From Acanthaster planci (taxonomy: Eukaryota), in the NCBI RefSeq assembly GCF_001949145.1, contig NW_019091358.1, positions 2,180,240-2,244,239 on the forward strand: a stretch of 64,000 nt of DNA. Reading direction: 5' to 3'. How positions within the stretch are numbered: position 1 is the first letter of the stretch; each line of letters begins with the position of its first letter. Below the pieces are notes generated by a model, which was not told the origin of the DNA, made no database searches, and was given only the letters and a program-made list of their open reading frames with translations. Both the position numbers and the translations under genes were made by a program. This document shows, in pieces, positions 1-64,000 of the stretch.

Positions 1-217
1 AAAAGAACGTATCAACTGTAAAATAAGACGAGCACGCTTTAAATATACAACCTTGCTATATTGGTGTCAGTGTCAACAATAGCTATTGGCTAATTAGATG
101 AACTGACCACGTGCAGTTTGCCATTGATGTTTTGCCAAAACGGCTAGCAGAATATTACTAATAAAAATTTCAAAAAGTATTTAGACAGGCACTTTTGAGA
201 AACCACTGTCGATTTCT

Positions 218-262
218 GTGTGGCGTGACATGGCGTGACGTGACATGGCATGGTGTGTATTA
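218..262. repeat. Degenerate pentanucleotide tract (TGGCG/TGACA)
   Basis: gtgtggcgtgacatggcgtgacgtgacatggcatggtgtgtatta. Confidence 0.6.
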
Positions 263-3200
263 GGGTTGGAGAGGGTCATTAACATGTTCTCGATCAGTCC
301 TTTACAAAACAACCCGTTCGTGATTTTTTAGTGATATTTGGCCAGAATTGCGTGCTTATATTGTGTTCCACAAGAGCTCCGTTTTCATCTATCTGGTATA
401 GTCATTATTGTTAAAATGGTGTAAAGTGGGCGTTAGGTTCATCATTGTAGATCATGTCATTATAGAGCCGAACTTTGTCAGAGCTGTCCCATATCTGATA
501 GTTTTTAACCTGGCATGCATAAAAACACCCATTATCAGTACAATGATTTAATTGTTTGGGTCATTATGAAGTTCAAGGCCACACGCTTGCCAGCCCATTT
601 AGATTAGGCATGGGAAGTGAAAAATTATAGAGTCCTGGGCGCTGCGCAAAAATAGTATGTCAGACTTTCCTGCAAATGACAACAGTTACCTACAAGTCCT
701 TAACGTTCCTTAAAAAAATCACTTCAACAATATCGAAAAAAATTCGAGGTGGTTGATTTCTGTCCCCACTCCCGTTAAGACTAGGTATCCAACTGATTCG
801 ATCAGTTATTAACAAAAATGATGGAAATTAGTCAGTACTTTATAAACTGATCCCGTTATATATTTCCCAGAAATATCTGATCTGAATATCGATGAGAGCA
901 CTTACTTTTGACTTCGAGCCGCACACAAGATACTGTTGAACATACGTTTAAATGCGTCAAGTCATGCTGCCATAAACCCTTGTATATTTTTCTCCTTTTA
1001 CAAATGAATCGATTGGTAATTTTATATTTAAAAACCTATATTGTCTTACTCCTTCCCGTCGAGATGGGCAGCTGCGTATGCAATATGTCCGTTTCATGAG
1101 AGAAAATCCATAATCTTGCCTGGCTTGTTATACCTAAGCAAACAATGATCGATATTTTTACAGTAGCATAAATCAGTCCCGTTATCGAGTTCAACATTCC
1201 GCAGTGGACCTTAGGTCAACTTAAAAGAATAACTAAAGCTGAAAGCCTGCAGACCATGATAAGCTGAGGTTTCAAGTTAGTTGAATGGAGCCATGTACCC
1301 CGATTAGCGCAGTTGTCACAAAAAATCCCTGAATGTCACAAAAGCTAATATGGGAAATTTGGCCTTCCGCACACATCATAAAAATAATGGTTTGCAGTTG
1401 TAACCCCATTGTCCATCTGCTCTGCCATGGTTATTCAAGTAAGCAGTATTGATATGACTTCAAACAGTCCACTACAGAGGCGTGCATTCATAATGGCGCG
1501 TTTCGCGCGGAGAACGCTTAGTACGGGTAAAAATTTTATTCGAGAATGTCGACAAGAATCGACATAGAGTTCCAAAGTGTGACGTCACTGTGAACCAGAA
1601 AGTGCCCTGCAAACGAATGGAGTACGCGCTGGTTCACGCGCTCAATGCCTTTTACACACTAAATGTGCGCGTGACGTATTCACTTCGGTACTCTATTCTG
1701 ATTACGGTTCTACGCAGCCCTTCCATATTTCTTTATTCGAGAATGTATCCAGTCCGTAAGTGACTTCGTCACAAAGGCAAACGTGCCACAATTTTCAGGC
1801 TCTAATTGGACAATCGCTGAAGGTGCGCGTTAAATTCCGGTTCCATGGTTCCATGTAAACGGTGATCAATGCATGTAACCCTGTGTGCAGTGCGCGTGTG
1901 CAGTGGGCGTGGTTTAAATTGAAGTGACGTCACAGTTAATACGAACCGGATGGTTTTGCGTACACGCGGAACGCGTGCAAGAACCCGCTTGGAATATTTA
2001 CTACCAGCTGTCTTTCTTTTGCCGCATGGGGTGCACTTCAACTCGGGGCGAATAGTATTTAGATTTTCCATGTTGAGTGCGTATTTTTCTCTTCCGCCTG
2101 GTGCTCAACTTTATGACGGCATCAACACTCTATATAAATCAATGATATATTCATCCTCTGCACCATCTCGTGTAAGTCCTGAAGGTTATATGCCTAGTGC
2201 TGTTTTCACCTTCTTCTAGCAAAAAGTCATTCAAACTTATGAATTATTGAAGACATTGACTGTTATTGCTGACCGGGTGAAAAGCATGCCGACTCCACAA
2301 AAGACGAGCGCTCCATAACCTCTGCTTTGGGAATACGGATGGATTATATAGAACGTTTTACCTGAACAAGTCCTTCTGATCGTCAGCATTAAACATGTAA
2401 GACGGTTCGCGCACCCGGTATTACCAAACGTCAGTGCAGAAGTTCACTGAAGCCTATGGGCCTTGCTGCGCAAATCCTGCGCCAAAGTTCAGATAGCTAT
2501 TTCTTTCGGAAACTTAGATATTAGGGCCTATGCATTAATTAATGTTTTTCACCTTACGCGAGACCTATGTATTAATTAAACAATTAAATTCATAGCAATG
2601 TCAATGGGGCAGGGGAAGGTTAAAGATCTCTTTTAGCAAAAATGGCTTTGGAGAAATTCTAATAATTAGATTATAGATTTACCCATTTAATTAAAAACAA
2701 AGCTTCAGTCCGAAATTGAAATATCATCCTGTGATTTCGTGAGGACTGCGCGTAAGCCGAAGGGAAAAACGTATACAACTATAAAGAATTCCAAAGGGCC
2801 CGGATGTTGACAAGAGGACATAAAAGTGTTGATTTTGACGGCCAGGCACGATGCAAAATATACACATGTTGCCTGGACAGTATTTTCATTGTGGTTTAGC
2901 CTGCTGATCCCCACGCGAGCCGGAGACAAACTCCTCAACACAATGTCGAACAAAACAAGCCATTCTAGAGAAAGCATCTATAATCTCAGGCAATTGCAAA
3001 GCCTGCGTCATCGCCGGCTACGACCTGATTTTATTAGAAAGCCGCGACACAAGAATCGCCCTGCAAGGAAAACGCGAAAAGGAACGTCTAGGCATGTTTT
3101 GTCGTCGCGAGATTGTGCTTGGGGAATATTATCCGAGCACTTCTACCCCGCTCTCCCTCTATGAAACTGTGAAGAAAAACTCAAGTTTAAGAAAAATGTT

Positions 3201-5721
3201 AAAACTGGTTATTGCAACGATGCCGCTGCAGCTGATTTGAACAGCAGCTGTTTGCTCCTGGCAAGTAGGGAAGTCAGTTCCAAACTGACGCTAATATAGG
3301 CCTAGCTCAGTTGCTTTTAACTGGGATGCGTGAGGGATTTCGGGAACTTCTACTTTTTTTCTAGGTTGATGCATCTGATACTGAAAAACTCTGGTTAATG
3401 TGTTTGCAACTAACGTACCTGCTGATGAGAATTAGTTATTAACTCGAACTCCACATTCGGGTATCTCAAGTTGTAGGTCAATAATTGACCATGCCTTGGA
3501 GCATAACTGAAGGTTCTGTTACAGAATAAAAAATTCCAATATCAACCAAAACTACATCCTACCAAATATATTTGGTTACACCCGTTATTAAGTATTAAAA
3601 CTCACTACGTACTTCAAAGTAACAAAGTAATATTGTGATTTTTCATTAAATATGATTTATTTACAATTGTGTTTAAAATGTCTAGAGATGTGTAGGGCTT
3701 TCAAAGTTGGATGCACAATGGGGTGAAAGATGTTCCTTTGTGCTTCACTTGATTCATTCCATTTTTTTAATAAACCTCCTCTTTTAAGAGGAAAACCTCT
3801 TAGCCGATTCTGTAACCTACCAGTTACACGATTGCCCGACAAGGTATTATCAAAGGGAATCACAAAAGCCGCTCATTTCCTTGGAGGGTTTCTGGCTGTG
3901 GATCAATTTCTCGACCTGCCCGACTTTGACTGAATCTCTGTGCCCTGATGATGGGTACAGAACATCACATCCAGATGGTAATCCTCCAATAATGAAGAAT
4001 AACCCTAGTCCTCCACGAAATCATCTGCGGGAGGGCGGGAAAGAAATGGAATATGGAATGGTTGTCGCTGAGTATTCTTGCTTTCGTGTCTGAGCCAAAT
4101 GCTGTATTGCAAAGATTTTTTCCCTCAGAGTGATCCATCTGCCGATTGCATTCTCGAAAACGCGTTTCGAAGTTGTCCCTTTCTACCGTAGTGCCGAGCT
4201 GGCTCGGCTCTCTTGAGATTGTGAAACGTGACAGGATGACGGCATATCATATTCCGAAACGCCACATCTGGCATCAAGCCACATCTCTGCATGACAGTCA
4301 TGTGTTTTATGCATCAACGTCTCCCACGCCAAACATGTAATCAATTCAACAAACCCCCAATCTTGCTAAACGGCTTTGAACCGAAGTCCTCGACAAATAT
4401 GTGACACGTGCCTGTAATTTTGCCCTGTTCGAACTGTACACGGTTGGGATCATCCACGGCACAAGACAAGCCTGGAAGATTTATTTTGTTGATGATGATG
4501 TTTGTTTGTGCATGGGTTTTAGGGTGGTGTACGCTTCCATTCCATGGGTCTATAGCCCGCCATGTGATTTTAAAACTAACAAAATGATACTCAATTCATG
4601 CTTGGAGAATGTTTGAAGGGTGCCTTAACTTTGGTTTCCATATGGAGAGGCATGGAATTCACTGCTGATAGCGCTGCGTTTGGTTCGAATGACGTGGGTT
4701 TTACAGAATGTAAATTGATCTAATCAATTTACGGTGAAAGCAAAAGTTCCCTTTCCCTCTTTTAAAAAAGGAGAAACATACAGAATACAGTTTTCTCGCA
4801 GGGGTTAACTTCAACTGTAGGGGACATTATGCACTGCGGGAACTCCGTACGTACATGCCTTCGACAAAGCTCTTGAGTTCTAAGACAGACCGGACAGGCC
4901 CTGCGCAAAAACACTTGGCAAATATTTGGGCACCTCTCCGTCTTCTGAGCGAATCGCCAGTAACCACGACTGAGTAAGATCGAATACGGTAATTTGAACA
5001 TTTTGATCGGGCCAAGTGGGCCAAGGTTTTATCTTTCTCTTCCCTCTCACTCAATTGGTTGAGTGTGTGAGACAAGCGGGAATGTAAAGTGCCCGGCTCG
5101 TTGTGTAAGGAAAGGGATCCCCGTTGCAGCAAATTGAACGTGATATCCATACGCGATAGTCCTCTTCCTATCCATCAGTTGAAATCATGAATTTGAAATG
5201 CTGTCACTAAATGCTGAGACGGGTTTCTTATCAAACTTGTAAATAAATGTCAAAAGTTGTTTTATATTTTACACACAATAAGGGATTGGGAGTATTAAAC
5301 ATGGGCCCCCGATAAAAAAAAAATTACATTCAACCGCAAGGTCTGGAATATGTGAACATGTCAGCCTCAGTGCGGAATGGCCTTTGATTTGTTTGCCTCG
5401 CGACAGACTTAAATTCTGAAGTGGAGAGTATAACCAGACAGCTCCCTGTCGTCGCCTTCAGCTTGCTCTCGCACTCGCCCATGCATTCCACGCAAGTCGC
5501 TCATCCGCAGTAGTAGTTTATGCTTCGGTTCAAAACTCAGTTGAGGAGGTAGCCGGTGAAGTGTTAGCCTCCCAGGCCCATGTCTGCGTCACTAATGCAA
5601 GGACAAGATTTGACAGCTACGAAGGCTGCGTGCATGAGCATTTGAGCATGTCGTTTCGCCCTTGCGTCCCTAACGCTGTTATTTGCTGATACCCAGCGTC
5701 CACAGTTATAGAGGGCGCTGC

Positions 5722-6250
5722 ACGTATAGGTAACCCCCCCCAAAGGGGCGGGGGATAAAAAACCAACCCAAAATTAATATTTATATTTCTCCACATATGT
5801 ATTTCAAGCAATTGTTGGGGTTTTGTTATCAAATTGAAGCTTGGGATGCCATTGTTTCATGTTATCAATTCAAAAATTAAGACTTCATTAATTTAGAATT
5901 TGATATGTGTTGTGTAGAGATAATTTTGATTACATTAGGATTAGAGGAGTTGGTTTCTTGTCTTGTCTAATGGGATTTACCACGGCAATCAAAATGCAGT
6001 CTTAAAGCTCAGAATATAACAGGATCACTGGAAAGGCCTACAAATTTAGGAAACCTAACCAAACAGGGTCTGTTATGTTTGAACCTTCTAGTTTCCACTA
6101 ACAAACAAAGAGGATCCTAAAATAGTTCAACGCAATTAATTGTCACTGAAGTACCGGTAATACCTTGTTACAGTTTGACTGAGGTAAATTACTTAGGTCC
6201 AGCTAAGGATGTTTTCTTTAAAACAAGCTCTTAAAACTATGAAACAATAA
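5722..6250 (+). mobile_element. Diverged copy of the element at 22746-23571
   Basis: Collinear shared blocks: gatttaccac(g/a)gcaatca, ttccactaacaaac..aggatcct, ttgact..ggtaaatt, aaaacaa.ctc..taaact.tgaaac. Confidence 0.6.
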
Positions 6251-6398
6251 TAATATAAGAATCATTTTCCTCTCATATGAGCTCGCTTTCATTAAAAGTT
6301 TTAGTTGTTTGATAATTTAAAATTTGAGGTCAGTGACTGCAAGATAAACCTCCATTTGACAGCACAAAAGATGATTTGTTTTACTTAATTAAAAAATC

Positions 6399-6558
6399 AT
6401 CCATCTCATCTCGCTTTCACTCAATTCACTCCATTTCATTTTTTACTTCATTTAATTATTTCGTTTCACATCATTTCATTTCATTTTATTTTCATTTCAT
6501 TTTCCTTTATTTTTCCTTTCATCTTAATTTCATTTCATTTTTATTTCCTTTTCCTTTT
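6399..6558. repeat. Degenerate (TTTCA)n low-complexity tract
   Basis: Repeated catttcattt/tttcctttt units; source of the spurious Phe-rich ORF 6376-6561. Confidence 0.8.
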
Positions 6559-9500
6559 TAGATATTTGCACGTGGGAAATGTGTATGGGGAAACTCTTGC
6601 TGTTCTCTCCATCAAAACAAAATTTAGTAATACTTTTTTGCATCCAAATTCCGAAGTTTCCAACTTCTAGTGATATTTCTTTTTTAGGGGAGAGTCAAGA
6701 ATGCCTTTTGGGTTTTTTTTCTGATTAAAAAAGCCCTAGTCTTAATAGGCTGGGGACGGTAGATTGCTAATCTGACCATCAAACATTGAGGTCCTCGGTG
6801 GCAAGAGGCCTTCAGTCGGCTTCATCCGGGCGTCCCGTTCAAACATAGGGCCAGAAAGCATATGAGAAACAGTTCTTTTCCTGTCCGGCAAACCATTTCG
6901 ATGGCGACTTTGCACCTGATTGCAACGGTCTAGCTTAACGAACTAACAATGCAAAAAATGTCTTGGCAGGATCAACCAACTTTGCGTTATAGGCATGGCG
7001 CCATGTTTACACAATGCAATACGAAACTATGCTTAAAATTGTGACAGAATAGCATGCAGACCAAAAGAACCATTGCTATTTGCAACAACAACCTTTAATT
7101 TTCCCTGTCAATTAATTACTTTAACTTAGTAAGAAATTCTTGTTTTAAAATAATGTAAATCGTGCTTCTGTAGGAATTTATGAAGCACACAAATACAAAG
7201 TCACACACTGACGCATTAAATGTCCCATAAAGCCGCAAGCACACATTCAGGGACGTTTGAAGTCGCTACTGCTGCATCATTGTCGGATGGAACGGACTTA
7301 ACGCCTTGCCGTCTATCATAGCATCTTGAATTCTCGGGAAGATCGAGTGGGATAGCCTTACCCTAAACAAAACCGACAGATCCGAGGCACGGAAGTCTAA
7401 CTCATTTGAATCCTTGGCAAGAGAGTTAAGCAGGAAGGGGGTGTGAAAGTGTAACACTGCTGCTGGTGCTCAGACCTCTCGTGAAGATAAGATCAGGAGA
7501 TGCAAACATAGAGGAAGGAAAATGTGTAGAGACTTGTAGAGATTCCGTATTTTGAGGCCTCGGGCGAAGAGAGGTATTTCGTGAAAAGCATTTTGTTTAT
7601 AAGCCGTCAAATAACGAGTTCGTTGACGAGCCCAGGGGATGGGGGCGTGAAAACTCGTTTGTCTGTGTCCTATATTCTTATCAGGCATTGCACTCGAATT
7701 GTCTATCAGATAGTCAACGGAGCTAGACTTGACAAGAAGTCTTTAGATAATCTTGTTTTGTCAGTCGGCTAGGACAAAACATAGCCAGTGCAGTGTTTGA
7801 TAATACATTTCATTTCAATCACTGGCTTCGATCAACGTGCCCATACCACTCGACAAAATGGATGTCTTTTCGTTAGGCCATTTATTTTTTTTTTCGATTC
7901 ACATCATCGCCCAGCCTGATTTTCAAACCTGAAGAGATATGTTTTTTTCTTTTCTCACCAAATTAGTTGGCACAGACACGTTGATTTCACACAAACAGCC
8001 TTGGTGTGTGGCTCTTGACTTATTTATTATGCTAATAGTCGGGAACTATGACGGGTTAATATGATATGACAGTACCATATATTAGACGTTACAGCCTTCA
8101 AGTCACTATGGATTTGGGGTCAAATTCATAAATTATAACATAGAAATTCCCTTCTCGACTGATATTGTTCTATTCTGAGTAATGTGAATCTAAAAACTGA
8201 TTTTAAATGGCCAAATTTATTTGTGCGTCATTTCCCTACATGCGCAATGCGTTTCCAGTGAAATCCACGCTTGTGAAACACGGGAGCAACCATTATAACG
8301 AGGGGGATTTCTTTTTAAGTTTTCAAGTGTAAATATAGATACGGAAATGTTTATTCACCAAAGGCTAAAGTAGGTGAAATATATTGTTACTTTAAGTTGG
8401 ATTATAACGCATATAATCCTTTTTTCCAAATCGTTCATGAGAAACTACGAAGTAGGACCTCTTGGCTCAGGAAGAAATACGAACGCTCGCAGCTCGTATT
8501 GAACCGGCAGGTTCCAAGAGCGACGTTTCATGGGGAGGGACCAACGTGTGACATCCTTTTGTCCAAAAAAAAATGCTTATGACGTCCAAAGCAAAAGCGC
8601 AGATGGTAAAGAAAAAGAAGGTAGGAATTATACTGGGAAATGAAGAAAATGGAAAAGCCTCAAGGAGCCTGCTCTTTCAGCACATTTTGTGTGCACACGT
8701 TTAATTTAAAATGGTCTGGAGAAGCATAGAGGAAGGACATAGAAGGAATTGCAACTCATAGTTTTTGATTGCAATTAAATACAAATTGCAGATGTGACCA
8801 GGAAAAAGAGAGAGAGAAACATTCCTGCAATTAGACCTACTTTTGCCATCGTAAATAAAGTTTTAAAATTAGGATACACTGTTCCATTATCCATGCAAAG
8901 TTTGTAATTTTATTCTCCTCCCTCAAATACGTCAGTGTTCAAAGACTTGGTACGAATTTGGCTAAGAATGGCCAACAAAATGTTCACTACTACTGGAAAG
9001 CTTATTTCATTGGGAACAAAATGCGCCATTTCATCGCAGAGAGTGATCGTGAAATCTCATAAAATACGCTTTTGTACAAATGTCATGATAAAAATGATTC
9101 AAACAAAACACAAGATCTTGTAAACGACCGGGCTATTAATTCCCAAAATAACTCCAGAAGAAAGAGTTCATGTAGGGCATTTACTGCACATAAAGATTTA
9201 GGGCACACAAAGTGAAGCAAGCAACTGCGCAAGCATTAAATTTGATTTTGTCATGAGATCGTACCAAGCACCAACAAATTAATGAATATTCAATATCGTA
9301 TACCTCGGTGCACAAAGCTTTAAGGATGTAGGTTACCCGCGACAAATTGCGGCGGCGATCATACGGTACCAAGGGCATACGTGATTATGAGACAGATGTT
9401 GCGTAGCAAGCGTTCGCTGCTCGCTGGTTATGGACATACCAGAAAGCGGTAATTGACCAGATGTTACAGCCCGGGCAGTTCAAACTCCTTCTGTGCCCTT

Positions 9501-11682
9501 CCTCTACTGGGAGAAGCAAGTGACAGGACCATGACGTTTGCTCTATTACGGCTTTCATGAGCGGTTACGTTTCCTTGGATCCAGCTGAATGAGCATCAGA
9601 ATGTCACAAAACTAAACAATTTTTGTCAAAACTGTAATTGGATGGTGGATCACACGTATCAGGAACGAGCGTCTCCGCCCGTGTGGGAAAAAATGCTTTT
9701 ATTGGACCGGGAGGTGTGATTTGGCGGGTATGCGCTGTGATCAACAACACAGCCTAGCTAGTTAGTGACATGGGAGTCAAACCCACAGCAGAGCAGAAAT
9801 GTATCAAAACAAACACCAATCTCATTTTGATTTAACGATTTAAAAAGGGAACGTTCGGTGTATGTATAATGTGATATAGTTCCTGCTAATAATTAACTAT
9901 CAGGCTGGCATATTTCGTAATTATCGGGGATAGTTTTTCTTCTGTTCTTTTCATTTGCATATCAGAAGCTTAATTTGGAAAGGATGCCATATTTCGTTTG
10001 CGTCTCTATTCTACAAAGCCAAATAGTGTTAATTAACCACATCTGTAAACTCATGCTAATTGTCATTACAGTAATGAAATGGTTCAAATGTAACATCAAC
10101 ACAAGCGGTTTGAGAAAAATGTCTTTGAACCTTAGAGGTTTCCCTTCAAGGACGAAGTTTTTGCCTGTGCTCTCAGAGGCTTTATTCCGGCAGGGGCACC
10201 TCTTCTGATGAATGCACACAAAAAAACGATGTGAGGGTATTGATTGCATCGAACTTTTCCGAACTGTGCGTTTGTTCACCTTTTTAAGCAGGCTGTTGCA
10301 AGACCCGCCCAGCGAAAGAAATCCGGAAATCCCATCGATGTAGCCTTCAGGCCGGGCGGTCGTGATTGAGTGCAGTCCCAGATACGGAGCCTACACAGAC
10401 GTGCACGACATCCTTTCTGCTCCCGCCCGTGATCTCACCACTAGCACAACGCTAGTTGTGCGCGTTGAAGAAATAACCAATCGCTTGCCTGGCTGAATTG
10501 ATTTTATTTATTATTTATTTGTATGCTTTTTAGCCTTTGCTGATAGTCATTTCTGATAATGAAGGTATTGTGCTCAAATTATCTTGGATACATTTAGGCC
10601 TATCTGTAAACCATAGCCATTGATGGAACAATCTACCTGGAAAGTGCACATTCTGTCGACCTTTGTACAATACGATTTTTTGGTACAGCTAACAATGAAC
10701 AAGTAACACCCTCCAGGTCTTTAGTATATGTCGACCACTTGACAAAAAGAACAAATTTAGAGCTTGACAAAGACATACAAAAGTCATTCCCGCTTGGGTG
10801 GATGGAGGGGGAGATGTTCGATTACCCTTTCTACACCAAGCACGTTTTGTAGTAGTTTTGACCCATACAGTCAGCTAATTGTTCAGAATCCAAATGTTTG
10901 AATTCAATAAAGTAACTGCATTGAGCAACCGTGTCAGAGTCTATAGGTCTTGTTTGGTCATTCATATAATACCATTTAATACCCTTTAAGGTTACAAAAA
11001 AACAGGAAATGAAACCTTTAATTTGATTTAATTTTTTTTATTTTTAAAGCTTTATCAACATATTTGGGTAAACAGAAAACATCGAATGTGCAACAAACGT
11101 GATAGTCATGATATTGTATTAGTGTTCAAATGCTTGAAAATGAATCTGGCACTTTGAGCGGGTTGTTTTTCATTAAAAACAGAACTCGAGTTACAGATCC
11201 CGTGGCCAACCAGGGTTTTTTTGTTTAAAATGCATTTGCAAAATAAGTTAATGTGGATGGATGCAAATCACTGCTCTGGTTCCATTGCGAATCGTTTGAA
11301 TCACGCTTTTTACAGAGGCCCGTTTTCGTGCAGTGAAACTTGTGCAGCAATTTAACATCTACAATATAAATCTTTTCCTTCAAATGTCACGAAGTAACTA
11401 TTTTAGCCACAATATGCAGTTAAGCCTTTAGACCTTTTTCACCCACGTGACCGGATTGCGCTAAAAATTGGTATGTGGACCATACATAGCTGGCCTCATG
11501 TCTTTATTAACAGGACAGCCTCAGACCATGTGATATCGTTTTTTTCCTCCCACGCACACTTTCCTAGATTAAAAACTTTATACACTGCTTTAAGTTGTAA
11601 TGTTTACTTCCCGGTCCAATATTTTATTCTTGATATGCTCGCGAACTAACTCCATATAACTCTTTGTTTTTCTCTCCCACAG

Positions 11683-11818
11683 GTCACTGTGCAGGCCACA
11701 TGTTTCACACTGACAGCCATGACAGTGGACCGTTACTATCTGATTGTGCATGCCGTGAGGTCCCGCAACACGAGAACAGTGACGAAAGCTGTGATTATCA
11801 ACGTTTTTATTTGGATAG
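11683..11818 (+). CDS. KISS1R-like: Internal coding exon (TM3, DRY, ICL2, start of TM4) of a kisspeptin-receptor-like class A GPCR
   Basis: Polypyrimidine tract and CAG acceptor (tctttgtttttctctcccacag), donor G|gtgagt. Translates as VTVQATCFTLTAMTVDRYYLIVHAVRSRNTRTVTKAVIINVFIWI plus 1 nt, resembling KISS1R VSVQATCATLTAMSVDRW...IWV. 136 nt, phase 0 to phase 1, as I recall for vertebrate KISS1R exon 3. Not in the ORF track. Confidence 0.92.
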
Positions 11819-12739
11819 GTGAGTGGTGGAAGTGATTACATGGGTAATTCACTGTGCAGTGGTCCACCAAGCGTTCTCCTAAGAAGCAGCGAGGTGTCTA
11901 ATCCACAGTTGATACTTGCCCATTTCGTTCTGCATTTCTCTTATTTATGGTTACACACAAGTACCACACAAGGAGATTGGTAGATTCAGGGTGAGGGAGC
12001 CCCACCCCTGAAAGGCAGGACTGTTTATGGGGATGATTTCATTTCCCTTCCTCCACAACACCCTTAACTTTAGTCTCACACTTTGGAAAGTCCATCAATA
12101 AACCTTCATTTATTCATGTCACCCATCAAATTGCAACCGCCAAAATAGCCCCTCCCCCGAAGAATTTTCAGTTTCAGTTGCCGAGTCCAATCGGATTTGA
12201 ACCGAGCCGGTCACTTCACTGTTTTTAAGCACTGTTTTCACTGTTAAAAAACAAGCACAAAACAAAACTCCATGGTGAGCTCTAGGTACGACGCAATGCA
12301 ATCGTGCATCCGCTGCCCCTATGTGCCCCCCAAATTCTAATATTAGAACTTAGATTTTCCCCCGTCAAAAGGATACCCATGTTTCGATTTAAAAGATATA
12401 ATATCGGCCCTTTAAGTTAAATAGGAGAGGTTACGTTTTAAGGGTGACAACAGGTGTTATGGAAATATATCAAGAATACCTGGGGGATTTTTTAAACACA
12501 GAAAGCTGTGTCGTTTTCGACGCAATGGTATATGAACTTAAACGTGTCATGACAATCATGAGTATTGTTGCATATTGACAGACAAAATAAATCAGACACA
12601 AAAAACAGATTTCAAAAGTGCAAGTCTAGAAATTCTGACTATTCACGACCACAGAGCATCAAAATGCCAAACAACACGATACACAGATTACATTCATTTT
12701 CACATCAAAATCAGCTTAATGCAATCATAATAACAAAAA

Positions 12740-12970
12740 AAAATACATCTTGATAATAGTTCGCGGTACCTGCTGCTTCACCTGACTCGGACCGGCCAGC
12801 CGACCCCGGCAAGCTCGGTGGTCGAGTGGTTAAGACATCTGCACTAGTAAGCAGGAGGTCTTGGGTTCGAGTCCTACCCGAGTAAGCTTGTGAGGTTTTT
12901 TTTTCGCAAGCTCTCGGACAAGCACTGAGCACACAGTGCTTATAAATATACGTTGGGTAAGGGCAAACCT
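12740..12970 (+). mobile_element. Dispersed ~230-bp repeat with an internal tRNA-Thr(AGT)-like segment (12813-12884), copy 1, in the GPCR intron
   Basis: A box TGGTCGAGTGG, B box GGTTCGAGTCC, anticodon arm TCTGC-ACTAGTAA-GCAGG; about 90% identical by eye to 50397-50626. Confidence 0.85.
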
Positions 12971-15762
12971 TACTATGATTATATATAATCATAAATAACA
13001 TTGCATCTTGCCTGACCAGAAGTGGTACACGAAGGTCCTGGGATATCTGACCAACAGCATCGGGTCCAAAGGAGTGGAAGAAGTCGGCCTGCCGACATGA
13101 AACGAAAGTTCAGACTATAAAAGTCTCATACGAGACGAGCATCGAGCCCGCCAAAAATTCGGAAAGTTGGTGAAACCAGCACCATAACCAGAAAGGTGAT
13201 GAAACCAGCACAACAGCCGTAGAAACCGTTTATAGATGCGGCTGCCAGCCGAACGAATATGCCACATAAAGTCCGTAGAGTCATCGGCCCGACGACGTAA
13301 AAACACTGCTGGTAGATACAGCCATCGTCAGCATGAACCCCTGGCCCAGTAAATGGTTGCTGTGCACTTGCTTTTGGGCATGTGATTAGTAAGGGGTATT
13401 GCAGTATACCTGTGTACAAACATTGTTTATTTCTGTTGAGTGTATTTTTATGTGGGGCCTTTAACAGAAGTGGTAACTTTCTTTTGCTGTCCAGTGTAGA
13501 AAAAAAAACCAAGATCGTGCGACTAAACGTTAGGACATGTCCATTCTCAACTAAAGGGGTGAATAATTAACACTGAATTCGTGACAGTATGTCCAACACT
13601 TAAAATTTTGGGTCCATTTTCGAATTCTGGCATCCCCCCAGAACGAAGACAAATTAAAGCAACGAAAAACTGTGCTAATTTAAAGGAAACACTAACCTTG
13701 TAAATGAAAGTTCCTTTTGGCAATGGTTTCCCTAAGGTCTTTCCACCTCATTACCTTTGTGACCGACTTTCGTCGGCAGTTTGCTTTCCCCCGCTCCTCA
13801 ACGTGCGTGTCCCCTGCGAGTCCGCACGTTTCCTCGAAATCGATCCCAAGCAGTGCGGTCGCTTTTATACAATGCCTAGCATTTGGTCTCTTGTTTGTTG
13901 GCGTGACATAGCCTTAGGTTGCTCAAGTACCGGAGTGAAGAGAAACAACAGACAAGCAGACGCACCACCCTCCCGACAATTGAAAATAACAAATGCTGTG
14001 TGGAGATCTCGGACTTGAAAGCACCAAAAATAAGGAGCTGTTGTATCGTACTGAACTTTAAATTCTACTATAGAGAATGATAAAAAAAAATAAAAAAATA
14101 ACGAGCTATTATAGTCCTGATGGAATACAATAGCTTAACAAATAAGTGGAGTAACAAGAACCACATTTATGTGACCCCCCAAAGAGATCCCATCTAGACT
14201 GGTTCCCAGTTCCCGCATGATCCTTTACACGGAATGTAAGGGACTTGTAGCGCGGAATAATTTCAGACGGAATTCTGACGAGTTTATGTGGAATAGAAAA
14301 TTAGCATAAAGATGCCCTCCAAAGAATGCATGAAGTCAAGCGTTTAGCCATTTCCCATTTACATATTAAATCAAGTTTATCCTACATTCCTCATACAAAT
14401 GAGCGAGAGAATTACTTGTGATATTTATTAATTTAGCCGCTATAAGACTTGATTGGAAACGTTTGATGCGAAAAGACATTACGTCAATGTGGGACTAAAC
14501 ACGGAGCTGTCATGTCGTGAACTTTAAATAGTCACCCATGACGTGTGATGCTGGTTTTGTCTCTGGTACGGCATGTGCAGATATAACATTCAAATTTAAC
14601 AGACCACATACATTTTCACAATCAAAAGCAGAATTCCCAATGCTATATTCACCATCACTTGCCTGTCAGAATCTCTTCTGTTTACCAATCGTACACAGGA
14701 GGATCTAAGTACAAGTCAAAATACACAAGCTATCAATCTGTTCCCCTGGTGCGTTACTTCTATTACACGTCTTATGGGGATAACACCACGTATACTGTTC
14801 TGAGGGAAAACTTGTTGTCAGTCTTATTAAAAGGGACTAGTATAATAGCCTCGTGGAAGCTTTCTTTGTTGAAGCGTCCAACTTTCCTTCTCGTTGAAAA
14901 AAAAATCAAGAGCCACGTTGTAACCTTTTATTCAAGTCAGATTTCCCCAGCGTGCGTGTAAAAAAATAAAAGAAAGAAAGAAATCGCTCCCCGGCTAGCG
15001 CATGCGCTTCATGAAGCTATCGGGGAACTGTCGAGCAGAAGTATTCAGATGGCAGCACGCGGACACATTATCTGCCTAGAGCTGAAGCACCTCCTCCTCG
15101 GTCGATAAGAGCAATGTTGGTAGGGAGTTTCAATTTGTTGGTAGCGTGGCGACATCAACGCGTACACTTTATAGTCGTTTGTGAACCAGCAAAGCGTAGT
15201 TCCCACCAAAGGAGCCTCTGTTACAAGGAAAATTGTGCTCTCTATTGGTCCAGCTTGGGGTTCATTCGGCGTTTTAAATGACCTATAAGTTATAATGCGA
15301 CTTAAGAGTGGGGTTTAGTGAGAGAAATGTTTTCTTCAGGTGGATATAGTGCATGCTAGCCCACAGGTATCAAAAGTTGTTGCAACTAATTCCCTCGACT
15401 TTGCTTTGGAAACTGGCTTGTCATCTTCTACTACCTCAGGGAGCTAACATAACCATATAGCCATGTTATGTTTGTATTCTCTGTAAACACACGTACCAGC
15501 TGTTTTACATACAAAGTGTGGACATTCCTTTGTTCTCCTATGGTTAAGGAATCTAGAGGAAAATGCTCCCTTTTCTCCAACTAGGATAACTCCTTTGAGC
15601 TGGATTTTTTATGAGGATTTCCTGGACTGTTCCTCTTCATTTTGCCACCTTAACAACCTTGACCCCAAAATGCCTCTGAAACTGTTTTTCAGAAAGGGAA
15701 AATCATTGTGCGGACGTGTGCGAGTCCACCCAACGCCATTGCACCTATATTATGTGGACTTC

Positions 15763-15802
15763 TTTTGTGCAGAGGTCCACACGTGTGGACCTCTGCACAA
15801 AA
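15763..15802. repeat. Perfect 40-bp spacerless palindrome
   Basis: TTTTGTGCAGAGGTCCACAC|GTGTGGACCTCTGCACAAAA. Confidence 0.97.
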
Positions 15803-16155
15803 TGTATGCCACGCCTGCAAATGCGTGTATGAGTGCGCACACAACGACCCATCAGAAGTACAGGCGACCGGCCCCTGTAATTAATTATTTGGACGGTGAC
15901 TAGTATTGGTCCCATTGTCCTTTGTTTAATTTTTGGCAACTTTAAGAATATTGCTGATCCATCATATTTGCCAATCAATGTACGTCTTTTAACCAAACCT
16001 CGCAGAGATTACATACAACGCCTTCATCGAAAGAGTGGACACAGCTAAGCACGAAACAGATGTGAATCTATTTTTATAATAGTACTAACTTCAGGTACAC
16101 AGAGTCACACCCAGCCCACTTTAATGTTGCTGCTCTTTTATTTTTATTTTAATAG

Positions 16156-16733
16156 TCTCGGCGCTGATACACTTGCCCTCAGTTGTGTTCATACAACTCA
16201 ATGAGAAGGAAGAGTGCTCCAGACTCTTCCCCCAGGGACAGACAAGTGCCAATATATATGCTGTCTTCGTGTTTGTGGTGATGTACGCCTTACCGCTCCT
16301 CGTCATCCTGTTTTGCTACACAAAAATCCTTCTTCAAACATGGCAACAGCCGGGTACCACACAGTTAACCAAGGGGGCTCAATGCCGCACCCTCACCAGG
16401 AAACGCAAAGTCACTAAAATGGTGTTCATCGTGGTGATGCTTTTCGCCCTGTGCTGGGCTCCCATTCACACCCTCACCGCGTGGCTACTCACTAACACTA
16501 CGGTTGAACCAACAGTACTCGTTGAAAACCTGAAGGGGTCCTTTTTGTGCATTGCGTACCTTAACAGTTGCGTCAACCCATTCGTTTATGCTTTCACTAC
16601 CACGACTTTCCGCAAGCGCTTTAGACATGTTCTTCGACCTCGGTGCAGCAAACTGCATGGGAAAAGTAATAGTTCTGCTATTAAAACAAACGTCGGCCGG
16701 TTAACATCTGGAAAAGAGGAATCTGTAATGTAG
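16156..16733 (+). CDS. KISS1R-like: Terminal coding exon copy A (TM4-TM7 and C-tail) of the KISS1R-like GPCR
   Basis: Acceptor ctctttta tttttattttaatag|TC. The phase-1 join to the upstream exon gives IWI-V-SALIHLPSVVF. ECL2 Cys, MYALPLLVILFCY (TM5), KRKVTKMV...CWAPIH (TM6) and YLNSCVNPFVY (TM7) are present. Open to TAG at 16731-16733. Confidence 0.85.
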
Positions 16734-16825
16734 TTAGCTGCATGCATGTGGAGACAGTGAGCCGCTGAAAGGAAACATTCTCTTTTGTAACTGTTTTCTC
16801 GTGTCTCTTTCTGTTTCTTTGGCAG

Positions 16826-17421
16826 TCTCATCCTTGATCCACCTTGCATCATTTATCTATGTTCACCTAACCGAGGATGGCACGTGCAAGAGTGATTTCC
16901 CGAATGCCCAGGTCAGTGACAAAGTCTACGGTCTGTTCTCCTTCCTCGGAATGTACATCGTGCCACTGATTTGTATAATGTTCTGCTACACACAAATCCT
17001 GATTCAGATCTGGCGGAAGACCTCGGGTGGGACTGAAAGTGCGCAGGCCCACACGCGAGCACTCCGAAGAAAGAGGAAAATTACCCGCATGGTGTTCATC
17101 GTCGTGGTATTGTTTGCCTTCTGCTGGGCACCAATTCAAATATTCACCGTCTGGTCAAGATTCAGCCTATCCGACTCCGATGAAAGCAAAGACCTTACGG
17201 TTGTCCAGAATTTGAAAGTGTCATTCGTGTGCATAGCGTACGCCAATAGCTGTGTTAACCCCTTCGTCTATGCCTTCACAACGACGAGTTTCAGGAAGTA
17301 CTTCCGAAAAATGTTTGCGACCTGTTGCAGGAGCCCGTATAAAGAGCGCACGAGTATTAGCATCAGTATGACCACTAAAACGGAGCGACTTCCACCGGGA
17401 GAGGAGGACTCGTCAATTTAA
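16826..17421 (+). CDS. KISS1R-like: Terminal coding exon copy B (TM4-TM7 and C-tail) of the KISS1R-like GPCR
   Basis: Acceptor gtgtctctttctgtttctttggcag|TC. The phase-1 join gives IWI-V-SSLIHLASF. MYIVPLICIMFCY, KRKITRMV...CWAPIQ, YANSCVNPFVY, helix 8 and a CC pair are present. Stop TAA at 17419-17421. Confidence 0.92.
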
Positions 17422-17527
17422 GAACCTATCTGTCGGCAGCTGGTGCCAGCTTATATACTGCATCTTGACATAGGACCACCAAGACTAATCAGTGTTAGGC
17501 AAACAGGATCTGCTCACATTATTTATA

Positions 17528-17533
17528 AATAAA
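17528..17533 (+). terminator. Candidate polyadenylation signal of the GPCR gene
   Basis: First AATAAA I see after exon B's stop. It lies in an A-rich run, so use is uncertain. Confidence 0.35.
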
Positions 17534-18239
17534 AAAAAAGTATTTGCAAACTGGCAAATTAACACCAGAGAGGGTACTGCAACCCAGTGAAAGTGTTCAT
17601 CTGAGGTAGAACTCTACGAGTCATCAGGCAGTCGTGTTCAGGCTGCACACGGTCAACCTGTATTTTCGAAATCTTTCAGAGTTCAACCTGCCTCTGTTTA
17701 AATGAATGGCGTTTTAAATGTGCGCTTTATGCGCTCTATCACTAATGCCTACTTTCCCTACATGAAGCGCGGATCTAGTTGAGTGTGCTAAATTTGGTCA
17801 AACACACGTCTAATATTGTGTATAATTTTAAATATGTATGAGCGTAGTACTGGTGTCATTGATCAAAGAGTAAGAGTACTTTCTAGAGAAGAGTTTTTTC
17901 GACATCAGAAGTCAAGTCTCAGAGCATTTTTATTGTTAAAGAAGTGTTCAGAGACAAGTCAGCCGAACTTCGAAGCTGTCAGTGTCTATACTCTTGAGTC
18001 TTTTCTCTTATTCAGTTCACAAGCATGCACGTACGTTCTTTTGATTGCATCAGTCGAATGCATGACGTACGTGAGTGGAGTAAATTATTGTGTAAAACTA
18101 CCGGGCATCATGGGTTATCTTCTGTGATAATGACAATGTGTATTATACCTACACGTACCGGTATACAGTGTCTTTTTAAGGTAAAGTGGTAAAGTACATT
18201 TCGTCCAAAATTAATTAATTATGACAGTAAATTGGGTAA

Positions 18240-18390
18240 TGTTTTGGTTACGATTGGTGGATTCAGCTTTTTGTTTGTTTAAGTTTCTTTTGTTTTGTTT
18301 CGTTTGCTCCGTTTCCTTTCGTTGTATTTTGCTCCTTGTTTGTGTTTCTGATTTTGTCTGAAAGTTTTTTTCTGTTCTTTCTGTTTCTAA
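18240..18390. repeat. T-rich low-complexity tract (TTTTG/TTTCT-like)
   Basis: ttttgttttgtttcgtttgctccgtttcctttcgttg... Confidence 0.6.
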
Positions 18391-19028
18391 CTCTAAGAAA
18401 ATGAAGGGAGGAAAAGTGAGATTTTGTATAATTAAATAGCACAAGGGCATAGCATATGAAACAAATTGGGAAGTGAAAGTATTTCAGTGTGTAATGCTGT
18501 AGAAATTGGACACAATCAATTGGCGTAATATACTGTATGTGTACTTTTCAGGTTACTCATTTAAAAACAAATTACCAAGAAGTGTTCTTGACTGTTATTC
18601 TCATATTTTGTGAATATGAACTTAAGGTTGGTGTAATCTATACGGACTTAAATATAAGCACAGTGTAAATAACACCGTTGATTTTGTGGTTCAAGTCTCT
18701 GGTTATTGTCTTCATCGCTTGTTGGAAAAAGGTTCACTCTCATGCTTGTAAATATTAATTCCCGAAGGGTTTTCTCTAACTTTGTAAAAAAAAAGAAGAG
18801 CGGGACTGACAGACAAACAAAAAAGAGGCCACCAACAATGCAGATTTTGTGAATGATGTAATGTGTTCTACTTTTACGATTGGTGTCCATTGCTGAGCGA
18901 CAGTGTGAATGAATAGAGAGTGGCAGCTACAAACCCAACTTCTCAGTGTCGTTTAACGTAGCTTCTAGGTCAATTGAAGATATTGGACGAAGGGCACCCC
19001 AACACAAACACCTTTATGTTGGTCACTG

Positions 19029-19157
19029 TTTGATCGGAATCTCAGGAATTCTTTACAGACATCTGGCGGATTTGTTAGGTAATAATAATCTAGGGTGTGT
19101 ATAGATATTGGACATGTAGGGTGGTACCCCTCCGTCCCATACCTTGATGGGTATATT
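19029..19157 (+). repeat. Dispersed repeat fragment, copy 1 (paired with 42906-43037)
   Basis: Shared tttgatcggaatctcag.aattctttacaga...tgttaggtaa...gtgtgtataga...ggtacccctccgtcccata.cttg. Confidence 0.85.
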
Positions 19158-19777
19158 GTTGGTGGGTTATTATGTTATAATAGCTAAAAGTAATGTCGTC
19201 GATTTTATACAAATGATAATTGATTTAAACAAAGGACCAATACCTGCCTAAGGGTTCAAAAATGATGTTTCTTGTCAGAATAAAGTGTAATTAGAGTAAT
19301 GATGACTTTAAACAAAATCAGACGGGCCGAAGAGAACATTAACACAAAATACAAATCACTGATAGAAAGCAGAGTTCAGATGCTGTGCAGTATATTTGAA
19401 ATATAAAGGTGTCTGCACGTTTAGCTATCACGAGTAGGAAGTTGTGTTAACAATTAACATCAATTTAATTTGTAATCATATCGTTAATCGGTGTTAATAC
19501 TTACCTTTGCTGTCTATAGCACGGTTTGTGTAGTGGTATTTGCTGGCACAGTGCTCATTTTACTTCTTCGTTGAAAGTCATTATTACCATTACAGAAAAC
19601 GTTTGAAATTCAGAGAAATGACGGTATGTCACTAGCCCGATTCCACTGAAGGCTTTGGTACCTTTATTCGAAGGCAACGTACACTGTCGTCTCATGAATT
19701 TGCCATTCTTGCCTTTAGAAAATATAAAACACGGCATTGCTAATGTTTCATCGAATCAATAAAAATGGATTGTTAGC

Positions 19778-20527
19778 CCCAGCGTCTTCCTCATAATGGT
19801 CATAAGTTCAACTTCTTGGCCAGCCACTAAGGTATAGCTTGTCGAAACAATCATCTTCTACGAAAGCTGTGAGTGCCGTCAAGTATATATTTTCAAATAA
19901 TATTTTTTTTTGAAGATTGTTATTATGAAGTGTATTTTTGAAACTTCGTTTTAACAAGATATATTTTACCAAGCTCGTTTGTTAACTATAGGCATATTTT
20001 TTGAGATATATAAGTAGAAGTGTTTTTACTACTTCTGGAAACAAATCGTTTAACAAGATATACTTTTCCAGGCTCGTGTGTAGGAGATTTTTACATTAAT
20101 TTTTATTATTTTTTTAGTTTGTTTTGTGAGAAATTTGAAAAACAAATAAAATCTGACAATATAACTGCATAATTATTTTTCTGAATAATAACTACATTCT
20201 AACTAATAACTAATACAAAAACACATTTCAAAAAATAACTCAATCAAAAATAAATCTCGAGAAAATGATTTGTTACCAAAAATAGAAACAAGATTTCTAA
20301 ATATATATCTCATAACGAACTGGAAAATATATGTCTTGGAACAAACACATTTTGGGAAAGTAAATCTTGTAAAAAACTAAGTTGGACCAAACATATATCC
20401 TAAAACGTATTAAAATGTGCTTCACTTTTTGAAATAATGCACTTGATGGCACTACAAGGCTTGCGTAATTTCCCATGTACATCCTATTTATTTCTCTGCT
20501 ATCCCATGTACTCTGGACCATGCTGGG
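19778..20527. mobile_element. Possible decayed palindromic non-autonomous DNA transposon
   Basis: aacaagatata..tt..cca units on the left (~19953, ~20051) and inverted variants on the right (~20320-20372); weak CCCAGC...GCTGGG ends. Confidence 0.3.
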
Positions 20528-22745
20528 CATATATAAGTTCATGAACGAACACAGCAAGCGCATGGTCACGTCCAATATAGGGTAAATCTATGCGCTTACA
20601 GTTTTGTTATTAAAGGAAACGTATAGCGCCAGTGTGTTTAAAAACAAAACAAAACAAAACAAGAAAACCGAAACAACTAAGAAGTCGAGGAAATGATCCA
20701 CTTGTTTAAAGTGTAGCTGCAACATTTTGTTTCTTAAATTCTTTTTCTGTATAATTTTATCTCTTCAATGTGTGAAAAATATTTTAAATTTGGTTTTGAT
20801 GAGATGCATTAAAAAGTTCTGTTTTCAAGCATACAAGATTTCCTCCGAGACAACTGAGGGCGCGGTTGCCGTGATGTCATCTAAGGATGAAATTGGTCAG
20901 GAAATAAGTTTTCCTGTTAAAGTTTCTTAACGAGGCTTGCTTGCTTGCTGCTTGCTGGCTTAATTTTATTAATTCATAATACAATGAATACCAAAGAAAT
21001 AGAAATTTAGAGAAGCTTATTTTTCCCCAAATGCAACAGTTTTGTGCATAAACCAGCGCTGCAGATTTCTTCCTGAGAGGACATCATAATGTTGCTTCCG
21101 ATTATTGAAATAATTACTAGCATAACAAAACAAAAGACAGCCAAAAAAACCCTTTTTAATAGTGAAGCACACATTTTGAAAAAGTTAACTGAGAGAGAAG
21201 GGTGGAGTTCGAAGGTTTGACTTGCGCTTATAGGTTAGCACTATTTTTAACAACCTACTGTCTTATTCAAATGATTCACTATCTCAAGCGCACGACTTAT
21301 TTTCTTTAAATAAATCAGCCGCCTTGTTTAAATGACCTACTCTCTCGTGTAATGGAACTAATGTCTCGTTAAAATTATTAATTATCCTCTTTAAACTGTA
21401 TAGTAAATCTACATTACGTGTAAACGACCTAGCTATATCTGGTTGAAAAGACCAAAAATGCTAGTTTTTGATAATTTTTGGTACTTCAGTGCAACCTAAC
21501 TTGACGTGGCTGGGTTTATTTCTCTGTCACGTTGTTGGAACATAAATATTGGTATGTCAGTGTCGACACCAGAAAATCCTTATGGGGACACTGGGTTTAA
21601 CTGTGTTCACAACCTTGCACATAGAGAGAACACAGAGTGGCCATGGCTAGTGTTTGTACGTGGCACTGTTTACGTAGCCTTTGAAAGCGTTCATATAAAA
21701 TATTATCATTGTGTCATTACTGTGAAATTTTTCTCAGGGGTCGTCCTTGAAATTGCTTGAAAACGAGATATTAACAGTTTAGTTTAAACGACACAAAGGT
21801 ATTGATAATTGGCAGCAATACGCTTCCGTAGTTATCATTGTTACCAGAGAAAACATATATAATCCTATACAGAAGGGGTGGGTTGTTTCTATCGAACTTC
21901 CAGTCTATGGACACCAAGTGAATGGACGCTTTTGGGCAGTTTTTAGCTGTTTAATATCGTCGGCGTTTATTGTTCAGCCTTGATGCTCTCGTACGCGACC
22001 GCTTCGTAATTAGAAGCGTAATAATGCATAGGCCTACTTACAAAGCGCACTACGGCCACCTATATCAAGGAAGGCCTGAGTCAGGAAGAATAAATATAAT
22101 TGTTGACACAAGGAAGGAAAAATTAGTGTAAAAATAGGGATCTAAACCGAGTCAGTCAAGTCCACGGAGGATGTGGTATGTCCATGCAGTTTGGAGTAAG
22201 CCTGGAGACGGCATTTCATGATTGAACATCACGATTAGTTTTAGCATTATCTATGGCATTTGGATATTTCATTCTGCATTTAAAGGTGCCAAAACAATTT
22301 AATCTTTTTTGAGTTTGGTAATATCATATTACCCTCCGATAGGTTGCTCGGAATGAGGCATATCAGAGAGAGGAAAGCCTTAGAAGTAGAGTGCTATCGT
22401 TGTTGGTGAAAAATGCATTTTATCCGCTGCCTGTCTCTGGTGGTTTCCCTGCCTTGGCCTATCCAACATAATCTGTCGTTTGGATACATGGCTGGAAGCC
22501 AAAGTCTCAATTTACTGATGAATTTGCACCTTACATTCAGCGTCGCATGACACTGAATGCGTCCCTAGTCGTACTTGGCACGTAAAGTTTCCATTAAACA
22601 AAACCCGCCGACAGATGCCGTAAGGATATCCACTCTAAAAGAACCTAATGCTAAGACCTGCCACGCATGCTGGCGGCTAATTAGAAAGTAAGGTCTAACG
22701 ACTGACTCGAACGTTACAAGCCGAACGTTAGTTGTTCCCTCCATA

Positions 22746-23571
22746 TACAAGGTGACCCCCACCCCCCAAAAAAACACGACTCAAAACCAATACCGGTATT
22801 TATTGTCTGCCAAAATAAATTATTGCTTATTGTACCAAATTAAAGCATGAGGTGTTATCTTGTCTAAATTTCTAATTTATTTTGAAGACTTCGTTTCAAT
22901 GTTGATGTGTTGGGGAGATCATTGCGACTACGTAATATAAGTGCTGATTTGTTCTGCCCAATGCGATTTACCACAGCAATCAGAATTTTGTAATCAAATA
23001 ATAATAATTGACTAATACCCTTTGACACAGTGGCATCATTAGAAATACCTAGAAAAAGAGGATGCCTAATTGAACTGGGTTCTGTTATTTCAAAATCTCA
23101 TTTTTTATTCCACTAACAAACGAATAGGATCCTGACCTGAAACGGTTCAGAGTAGTTTCTTATACAAAGTAATTGTAACTTACGTCTTACAAATTGACTT
23201 GTGGTAAATTCCAAAGGTGTGGCTGAAGTTGCTTCCTGGAAAACAAACTCATTAAACTCTGAAACTGCACCAGTAATTAACCCCCATTGTCTTCTGAAAT
23301 AAGTATCAGGTTTGCCAAGTTCAGGGCTAGAATAAGATTTGAAAGAGGTTTGTCAAAACAGTTGTATGGTAATTCAGGATTTGAATTTATTGATTGAGTC
23401 TACTGTGAAATTAATTGTATAAACTTCAATTTCACAGGAAAAATGAAGTGTGATACGCAAATAAAAACATCTCCGCAGCACATCATCGGATTTAAATGAA
23501 GTGTTCGTTTTGAACCGATATCTTCCTAACTTAATACAAAAAAAAAAACATTTTGGGGGTGTAACCATGTA
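22746..23571. mobile_element. Non-autonomous DNA transposon with TA-flanked imperfect TIRs (Tc1/mariner-like)
   Basis: Left TA-CAAGGTGACCCCC, right GGGGGTGTAACCATG-TA (reverse complement TA-CATGGTTACACCCCC); interior homologous to 5722-6250. Confidence 0.55.
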
Positions 23572-26565
23572 TCTAATATATGTTATATTCCATCGTGTAG
23601 GGCAGACCGTTACTGTTACGGTCAAACGTTAAGCTATACTGATTGGTGGAAATGATTTTGCTAGAAAAAATACCAGTCCACTATTCTGCGTCCACCATTT
23701 TGAACCGTGGCTATAGGACATAATGCAAATTAAATTGCCTCACCTCTGAAGTTGGTTATCGCAACACATACCCACCCACTGAAGAACTAATGCAGGTCAT
23801 GTCTTGGTTGCGTCAGCGAACTCGTGCTCTCAAGATAGATGATCGTCAGTGTTTGGTCTCCAATATTTATCATGAAACAGAGAGTATAGCAATGTATACG
23901 CAAGGTTTGGACTGCGTCTCTGCTTGAATGACAACTTATTTTACACAACTACCACGCAGTAAGATCGGTATCAATGCAGTCGAGGTACGTACTGAGAAAG
24001 ATGCATACCCATCAGACCACAATCCCAACGCGCGGGAAGTCGAGTCCTCGTTAGAACGGCCACTATATTACTGCAGTGAATGAGAAATAGGTATAATAGT
24101 GAAGACAGGTTACAGTGAGGTTTCAGTTCATTTTGGTTTGTCAAGGAGTGCTCATTTAAGCGTATGACCACTAGCGAAACTACCACGGTACCGGTACGTT
24201 ATGTTTTTTTTATTTATGTGTTGGAAAACTGAGGCCCCCAAGGGAATCACAGGTAACCTGAGTGGCACAAAATGATACAGGAGGCGTCGACAATACGATC
24301 TCCACACAATTTTCTGAAATATGTATATAAATATATAATTTTCTGGCATATTCCAGTATAATCACGTTTTCATGGGTGTTCCTATCAACACAATGTCATG
24401 AGCAGTAGCCGCAACGGTAGTGCCCTCGTGTCGGCCTGTATGTCACAATCATTGCATCATCGAATTGACTGAGGGGAGTAGAGAGTAAACTTTCTTTTTT
24501 TTTTATTGTTGTCTAATGCTGAGGTTATATATTAAGATTGTACACTAACACCGCCGCTATCTCTAGCTACGGAGCTTCGCATGATGTGTTGCCGTGTAAT
24601 GGGAAATCAACACTTAATCTAGCACCTGTTGTGGAATTGCTGTGAAATTGAGTCACTCTGACGGGACAGACGGAACATAACGACGAGCCAAAATGACTAG
24701 TACCGTGGACTGATACAGACTCGCAAAATATCAGTGAATCTGTGGATTTGTCTCAAATTTCACGTTGTAAGCGGTGATGAGTACCAATAAGTGTTTTATG
24801 TGATACTGTGTGATTGAAAGACTAAACATGTTTCATTTTGTTAGTTGTCGAACCAACTTTTCTTTGTTCCCTATCACTCAAAACCTTCACAACACATTAA
24901 TTTCTACTGCAGTGCTTTTCGAAATCTTCCTTTTGAATGAGCATTTTTTTCCCCGGTGGATACTGAAGATACAACATAAGCAATTCGGCGGTAAATCGAA
25001 AAACTTGCCATTCATTGCCGCACTTTTCCTGTAACTCCCCATTTCAGGCTATTTTAGACATATTGCGGGGTGACCATGAATGTTGTGAAAAGCCCCAAAC
25101 CAGGTATATATAGCTGACACTCTTAGATCGATTTTAACTTCTTTTGTTAGGGGTTGCTCAAGGAAATACAATTCACCATCTCACCTTGACAACAATCTCC
25201 GCGTAGCCTGAAATAACTGATGAGAAAATATATTCCACTCCCCAGGAAACTCGCTTGGTTAGAAAATAACTCGCCAACAAATTTCCTGTATCATAACGGA
25301 ACCTGTCTTGTCTGTCAGTTTAGGTTTTGACAAGAAGCGGACATGCGCGGTAACTCGACACACCACCCACCTGCCACAGGTGCAGAAAACTGACAGCGGT
25401 CGGTGCAGGTAAAACCTCTAGCCGTGAAGGCCTCTGAAATTGCTTAGGCCTGGGGGTCCAGAATAAAATAAGAGAATAGAATAAAAAGCGGTCGCTCTAA
25501 TCATATGTGCAATGTAAAGGGTGCCCATGGATTGGGGGACGGGGGCTTTCGAGACGCCTCATGGTGGCAAGCCTACCTACATGACGAGCCCACATTTGTG
25601 TCAGTGATTTTGACTTTGTGTATATCATCCAAAACGTGAGGCAAAACAACTGAGGACCGGTCAGAAGAGACCAGTATATTTGTCATCATCAAAGGTCTGA
25701 CATTCCCCTGTGAAGTGGTGAACGAACCTGAAAAGGACAGTCAGATTCCAAAATTATTTGCATTATTTGTACGATTTCCAATCTGCTTACAAATTGAGAA
25801 TCTGTCGATTTGAAAACAGGTCGAAAGCAGAAGTACCTATATCTGTAGAATGTGCATAAAAATTACTTTCTTGCATATTTGGCTGTATCATTGAAATGCC
25901 ATCAGCTACACTATATTGTCTTATAGCCTTGTATTAGCATCACTAGCTGTAGCTATGATGGTTACTGACTTCATTAATTGCCTTTTAGTTTGTTTGTATT
26001 TTTTTTGGTACTGTCGTTCAGTTTTAGTTGTTCCGGTATTAAATATATACTTTCATCATATGTAACCCATTCTCCTTAATTAATCCCAGTGTATAAGTAT
26101 AAGAAAGCTGGTGTATATGGTGAGTAGTCTCTGCTAAAAAAATGGTTTGGTTGAAGTAAATGTAGTCTGCCTTTCCTTATATACACGAAACACGCTTTAA
26201 TGGAAGATGGGACTGTTTTAAAACCATAGTTGAAGGCGACGTGCCCTGTCGTGTCAGTACCTCTGCTCCCCAAAGCAGCGCTGCTATGACGGCATCCGCG
26301 CTGGAATTATCAACGACCTTACTGTGTCGAATCGATTTTATGGCAAACTTGGCACGGGGTTCAAGATGGTCAAGGAATAAGGCTGAGCGATAGTTTGCCG
26401 ATATCCTGAGGATCAGAAAAGCCAACTCCGCGGCTTGCTGTGATTTATTTTTTTTTCATGACAACCGACTTAGTTGTCCCAAGTTTATAATCCGAACCCT
26501 GATATGGTTTATTTTATTTAAAACTTATTGACTTCGTGAGTTCTGGGGCTTTAACCATTTAATCC

Positions 26566-26755
26566 TTAAAGAGTGATCTCTGTGTACTTGGAAAAAACGA
26601 TATGTGAAGAATGCTTTGATGTAATAAGTACAATTTAAATTTGTGTATATGTAACTTTGAAAACCTCGGCTTTGAAAGAATTGCTGTCTCAATAGTTAAG
26701 GGGCTCTTCGAATTCCCTTGGCAAATCTAAAAAAACGAAAAGAGTACCTCTTTAA
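26566..26755. mobile_element. TTAA-flanked ~190-bp MITE (Kolobok-like ends)
   Basis: TTAAAGAGTGATCTCT ... AGAGTACCTCTTTAA imperfect TIRs. Confidence 0.55.
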
Positions 26756-29010
26756 ATGAATACACTCGCAATCGATTAGCATACATATTCGTGTAAAGCA
26801 AGAACAGCCTGCATTTATTTAAAAAGGTGGAATCTGTTTTATCAATTCTGTAATGAATGGGGAGACGTTCAAAGTAATAGAACAGCATCACTGGAGAATT
26901 TTAATCAAAATTAAATGGTGAATGCCAATTTACTTGAATTTTCTTTGAAGCAAGTGAACCTTCCACGGCTTTCAAAAATGAATTCAGTATCAATTAGGAC
27001 TTTCATGAAAGGTAAACGTTGATTTTTAAGACTGTTCTCTTGATTGTTAGTTGTGGATTAAAATATATTTATCTTTGTACAAGTTGTGGAAAATAATAAA
27101 TGTTTTTGCACATTATTTAAGGCCTGACGTGAGCAATGTCCTTGCAGCTCTGCCAAATACACCATTGTTATGTAATTCCTGCATGGTGCATTTATCATAC
27201 ACGTATTTTCATCTCCTGAACGCATGCTGCCAATATACTGTTGCCAATATACACGTTTTCTGTGAAGGAGAAACGACGAAAAAGCTTTATTTCTGTCCCA
27301 ATTAAGCCATTGAGTAACTCCTCAGCTGGGTGCACAACTATTTTTTCATTCACCTGTCACATTCAAATGCTTTGCACGAAGTTACACACAGACATGCAAT
27401 CGATACCATCATTGTATCACACGGTCCACATGGATTTATATCTATGTGCTAGTTGCAGAAATACACTAAATTTAAGTTAGCACAGGCTATCGATATGACT
27501 GTACGGAGCTGGGGACCTTTTACATCACCAACAAGCAAGTTTCCCGAGTGACTGATTTGAGAACTACAGTTTTCCGTCTCTTTGAATGAAGATTACGTTT
27601 TACAACCTTGAAAGTACATTCACCAAAGGAAATTCTTCCGTTTGGAAAATACAATGCATTTGGAATATCATCTCATTCATCTGGGAGTATTATACGTAAG
27701 TTTCTAAGCGATTAATGTGTTTTGCAAATTTTTACATGAATTGTGATTGCTAAAAATGTTTTAAAAAGTTGTTTAATAACAGAAAAGGAGCGAAAACTGA
27801 GGTTTAACCGATAGTAAAGTTGCTACATGTGAATTTTAAAATAAATGCACAAAGAAAAAATATAAAAAAATAATAAAAATTATACTTTACCATTAGAATA
27901 TTTATCTAAATTAAAATGAAAAAAGATGAAATAAAACTAAAATGGAAGGGACATGTAAAAATGAAAATAAAAATCAAAAGGTATGTAAAAGTGAAAGTGA
28001 AGGAGACACATTAAAAACATTATAGAGTGCAACGTAAGTAGCGGTTATCGGCTATCTCAATAAGAAACGTTACCGCGTCCATTTGAGTGTTTACCGTGTT
28101 GAAAGTCTGGAACAATCTGCTTTGCTGTTGAGAGCATTTCTTACTGTGTTTGACGTTGTAATTTAATGTCGCAAGTGCTTTTACTCCCTGTATGAAGTCG
28201 CTTTTGAAGAATGTCCACACTATGCATTCTTAAAAACTTTACAGTCTTAAGAATAATCGACACTTTAATGAATAGGGTGACGTCACAAGACTGGTTTAAT
28301 GGTGTCTTTTGATGTGTAGTCGGATGAATAAATTAACACTTCTCCGAGCGCAGAAACTATGAATGCACATAAAAAGGCATACGATGCTGGATCAAGACTC
28401 TACCCATCGATACGTGTATACTTTCAAGCCGTAGCTAACTAAGTTGGACACGACCACGTAAACTTGTCACGGTTACTTTCAGTGGTACCCTAAGAAATGC
28501 TGATCGTTTGTGTATCCCAAACCCTGATGAGTCCTGAACATGGTCTGATACGCTTACAATAGGGCGGATTGTTACAAACTAATTTTGATCTTTGAACGTA
28601 ACTTCGAAGGTGATACATCAGACTGAACCTTTTTTGAATCAAAAAACGAATTTTCCAATTTTCTGCTTACGAACACCTAGCCAGCGTAGTTAAATCTTAA
28701 ACAAAATGAAAGTTTAGATACAACACAGACGGGCGAGGGAGCATCCCCCCCTTAGAAATTAGTCTGTGAAATTAAATCTGTGATCGAACCAATTGAGTTT
28801 CCCCCTTCTAGAAAATGAGGGCCCTTGCAAAATGTACCGCAGTTACACCCCTGCTCACAGATCCACGAGTTCGTGGTGCGGTCAACAACTCTAATGCTAG
28901 GGAGTAACTATCCCAGGAGCTTCTAGTTTGACTGAGGGTGGAATTCAGAATTTGCTTGTCCCCACTGTCTTCAGAGAAATCTGAGATGGGCTGATCCCTT
29001 TGACAGGGTT

Positions 29011-29651
29011 TAGGTGAACTCATTCCAGACGACTAGTCGCTTACAAATTCCCCTCTGGCTGACTTGCCTCTGGCCCACTTACCCCCTGGCTATTTATTCA
29101 ATATCAAGCCTAGCAACATTAGCTAGTCCTCATCAAGTTTGTGTTAGCTTGATTTACATATGTTTTTAAATCCAAATATTATAGGCCCTACTACTTTTAA
29201 TTGTACTTTCTTTTTGAAATACATTATAAAGTTTTTTCGACACCGGACAGAACAACTGCCCGGAAACGGCCATGTGTAGCTATGAATAAATGTTTCATGA
29301 ATCTCATTCCATTTATTTCAGATTTTTAACGTGAAATTGTCCAATTTTTGTGAACTTGTGTTTTTTTTATTATAAAATATTTCCCCCGGTCTATCGCAAA
29401 CTTTGGAGGACTGCCCATGCACACGTGTGTTGAGCCTGCGGGCAAAAACTGGCCCAATTCCGGTTCACACACTAGTGCCGCGGTTAACCGTAGCGCAGGT
29501 GTTAGTATCAGTCTGGTTTGACAACAAGGTTTGGCAAGCAGGGGTCGAGTTTATGAGGAGCAAACCGGTCAAGGGGAGAGTTGGCAAGGGGCAAAATGGT
29601 ATATGGGGCGGGTCGGTAAGGGATGAGTCGGCCAGGGGCAAGTTTGACCTA
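29011..29651. mobile_element. Decayed non-autonomous DNA transposon with inverted subterminal repeat arrays
   Basis: Left taggtgaactc plus repeated acttgcc(c/t)ctggc-like units; right repeated g(g/c)ca(a)ggggc(a/g)ag-like units ending gtttgaccta. Confidence 0.5.
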
Positions 29652-32600
29652 CAGTCGAAGTGGGAAAACGATTGTATCGATCAGCCTTCCTAAAATTGAT
29701 ATGTTGCTGTGTGCCTTCAAAGTTGCTCTCCGATTTGGCGGATTCCCTTATACTCCAATATGCAAATCGCGCTGTGCACGTTTACATTGAGCAAAACCCG
29801 TATCTGGCATTATACGCAAAGACGCGCTGGCCGTTTCAGAAACGGGCCAAAGTACATTAAGATCCCTCTACTGAATGCCTGAAGGCACCTTGGAGTGGTG
29901 CGATATTCGATAGCATTAGTGGAATCAAGAACAAGGGTCTAGAAAATGGTTTATTTAGACCAACCATGCCTTGCCCTTGCGCTTTTTTATAATTGTATCC
30001 TTAATGTTTCTAACTGACGACGACGCTTTTTAATGCATGAAAAAGTTTTTTTTTTATTTCTCATAATTATATACATGTAAGTAGCTAAAATGTTTGCCCT
30101 CTTATCTAAGGCATCATCTATTAATTTACAGTTAATTATGGGTTCCTGCTTTCTTTGTATTACAGGTTCAAAAACTGTATGAACAATCGGGATTGTGGTA
30201 AACACCATGACCCAACCTGGTTTGAAAGTGGCTTGAGAGGTTGGAAATGCACGTACCCACAAGACCTCCGTGAACAACGCATCAGAATTGTTCATTTGAA
30301 TAAGTGAAACACAGATTTAAAAGTGTACTTTTATTTCTTGTTACACGGTGAAACTGTACAACTTTGAGTTTGATCTTTAACTCAGATATCGCTCCTCAAA
30401 ACTGGGATTCGTGTGCGCTGCATCTAAAAAGAGGGAAATTCTGTTTCATTATTTCCGGCTGCGTGCTGTAATCTTAGTTCAGGGATACTGCAGGAAACTA
30501 GCTTGACGTGCTGCCATTGATAAGGAGTCATGCGATCATCTTAGATAAGTCGGTCCTGATTTGAGCACAAGACTTGTCATGTAGCGTGCGTTCCATCAGA
30601 GTTAGGGAAGTTCAGTTCTCTGAATGGTAAAGCTCTACAGCAGCTGTATGTACTTTTATCGCCCCTGCCTAAAGAAACTGAGGAAAGCCCCCCCCCCTTT
30701 GTGTTATTGAGCTCTGCTTAGGCAATCGAAAATTCGAATTAATATAGCTGACTTAGCAAGGTGTGCCATTAGATGCTTCGGTACATAACCAGGCATCAGT
30801 GGACTCTTGTCTCCGTCTCTCTCTTCGCCTTGACTGCTGTAGTACACATCACACTTCGTGGAGGCTATCGCGATCATTGGGAGTTTACTATTTACTCGGC
30901 GCAGGAATAGGAACCGATATCAAAGGCTGTTTAATTGACAGGACTACTCACTATCTTAGTTGAATATGTATAGGTGAAATCCATCTGAAGAAGAGATGTA
31001 TGACAAACCGACATTCTTTCTTCAGGGAAATTTGCTGCATGTCAACGGGAATAATTATGTTAGGTATAAATTTCTCAAGACTCTGAACTTGTTCGAATTT
31101 GCTGATGTCGCTCCTGAAAGGTCCAAGGCCAATTTAAGGTTACATCTGCAATCTCGAGTAAAGACACTTAAATTTCTACTCCAATGCTAGATCACATTGT
31201 TGGGCTTTATTTCCGTTGTTATTTAAGGTGAACAGGTCTCGTGTCACAGCCACTTGTCCATCCTAACCTCCAGACCCAATCTAATGCCCCTCATAAAAAG
31301 TCGACCCAATTAAGGCAATCAGTAATATTTGTGGCATTTTATGGAAAGCAAAATGGTATTTGGGACAGGTAAAAATAGATGGATATCTTTAGAAAGAGAT
31401 AATCTGCCTTAAATAATTACTCCTAGAACTTCCTTCATTAATTGATAAATCCTTTTAAATGGGTAACAAAAGCCACTGCATCTTTAATACCACGTGCTTT
31501 TCCAAATATACCAAAAAATAAAATGCAAATGTACCCACATCTATGAAGCCAAGGCTCTTGTTGACCAAAGCCAGCAACACATGAGCGGTGAAAGCGGGGC
31601 CACTACCTCTCAAGCATTTCCCAAGGAAAAGTTGGACAAACACTTTGAAGAGCAATCACAACAGGCCGGCACACTCGCTATGTCTCCTTGCTGACGTTAC
31701 AATCCGCTCTCGTTGCACGTGTGCTCAACGTATAATATTGGACATTGAAGACGTCAGGGCACGTTTTGCTGACGTTCCCCAGGCTCTCATGTTTCGCCGC
31801 AGCCAGACTCGCCAAAATATGGCAGATTCCTGTTCAAGCTTCAGTGGCATTTGAGGCCTTCTTCACCTGGCATTATCATAAATTCCACCTTGTCTAATCT
31901 GCGTCTTAATCCACCAGGCTTGTCATCACTCTTTGAACCTTCGAGGCGTTCACTTCATCGTATACTTGTTGGGACATGTCCCGGCTTTCTTTGTTGTTGA
32001 GCCAGTGTTCCTTTTGCTTTAATTATTACCCATTCCTTTTTTTTTTTTTTTTGCTGATTAGATATTATCAAACGATGAAGCAAAAAATCACAGTAAAAGT
32101 GCTGGATACCTGTTTAAGTTTTGTCACTCATTTGTTTGTTCTTTAGATTTACGGATTTAGATCCACTTCTTAAAGTGTTTTATTTTGTAGGCTGTAACTG
32201 TAAGCGTTTTGAGAATTACTTTTAGCACTGTGTGTTTTCTAATGTGTAATTCTTAACTGGCAGTGGAGAGTGGAAATAAATAGAATGAAAACGAACCTAG
32301 ATTGGCGTGTGTTTTTTTAATTCCAGCAATAGTGAGATTCACTTCAGCAAATGACTTCTATTATACCCCCCCACTCTGGACCTAATCTTGCGCCCAAAGG
32401 CCTAATTCGTGAGTGACTCTGGCATGATGACTACCTATCCATATTCTAACACCTAACCGCCACATGAAGAACGGCTAAATATCATGTACTTGAGGGTTTC
32501 CATTAACATGAATTGTGTAGTTTAACTTTATATCACTCGACGTGCTAATGTACAGTGGATTCAAACAGTGGAGCAAACGATGAGGTAAGCATGGTCCATT

Positions 32601-32820
32601 GCATTGTTCAATACTCAAACAAGTACCAGTGCATTAGCTCAACCAGGAATTGCTATGGGGGGGTCCGTGTTCTAGCGAGAGGGACGCTTGCCGTGCAATG
32701 TATCCTATGGTTTTTTCCCCCAAACGCGATTCGATAGCTTCGAAAGAGAGTGCCTTATCGGTAATTTATTATTCATAAATGTGTCTCTTAACTTAAGGAG
32801 TAGTTAAAGGATAAGGAAGG

Positions 32821-33025
32821 GGGGTTAGCTGGCTTTCGTAGCGGTGCTTTCCGTGCTTTGCACCAGTGAGGCCCAGGTTTGAATCTCGGCTTGGGCTAGG
32901 GTTAAAGTGCATTTGGTTTCCAGTCCATGCTCGCTCACGTCGGTTTTCTCCGGGTACTCTGGTTTCCTCTTGCCTGTAACAAATGGCCTCAGTTGCTGGA
33001 AAGCGCCATTAAAACAATACAACAA
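32821..33025 (+). mobile_element. tRNA-derived SINE with a conserved central core (V-/Meta-SINE-like)
   Basis: Degenerate tRNA head with B box (ggtttgaatctc), core ggttttctccgggtactctggtttcctc, A-rich tail attaaaacaatacaac. Confidence 0.75.
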
Positions 33026-36000
33026 GGCACCGCAGTGTTAAAATCACCAATTCGTGATAGAGAGCTTGTGAACTGGTCAGAAGTAGTCCTGACTCGTAAT
33101 TTTCAAGATCAAGCTTCGAATCCACAGTGTCATTTTTGCTTCTTTTTAGCTCATGATGCGAATATCAAGCGAGAAAGAACACCCTAACCCCGCTAAAAGC
33201 CTAAATTTGACTAGTGTAGCCAAAAACAATGCCTTAGATATGCATATTATAGACCAATCACAGGATGGTAACATTTATTACAACCGTTTGAAAAAATAAG
33301 AATTCTGCGGGCTAGCTAGCTTGGTTGGTGGTTTTGTACATCAATCTGCATGTTATTGGTCGAGTCAAAACATTTGGCTTCAAATGAAAGATAATTTACC
33401 GTCATGATTAAAATAAATTTTACATAGAAGTACTTCTTACCCACCTGTATGTGTTCATCGCAATAAACATACGCCAATTATCTGTTTCAGTAACTCCTCT
33501 AAATCCACAAATGGTTTGGAGTAATTTACGTCTGCTCATGCCATCTCGGGCCGTTTAACACTGTCCTCTATATGAAATAATCAATGGTGTCAAAATTTAT
33601 TTTTACTTCACTGCTTGCAGTTGCATGAAAATAGTTTCTCTGTCATGTGCCTCTGCTTTCAGGAACCTTAATATTCGTTGATAACAGGAATAAAAAAAAT
33701 TATAGATAAAAATAAATACAGAATTGCTAGCGAAAACAAAAGCCATATCTGGTGAATAATTATTCAATTTGTGAATGTATTGCGTAGTTTCGCAAAATCT
33801 AAAAGACGCCTTTCCCTCCCCATGTCATATTTGCACACGCATGCCCGGCTATATAGGCAGGCATCTTTGAAAACAACCCTAAAATTACATCTCTCCATCA
33901 CTATTAAAGTGTACGATATCTCACAATTGGATTTATTTCAAAACGAGCTAATGAGGTACCTTTGATTGCTGCAAAGAAATCAAATGTGACTGTATTGGGA
34001 AAGAGATAGATTTCAGAACAGCACTCAACATCCGGGCTGAAAGGGAAACAAGGTACAGGTGCTCTCTTCCTGGTCACGCAACCCGTTTTAGACCACTGAA
34101 AAGTATCGAACAATGATCAAAACCATTGGAGTTGTTTTCAAAATATTTTTTTTATTTTAATATTTAGAAAAAAATGCATATACCGATTGTTGTAATGATT
34201 TCAATCGAGTTGTTGGAGTTTATTTTCCTGTTTCATACTAAATATTTGCTTGATTGGTTCGTTGTAGGTCATGCCATTTGAAATTTGATACTTTTTATTC
34301 AATGTTTCTTAGTTCCGTGTTTGTCATATTTTCTTTTTCTGGTATTCTGGTATTCTGTTGTGTTTCAGGAGTTTTTCTCTTTCTCTTTTCCTTTTCTCAT
34401 GTCTTTAACTCTGTGCAATAATTGTTTGGTTTATATTTGTGTATAATTTTCAATATTTCCCGGTCATTCACGTTTTATGCCTTTATTGTTTTTATTTGTT
34501 ATGTCTTTCAAATTAACTCATTCATGTTTAATGAGGCTCCTTGGATTAACAAGACTGTCTTGTCAAAATAAAGCTGATAATAATATTCCTGTGGAGGCGC
34601 TGTTAAAAGCTGACTTGTTGCATAACCTGTCTAACTCGTAACTATGCATCTTGAGGCATTTCACTCATGTCCACATCCCCTTCGACGATGACACTTTAAG
34701 CTCTCTCAGAAATTTCCGGCGTAAAAGCAAGCACACTTTTCAAAAGTGTCCATCGTTTCCAACAAATTTTGGGGTAATTCATAAAATTACTTTATATATA
34801 ATGTATATCTAATGGAGTTTCTCTCTCTTTAAGCGAATAGAAATGACGGAGAAGCAAATCATTCGTGCCGGTAATGTTCACGAAAATTTTAAACGCATTC
34901 GTCATGTTTTGATTTTCACGAAAATTTTCTCTATTTTTGAAATAAGTCCTCCCACATACAAAGGCCTGTTCCCCCATTTGAACACACATTCTATCAAATC
35001 TTGGGGTATACTACTGTGAATATCCCCACTCTCATTATTATCGCATTTTTGCATTAAAATCAAGGGATGCGCCTAACTTATCTCTTGACGTCCAGCTTAA
35101 CAGGGGAGTGATCGTTAATTAATTAACCCTTTCCGATGACGGAAATATGCACCGGATTTAGTCATATAAGTTGGGTAGTTATTCATACAGAGGAAAACAT
35201 TCTGGCTTTATTCTATCCTCAAGACTCGAGAAAGTAACCTACCCCTTTTGTTGTCGAAAAACTTTAGGCCTTCTGGAAGAAAAGCATGGCCTTAATGAGC
35301 TGCGCGAAACATGCGCATCTGCATCTTGGAAATTGTTACTAAATTCAAGTTTTGGCATTGGATAGTGGAAGACTGTAAGTCCTTGATTGGCTGAGAGTAC
35401 TCAAATTTGAAAATACGAATCCCACAGGAGCCCTTCTAAAATAAACGTTAGAATGGAATAAATAAGTCCAACCAAAAAGAACAATAATTCGGCATCGAGA
35501 ATTGATAGGAGTGTTTTTTTTATCCCCTTTATTTCTGGGGAAAGGTTACTTAGCAAATCAAAGATTGCAGGTCGAAAAAAGTGTATCTTTGATGTCTGAT
35601 ACCATATATAAAGCAGTTGTGGGGCATTTTCGTCCAGAACTCCCAAAATAAAAAGAAGATTTAATCAGTAAGGAATAGAATCACAAGCAGGAAGACTGAG
35701 ATTTGCTCGGAGCAACTTTGATTTTTTTCTATTCCAAATGTAGGCATCAGTGTTGAAATTAAAATGATGTAATTTTAAATTCAATGCGTTTCTTTGAGCT
35801 GACTGTGATTGTGTGATGTGCCTCATGTTTGATGTGTCTTAAACGAATCGCTGGCTCAGCGCTCAGAATCAATATGGTGTCATTCAAAATAGCGGAAGAT
35901 AACATGAAACTAGACAAGTCACCTATTTGACAAGCGGCAACGCTAAATGTCAAGATTTTTATTTTTTTTTCTTTACAGCGGTCTAGTCTAGTTACCGTGG

Positions 36001-36640
36001 GTTAATGCCCTGGGAATTTTCTTCATCAATGCGTCTGCCCTTAGCATACCCCACGCCAGTATTTGCTGCGGGTAATTTACAGTTGTCAATTTAAGCGGAA
36101 CCAAACCGGCCTGTATCAACAGTTTGTAATTAGCTTTGCTGGTGATGTGGCCAGGTTTGCAGAGACGGATAAATAATTGATTCAAACCCTGTGGGTGCTT
36201 TAGGGAAAATTAATTTCTTCACCGAACACATGCATTTGAGTTTCTGCCACCAAGTAACTGACGCACTTGCATTCCCAGAAAGAAATTGTGCAGGCTGTTT
36301 GCCTAAGTTTTTGGTTTGTCCTAATTTTATTGATTTTCTTTTCATATTTTTATTCACACTTCTACATATTCAAATACAAAACATGAATGGTTCTTGACAT
36401 GCTAAACTGGCTACTCTTTTGTTCAGTCAAATTAACAATTCATATAGTCGAGAGACGGTTCAAGTAGATGACTTTCTTATATGAAAGTGTAACTGGTTCC
36501 TTTCACTTCAAGAACGAACGACTTACCCTGTTTCTGGTCTACTTCCACGTTGCTCTTCTTTCAAAATTAACATCGGTTTATAAAACGTCAAACCTAGCAA
36601 CATGAACAGTGAAACCGATATTTTTGCTCTAATGATATTT

Positions 36641-36820
36641 ATTGGACTGGAAAGGCCAGGCTGGATCGGATACGATCCAATTCGATGGGATGAGACTGAA
36701 TTGGATTGTTTTGATCTAATTCAATTGGATTTACTCGGACTTGCTTGATTCGAATCGATTTTGTTGGATTCAGTTTAGCTTGGATTTGATGGGTTGGGTT
36801 GGGTTGTTTGGGTTGGATTG
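36641..36820. repeat. Degenerate (TTGGA/TTGGG)n pentanucleotide tract
   Basis: ttggactgga...tggatcggat...ttggattcagtttagcttggatttgatgggttgggttgggtt. Confidence 0.75.
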
Positions 36821-39800
36821 TGCTGGCTAGGAGAACGATCATGCTAATTGTAATTAAATCCATCTTCGCGTCTCAGTTGGAAGTGGCAAGCATATCGAGC
36901 CTTCAGCATGATCAACTTGGACAAACAACTTGTTTACAGCAGAGTGTCGTATTTCAATAAATAGAGAGTATTTTCGATGAATATTACAGAACTAATTGCT
37001 TAAATGCCTTTCAGCGTTTGGCATTTTGTTTGGGGCAATTAAGTTCAAGAAAACGTGTTTGTAGTTTCCCCAGGCGTTATGTCTCTAAATTGAGCACCAG
37101 AGTGCATACATTTACGCCTCTGCATTCCTACTCAAAGAACACTCAGCTGGCTGGTTTGGTTTCAAGGGGAAAAACGTGGAAAAACAAGCAATCACATGCA
37201 ACCAGGAAACATTAAAGGTGACTTCGGTTTCCCGCCCATGAGTCTCTGGTCGGCTTGATTCTAAAGGAAAACAATTTAGAGGATCGCTTCCCGCTCCTTC
37301 TCTCTCTCTCGCTCTTTCTCTCTCGGGTTACGCCAATTCATCCGAATCCTATCCACCGCGTCCTTGCCTCAATCCCCACTGGGACCAAAGGGCCATCTTT
37401 TCCCGGTTGAAACGAGGAAAGCAGGGAGACTGTTTATTAAAACGAACAATAAACAATCCTAAGCATAAAGCTGGGTCTGTTTTATAATTTCCTGCGCTTC
37501 AAAGTCGACCATCTCTATTAATGTCTTTTCCAAATAAATTACTGAAGGCATTTACTTGAGGGGAAAAATGTATGCATATTTTGGAAGTCCCATGCAACTT
37601 CAATGGACCAGTGAGTTTTTACCGTGGTTGATTGTTACCGAAAATTTGATTAGAAAACGAAACAATGTTGGCGGGAAAATGGAGGCCCGCGGTAATGTGA
37701 AACAACAGCTAAACATTGTATTTTTCTTGATAATTCAGAGACGAATTATAGGACTGGACCCATTACTCACGACTAAAAATGAATGTCTAGGGTATGTCAC
37801 AGTAATTGATTGACTACAAACGTCCAATACTCGCTTGATGTTCCTGCGCATCAATTTAACTAAATTGGACAACCACAGCATGAACCAATTGCAAAGCCAC
37901 CAATCAGTATTTGAAACTGTAACATGTGCCATTTAAAATTGCTGCCTTAAAATCATACCTCCATCCCAACAAATTTGAAATGGGATGATATTACCCCCCC
38001 CCCCGAAAAAAGCATATTTCATTTCTGATCTTCATGTGGTATACACTGCTCACATTTTACATCTTACTACCCAGTGAAAGATGAAATGAGTACCTGTCCA
38101 ATGAAATTTTAGGGAATGAAAGACGCACAGGTAATTTAGGATTTATTTCGCTCTTATTATTTTTATGAGAAAAAAAACTTGATCCGAGAACATTATACTA
38201 GTCAAGGTGTACAAATCTATTTCAAAAGAAAATAAGGTTTGAATCATTCGTGATGAACCCTACGATTTTTTTTTGCCTGGAAAACAAAACATCAAAAGTG
38301 AGGAATGGGCTGAAGTTTCTCAAATTCATATTCTAAGTAGTTACCATTCGGCGTAATTATATGTGATGCTCCTTCTGTGTTAGTTTGAAACACCGGCATA
38401 AGGATCAAGCCGTCAACGACATTGGCGTGGATCACACATTCAACGCAATTGCTTAAAAGAAAATGTATTTCATTACAAATAAAATTGTTATCACTACCCT
38501 ATGCAGTTATACTGTCCAAACGAAGTGGCTCTGAGCAAATGAAAACAATGCAAGTACATTGCTCCCGCAACGCCTGAGGTGGTTCTGGCGTAGATTTCAT
38601 GTAGTGGTTTACTGACTTGGTAATACATCATCATCCAAATGCTGAGTGGTGATTTCCGGGTAATTGAGAATTCAAAGAACACCACCCTTTGTGGTAATTT
38701 TTCAGGCAAATAGCTTCAACTGTGGGCAGACAGAAAAGACAGAGTGCGCAAGCAGTTTCGCTCTGTCGACAACAAACTCCCAGAAGGGCCATTACGTGGA
38801 CAGCAAGTAGCCATCTGAGAAAGCCATGTCCATTAAGGTTGGATATAAAATGCACTTTACATGATAAATTTGCCCAAGAATGGGACCCTCAATTTTTTAA
38901 GCTGCACATATTTTAGTCTTGATTTCTTGGTGTAACATTTGACCTTATTGTTTTGTCTTGTCGTTCCCAATGAGAAAAGAAAAATAGCTTCAAACAAATG
39001 AAGTAATACAAATTAAAAACCACGGCTTGATGTTTTCAAGATAAAATGAGAAATGCAGTCCAAAAGAAATTCCGTTTTATATTTTTTAATGTAGGGTGAT
39101 AAAGTTTTTATCGCTCGATGTGTATACAAATGTCGGCAGGATACTTGGTGTAGGTCCTATCGAACTTGAAAAATTGTTAAAAACTAGACTCTTCGTTTTT
39201 TTAAGGCTCCATTTTTTAACTTTTAATTTCAACTGCAGGACTGGAATGTAACATTCAACTGCTAGCTCAGTTAGTACGATATTGCCGAAAGTGATAAATG
39301 TACACGTATACGGATATAGCTGAAGGTCATCGAGGGCGCTGTTGCAGATAAGCAGGTGTTCTTTATAGGCGACCGGCGGAGGTCGCTCCATTATTTGGCG
39401 GCAGCACCTATGTTTCCTTCCTCGACTTAATTTTGCTTATTGTTTAGGGTTGTAAAATGGAACGCCAGTGAGCTTTTGTGATTAAAACGAGACGTCTGAT
39501 GTATTATTTTGTTATTCGGTGATCTTATAGAATCAGATATGCAGTGGCCTTTTTCGAGTAGTGGAAATTCGTTTATTTCCTCTCCTTGTGATAAACAATC
39601 ATGATATTCTTGGAACCGGGGTTTTCACACGAATGTGAAACACATCAATATGAAGCCAGCGTTGAACAAAAGGCCATCCTGATGGTCATTAGCTTGCATG
39701 CCAGATTCACAATCTTAAATATCAGGTTCACTGTGATTTCATTCTGTCACAGCAATTCATTGCCTAAACGAAAGTCCAGTTGATACTCGAATAGAGTAGA

Positions 39801-40180
39801 AATTTAATAGGTTTAATGGGGTCGATAAAAATCCTTTTATGATATGTCAAGGGTCAATACGCGCTTCTAATGACGATGTTGCATGAAATATCTATATCTC
39901 AATATCTTTTTAAAAAAAAAATTGTACTTTTGGTTTTATTTTGCACGTCATTGCAAACGTCAATTGAAAATGTATATGTGTGGTATATCTTCAGGAAAAC
40001 CCAAACAAGAAGTATTTTCCACAGTTTATGTTGCACTCTATGTTGGCAACACGCGGTGCGGCGTCTCGAAGTGAGACTACGGCATTCACACGTATCGAAC
40101 ACTGGCGACGGCCCCATACAATCCCATGTATTAACTAAACTGATACTCCGGCAGTGCTGGGTGAACACTGATACGTGGCA

Positions 40181-41313
40181 GAGAAAGCCTCAATGCAAGA
40201 TAGTATTGATAGGAAGAAGCGCACTGATGTATTCACATTAACACTTCACACAACTGAAAATACGACAACTGGTCCACAATGTTCAAAATGAATTACAACA
40301 TGGGAGGAAAAGTGCTCACTTTTCCTTAAAGAGAAGGAATTTACTGTATAGAGGCACCATTCATAGGACATGGCAATGTGTCTGAAGAACCACATCACAG
40401 ATCAGATCCACCACATAAGATAACGTGTTTTGCTACGTGATGCAATATTTGTAGCGTTTGGTCACTCACTCTAATACACAGAAGCATTCTGTACAGTAGG
40501 GTTAGTTTTTTTGTTATATCCTTAATAGGAACAGCAAAAAGCAGCTTCTTTGAAATTGGCAAGTGGTTAAGGTCACAGNNNNNNNNNNNNNNNNNNNNNN
40601 NNNNNNNNNNNNNNNNNNNNNNNNNNNNNNNNNNNNNNNNNNNNNNNNNNNNNNNNNNNNNNNNNNNNNNNNNNNNNNNNNNNNNNNNNNNNNNNNNNNN
40701 NNNNNNNNNNNNNNNNNNNNNNNNNNNNNNNNNNNNNNNNNNNNNNNNNNNNNNNNNNNNNNNNNNNNNNNNNNNNNNNNNNNNNNNNNNNNNNNNNNNN
40801 NNNNNNNNNNNNNNNNNNNNNNNNNNNNNNNNNNNNNNNNNNNNNNNNNNNNNNNNNNNNNNNNNNNNNNNNNNNNNNNNNNNNNNNNNNNNNNNNNNNN
40901 NNNNNNNNNNNNNNNNNNNNNNNNNNNNNNNNNNNNNNNNNNNNNNNNNNNNNNNNNNNNNNNNNNNNNNNNNNNNNNNNNNNNNNNNNNNNNNNNNNNN
41001 NNNNNNNNNNNNNNNNNNNNNNNNNNNNNNNNNNNNNNNNNNNNNNNNNNNNNNNNNNNNNNNNNNNNNNNNNNNNNNNNNNNNNNNNNNNNNNNNNNNN
41101 NNNNNNNNNNNNNNNNNNCCTACATTTTCGATACCAAAAAGGATCCCAACCGTGTTCGGGTTTCATTTCTTCTAAGTGATCTCAATGTAACAGCAGTAGC
41201 GTATTCTAGTCATTGGTTAGGGTTCTGAAGTAACAGATCCAGGGGTGGCACAGTCAGGCTGCAGGCAGACTTCCAAAAAATCCCTTTTCGGGGGGGGGGG
41301 ACTTTGTTTTGTG
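40181..41313 (+). repeat. Duplicated segment copy 1 (contains 540-N gap 40579-41118), flanked by a 36-bp direct repeat
   Basis: About 93-95% identical by eye to 43959-45512 on both sides of the gaps; TTAACTAAACTGATACTCCGGCAGTGCTGGGTGAAC at 40131-40166 and 41314-41349. Confidence 0.9.
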
Positions 41314-42905
41314 TTAACTAAACTGATACTCCGGCAGTGCTGGGTGAACGTACGTGACAGACACTTTGGGAAGTTTGCAGCGGATTGGTTGAAAAAGTGT
41401 CGAGGTTTTGTTGACTGTAAAGTTAATTTATAAAGCTAATTTGGATTATCCTAAATTGTGATATGTAGTTAACTTTCTGCTACATGCACGAGTTTGCCCT
41501 GATGGTGGCATCTCGGTAGAGTCATCCGACAAAAAATTGCTAACAACAAGCGTCGAAAGTAGCAATGTATACGGCGACGCGTCTCAGTTTGTGTGTTTGG
41601 AAAGCTGGAGATTGACATGAATTTGACATGCCAAATTGATGACAATTGTATAACTGTATTCCACATAGTAGATGGGAAGTTGGTCACCTACAGACAATAT
41701 AAAAACCAACAAAGGAGAAAGAAACAAAGAAATGGGGTAGCAGTCATGGAGTAAAGCCAAGCTTGTAGTCACAGACAGAGACACAACAACAACCTTATCA
41801 ACCACTGGGTCCAAATAGGATAGGTAAGGTAAGCATATGGGCTTTGTGCCACATAACAGGCAAATTTTGAAGCCCTGGACAGAAATTTGATGAGCAGTAA
41901 TTTTATGTTCACTTTCAATGGCCAAGGAACACTCTTACTCCCTGACTGGCGTTTAATCAGTGCGCCCTCTTGTGCCCTAATATCGGCTGTTGAAGCAGGA
42001 ATCGCGTGCTATAAGCGCAAAAAAGATTATTTGCAAGCCTGTCTCCTCACAGCTAGCAGCCGTTTTGGGGCTGCACAAAACTACTTGTTCCAGAAGCCGA
42101 TCAACTGGTTCAGTGTTGCCGTGTTGGACCACAAATACAAGACCCCCCTCTGTTCAAAGTACAAACAGTGCCGCAGGTCGGATTAAAATGCGTGTTTTGT
42201 GTGCTCAGGATACAAGTGAACTTAATAGGGAACACATGATTAACTGTTTAATAGCGAACTGTGATTGACAGATTGTTTGAAAGTGACCCCCGTGCTATGC
42301 ATGACAGAGAGCATGAAACTGTTCTGCCTACAACATCAAAAAGTAAGAATTTATAGCGATAAATCTAACCTGAAAAAATTCAAACACAGCAATCAAGAAT
42401 TTTAGATTTATTTAATGTATTTTCTGCGGTCACAGGATAATTATCACTTTAAAATTAAACAAATAGATTTTTTAAGTTTGGCTTACAGCCTCCCTTTTAG
42501 AGGGAATCAGAAATATCGCCCCCAGCCCGATAGGCTGAGTTCGCGCGGCTTGTTCTCGTATGTTCACGAAGAAATCGATTTGTTGTTCGTGGGTCTGCTG
42601 GTCGAACGCCGGAGCTGGTAGTTAGTGGCAAGCAACATGCAGCATGGTGGTGGCCATGTGCGTTATTCTAGAAGTAATGTTTGGATTGGCTGAATTCTTT
42701 TTTTAAACATTCATTTTTGAACATTCATTTCTGTGCAATCGAAAATAATTCTGTGTCTGTGGTTTTAGAAGCCATCTCTCTACTTTTTGCAGCTGATCAA
42801 AATCAAAATCTCACGAGGGTTATCGTGTGTTCCTGTAAAACCCTGACGAGGAGGTGGTGTGTGATCCTGTGTCGAGAACCATTTGAAGCAAGATATGGGA
42901 CGGAA

Positions 42906-43037
42906 TTTGATCGGAATCTCAGAATTCTTTACAGATTTCTAGGGGGGAAGTGTTAGGTAAGAATAGTTTAAAGTGTGTATAGAGATTTGACAGGTAAGGG
43001 GGGGTACCCCTCCGTCCCATATCTTGCCTGGTATATC
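42906..43037 (+). repeat. Dispersed repeat fragment, copy 2 (paired with 19029-19157)
   Basis: Direct alignment to 19029-19157. Confidence 0.85.
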
Positions 43038-43254
43038 GAAAACAGTGTTCTTCAGTCGTGTTCACGCCGTTCGAGCGCGAGAACAAGAAACGCGTGTCAA
43101 GAACAGGCCGCCAGAACTTGACAATAGAGACTACGCTCTTGCGCCCTCTATTGACAGTCTGTAGAAATTTCTAACGAGTCTGTGGGAATAGGCCAACGTC
43201 TGTGAGATACGCCTGTACCGTAAGGCCAAGTGCGTCTATTTTGCACAAGTCTGA

Positions 43255-43490
43255 GGCGACAGCAGGACAAGGACTCGACGGCTGCAATGGCACGACGCGA
43301 CGGCTCGCCGGCACGACGCAAACTTGCATTGCGACGGCACAACGCAATAGCACAATGTGCAAACAAGACAGCATTACGCAAGGCTCAATCGGAACCGAAG
43401 GTGCCACAGGACGGCATGTAATACGATGCAACGGCACGAAACGACGGAACATGTACTGCATGACAGCAACATAGCATCGGGGCAAGCGAC
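43255..43490. repeat. Degenerate GCAAC/GCGAC/GCACG-type short-period tract
   Basis: gcacgacgcgacggc...gcgacggcacaacgcaatagcacaa...gcaacggcacgaaacgacgg; explains the overlapping spurious ORFs. Confidence 0.65.
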
Positions 43491-43958
43491 GATTTTATAT
43501 CACTGTGATAAAATAACAAATTAGGCTGGCCTTGAGAACACCTGCCAATCCTCCGATACGTATGTCATGATATGATGTGACATGTTTTGTAGACGTCATT
43601 TTAGTAACTTTACTCTGCAGGGCCATGACCTTCAGGGTCCAGTCTTGGGCGTAAGGCTTGTGGGTCAGAGTCTTGGCCTTGAAAATCAAAACCTATTGCT
43701 CCCACCCTGGCTTGTGCTCATAATGTGAAATGGCATGAACGATGACGTGATCGTGTGATTTATAAAATTTGAATATTCAGTGACAATTTATCTTGCATCA
43801 AGTTATATTTTGGCAAGCTGATTAAAGGATAGCGACAATCAATTGAATGCAAATCTTCAAAGAGCACCTTTCTGTCTCAGTTAACCTTGCTTTCAACTTT
43901 GTTTCACGATTTTCATACTACGAGTATATTCATGGGCACAACTGTGATGCTACCCTGG

Positions 43959-45512
43959 GAGAAAGCCTCAACGCAAGAGAGTATTGATAGGAAGAAGCGC
44001 ACTGATATATTCACATTTACACTTCACACAACTGAAAATACGACAACTTAAGGTCCACAATGTTCAAAATGAATTACAACATGGGAGGAAAAGTGCTCAC
44101 TTTCCTTAAAGAGAAGGAATTGACTGTATAGAGGCACCATTCATAGGACATGGCAACGTGTCTGAAGAACTACATCACAGATCAGATCCACCACATAAGA
44201 TAAGGTGTTGTTTTGCTACGTGATGCAATATTTGTAGCGTTTTGGTCACTCACTCTTTACACAGAAGCATTCTGTAGAGTAAGGTTGGTTGTTTTGTTAT
44301 ATCCGTAATAGGAACAGCGAAAATCAGCTTCTTTGAAATGGCCAAGTGGTTAAGGTCACGGNNNNNNNNNNNNNNNNNNNNNNNNNNNNNNNNNNNNNNN
44401 NNNNNNNNNNNNNNNNNNNNNNNNNNNNNNNNNNNNNNNNNNNNNNNNNNNNNNNNNNNNNNNNNNNNNNNNNNNNNNNNNNNNNNNNNNNNNNNNNNNN
44501 NNNNNNNNNNNNNNNNNNNNNNNNNNNNNNNNNNNNNNNNNNNNNNNNNNNNNNNNNNNNNNNNNNNNNNNNNNNNNNNNNNNNNNNNNNNNNNNNNNNN
44601 NNNNNNNNNNNNNNNNNNNNNNNNNNNNNNNNNNNNNNNNNNNNNNNNNNNNNNNNNNNNNNNNNNNNNNNNNNNNNNNNNNNNNNNNNNNNNNNNNNNN
44701 NNNNNNNNNNNNNNNNNNNNNNNNNNNNNNNNNNNNNNNNNNNNNNNNNNNNNNNNNNNNNNNNNNNNNNNNNNNNNNNNNNNNNNNNNNNNNNNNNNNN
44801 NNNNNNNNNNNNNNNNNNNNNNNNNNNNNNNNNNNNNNNNNNNNNNNNNNNNNNNNNNNNNNNNNNNNNNNNNNNNNNNNNNNNNNNNNNNNNNNNNNNN
44901 NNNNNNNNNNNNNNNNNNNNNNNNNNNNNNNNNNNNNNNNNNNNNNNNNNNNNNNNNNNNNNNNNNNNNNNNNNNNNNNNNNNNNNNNNNNNNNNNNNNN
45001 NNNNNNNNNNNNNNNNNNNNNNNNNNNNNNNNNNNNNNNNNNNNNNNNNNNNNNNNNNNNNNNNNNNNNNNNNNNNNNNNNNNNNNNNNNNNNNNNNNNN
45101 NNNNNNNNNNNNNNNNNNNNNNNNNNNNNNNNNNNNNNNNNNNNNNNNNNNNNNNNNNNNNNNNNNNNNNNNNNNNNNNNNNNNNNNNNNNNNNNNNNNN
45201 NNNNNNNNNNNNNNNNNNNNNNNNNNNNNNNNNNNNNNNNNNNNNNNNNNNNNNNNNNNNNNNNNNNNNNNNNNNNNNNNNNNNNNNNNNNNNNNNNNNN
45301 NNNNNNNNNNNNNCTTACATTTTCGATACCAAAAAGGATTCCAACCGTGTTCGGGTTTCATTTCTTCTAAGTTATCTCATTATAACAGCAGCAGCGTATT
45401 CTAGTCACTGGTTAGAGTTCTGAAGTAACAGATCCAGGGGTGGTACAGTCAGGCTGCAGGCAGACTTCGAAAACAAAATCCCTTTTTTGGGGGGGGGTAA
45501 TTTTGTTTTGTG
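43959..45512 (+). repeat. Duplicated segment copy 2 (contains 952-N gap 44362-45313)
   Basis: Aligns to 40181-41313; gap edges at equivalent sequence (aaggtcac.g | c.tacattttcgatacc). Confidence 0.9.
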
Positions 45513-46733
45513 GGAATAACTCAAAAGGTCATCGGTTAACGCACAGGAGACTGAAATGAAAGGGAAAGACTAAGGACCATCAAATAATTTAAAATGTGTT
45601 TCAGATTACCCGGGGATGTTGGTATGCATGTTACTGGACCCTGTGCACGCTGAATTTACACTGTGAATGGATTACACCTAAAGTGTCTGAAATGGTAACG
45701 AGCGCCCTCTTGCAGTCGTGTTTTGTTTTTTGGTTTTTTAATGTCAACAAGATGACGACGGACCTATTCAAACAATCGTGGCGAATTTGGAAGCAGCGAC
45801 AAATGCGTTTGTCGTCTGAGTTAAGCCCGGGAAAGCAAACAACTTGTACCTGGGTTCATACTGCGTTGTTTGCACTGTCACGGGGTTTTGTTTTAAAGCA
45901 CTGCCGCCCCAGCTGAGCTTTTATCCAGAGCAAAACCTGATTTTACACAAGCCGTGAAAATGAATCACATGCAGTGCAGACTCAGCCCTGTACGGCCATG
46001 CTCCCGCATAAGGAATGGTAGAAATTTACCTTCATTTTTTTGCTTTTTATCTTTCTAATTTGTTTGTCTATGATTGTGTTTGTGTCATTAGATGTGTTGT
46101 GTAAGACTTCAAACTAATAATTTGCTCCAGCAAATTGTCAAATCTTTATCTTTAGGTCAATGACTTGTTTTTGCAGTAGAACAAGAAATGATCATTGGGG
46201 TCGACTCGCAAGATGCTGAATATTGCACGTGCCAAAAAGAATTTCCCATTGTATGAGCAGAATAAAATTGGTTGAAGCCGTCCCCGATGAATCGAGATGT
46301 GATTTGGGGATTAAAAGTTGATCGCCGGGACCCAATACCTGCACGTGCTGCATCACATAGTTTGGATCTCTGGAGTTGTCAGACGATCGGTAATTATCAG
46401 AGGTAGCTCCTCGAATATCGCTACTTTGCCCAACAGCGAAGAGGGATACGAAATCCTATCTCATTTTCCCCTATAACAACGAAACATGAAACAGCCAAGC
46501 ACGTTTATGAACAATTGACAACAACATTCCTTTTCTTCGTATCAAACATTTCGATGTAATGTTGAGGAATCATTAAAAACAATAGGGTCTATTAATGGTG
46601 CTGGTGCGGGCCTGGTTGATTACAAAAATTATGAACATTACATCAACCTCTTCATTCTTTCTTGAAATAACTCCACAAAACGATAATATAATATATACGT
46701 GAAACTAATTTTTCTCAGTCCCAAACGCAATAC

Positions 46734-46884
46734 GGCCGTTTCACAATAGTGCGCCAAAAAGAGTCTGCAACGCGTTGGCCAATCACAATGCGCGAAATTT
46801 GTCGACCCAGTGCGCGTTTGGAAAAGATTGACAAATTTCGCGCGTTACGATTGGCCAACAAGTAGCAAACTCTTGTGAATCGCC
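46734..46884. mobile_element. Palindromic MITE (~150 bp)
   Basis: 45-bp arms aagagtctgcaacgcgttggccaatcacaatgcgcgaaatttgtc / gacaaatttcgcgcgttacgattggccaacaagtagcaaactctt (7 mismatches); termini ggccgtttcacaa...ttgtgaatcgcc. Confidence 0.8.
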
Positions 46885-47029
46885 AATATTCTTATCCATG
46901 CCATTTTAATGGTTACTACTCCAAGAGTACAGTGAGAAAGTTTCGACTTGGTAATAGCATCAGACAAAATTGGATTCATATCCGTAGCTATATCGTCTGG
47001 CCTACTTGCTTGCACCTCACTGGCTTATA

Positions 47030-48400
47030 GTGAAGCTTGATGTTAACCGCGTCTTAATGAAGAATTACGAATTGTCTCTGATTGGATGTAAAACAATAAA
47101 CTAACTCTTAATGCTTCGAAAACCAAGGTCATGGCTTTTGGTACATCTCAATAAAATCAAAGATAATCTGAATGTTGGAATCGGAGAATTCGGGAGAAAG
47201 TGACTTAGTTCAACTATCTTGGTGTATGGTTTGACCAGTATCTTAGATGGGATACTCTTATTGATAAAAGAGCTGTTAAAATCTCTCAGATACTTAGAGT
47301 GATGAAACGATTGAGTTGGTATGTGGACCAGCACACCCGTTATACTTTGTATAATGTTCTCGTTCTGCCTCACATTGACCATCCACCCCGAGTTGAAGGG
47401 CACCCCCCAAGCGGCAAAAGAACGACAGATGGAAGTAAGTTTTCCTAGCGGGTTCTTGCACGCGTTCTGCGTGTATGCACACGCACTCATCGTGTTCCGC
47501 GTCAAACGCACCATTGATCACCATTATAAACGCGCAGCTATACGGTGAGTACCTTCTAGAAAAAAAAGCACGCCCTCATTTGTTCCTCTCGGAGCGGATT
47601 GTTGTACAGTCTAGATCTAGACTCAAGCAGTCATTAAACATGTAAATAGAATTCAGGTTATCCAAACCAGGCAGTAAGACTAGCACTTGGCTACAGGGTT
47701 AGAGATGCACATATTAATGATTTATATAATGAATTGAAGTGGATGCAGGTTCGGCAGTGGGCTGAGTATTTTAGAAATATTCTCATGTACAAGTGCATTC
47801 ATGGAATGTCCCCTGAGTACTTATCATCTGAATACGATCTGAAATTAGTAATCACGCTTACAACACAAGATTCAATAATATTTTCTTTGCCAGCTGTAAG
47901 AGCAGAGATTGATAGATGTTCCTTGAAATTCTTTGAAGCCAGGCCATGGAATGACCTTCCATCTGCCATGAAAACCTTGCCTACGATCGTCAGTTTTTAA
48001 AAGCAAATCCAGGCAAATACAAATTCAGATAATTAACAGACAGTATGAATTATTTGCCAAACTATGTCGTTGAACCGATTAATCACATCATGTCATCTTA
48101 TGAATAATAATAGTGTGTGATCCCAACACCATGTGTTCTAAAGGTCTGCCAATGAGCTCATTTTTTTGTGTATTTATTTATTGACGTTTGTAATTTAAGT
48201 TTGATTTATTTACAAGTTTCACTCTTTCCCGTATTAATGTTAGATGTAACTTCACTGTGAGTAAAACTTTTTTGCTATGCTTTTTATGTATAATGGTTTC
48301 TATAATAATTTTTACTTGTATTATAATTGAATTATAATTGATGGCCTCTATGGAATGCTGTGCATTGATGGAGCTTACCCTGTTTTACATAAGACTTAAG
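47030..48400 (+). mobile_element. 5'-truncated CR1/L2/Crack-group LINE remnant (C-terminal ORF2 and 3' UTR), pseudogenised
   Basis: LNEELRIVSDWM*NNKLTLNASKTKVMAFG; YLGVWFDQYLRW..KISQILRVMKRL..LYNVLVLPHID|CCTV; LMYKCIHGMSPEYL; WNDLPSAMK...SF*K; AT-rich tail ending near ...cttaccctgttttacataa. Confidence 0.9.
47383..47597. mobile_element. 215-bp MITE inserted in the LINE ORF2
   Basis: Interrupts the PHID-x-CCTV motif; ends CCACCCCGAG / CTCGGAGCGG (8/10 inverted match), AT on both sides. Confidence 0.8.
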
Positions 48401-50396
48401 TGAATTTACATCTGCGACTTTGCGTGCAAGGAAATTTAGGAAGACTCTACATGCAAACAGCGATCCTCATATCAACGCTACGTAAATTCAGTGAATAGAT
48501 ATATTACTGAGGTAGGGATTATATGCTCGCTTTCTGGATCGTAGCTCTCTGTGGTTCAGCTAAGCAAGATTTACAGTCCCTGGAAGAAAAAACTTCAGAA
48601 ACGTATATTCTCCCTTGCTAGTCTCCGGTATCTAAATGAGACATGAATGTGTTGATGAGAAGGCAATGAAACCAACCATTAATCGTATTAGCTTTTTTTA
48701 GTCACTTTTTTTCAATATATATTGGTATTCGTTTTTGTTTCATTGCCGATATAGTTGCGTAAACATTCCCTTCCTTTCGGACAGATGCATCTTTGGGAAA
48801 TATTTGTTCCATCTCCATCCAGTACAGTCCTTGTTTAGCTCCGGGACGACATTTGCTGGTACTGTTGCAGTGAAATGGTCGAGGGAGCGTGCTTGGTAAG
48901 TTGAGCGTGAGGCTTCAGCATCAGCGCATAATTCAAGAGCATTATTCCTACTTATGCTGTCATGAGATTTATCGGAAGATTGCTGTCCTTTTGTTCTTTG
49001 CGACTCCTCAGTTCCGCTTGGCATGTGTTACTGTTTTCGTTGTATCATTTAACCTGAATTTCCTTGAAGAACCTCAACTTTTACACGCGGGCGTTTATAA
49101 GAGGATTGTGGACGGACAAGTGACAGAAATGCGGCTTATACTGGCGAGTGGAACTTGGTGTTTTCACCTAGCTTAAAGGGAAAAGTTGCCTCGTCACGAG
49201 TTTCTGAAAATGTGGAGTTTTGCCCACGCTGTTTGACAACTTTGTCTTGCTGCGTAGACGAAATCCGGAAGCAGGAGTGTAAATGACCAACAGGCTTCTA
49301 AGTTGAAGAACCAATGAAGAGTTGTTTTAATGCAACTCGTGGCCAAACACCCAATTTAACCTTATTTTGGAGCCCTTGTGGTTTCTACGTGCTGACCAAA
49401 TTTCCATAATTTTATTCATGAGTAATCTTGGGTTGCCATTCTGAGCAGAACCCTCTCCATCAAAGCTATTTCCCCACAACTTTTTAATATTTTGTTGTAA
49501 ATTTTAATCTCGTTGATAATTAACTGTGTAAGTACATGTCAGTTAGTCAATAAGTGAAAATGTGTTCGATAAACGAATTTTGGACTCAAAGTTTTGAAAT
49601 TGAACAAATAGTTACCATGACAACAGCGCCCTGAGCTGTCCGGAAAGACGTGGAAATTATTAAATTATTAAGAATATAACATTTCAGTACCGGGAAGTGT
49701 GAAGCGTCTCTGACTTTTCAACCACAAATCATTGTTTGGGTCATTTGAATCGTCTCCAGTTTGTCTGCCAAAGTAATCAATAAAACAAAGTAAGGGCTTC
49801 AATGGACGTGCAAGTTTTATCAGACTGTTTAGCTCATTAGATCGCATAGTTTGAAAAAAAAATTAAATAAACAATTCCTTCCGATTCATTCATTAATTCA
49901 GTTTATCATTACAACCATGTGGTATGTTTTCGACTGTTAAAGTATGACGTCATTGCAACAGGCATTTCAAAATGACAATGAGAGTGGTGTAATGCCTTTG
50001 CATACTTGGATCTTATTTAAAATCTGTCAGTGACATATCAGACCTACACAGAGTGCTATTTTTATCTCTGAAGGAGCAATAATACTACAACACGTAGCCA
50101 TCTTCCACGAAAACAGAGATTCAATATCTGGAATGACCATTCTACATTTAATTTTTATTTTTCATCCTTATTAATTATTTTTTTAACCTCTCTCTTTTTA
50201 TAGTTGACACCATAACAGTTTTGCAAAAGGAGGGATTCAAATGATAAAAATAAACTATATGATGCACGAGGAACCTTTTTCGAACTATTATTCCTGTTGG
50301 AGATATCTGCAACGACAACCAATTTATACAGGTCCATCAACAGCAGTTTTTAAAGGACTGCACCTGCACGGGAACAAGACAATTCATCTATCTATC

Positions 50397-50626
50397 AAAA
50401 TACATCTTGAAAAATAGTTCGCGGTACCCGCTGCTTCATTTGACTCGGACCGGCCAGCCGACCCCGGCAAGCTCGGTGGTCGAGTGGTCAAAACATCTGC
50501 ACTAGTAAGCAGGAGGTCGTGGGTTCGAGTCCCACCCGAGTAAGCTTTTGAGGTTATTTCGCAAACTCTCGGACAAGCACTGAGCATACAGTGCTTATTG
50601 ATATACGTTGGGTAAGGGCAAAACCT
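50397..50626 (+). mobile_element. tRNA-Thr(AGT)-like-containing repeat, copy 2 (tRNA-like part 50471-50542)
   Basis: Aligns to 12740-12970; perfect T-arm GTGGG-TTCGAGT-CCCAC. Confidence 0.85.
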
Positions 50627-53600
50627 GTTATATATAAGATTATTCTTATTAACGTTTGGTCACGTGGCTATGGCGGCTTTAAATCAAACATATCTCTAAA
50701 GTAGTCTGATTCATTTGGTCAGCACTAAGTTTAATTCATGTATATATCGACCTGTATTCTCGTTACCTGCGCGAATCCTAGGTATACATTGGGCACCTAA
50801 ATGACTTGTAAATAATTTGCTTGATTTATTTAATATTTCATAACCGTACTCACAGGGACTGGGTAATTACTCGAAGTGTTAGAATTTGTTGCTTTAAGCC
50901 TATGCGGTATAGCTCAAGATAACACGGTAGCTTCTTTGTGCGAAACAGTCACTGAACTGTGTGGCACGTGCAAAGTATTCCAACCATTAGGCCTAGTATT
51001 TAGGTTCTTTTCTCATGTGTGGGGCAATTTTATTGTGGTTTGTGTCTGGTAAGTATTTCCCATGGATATTCTGCCCGTTAATCAAAATATCCTTCCAAGT
51101 AAATTCAAATTTTCTAATCTGTGAAGTTTTGCACTTTTGAAAGCACTTTGAAGCATGTAAATTATAATAACTCTTACAATCATTTCTATGTCTACAGTTT
51201 GCAAGCAAGTTTAGAGCATGTTTTATTTTGTTGTCTTATTTTTTATTTTGTTGTTTGAGCATACGTGGTTCAGCTGAAGCGCCTGGGTACATTTTGCATT
51301 GTCACTGTTCCTGCACGTATTTATTGACGTCTTTTGGCATGTTTCCTCAGACTTTCTTTTAACTACATCCTAGTCCCCATCATCTCATTTTCAGAAGCTG
51401 CATTTGCCGTCTGGCTACATCCATTAAATTCGAATATCATCAATAATTAGTTGATTTGCCCTTCTCCCTACGTCCGATTTGCCATTTCCCTTTCTGAGAC
51501 CAATGCATGCTTTGTGCCTGGACACATGCTCTCAAAGGGGATACACATTCAGTATTGCCCACTGGAGATGGGAAAGCCTCACTTTTGAGGAGTTGCCACT
51601 GATGAAATTGAAAACACCTGGGCTCTCAACTTGTGACCCCTGACCCTTGCGTCATATATATTCATTACCGTGGGTGATGCCTGATCTAAGGGTGCACCAC
51701 AGCAAATAATTTCCATTAGACAGCAGTGATAAATGTACTTCACAAATATTTTTAAAATACTCACAATTCTAACAGGTATTCAGGCTGCACAGAAAACAAT
51801 GTTCAAAATGTCCACTTTCATTTTCCTTTCAATTTTTACTGGGGTGGCCGTTGTGTTTTTGAGAGATTCTCACCCAAAGCCGACCACCTCTAAAATGAAG
51901 GACATTTCACTGCCCGGAAAAGTAGCCAAATTGAAAATGTATCCTTCTGCAAAACGGCTAGTGACACTTTCGGACCTGATTGCATCCAAATTTCTCAGAA
52001 TCGGAAACCCTGAGTCTGGGCCAGAGGTTCAGTGCCATATATTTCTTCAATTCCTAAATTCCACGGCTCTCAGGACCCTCTAATATAGAATAGTTTGATC
52101 GCATAACTTTTATTAATAAGCTCGGCTGACATATTTCTGACCTATTTATGTGGGTGCACCCCTAAGAATTTTTAAATCGAAGATTTTGTTATTCATCTTG
52201 CGTAAAATCTATTGGTTACAGGGCGTTCGAAGCGCGGAACAACATCCGCGGGGTCATGGTGGGAAACAGGCATGACAGGTTCTCATTCCCTTAAAGGAGC
52301 ATTTTCCAATTTACCTGAGAGCAATGCGCCTCCTTGACAATGTAGCATTGCGGAATCATGAAAAAATTTCATCCAGGAACGCAGTCGACTCCTGTCCGTC
52401 ACAATGAAACAAGTAGGCCTACATGATGATGCATGTGCGTGCTGCCGTGCTTAATGGCCACACTTTCAAGTCAGTTTACACGTCAGTGAAAGTCTAAAAA
52501 CTCCAAACTTAGTCGACTCAGTAATAATTACATGTATAAGCAAAGAAGAAATTCAAACGCGGGAGGTCATGAGTCGAAATCCTACATTTTGTTGACGCAT
52601 ATCCTTTTCACCAGGCTGCTCGGAAGCAACCACCATGTTTGGATCATACCATTATGCTCTAAGGGTTTATTTCCTGTTCCACACATCACACCCGGGTTCC
52701 TATAGTTTCCTTTTCTTGAATTTCTGTCGGTATATTTTAGCTGCTTTTAGGTTTACCCGTTCTTTAACGGAGACTCCCACAACATCTGCGAACACTAAAC
52801 ACTAGAAATTGGCGTCTGCTAAAGTGAAGTGCGAAGAGAAATGAACTCTTATATGATGGTCGGCCGACCATCGTAAAAGAAGAGAACTAACACTCTGTTG
52901 TTTTTTTTTCGAAAACTATAGCATCCTGGGCGGGAATATTTATAGACTGTTTGAGGTTGTTAAGTAATTTCTTTCAAGTAAGATATTTCAAATCATACTT
53001 TAGTCCGATTTAGAGGATTTTACCAATATAATGGTGTGCACTACCTTATGACCAGGAATAATGGTTAGGTATCTCAAAATAGACTTCACCCTCTTCTTGA
53101 TTAATTACAAGTGGCTAAGTTTACACCTCATTCTGAAAATGCCCACTGAAGTCGTGTAACCGCCCTTTTTTATTGCTATTGTTAATGCTGCAGCAAAGAT
53201 ATCAAGTTTCGTTTCGTCTTACATATATAGATAATGCGCAATAATGTGCTCTTTCGCACGGCTTCCGCGCTGACAAAAAGGCAAATTGACCTCCGTGTGT
53301 TGGGGCCGAATCATGAAGAGAAGCATATCACGCCATATATTACGCAGGCAGCTGACGGAGTCTCACCTGCAATTAAAATTTGATGTCAGATCGCTGCCAT
53401 AGGATGGCCTATACACTAACTGTGCACATGCCCGGTGAATTAGACCTGCTGAGTGATAACTGTTGGATTTTGTGATATGTGAAATGCGATGTCTAAAATG
53501 CTGTGGGTAACACTTTTCAGTAGTTCTCCTCTGTCAGTCTAAAGCGAACCACCAAGGCGTTTCTTTGAACTTTTGTCTTGGTGATTCTTAACTAATTAAC

Positions 53601-55380
53601 CGAGATCGAGACAGACTAACCCACTTTGTTAGTATCTCATTTTTTGAGGGGGAGGGGGAAATTCGTTTTGCTGTATTTGTTGTTGGGATGAGCCACCATC
53701 AGTGACTTTAAGGCCTTCACTGATTCAAAGTATCATGCATGAAAGTGTACCAGGTGCATATGAAAGTTTAGCTCCGCGTATTACTTTCAATTGCAAACGT
53801 GAAGCATCGTCATGGGTTGAGAAATCCTGTATCATTGACCTGTGTAACAACATGCCCGAAACGTGTGAAATGGACCCTATAATGCATACGCAAGTGAAAC
53901 TTCAAATCCGCTGCTAAACTCTCAAGATGGTTCGCTCTTGGTATTATATGAATATTTGATTTCTTTTTTAGAGTTCATTTCTTGCTTATGATGTTCCTTT
54001 TTGTTATAGGAACAGTGTCCTTCAACTTTTGCCAAACTACACCAGGCAGACTGATGAATACCATAAAATACAAATCAAATTGTGTTCCCAGTGGGTTGCG
54101 CTTCCCTGCAGCTTTTGGAGGCAGCTATGTGTTTCGTTATTCCCAATGTAGATAGGTATACATAACAATAACGACCTCCTAACAGGAAAAATCGCATTTC
54201 GGTAAATTGATTCATCATACTGACCTCAGTGGTCATCGGGCACCCCGAGCAGGAAATAAAATATTATTCACGGAGATATTTCTACAGTAATAAAAGAGAT
54301 ATCCCTATTTTTGATTAAATGCCAACTTTTCTCCCAGAGGTATAGAAACCTTGGAGTAAATATTTCCATGCCGCTTGTATTCCTCAGAGACCGTGTTCGT
54401 AGGAGGTATTATATGTCTAAAACACTTCTCATTTTGCGAATTTGAATCACACTTCATTGATTAAGACCTTAGTAACCCCTGTGTCGACTTAACACACTCT
54501 GCCGCGCGCGTTGAGAAATCCCTGAATCGCCTTAGTTGTACCTCGCTAATGGAAGCAAAGTGGTTCACGAATCCTATTTTAAGAATACACATCTATACTT
54601 CTCTGCAAGAGGTGCCTTTGGGATACCGTGCTTTGTTGGGTCTGTATGCTTTGTAATAAAATTCATTAAGTGGCGACCTTTCAGGCAGGAATACAGAAAT
54701 AAACTTTCACCGAAATATTTTAAAGTGCCCTTTCACTCACCACGTCAAGCACAATGTCACTGGACGTAATTACAGGCTGGTGTACAGAGTATTTTAAGCA
54801 GAAAATGCAATAAAGTTCTATTATGCCATGTCCAAAAACTTAGTGAGGCGTTGCTGAGTCCCAGAACGAGCAGTCTGTCTTACGTTTTAATTAGTAGTGG
54901 CGTCGGAAGACAGAAACCAAAGAGAAGATCAACTGTTCCTGTCCATGTTTCGACATCGTCGATAGCATGTAGATGGACAGAACACAAAAAAGGTGAGTGA
55001 AAAGCATGTGCAGAAGTTAATCTTTTTAGGCCCGCAGGTTTGCCCTTGGCTCGGCAGGCTGTCTGTTAACCCGTCGCTGTTAGGTCTCGTGGGCCAACAT
55101 TTGGCCTATTTCCACGGGGGAAACAGAAGAAACAAACACCATTGAAATATCGGAACATATTTTTTTTCTTCGTCTCTCTGGGTGATAGAGTGGGCTGGAA
55201 GGCGTTCTCTAAATCAATAAGTTTCGTCGTTTTTGCTCCATTGCAGCGACGACAGCTAAATCTGGTAATCATACTCGGGTTTGCTACTTAAGACACTGAA
55301 CATTTTTTTTAATTGCCGAATCTATGCGTCTGATGAATCAGATATTTGAAGTGGCAATAATGTCTCACGACAGTTGCAGC

Positions 55381-55503
55381 TGTATTGTGTTGTGTTGAAT
55401 TGTGTTGTGGTGTGTCGGTCTTGCTGTGCTGTCTTGTGTTGTCTTGTGTATCGTGTCGTGTCGCCAGTAGACGTGTCGTGTCGTTGTATCGTCTCGTGTT
55501 ATC
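55381..55503. repeat. Degenerate (TGTGT/TGTCT/TCGTG)n pentanucleotide tract
   Basis: tgtattgtgttgtgttgaattgtgttgtgg...tcgtgtcgtgtcg. Confidence 0.8.
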
Positions 55504-58094
55504 TTCAGTTCAAGGTGGGTTGGGTCCTGTTGATTTCTGTCCTTGTTCTCAGGTTTTTGTTTGGATTTTGTCTGTTTGTTTTTGGTTTTTTGCCTTGTGA
55601 GTGCCTTCCTTTTCCCTGCCAATATCTGTTCAACATGTCGCCTTCAAAAGAGGCAAGTGAACCCTTCTTGAATCAGCGGTCAGCATTTGGCAATTATAAA
55701 ACAACGTCGTTGGTAAAGTATTTCGCCGAAAAGGTAGTACCTTGATTTTGAGGGGGGAAAGGGTTTCCTGCAAGGTGTATCGTTTTACATTACATAGTCA
55801 CGTTAACTGCCGAAACCACCCCTCGACCATTTAACTCTTGCACTTATACCTTGAAAGCTCTCAAACGTGTCATGGCTTAATGGCATTATTTTTCAACTGT
55901 TGTATAGCATGGCGGCGGAAGTCTCAACATCACATAAGAGATACGTGACGACCCATTCTCCACAGGAAGGTATTATATATCAGTGCTTACGTCAAAGCTG
56001 GCTCATTGCGAAGAAAAACATAAAACCCCGCATCGAGTTCTCTCACCGATCCCGTTGGCTGTTACAAAATAGAAAACAGTTCTAGTTATCATTAAAAAAT
56101 ATTGTTGGGAACGTTTTATTTATGTGTACATTGTGGTTTACATGAAGAGAAATTTTATTGGCTATATTGGGCTAATATCATATTTAAAATATGAGTAGTA
56201 TCCACAATTTACATGTTCTCAACAAAATGCACAATGCCGGAATGCAAAGAGGCGATCAAATGAAAACAGAAAAACACTGTCAAAACTGAAAATTTACTCT
56301 TCAAATAAAATTACGGAATAGAAAAGTATTGTGTACAAGAATATGTTTTGCCTAGAGTCTAACAGGCTGACTAAACTACATGTTTGAGATTGTAAACAGA
56401 AGGAAATAGTTTGACATGGGCATACATATAGGCCCTATTCTTTTCCAACGCTGGCATTAAATCGGCAAATAAACGAAAAAAAAATAGTATCATCACGTTT
56501 CAAAATGAAAGAAAAAATGTAAAGTGAATTTTATGAACACGTATAATTTTCCATTGTTCTGTAGGAACCCAAAGCAACCGGGACCAGAGTCCAAATGACT
56601 CTAGTCAATGGCTCTACCCAAGGCCTACTGGATTCGACTCGATTTCCAACGGTTAATGACTCCAATTTACTTGAGTTCCTCATCACGACACCCAACTCGA
56701 GTAAAATTTATTAAGAGTCATCAGAAAATAGAAAATTGCAGAACAGAAATAAAAAAAAAATAGTGACAGCATGTATTATTGATTCAATCTGAGGAAAACT
56801 GAATTTTTTTTTAAATGACCATATGTGCCTTTGAAGCAATACTAGCTGTCACAACAGAATACAATTGCCCAAGATTTTCTCACCACATATGAACAGACCA
56901 GTGTTGGACCTAATCGCAACCAAAACGAAAGTATTTTCAGACCTCTGGCGAGTTGACGTTTTGATGGGCAAATATAGCGTAAAAGGTTAATTTTGCAAGT
57001 TCTAAAAACATAAAGCGTTTTCGAAACGAGTGGATTCGGTTTAGATTTTACTTTCGCTGGGTCCAGCCATTTTTGAAACAACGTTCAAAACCACATGTTA
57101 AAGCTCTGACTAGAACCAGCGAAACTGATGTCCACTGTAAAAAAGTTTTTTTACAGCGATTTTGTGCCTGTTAAATGATTTTACATTTCAAGTTACTGTA
57201 AATGAACTGAATAGTGCACAATTGTCTGTTTTTAATCGCTTCTTTGTTTAACAGAAATGCAGTGAATTAACAGGAAATTCGTTTTCAAAATGTACATTCT
57301 GTAAAACATTTTGTTTTTTACACTATTTTCAATGCAAATCCGCTTTTTTTAAATTGTCTAAAAATATGTAAAATTACAATACAATTTGTTTTGTTTTTAT
57401 TAGTATTCCTTGTTTCACATAAATATAAACCTTTTTTGGCAACATCTTCATAAACTTCAAGAAGTACCTGCGTTTTTGTCAGAATATGGATGTGTTATTT
57501 GATTTTACATTTACAATAAACCTATGACTGTTTCCGTGTCCCGATTATTTACAATACTTACACTTCTCTGTTAATTTATAGTTCTATTTGTTAAAGCAGA
57601 GCTGACTTACGGTCCTGCTGTGTTCTTTACGGAATCTGTTTACATTTTTTCAACAAGTTGTCTGCAAACAACGAATAAATCAAGAGCTTTTCACAAGTTT
57701 TGCATGCATTTATATCCTGTCTTAATTTCCTCCTATTAATTTTGTTACTGCACATAGCCGAAGTCATAAAATTTGTTCAGACTGTACCCTACAGCTATGA
57801 AGTCGTATGGCCCAGCTTTGAGTTTGGTCGTTGGTTTACTGTTAAATTAGTTGACGTATCCGGATCTACTTTAACAGTTTCTCCTATTTAAATAAGGCCT
57901 AGAAATGGCACTATTCGGACTCTGGCTTAGTGATGGCGCTCAAAATCCTGAGTGTTATACATGCATCACTTTTAACTCAGTTTAATGCAGGACTGAAGTC
58001 GCAGTGTGGAAACTTTCCAAGCCGTGGGAAAGTTTTTTACAGTCTCGTTCATTTAACAAGTTTACGGCGCTCTGTGAGTGCCATCCGGCTTGTT

Positions 58095-58815
58095 CAGATG
58101 CTAAGATAATTTATCTTTGTAAGTCGACTAATAAAGCATATTTGGTCGATTTAACGAGATAAATGATGTAGTTAAGTTGACTTCCTGATTATAGTAAGTT
58201 GACATCCCGAGATATTTTATGACATTAAGCCTGCTTCCAGAGTTCCCTATATCGGCTTGGCGAGATAATTTATGTTATTAAGTCGACTTCCTAATTCAAG
58301 TAAGTCGACTTGGCGAGATAATTTATGTCATAAATTCTACTTCCAGAACTCAGTATGTCGTCTCGGAAGAATGTTTTTGTTGTCAAGTCTACTTCCGGAT
58401 TTTGCTTGTCAAGTTGGCGAGATAAGTTAAATACTCAAGTCAAATTCCTAATTCTAGTACATGTAAGTCAAGTCGACTTTGCGACACAATTCTTGTCATC
58501 AAGTCTACTCTCAGAATTCACCATGTCGAATGTGGATTATCTTGCCATGTTGACTTACTAGAACTATGAAGTCAACTTGCAACATAATTTATATTGCCAA
58601 GTCCACACAGTGAATTTCACAAGCAGACTCACTGACATAGATTATCTTTTCAAGTCGACCTACCAGAATTAGGAAGTTGGATTGAATACATAAAGTTTCT
58701 CGCCAAGTCGTCTTCCCACAATTGTAAAGTTCACTTGACAACATAAATTATCTCGCCGAGTTCACATCGCGAAAAAGCAGTCTTGATGACACAAGTTATC
58801 TTGCCAAGTCGTCTC
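58095..58815. repeat. 53-bp tandem array in head-to-head (foldback) arrangement
   Basis: CGAGATA anchors at 58155, 58208, 58261, 58314 (period 53); orientation flips near 58535 to TTATCT(C/T)GCC copies. Confidence 0.88.
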
Positions 58816-60074
58816 ACCAAATAAGGTACGCGTACGCGTACCCTACGGTACGCGTGCATGCTGGGAGCGCGCGTGAAGTAAAAGGGCGGCCGTATACGTG
58901 TTTTTTAGATCCTCCGTGCATAACATGCCGTGTGTACGTACATGTATGCACACAGCCTACAAGTTACAGGTGATGTCCAACTTCAGAAGCCGGAGTGAAC
59001 TTTCGTCTGTTGAAAATCTGTATGCTCATTGCGGCTTTCTTTAATTTCAATGTGCAGCACCCAACCGAAATGGAATACTCTTGAGCTTGTACGGCGGTAT
59101 GTGTAATTTACTTTTTGGTGCTAATAATGGGTGATTCATAATAGTGTGCCACCATGCCATGTTTGCAGTGTGGAAGCCATTCTATGTAATACACGTTTAA
59201 AGGGTTGGGGACTTGTTGATTAGCACTTAAGAAAAGCTTGACAAATACGTGCATTGTCGGCCACTGCTTTGCAATTACTCGTACAAGGGATGGACCCTGA
59301 TCTTGTAAACCTACAGCTGCTAGATCTCTCTAGATGTTTTGGAACCAGTTGCAGATAATCCAGTTTCCTATAGGCCTACTACAAAAGTGGTGAAACTTCT
59401 CCACTGAATTCCACATTAAAAATTTTGAGTCTCACATGGACGTCTTTCCCGAGGACAGTAAGAGAATCCGCAGGAGTCCGCACTCATGGTGTCTTCTGAG
59501 AACAGCAGGTTTCTCCAAAAGCAATAAATAAAAGCAATAAATCCCACAAGGTGTATTCGCAAATCTGTCTTTCTCATTTACTTTGTCTAAAAGGGCACTT
59601 GTATGAGGGAAAGTGCAAATTTTAGGTCCGGAATAATTGGGTCTTGCTAACTGTTGGGGTCTGCATTTATGAGGACTTACCGGTAATTTTATCTTGGTTT
59701 TTCAGCAATAACTATTTTTGTAGGTACATTGAACCGACATTTCCAGACTAACATAACTCTATAGGCTGTAGCACGCAGTGTCCTGTTAAACCTTGCTACA
59801 AATTTGTGACATTATTGTTCACTTTTGTGGGTTGTAACCAATGTCTTCTTCAGCTGTCTCCTGGGGATCAACCCTGAGAAGAGTATTCAAAACACAGAGA
59901 GAAGGGACACAGGAAGAACCTTCAAAGTGCAATCAGTAAAGTGCTGACATTCATCAATGGGCTGAAGCATTTTGAGTCAGACTGGTCAGTTTAAATGAGA
60001 TTAACTTCGGCTCATCTTAAGCACCCACAAAGCGGGTAAGGGGGAGCTTGAAAAAATTAATAATTTAAGGAAAA

Positions 60075-60800
60075 ATTATGAGCAAAAGTACAACAGGTGT
60101 TGATATTTGTTTAGTTTTATATCAGGGTATGTCAGAAAAAATATGGCTTCACAAACTCATTGCTTAACGTACATTAAGGTTCTTCATATTTCTTGTTTGA
60201 GGTTTTAAGACACCAAGTGTATACAGGGAATTTACATTTAGTAAATATGAGCAAAGGGCATGTTTCATTTGAATTTAAGACACCAAACGTTAAAGGTTAC
60301 ATGTCGGAGCTCTCTTTTGAGTATAAACACCCAATCTAAAATTTATTATTTTCTGTAGTAAATATGCCCAAAGTTATATGTTACATAATTTTGTTTTTAT
60401 TATTTTTTTTATTTCAGAAACCAAGTGTGTGCTAAAGAAATAATTATTGCGGGTTAACATGAGCACATTTTTGGTTTTGAATTTTTGACACCAAGTGTGT
60501 GCAGAGAAATTATTTTCTTAAGTCAGCAAATGCAAAGGTATATGTCCGATTTATTTGTTAATTTTTTCTTTGAAGTCGCAAAGTGTGTTGAATAAATTAA
60601 TTTCTTCAGTAAAAATGAGCAACTGTACACTTAAGATTTATTTTTTAAGAGTTCAAGACACCAAATGTATGCCATGATATTAAATTTTTTTGTCATAAAT
60701 TTAAGCAAATATAGATGTACATGACAGATTTTTATTTTGTTTTTAGTTTAAGACAGTGTGTTTCAGAAAACATTCCTATATATCGAATACATGAGCAGAG
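60075..60800 (+). repeat. Highly degenerate AT-rich tandem repeat (~70-90-bp period)
   Basis: Alternating atgagcaaa and tttaagacaccaagtgt motifs recurring about 8-9 times. Confidence 0.65.
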
Positions 60801-63800
60801 GATTTGCATGTTTTCATTTGCTAATATTATATAAAAAACACAGAACTTCCCGATTGTAGGCTTTCACTGGCACACATGGCAGAAGGTGTATATAAAGTTT
60901 TATTTTATAGTTGGTTTCAGCTTTATATAGCCAGTTGATGTTTGGCATATGCTTTTGGCTTGGAACGTTTTCTAAAAATAGTTACATTCCTGTAAATTGC
61001 CGTGTTGCAGAGAACAAAGCTTATATTTTGGAAGCTGAAAACAGTTCAGTGTTGGTGTCGTTTAATTTTACCGACATTATGTTAAAATGTCTAAATTCCC
61101 TTCAAGCAAATGACCGACAAAGATTGATGAAATCACAAATAGTTATTTAAAAAAAAAAAATCGCCGTTAAATGAAAGAACTGGCATGGAAAGTAAACAGC
61201 AGTACATACCTGGCTGTTATTTGACAGACAGTCGATTTTCGAGAATTTCTGTGTCTGATGGAATAAAAAGCATTAATACAGGCAAGGCAATTATTTAAGA
61301 TTTAATGTTTTTAAGGAAAACATATTGCATTGCATTTTATTGAACAAACACTGTCTGTTAATGAAATAATCAACATCACATAGAAATAGCAACACAGACA
61401 CATTGTAATTTGGAATAGGAAACTATTTTCAGGATTACATTTGTCTTGCTAAATTACACAAATTGAACACGTTTGTAAACGCAAAAACAAAGTACCTGCA
61501 ATTGGCTTAACTCATTTGACATGTCTTTTTCTGCAAATTTACAGAATTTTTTACAGTTTATTTAAGCCGAATCCACTCGTTTCAAAAACGACCATACTTC
61601 ATTGCAAAAGAAGCACAAAATGAGCTATTTCCATGGCAACCCGTAACGTATGGATTTGAAGAGTCTATTTTGTTAATGTTAACCTAAGTTAAAATGTAGA
61701 TTTTTTTTTTACAGTGGGCACATACATGTAATTATATGTGGTATTTAAAAAGAAACTTCTTTGCGAAAAAATGCAGTGACTTACACTGACGGTTTAAAAT
61801 GTTCAAACTTTATTATCATCAAAGGTTTGTGGTGAGTCCCTATGTAGAAACAAAGAGGTCAAGTTACAAATGCCTAAGAAATGACTCTCTCTCTGTTTTT
61901 AGTTACCTTATTGAGTTCTTTTAGTGGTGACTTGAATTGACTAGTTTAAACATTTTCCCTAATGACTCAACCCGACTCCAGTCACTAAGTTAAAATGAGT
62001 AAACTCGGCTTGACGCGAGTCACAAAGGTCATTTACTCGCTACAACTCTAAACGAGGTCAATTAATGAGTAAACATGCATTCCCTACTTCATAGCAAGAA
62101 GTATACAAATGTAGGGCCATTATCGAAGTCATCAATGACATGATTAGGAAGATATCAGAAGTCCTCTGCTGGAAATGTCTATGTACTGCTTCTCTTTACG
62201 TGGATAAAACAGTCTATATAAATAGTTCGTTGGTTTTTCTCTGAGGCTTGTCAGTATTTGCCAATGATGGTCGACGTTGCAGTTGACAGGCAAGAACCAC
62301 TTCCTCTTGGCAGGCCTTACCAGCCGCACATTGTGCTTCCTATCCACGAGCTTCCTTGGCAGTGACATCGATGAATGGCGTCAAGCTGAGCTGTACCGTT
62401 CTGCATCTGACCTTAAGAGGATCTCTCTTATTGTGCCTGTTGGAAAGTCTGATGGTGAGCTCTCGTTTCACATGCTGCAAGAATGCCCTTGGCTTCACGA
62501 TAATTATTCACTTTAATAGTTGCATATCTTTTCTATTAACAAACGCAAGTCTTTAGCAATAAGGCACCAGGTGTGGTTCGGCCGAGTAATAATGGGCGGC
62601 AACTCCTCTGTCCCCATAGCAATTGCACCAGGCAATTTTAGAAGCACAACTACAAAAGAGGGAGCTTAGTGCTTCCCTAAATACAAAATGTTAACCTGTT
62701 AACCGGTGATGATATCATACCTTGGAAACAAAAACAAATTTGTCAAAGGAACCAGATTGAGTTACAATGAGAAAATTATTTATATTGGTTTTGTTGACAC
62801 TGACATCTGAACAAATATGCATCTTGTTTTGTAAAGATCCAAGAAACAGGTAAGTTTACTCATACATGAACGTAATTTTTTAAATTCATTAAATTAATCA
62901 TAGCTTATGCCATTTTGGGTTGCCGTAGCCTTTCTTAAGACCATAATTCACGTGTTATCAACACGTGCTTATGTGTGGGACAGTTTGAATCCTGAAAGAT
63001 TCATCTGTGGAATTTGAAGCGCAGCGAAATATTTTAATAAATTAAAGTTACTTTGTACACTGATTCAGGACAAATTTTATGCGTAACGAAGAAAAATAGC
63101 CGTGGAAGTGTTGGTATGCTTTCCAATCTTCAACTGTCAATGTCATTATTTTTTTATTTTCAACGTAATTAAACCGCTTTTTTAGCATGCATGAATCTGT
63201 AAAGGAATACAGCTGCAGCGTTCAATCACTTGCATGATATTATTTAAGAACGAAAATTCCATGGCGGTCCCTTGGAAAGCAAAGCACGCTCTGTCTCCAT
63301 TTTAAAACTGACTTACCAAATGTTTCAACAAGTCAACGCGTGCATGCATCCGACGAAGGAGAAATAATAAAATATTGGACACGTGATGGTTAGTAATGTA
63401 CTCTATGTACTGTCTTAGTGTCATTTGCCAACTTGATGAGAGAAAAATTGGGTTCCAAGTAAGTGGTAAGGCAGCATACAGTGCAGTATGCCGTCTGAAA
63501 CATAAGGCCTGAGTGTAGTCTGGACTATAAACAATCTTGCCCTTTTCACTTTCCTGAACTTACCACATTTGTAACCAAGACAAACACGAAAAGTGACTTG
63601 CTTGTTTCTTTGTCCTTCTGCAGTGTTTGCAGAGGCGCCCTCGTGGGAGATAAATCAATGATTGACGCTGGCTGAGAAGTCAAAATTTCCAGGTGGTGAG
63701 GACATATCAACCTAATAGAAATCAAACCAGGCAAGCAAAAGCTTGACTTTGGGCAAGTTCAGCTTGAGGCACTCGTGCTTTAACGCCTAACACATATTTT

Positions 63801-64000
63801 GGTGAAAAGATTAGAAATATCAATTTGCCTGAGGCACAGATTTCCGTAATGCTACGTGTCAATCAGATTGATTGATCGACCAACCTAGCTGTTGTTTCCA
63901 GTCTCTTTGGTTGAAAAGTGTTTACTCTGTTCCCATAAGAGCATTAATGACAGCAAGCAGGAAGTGCATGTGTTCAAAACTAAATAGACAAACGGATTCA

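Follow-up and report, generated by a model that had tools for sequence, protein, structure and literature searches.

The locus analyzed here raises the question of whether a single kisspeptin-type receptor gene of the starfish Acanthaster planci gives rise to two receptors by joining the same upstream exons to either of two terminal exons. The window, which is the whole stretch of DNA analyzed, is 64 kb (64,000 nucleotides) long.

Gene Identity and Exon Organization

The gene is A. planci KPR7, the orthologue of the L-type SALMFamide (S1) receptor of Asterias rubens. The 64-kb window begins downstream of its first coding exon. The features found in the window are as follows.

11683..11818, + strand: shared coding exon 2 of KPR7 (TM3, DRY, ICL2 and most of TM4), 136 nt
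11819..16155, + strand: intron ending at acceptor A (TAG), with a pyrimidine fraction of 0.77 and a zone of 39 nt free of AG
16156..16733, + strand: terminal exon A, from the last part of TM4 to the stop, 578 nt, 192 aa; an intact duplicate that evolves fast and was not seen spliced
16734..16825, + strand: spacer of 92 nt without AATAAA or ATTAAA; contains B's pyrimidine tract and its CAG acceptor
16826..17421, + strand: coding part of terminal exon B, end of TM4 to stop, 596 nt, 198 aa; annotated and spliced
17422..18088, at least, + strand: 3' UTR, from contigs of RNA data sets X1 and X2

The product of exon B is XP_022095426.1, which is listed as A. planci KPR7, and exon 11683-11818 matched P0001 at residues 104-148 with 100% identity. 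Grouping with echinoderm KPR7 in a tree defines clade 3.2 (KPR7) of the kisspeptin-type receptors, and A and B both fell within the six-row starfish KPR7 clade (support of 97/93 and 93/93 in two trees). A phase 0 intron in TM3 and a phase 1 intron in TM4 are the rule for kisspeptin-type receptors (PMC9400282, section 6 and supplement 9). Exon 11683-11818, which is flanked by ag and gt and is contained in a spliced contig of X1, starts in phase 0 and ends at a phase 1 GT donor after 11818. In addition, exons A and B matched the TM4/5-TM7 part of Pfam 7tm_1 with E values of 1e-25 and 2e-28, respectively. The A. rubens KPR7 gene is listed at NC_047071.1, 18681764-18696290. ArKPR7 and ApKPR7 were described in PMC9400282 with a single terminal exon, and activation by L-type SALMFamides was established there for isoform B of A. 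rubens only. The strings "splic" and "isoform" do not occur in the main text of that paper, where an A-type exon was neither described nor tested.

Exons A and B each follow a pyrimidine tract and an AG, have TC-TC as their first bases and stay in frame, with no premature stop. Of the intron's 293 AG dinucleotides, acceptors A and B shared the top pyrimidine score of 0.77, with which one AAG site at 15549 tied. The coordinates, frames and acceptors in the preliminary description (one phase 1 donor at 11818, paralogous exons at 16156-16733 and 16826-17421, and 92 nt between the stop of A and the start of B) were confirmed, and its KISS1R-type gene is KPR7. It had also held that there is no second set of upstream exons; consistent with this, tblastn within the 64 kb detected neither a further TM3 exon nor any N-terminal or third terminal exon. 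A single tandem protein with 11 TM segments was ruled out, as A closes with a stop and B starts after that stop. An assembly artefact was likewise ruled out: the DNA of A and B is only 56% alike, and one contig spans the end of A through B. In a hexamer scan, the first AATAAA of the 3' UTR was at 17528. An ATTAAA at 16680 was not accepted as a polyA signal, as it lies inside the coding part of exon A, before the stop. Further contig pieces downstream of 18088 extend to 19500.

Divergence and Constraint of the Two Exons

The overall identity between A and B was 48% (93 of 192 aligned residues), close to the 45-50% estimated in the preliminary description, and, as had also been stated there, it was concentrated in the helices. 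The identities were 15/28 in TM5, 17/24 in TM6 and 28/38 in TM7 and H8, and were lower in ECL2 (7/21), ICL3 (6/22), ECL3 (3/16) and the tail (9/31). Synonymous sites were saturated (pS 0.776; 10 of 33 fourfold sites alike), so that dN/dS of A versus B was not computable. Met-started frames of A and B would encode 150 and 156 aa, respectively.

The residues that are invariant in the family were all found in B (37/37), while A retained 30/37 and the A-type exon of Asterias (see below) 35/37. Five of the seven residues lost from A belong to the GTESA motif of ICL3, which characterizes KPR5-7; this motif is present in B, eroded in A and nearly retained in the Asterias A-type exon. With positions taken from PMC11328905, the deep pocket was identical in A and B (5.38 Y, 5.46 M, 6.48 W, 6.51 I, 6.55 T, 7.35 K and 7.43 Y), and the pocket differences between them were in ECL2, ECL3, 4.64, 7.32 and 7.39.

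Exon A contained no stop and no frameshift. The simulated probability that its frame would survive 30 missense changes neutrally was 0.014 with an assumed indel rate, and 0.22 when stops alone were counted. Its GC3 was 108/191 = 0.565 versus 0.42 in the intron (p 5e-5), and none of 583 overlapping control windows had a GC3 as high. Exon A also formed a long branch (1.6-2.2) and was faster than the Asterias A-type exon in three of five relative-rate tests. Signs of coding constraint are present in both exons, and to this extent the earlier claim of purifying selection on both copies is supported. Exon A, however, has lost seven invariant residues, compared with none for B.

Splicing in RNA Data of Acanthaster

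The junction 11818^16826, which joins exon 2 to B, was found in four of eight RNA data sets (X1, X11, X3 and X4). The junction 11818^16156 to A was found in none of the eight, a sample that was shallow and of unknown tissue; X15 had no mapped reads and was no test. In five contig sets with B at a depth of 8-15, A was covered no further than its last 16 nt, and raw coverage of exon A amounted to ~190 bases in X14 and was near zero in X11. Moreover, a contig of X2 (16718-18088) runs unspliced across the 92-nt spacer, and most unique bins of the intron 11819..16155 had no coverage by RNA contigs. Of the splice switch proposed in the preliminary description, the B side was therefore observed and the A side was not. 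Because B alone was seen spliced, describing the two halves as interchangeable overstated their symmetry.

An A-Type Exon in an Asterias Gene Model

Four starfish are represented in the protein collection by one KPR7 model each; the model of Asterias amurensis has an A-type exon, and those of A. planci, A. rubens and Patiria have exon B. The preliminary description had anticipated that annotation would reduce the locus to a single model, and this is the case. The A. amurensis protein XP_071795131.1 (P0077) and the cloned A. rubens KPR7 (P0061) are identical at 146 of the 147 N-terminal residues that precede the TM4 intron, and past that intron the identity drops to 55%. It thus changes exon at the KPR7 TM4 intron, and its terminal exon is the closest relative of A. 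XP_071795131.1 is a predicted RefSeq model and provides a candidate A-type junction. A single-sequence AlphaFold model of P0077 had a mean pLDDT of 47 and was left unused.

In the trees, the three B exons formed a clade (98/95 and 94/91) that excluded the Asterias A-type exon, which grouped with A instead (89/78 and 90/86, both unstarred). Placement of A and B in the KPR7 clade was clear, but the clade of A with the Asterias exon was less so. An origin of A in Acanthaster only or in valvatids only was rejected in neither case (p-AU of 0.082 and 0.051). The Asterias A-type exon and A had 19 residues in common against all three B exons, and A and Acanthaster B alone had 11. Since the A-type exon stands behind the same 5' exons in the A. 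amurensis model, the terminal exon was probably duplicated in early starfish, before the split of Asterias and Acanthaster. The saturation of synonymous sites also agrees with the old duplication of the preliminary description.

The protein collection contained neither an A-type protein of Patiria nor the exact sequence of exon A, and no instance of both exons in one Asterias genome was found. Against representatives of 50% clusters, the best match of exon A was 44% (A. rubens KPR7), and the 150 matches listed included no A-type cluster of higher identity. A metagenome scan with the Asterias-type exon gave 125 pattern matches, of which none was confirmed.

Possible Roles of Exon A

On balance, and with little more than even confidence, we favor B as the main isoform and A as a rare alternative acceptor that would yield a second receptor with the same TM1-TM4. 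Splicing of exon 2 to B with skipping of A would be the default. As there is no polyA hexamer between A and B, the spacer and B would serve as 3' UTR in an mRNA spliced to A. Given the identical deep pocket, both forms would bind SALMFamide-type peptides. They would probably differ in peptide preference, with ECL2, ECL3, 4.64, 7.32 and 7.39 unlike, and in G-protein coupling, with only 6 of 22 ICL3 residues identical. The B junction, the open frame of A, its acceptor, GC3, the A-like exon of the Asterias model and the precedent of arthropod ETHR all speak for this arrangement. The missing A junction, the long branch, the lost invariant residues, the unstarred clade and the predicted nature of the A. 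amurensis model speak against it.

The switch may instead be ancestral and still work in Asterias, with exon A of Acanthaster freed from selection and silent or nearly so, as a young pseudo-exon that has not yet acquired a stop. We consider this unlikely, though a serious contender. The A junction absent from all eight data sets, the long branch with its lost ICL3 motif and the absence of the exact sequence from the protein collection are what such silencing would lead one to expect. However, the losses are confined to one loop, with TM6/TM7 motifs and the deep pocket retained; an open frame is improbable after at least 30 neutral missense changes (at most 0.014); GC3 and the acceptor were kept; and the RNA sample was shallow and its tissue unknown. 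That the four starfish have one KPR7 model each would also fit exons fixed between species, one per species, or an A. amurensis prediction that artefactually picked the nearer acceptor, without any switch within an animal. Such an explanation is improbable. Two Asterias species ~28 My apart have near-identical 5' exons and one exon type each, and the A and B types diverged before Asterias and Acanthaster did, which implies that both were long kept together; the 35/37 invariant residues of the Asterias A-type exon also argue that its translation was needed.

Least probable of all is that a separate tandem KPR7 paralogue, with 5' exons or a start of its own, has exon A as its last exon or left it as a remnant, the duplications of Acanthaster and Asterias being independent. 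Sea urchins do possess a pair of complete KPR7-type genes that differ in their N-termini (P0002 and P0016), ApKPR7.2 (gbr.187.12.t1, 167 aa) is listed beside ApKPR7 in PMC9759900, and the AU tests did not reject a lineage-specific origin. The window, however, contains no second TM3 exon, and A is located within a KPR7 intron that X1 splices out. Compared by listed features rather than by sequence, gbr.187.12.t1, with two TM segments in an out-in-out arrangement and without a DRY pattern, better matches a split-off first exon, and its 167 aa differ from the lengths of Met-started A and B.

A broader proposal can be put forward, tentatively and as a possibility that we ourselves hold in some doubt. 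Since before the Asterias/Acanthaster split, the SALMFamide S1 receptor gene of starfish may have possessed a splice switch that exchanges TM5-TM7, half of the peptide pocket and the G-protein-facing loop. The result would be an overlooked extra kisspeptin-type receptor that reads another subset of L-type SALMFamides or signals differently, a deuterostome convergence on insect ETHR-A/B; the ICL3 of the Acanthaster A form would have been rewired.

Comparison with Known Receptors

According to PMC8175484, arthropod ETHR-A and ETHR-B arise from two alternative 3' exons that encode the receptor between the end of TM4 and its C-terminus, and the two forms fall into separate clades across species. 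By this analogy, terminal-exon swap is a mechanism already known, and the novelty that the preliminary description attached to it was overrated. Similar to ETHR, a class A peptide GPCR gene with shared 5' exons and two alternative TM4-to-C-terminus exons, KPR7 has shared exons to the end of TM4 and two paralogous exons, each with its own acceptor and stop. Different from ETHR, KPR7 shows only B in RNA, and its A is fast-evolving. The likeness is one of design, not homology, and the different receptor family and phylum suggest that the exon pair of KPR7 originated independently. No report of a kisspeptin-type receptor with such a swap was found in the literature searched.

If A-type isoforms are made, the count of starfish kisspeptin receptors (11 in A. 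rubens) would be one short, and the missed receptor would be concealed in the gene of the first identified SALMFamide S1 receptor. The two forms would constitute a natural half-chimera for locating the receptor part that selects among seven L-type peptides, for which the published CHO aequorin assay is suited. An independent origin of an ETHR-type switch at the TM4 intron would also suggest that peptide GPCRs in which one exon covers TM4 to the end are prone to it. Counting reads over exon B would combine the two isoforms, and orthology is distorted where annotations of different starfish chose different exons for one gene.

A neighbouring paralogue, ArKPR6, has an alternatively spliced C-terminus (supplement 1 of PMC9400282), but there the distal tail alone varies and no TM4-TM7 exon is duplicated. 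Human KISS1R (PDB 8xgo) was the best solved relative (E 3e-55). Its TM3 and TM4 introns have the positions and phases of those in KPR7, whereas two more introns are present, TM4-TM7 is spread over two exons, and the receptor is encoded by one gene and has an RFamide ligand. At positions taken from PMC11328905, its pocket residues 4.64, ECL2 C+2 and 7.39 are unlike those of KPR7.

Exon Structure and Identity of the Receptor Gene With Duplicated Terminal Exons

In the starfish S1 receptor gene, half of the receptor is encoded in duplicate; this duplication is real and old, and has probably gone unreported so far. Exon B was a 100% match to P0001, the GPR54-like protein of Acanthaster planci (XP_022095426.1), which is listed as KPR7 in supplement 3 of PMC9400282. 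KPR7 of A. rubens was activated by SALMFamide S1 with an EC50 of 4.79 nM and by an L-type cocktail with an EC50 of 2.43 nM (PMC9400282). KPR7 has three coding exons, whose introns are in phase 0 and phase 1 (supplement 9, PMC9400282). Exon 1 therefore lies upstream, and the window covers exon 2 and both terminal exons. The coordinates proposed in the preliminary description were all confirmed:

Exon 2, 11683-11818, 136 nt, shared TM3-TM4 coding exon with a phase 1 GT donor
Exon A, 16156-16733, 192 aa, in-frame continuation of exon 2
Exon B, 16826-17421, 198 aa, in-frame continuation of exon 2

Exons A and B both started with ag/TC TC and neither contained a stop in frame. Their residue identity was 93/192, in agreement with the 45–50% first estimated. 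The conservation, described as centered on the TM segments, was indeed a feature of the helices (TM6, 17/24; TM7 plus H8, 28/38); the loops were not conserved in this way (ECL2, 7/21; ICL3, 6/22; ECL3, 3/16). Among 293 intron AGs, the acceptors of A and B had the top pyrimidine score, tied by one AAG site. The window contained neither a second TM3 exon nor an N-terminal exon, and no third copy of the terminal exon.

Homologs in Other Starfish and Age of the Duplication

The best match in the exon A search was P0033, an ENA exon translation (54%), whose cluster includes P0077, the predicted A. amurensis model XP_071795131.1. Over the first 147 residues, which end at the TM4 intron, P0077 and P0061, the cloned A. 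rubens KPR7, agreed at 146; beyond it their identity was 55%. A. amurensis and A. rubens diverged about 28 Mya (PMC11090083). In KPR6, the control from the same two species, the region from TM5 to the tail differed, by eye, at one position before the known alternative tail. A single Asterias genome presumably carries both exons.

Terminal-exon trees were built from 46 rows and from 26 of those rows, with distant and long ones omitted. The B exons of A. planci, A. rubens and Patiria formed a clade without the terminal exon of P0077, the Asterias alternative exon, with support of 98/95 and 94/91, respectively. Thus, that exon arose before the Asterias/Acanthaster split, and the proposed old duplication is upheld. 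This split occurred over 200 My ago. Exon A clustered with the Asterias alternative exon (89/78 with 46 rows and 90/86 with 26). The two have 19 residues in common that set them apart from every B exon, compared with 11 that A shares with Acanthaster B alone. Exon A was a long branch in these trees, and its later, separate origin was not rejected (p-AU 0.082 and 0.051). No A-type protein for Patiria was among the matches listed in the protein searches.

Two KPR7-type receptors were also observed in sea urchins (P0002/P0016, P0029/P0035, and P0030/P0079). In Diadema the two differ in their N-termini, which marks them as whole-gene duplicates and argues against an exon switch. Three ENA terminal-exon translations (P0046, P0047, and P0049) formed a tight KPR7-type clade adjoining the starfish clade (100/100).

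RNA Evidence for the Two Junctions and Signs of Selection on Exon A

Eight data sets of 23 listed runs, from unspecified tissues, were compared with the locus; of these, X1–X5 are presumed to be RNA. The B junction 11818^16826, in which the donor passes over A and joins the CAG acceptor of B, was found in four of the eight: in a contig of depth 14.2 (X1), on one read (X11), and as loose ends of exon 2 at the B acceptor in contigs (X3 and X4). Coverage of B in X5 began only at 16862. X2 gave a single contig, 16718-18088, without splicing, which fits either A-form mRNA or unspliced RNA. The X14 reads placed about 190 bases on A vs. about 1800 in three bins over B. The A junction 11818^16156 was in none of the eight data sets, at shallow sampling and with no reads at the locus from X15. 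Contigs lose rare forms, the raw runs were sampled to about one fifth, and junctions in them were reported from three reads upward; given these limits, B is the main form in the sampled data sets and A at most minor. Of the two junctions of the proposed splice switch, only that of B was seen.

Synonymous sites between A and B were saturated (pS 0.776, pN 0.335). Of the 37 columns without variation across 27 reference KPR5-7 rows, B kept all 37, the Asterias alternative exon 35 and A 30. The ICL3 GTESA motif accounted for five of A's seven losses, part of which may be explained by two in-frame one-codon shifts seen by eye. Moreover, A evolved faster than the Asterias alternative exon in three of five relative-rate tests. 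The losses and the faster rate would suit recent silencing, by which A would be a silenced relic in Acanthaster. Against such decay, the simulated neutral probability of an intact frame was 0.26, 0.07, 0.014, and 0.005 after 10, 20, 30, and 40 missense changes, with the indel rate set at a tenth of the substitution rate; when only stops were counted, it ran from 0.61 down to 0.14. In addition, GC3 was 0.565 in A vs. 0.42 in the intron, and no overlapping control stretch reached the value of A (0/124 in the intron, 0/583 window-wide). From its frame, GC3 and lost columns, exon A looks constrained yet relaxed or redirected; with regard to the purifying selection proposed for both copies, signs of coding constraint are present in B and, in this qualified form, in A. 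Alternative use of A in Acanthaster is moderately probable, a silenced relic is rather unlikely, and explanations other than these two are improbable.

Putative Mechanism and Receptor Consequences

With alternative use, donor 11818 would join the nearer TAG acceptor of A in some cells or stages. A hexamer scan found no polyA hexamer in the A-B spacer; A-form mRNA would thus include exon B as its 3′ UTR, making the switch an acceptor choice with a common 3′ end. The spacer also contains a donor-like GTGAG at 16757, 24 nt past the A stop, which, in A-form mRNA, could allow a 69-nt intron ending at the B acceptor to be spliced out; the sole contig crossing 16757 was unspliced.

In human KISS1R, the peptide contacts in TM2/ECL1/TM3 lie in the half common to both forms and those at 4.64, ECL2, 5.46, 6.51, 6.55, ECL3, 7.32, 7.35, 7.39, and 7.43 in the swapped half, and TM5-ICL3-TM6 is important for Gq (PMC11328905). 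Pocket positions, assigned by motif and verified on a shrew KISS1R row, were identical between A and B at 5.38, 5.46, 6.48, 6.51, 6.55, 7.35, and 7.43 and differed at 4.64, ECL2 C+2, 6.52, 6.58, 7.32, and 7.39. At ECL2 C+2, R was found in A and the Asterias alternative exon and S/S/N in the B exons. The two forms might recognize the same peptide family with altered preference and coupling, a weak prediction because several of the differing positions also vary among B orthologs.

Comparison With Known Systems

The design of swapping a receptor half is already known. ETHR-A/B of Bombyx use alternative exons 3a and 3b, from the end of TM4 to the C-terminus; these are conserved across arthropods, and the forms differ in ligand sensitivity and neurons (PMC8175484). 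No report of such a switch in a kisspeptin-type or SALMFamide receptor was found in the literature searched, which covered few subscription papers. The main text of PMC9400282 had zero matches to "splic" and "isoform," and the available part of PMC13020265 did not mention such a switch. PMC9759900 gives a 167-aa "ApKPR7.2" alongside ApKPR7. The topology given for it fits a split-off exon 1 better than exon A, but that paper may already have treated exon A as a gene of its own. Starfish KPR6 (P0021, P0023, and P0024) has two C-tails via a second acceptor in the tail, an alternative already recorded in the supplement of PMC9400282.

Repeats and Gaps Elsewhere in the Window

Two copies of a short repeat, at 12755-12976 and 50413-50631, were 94% and 88% alike by part. 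The repeat is probably a SINE, with a tRNA-like core by eye, and its very high RNA-data depth was drawn from other copies. Two further stretches, 40181-40429 and 43959-44209, were 96% alike, 3.78 kb apart and flanked N gaps 40579-41118 and 44362-45313; either tandem duplication at this site or an artifact of scaffolding may account for them.
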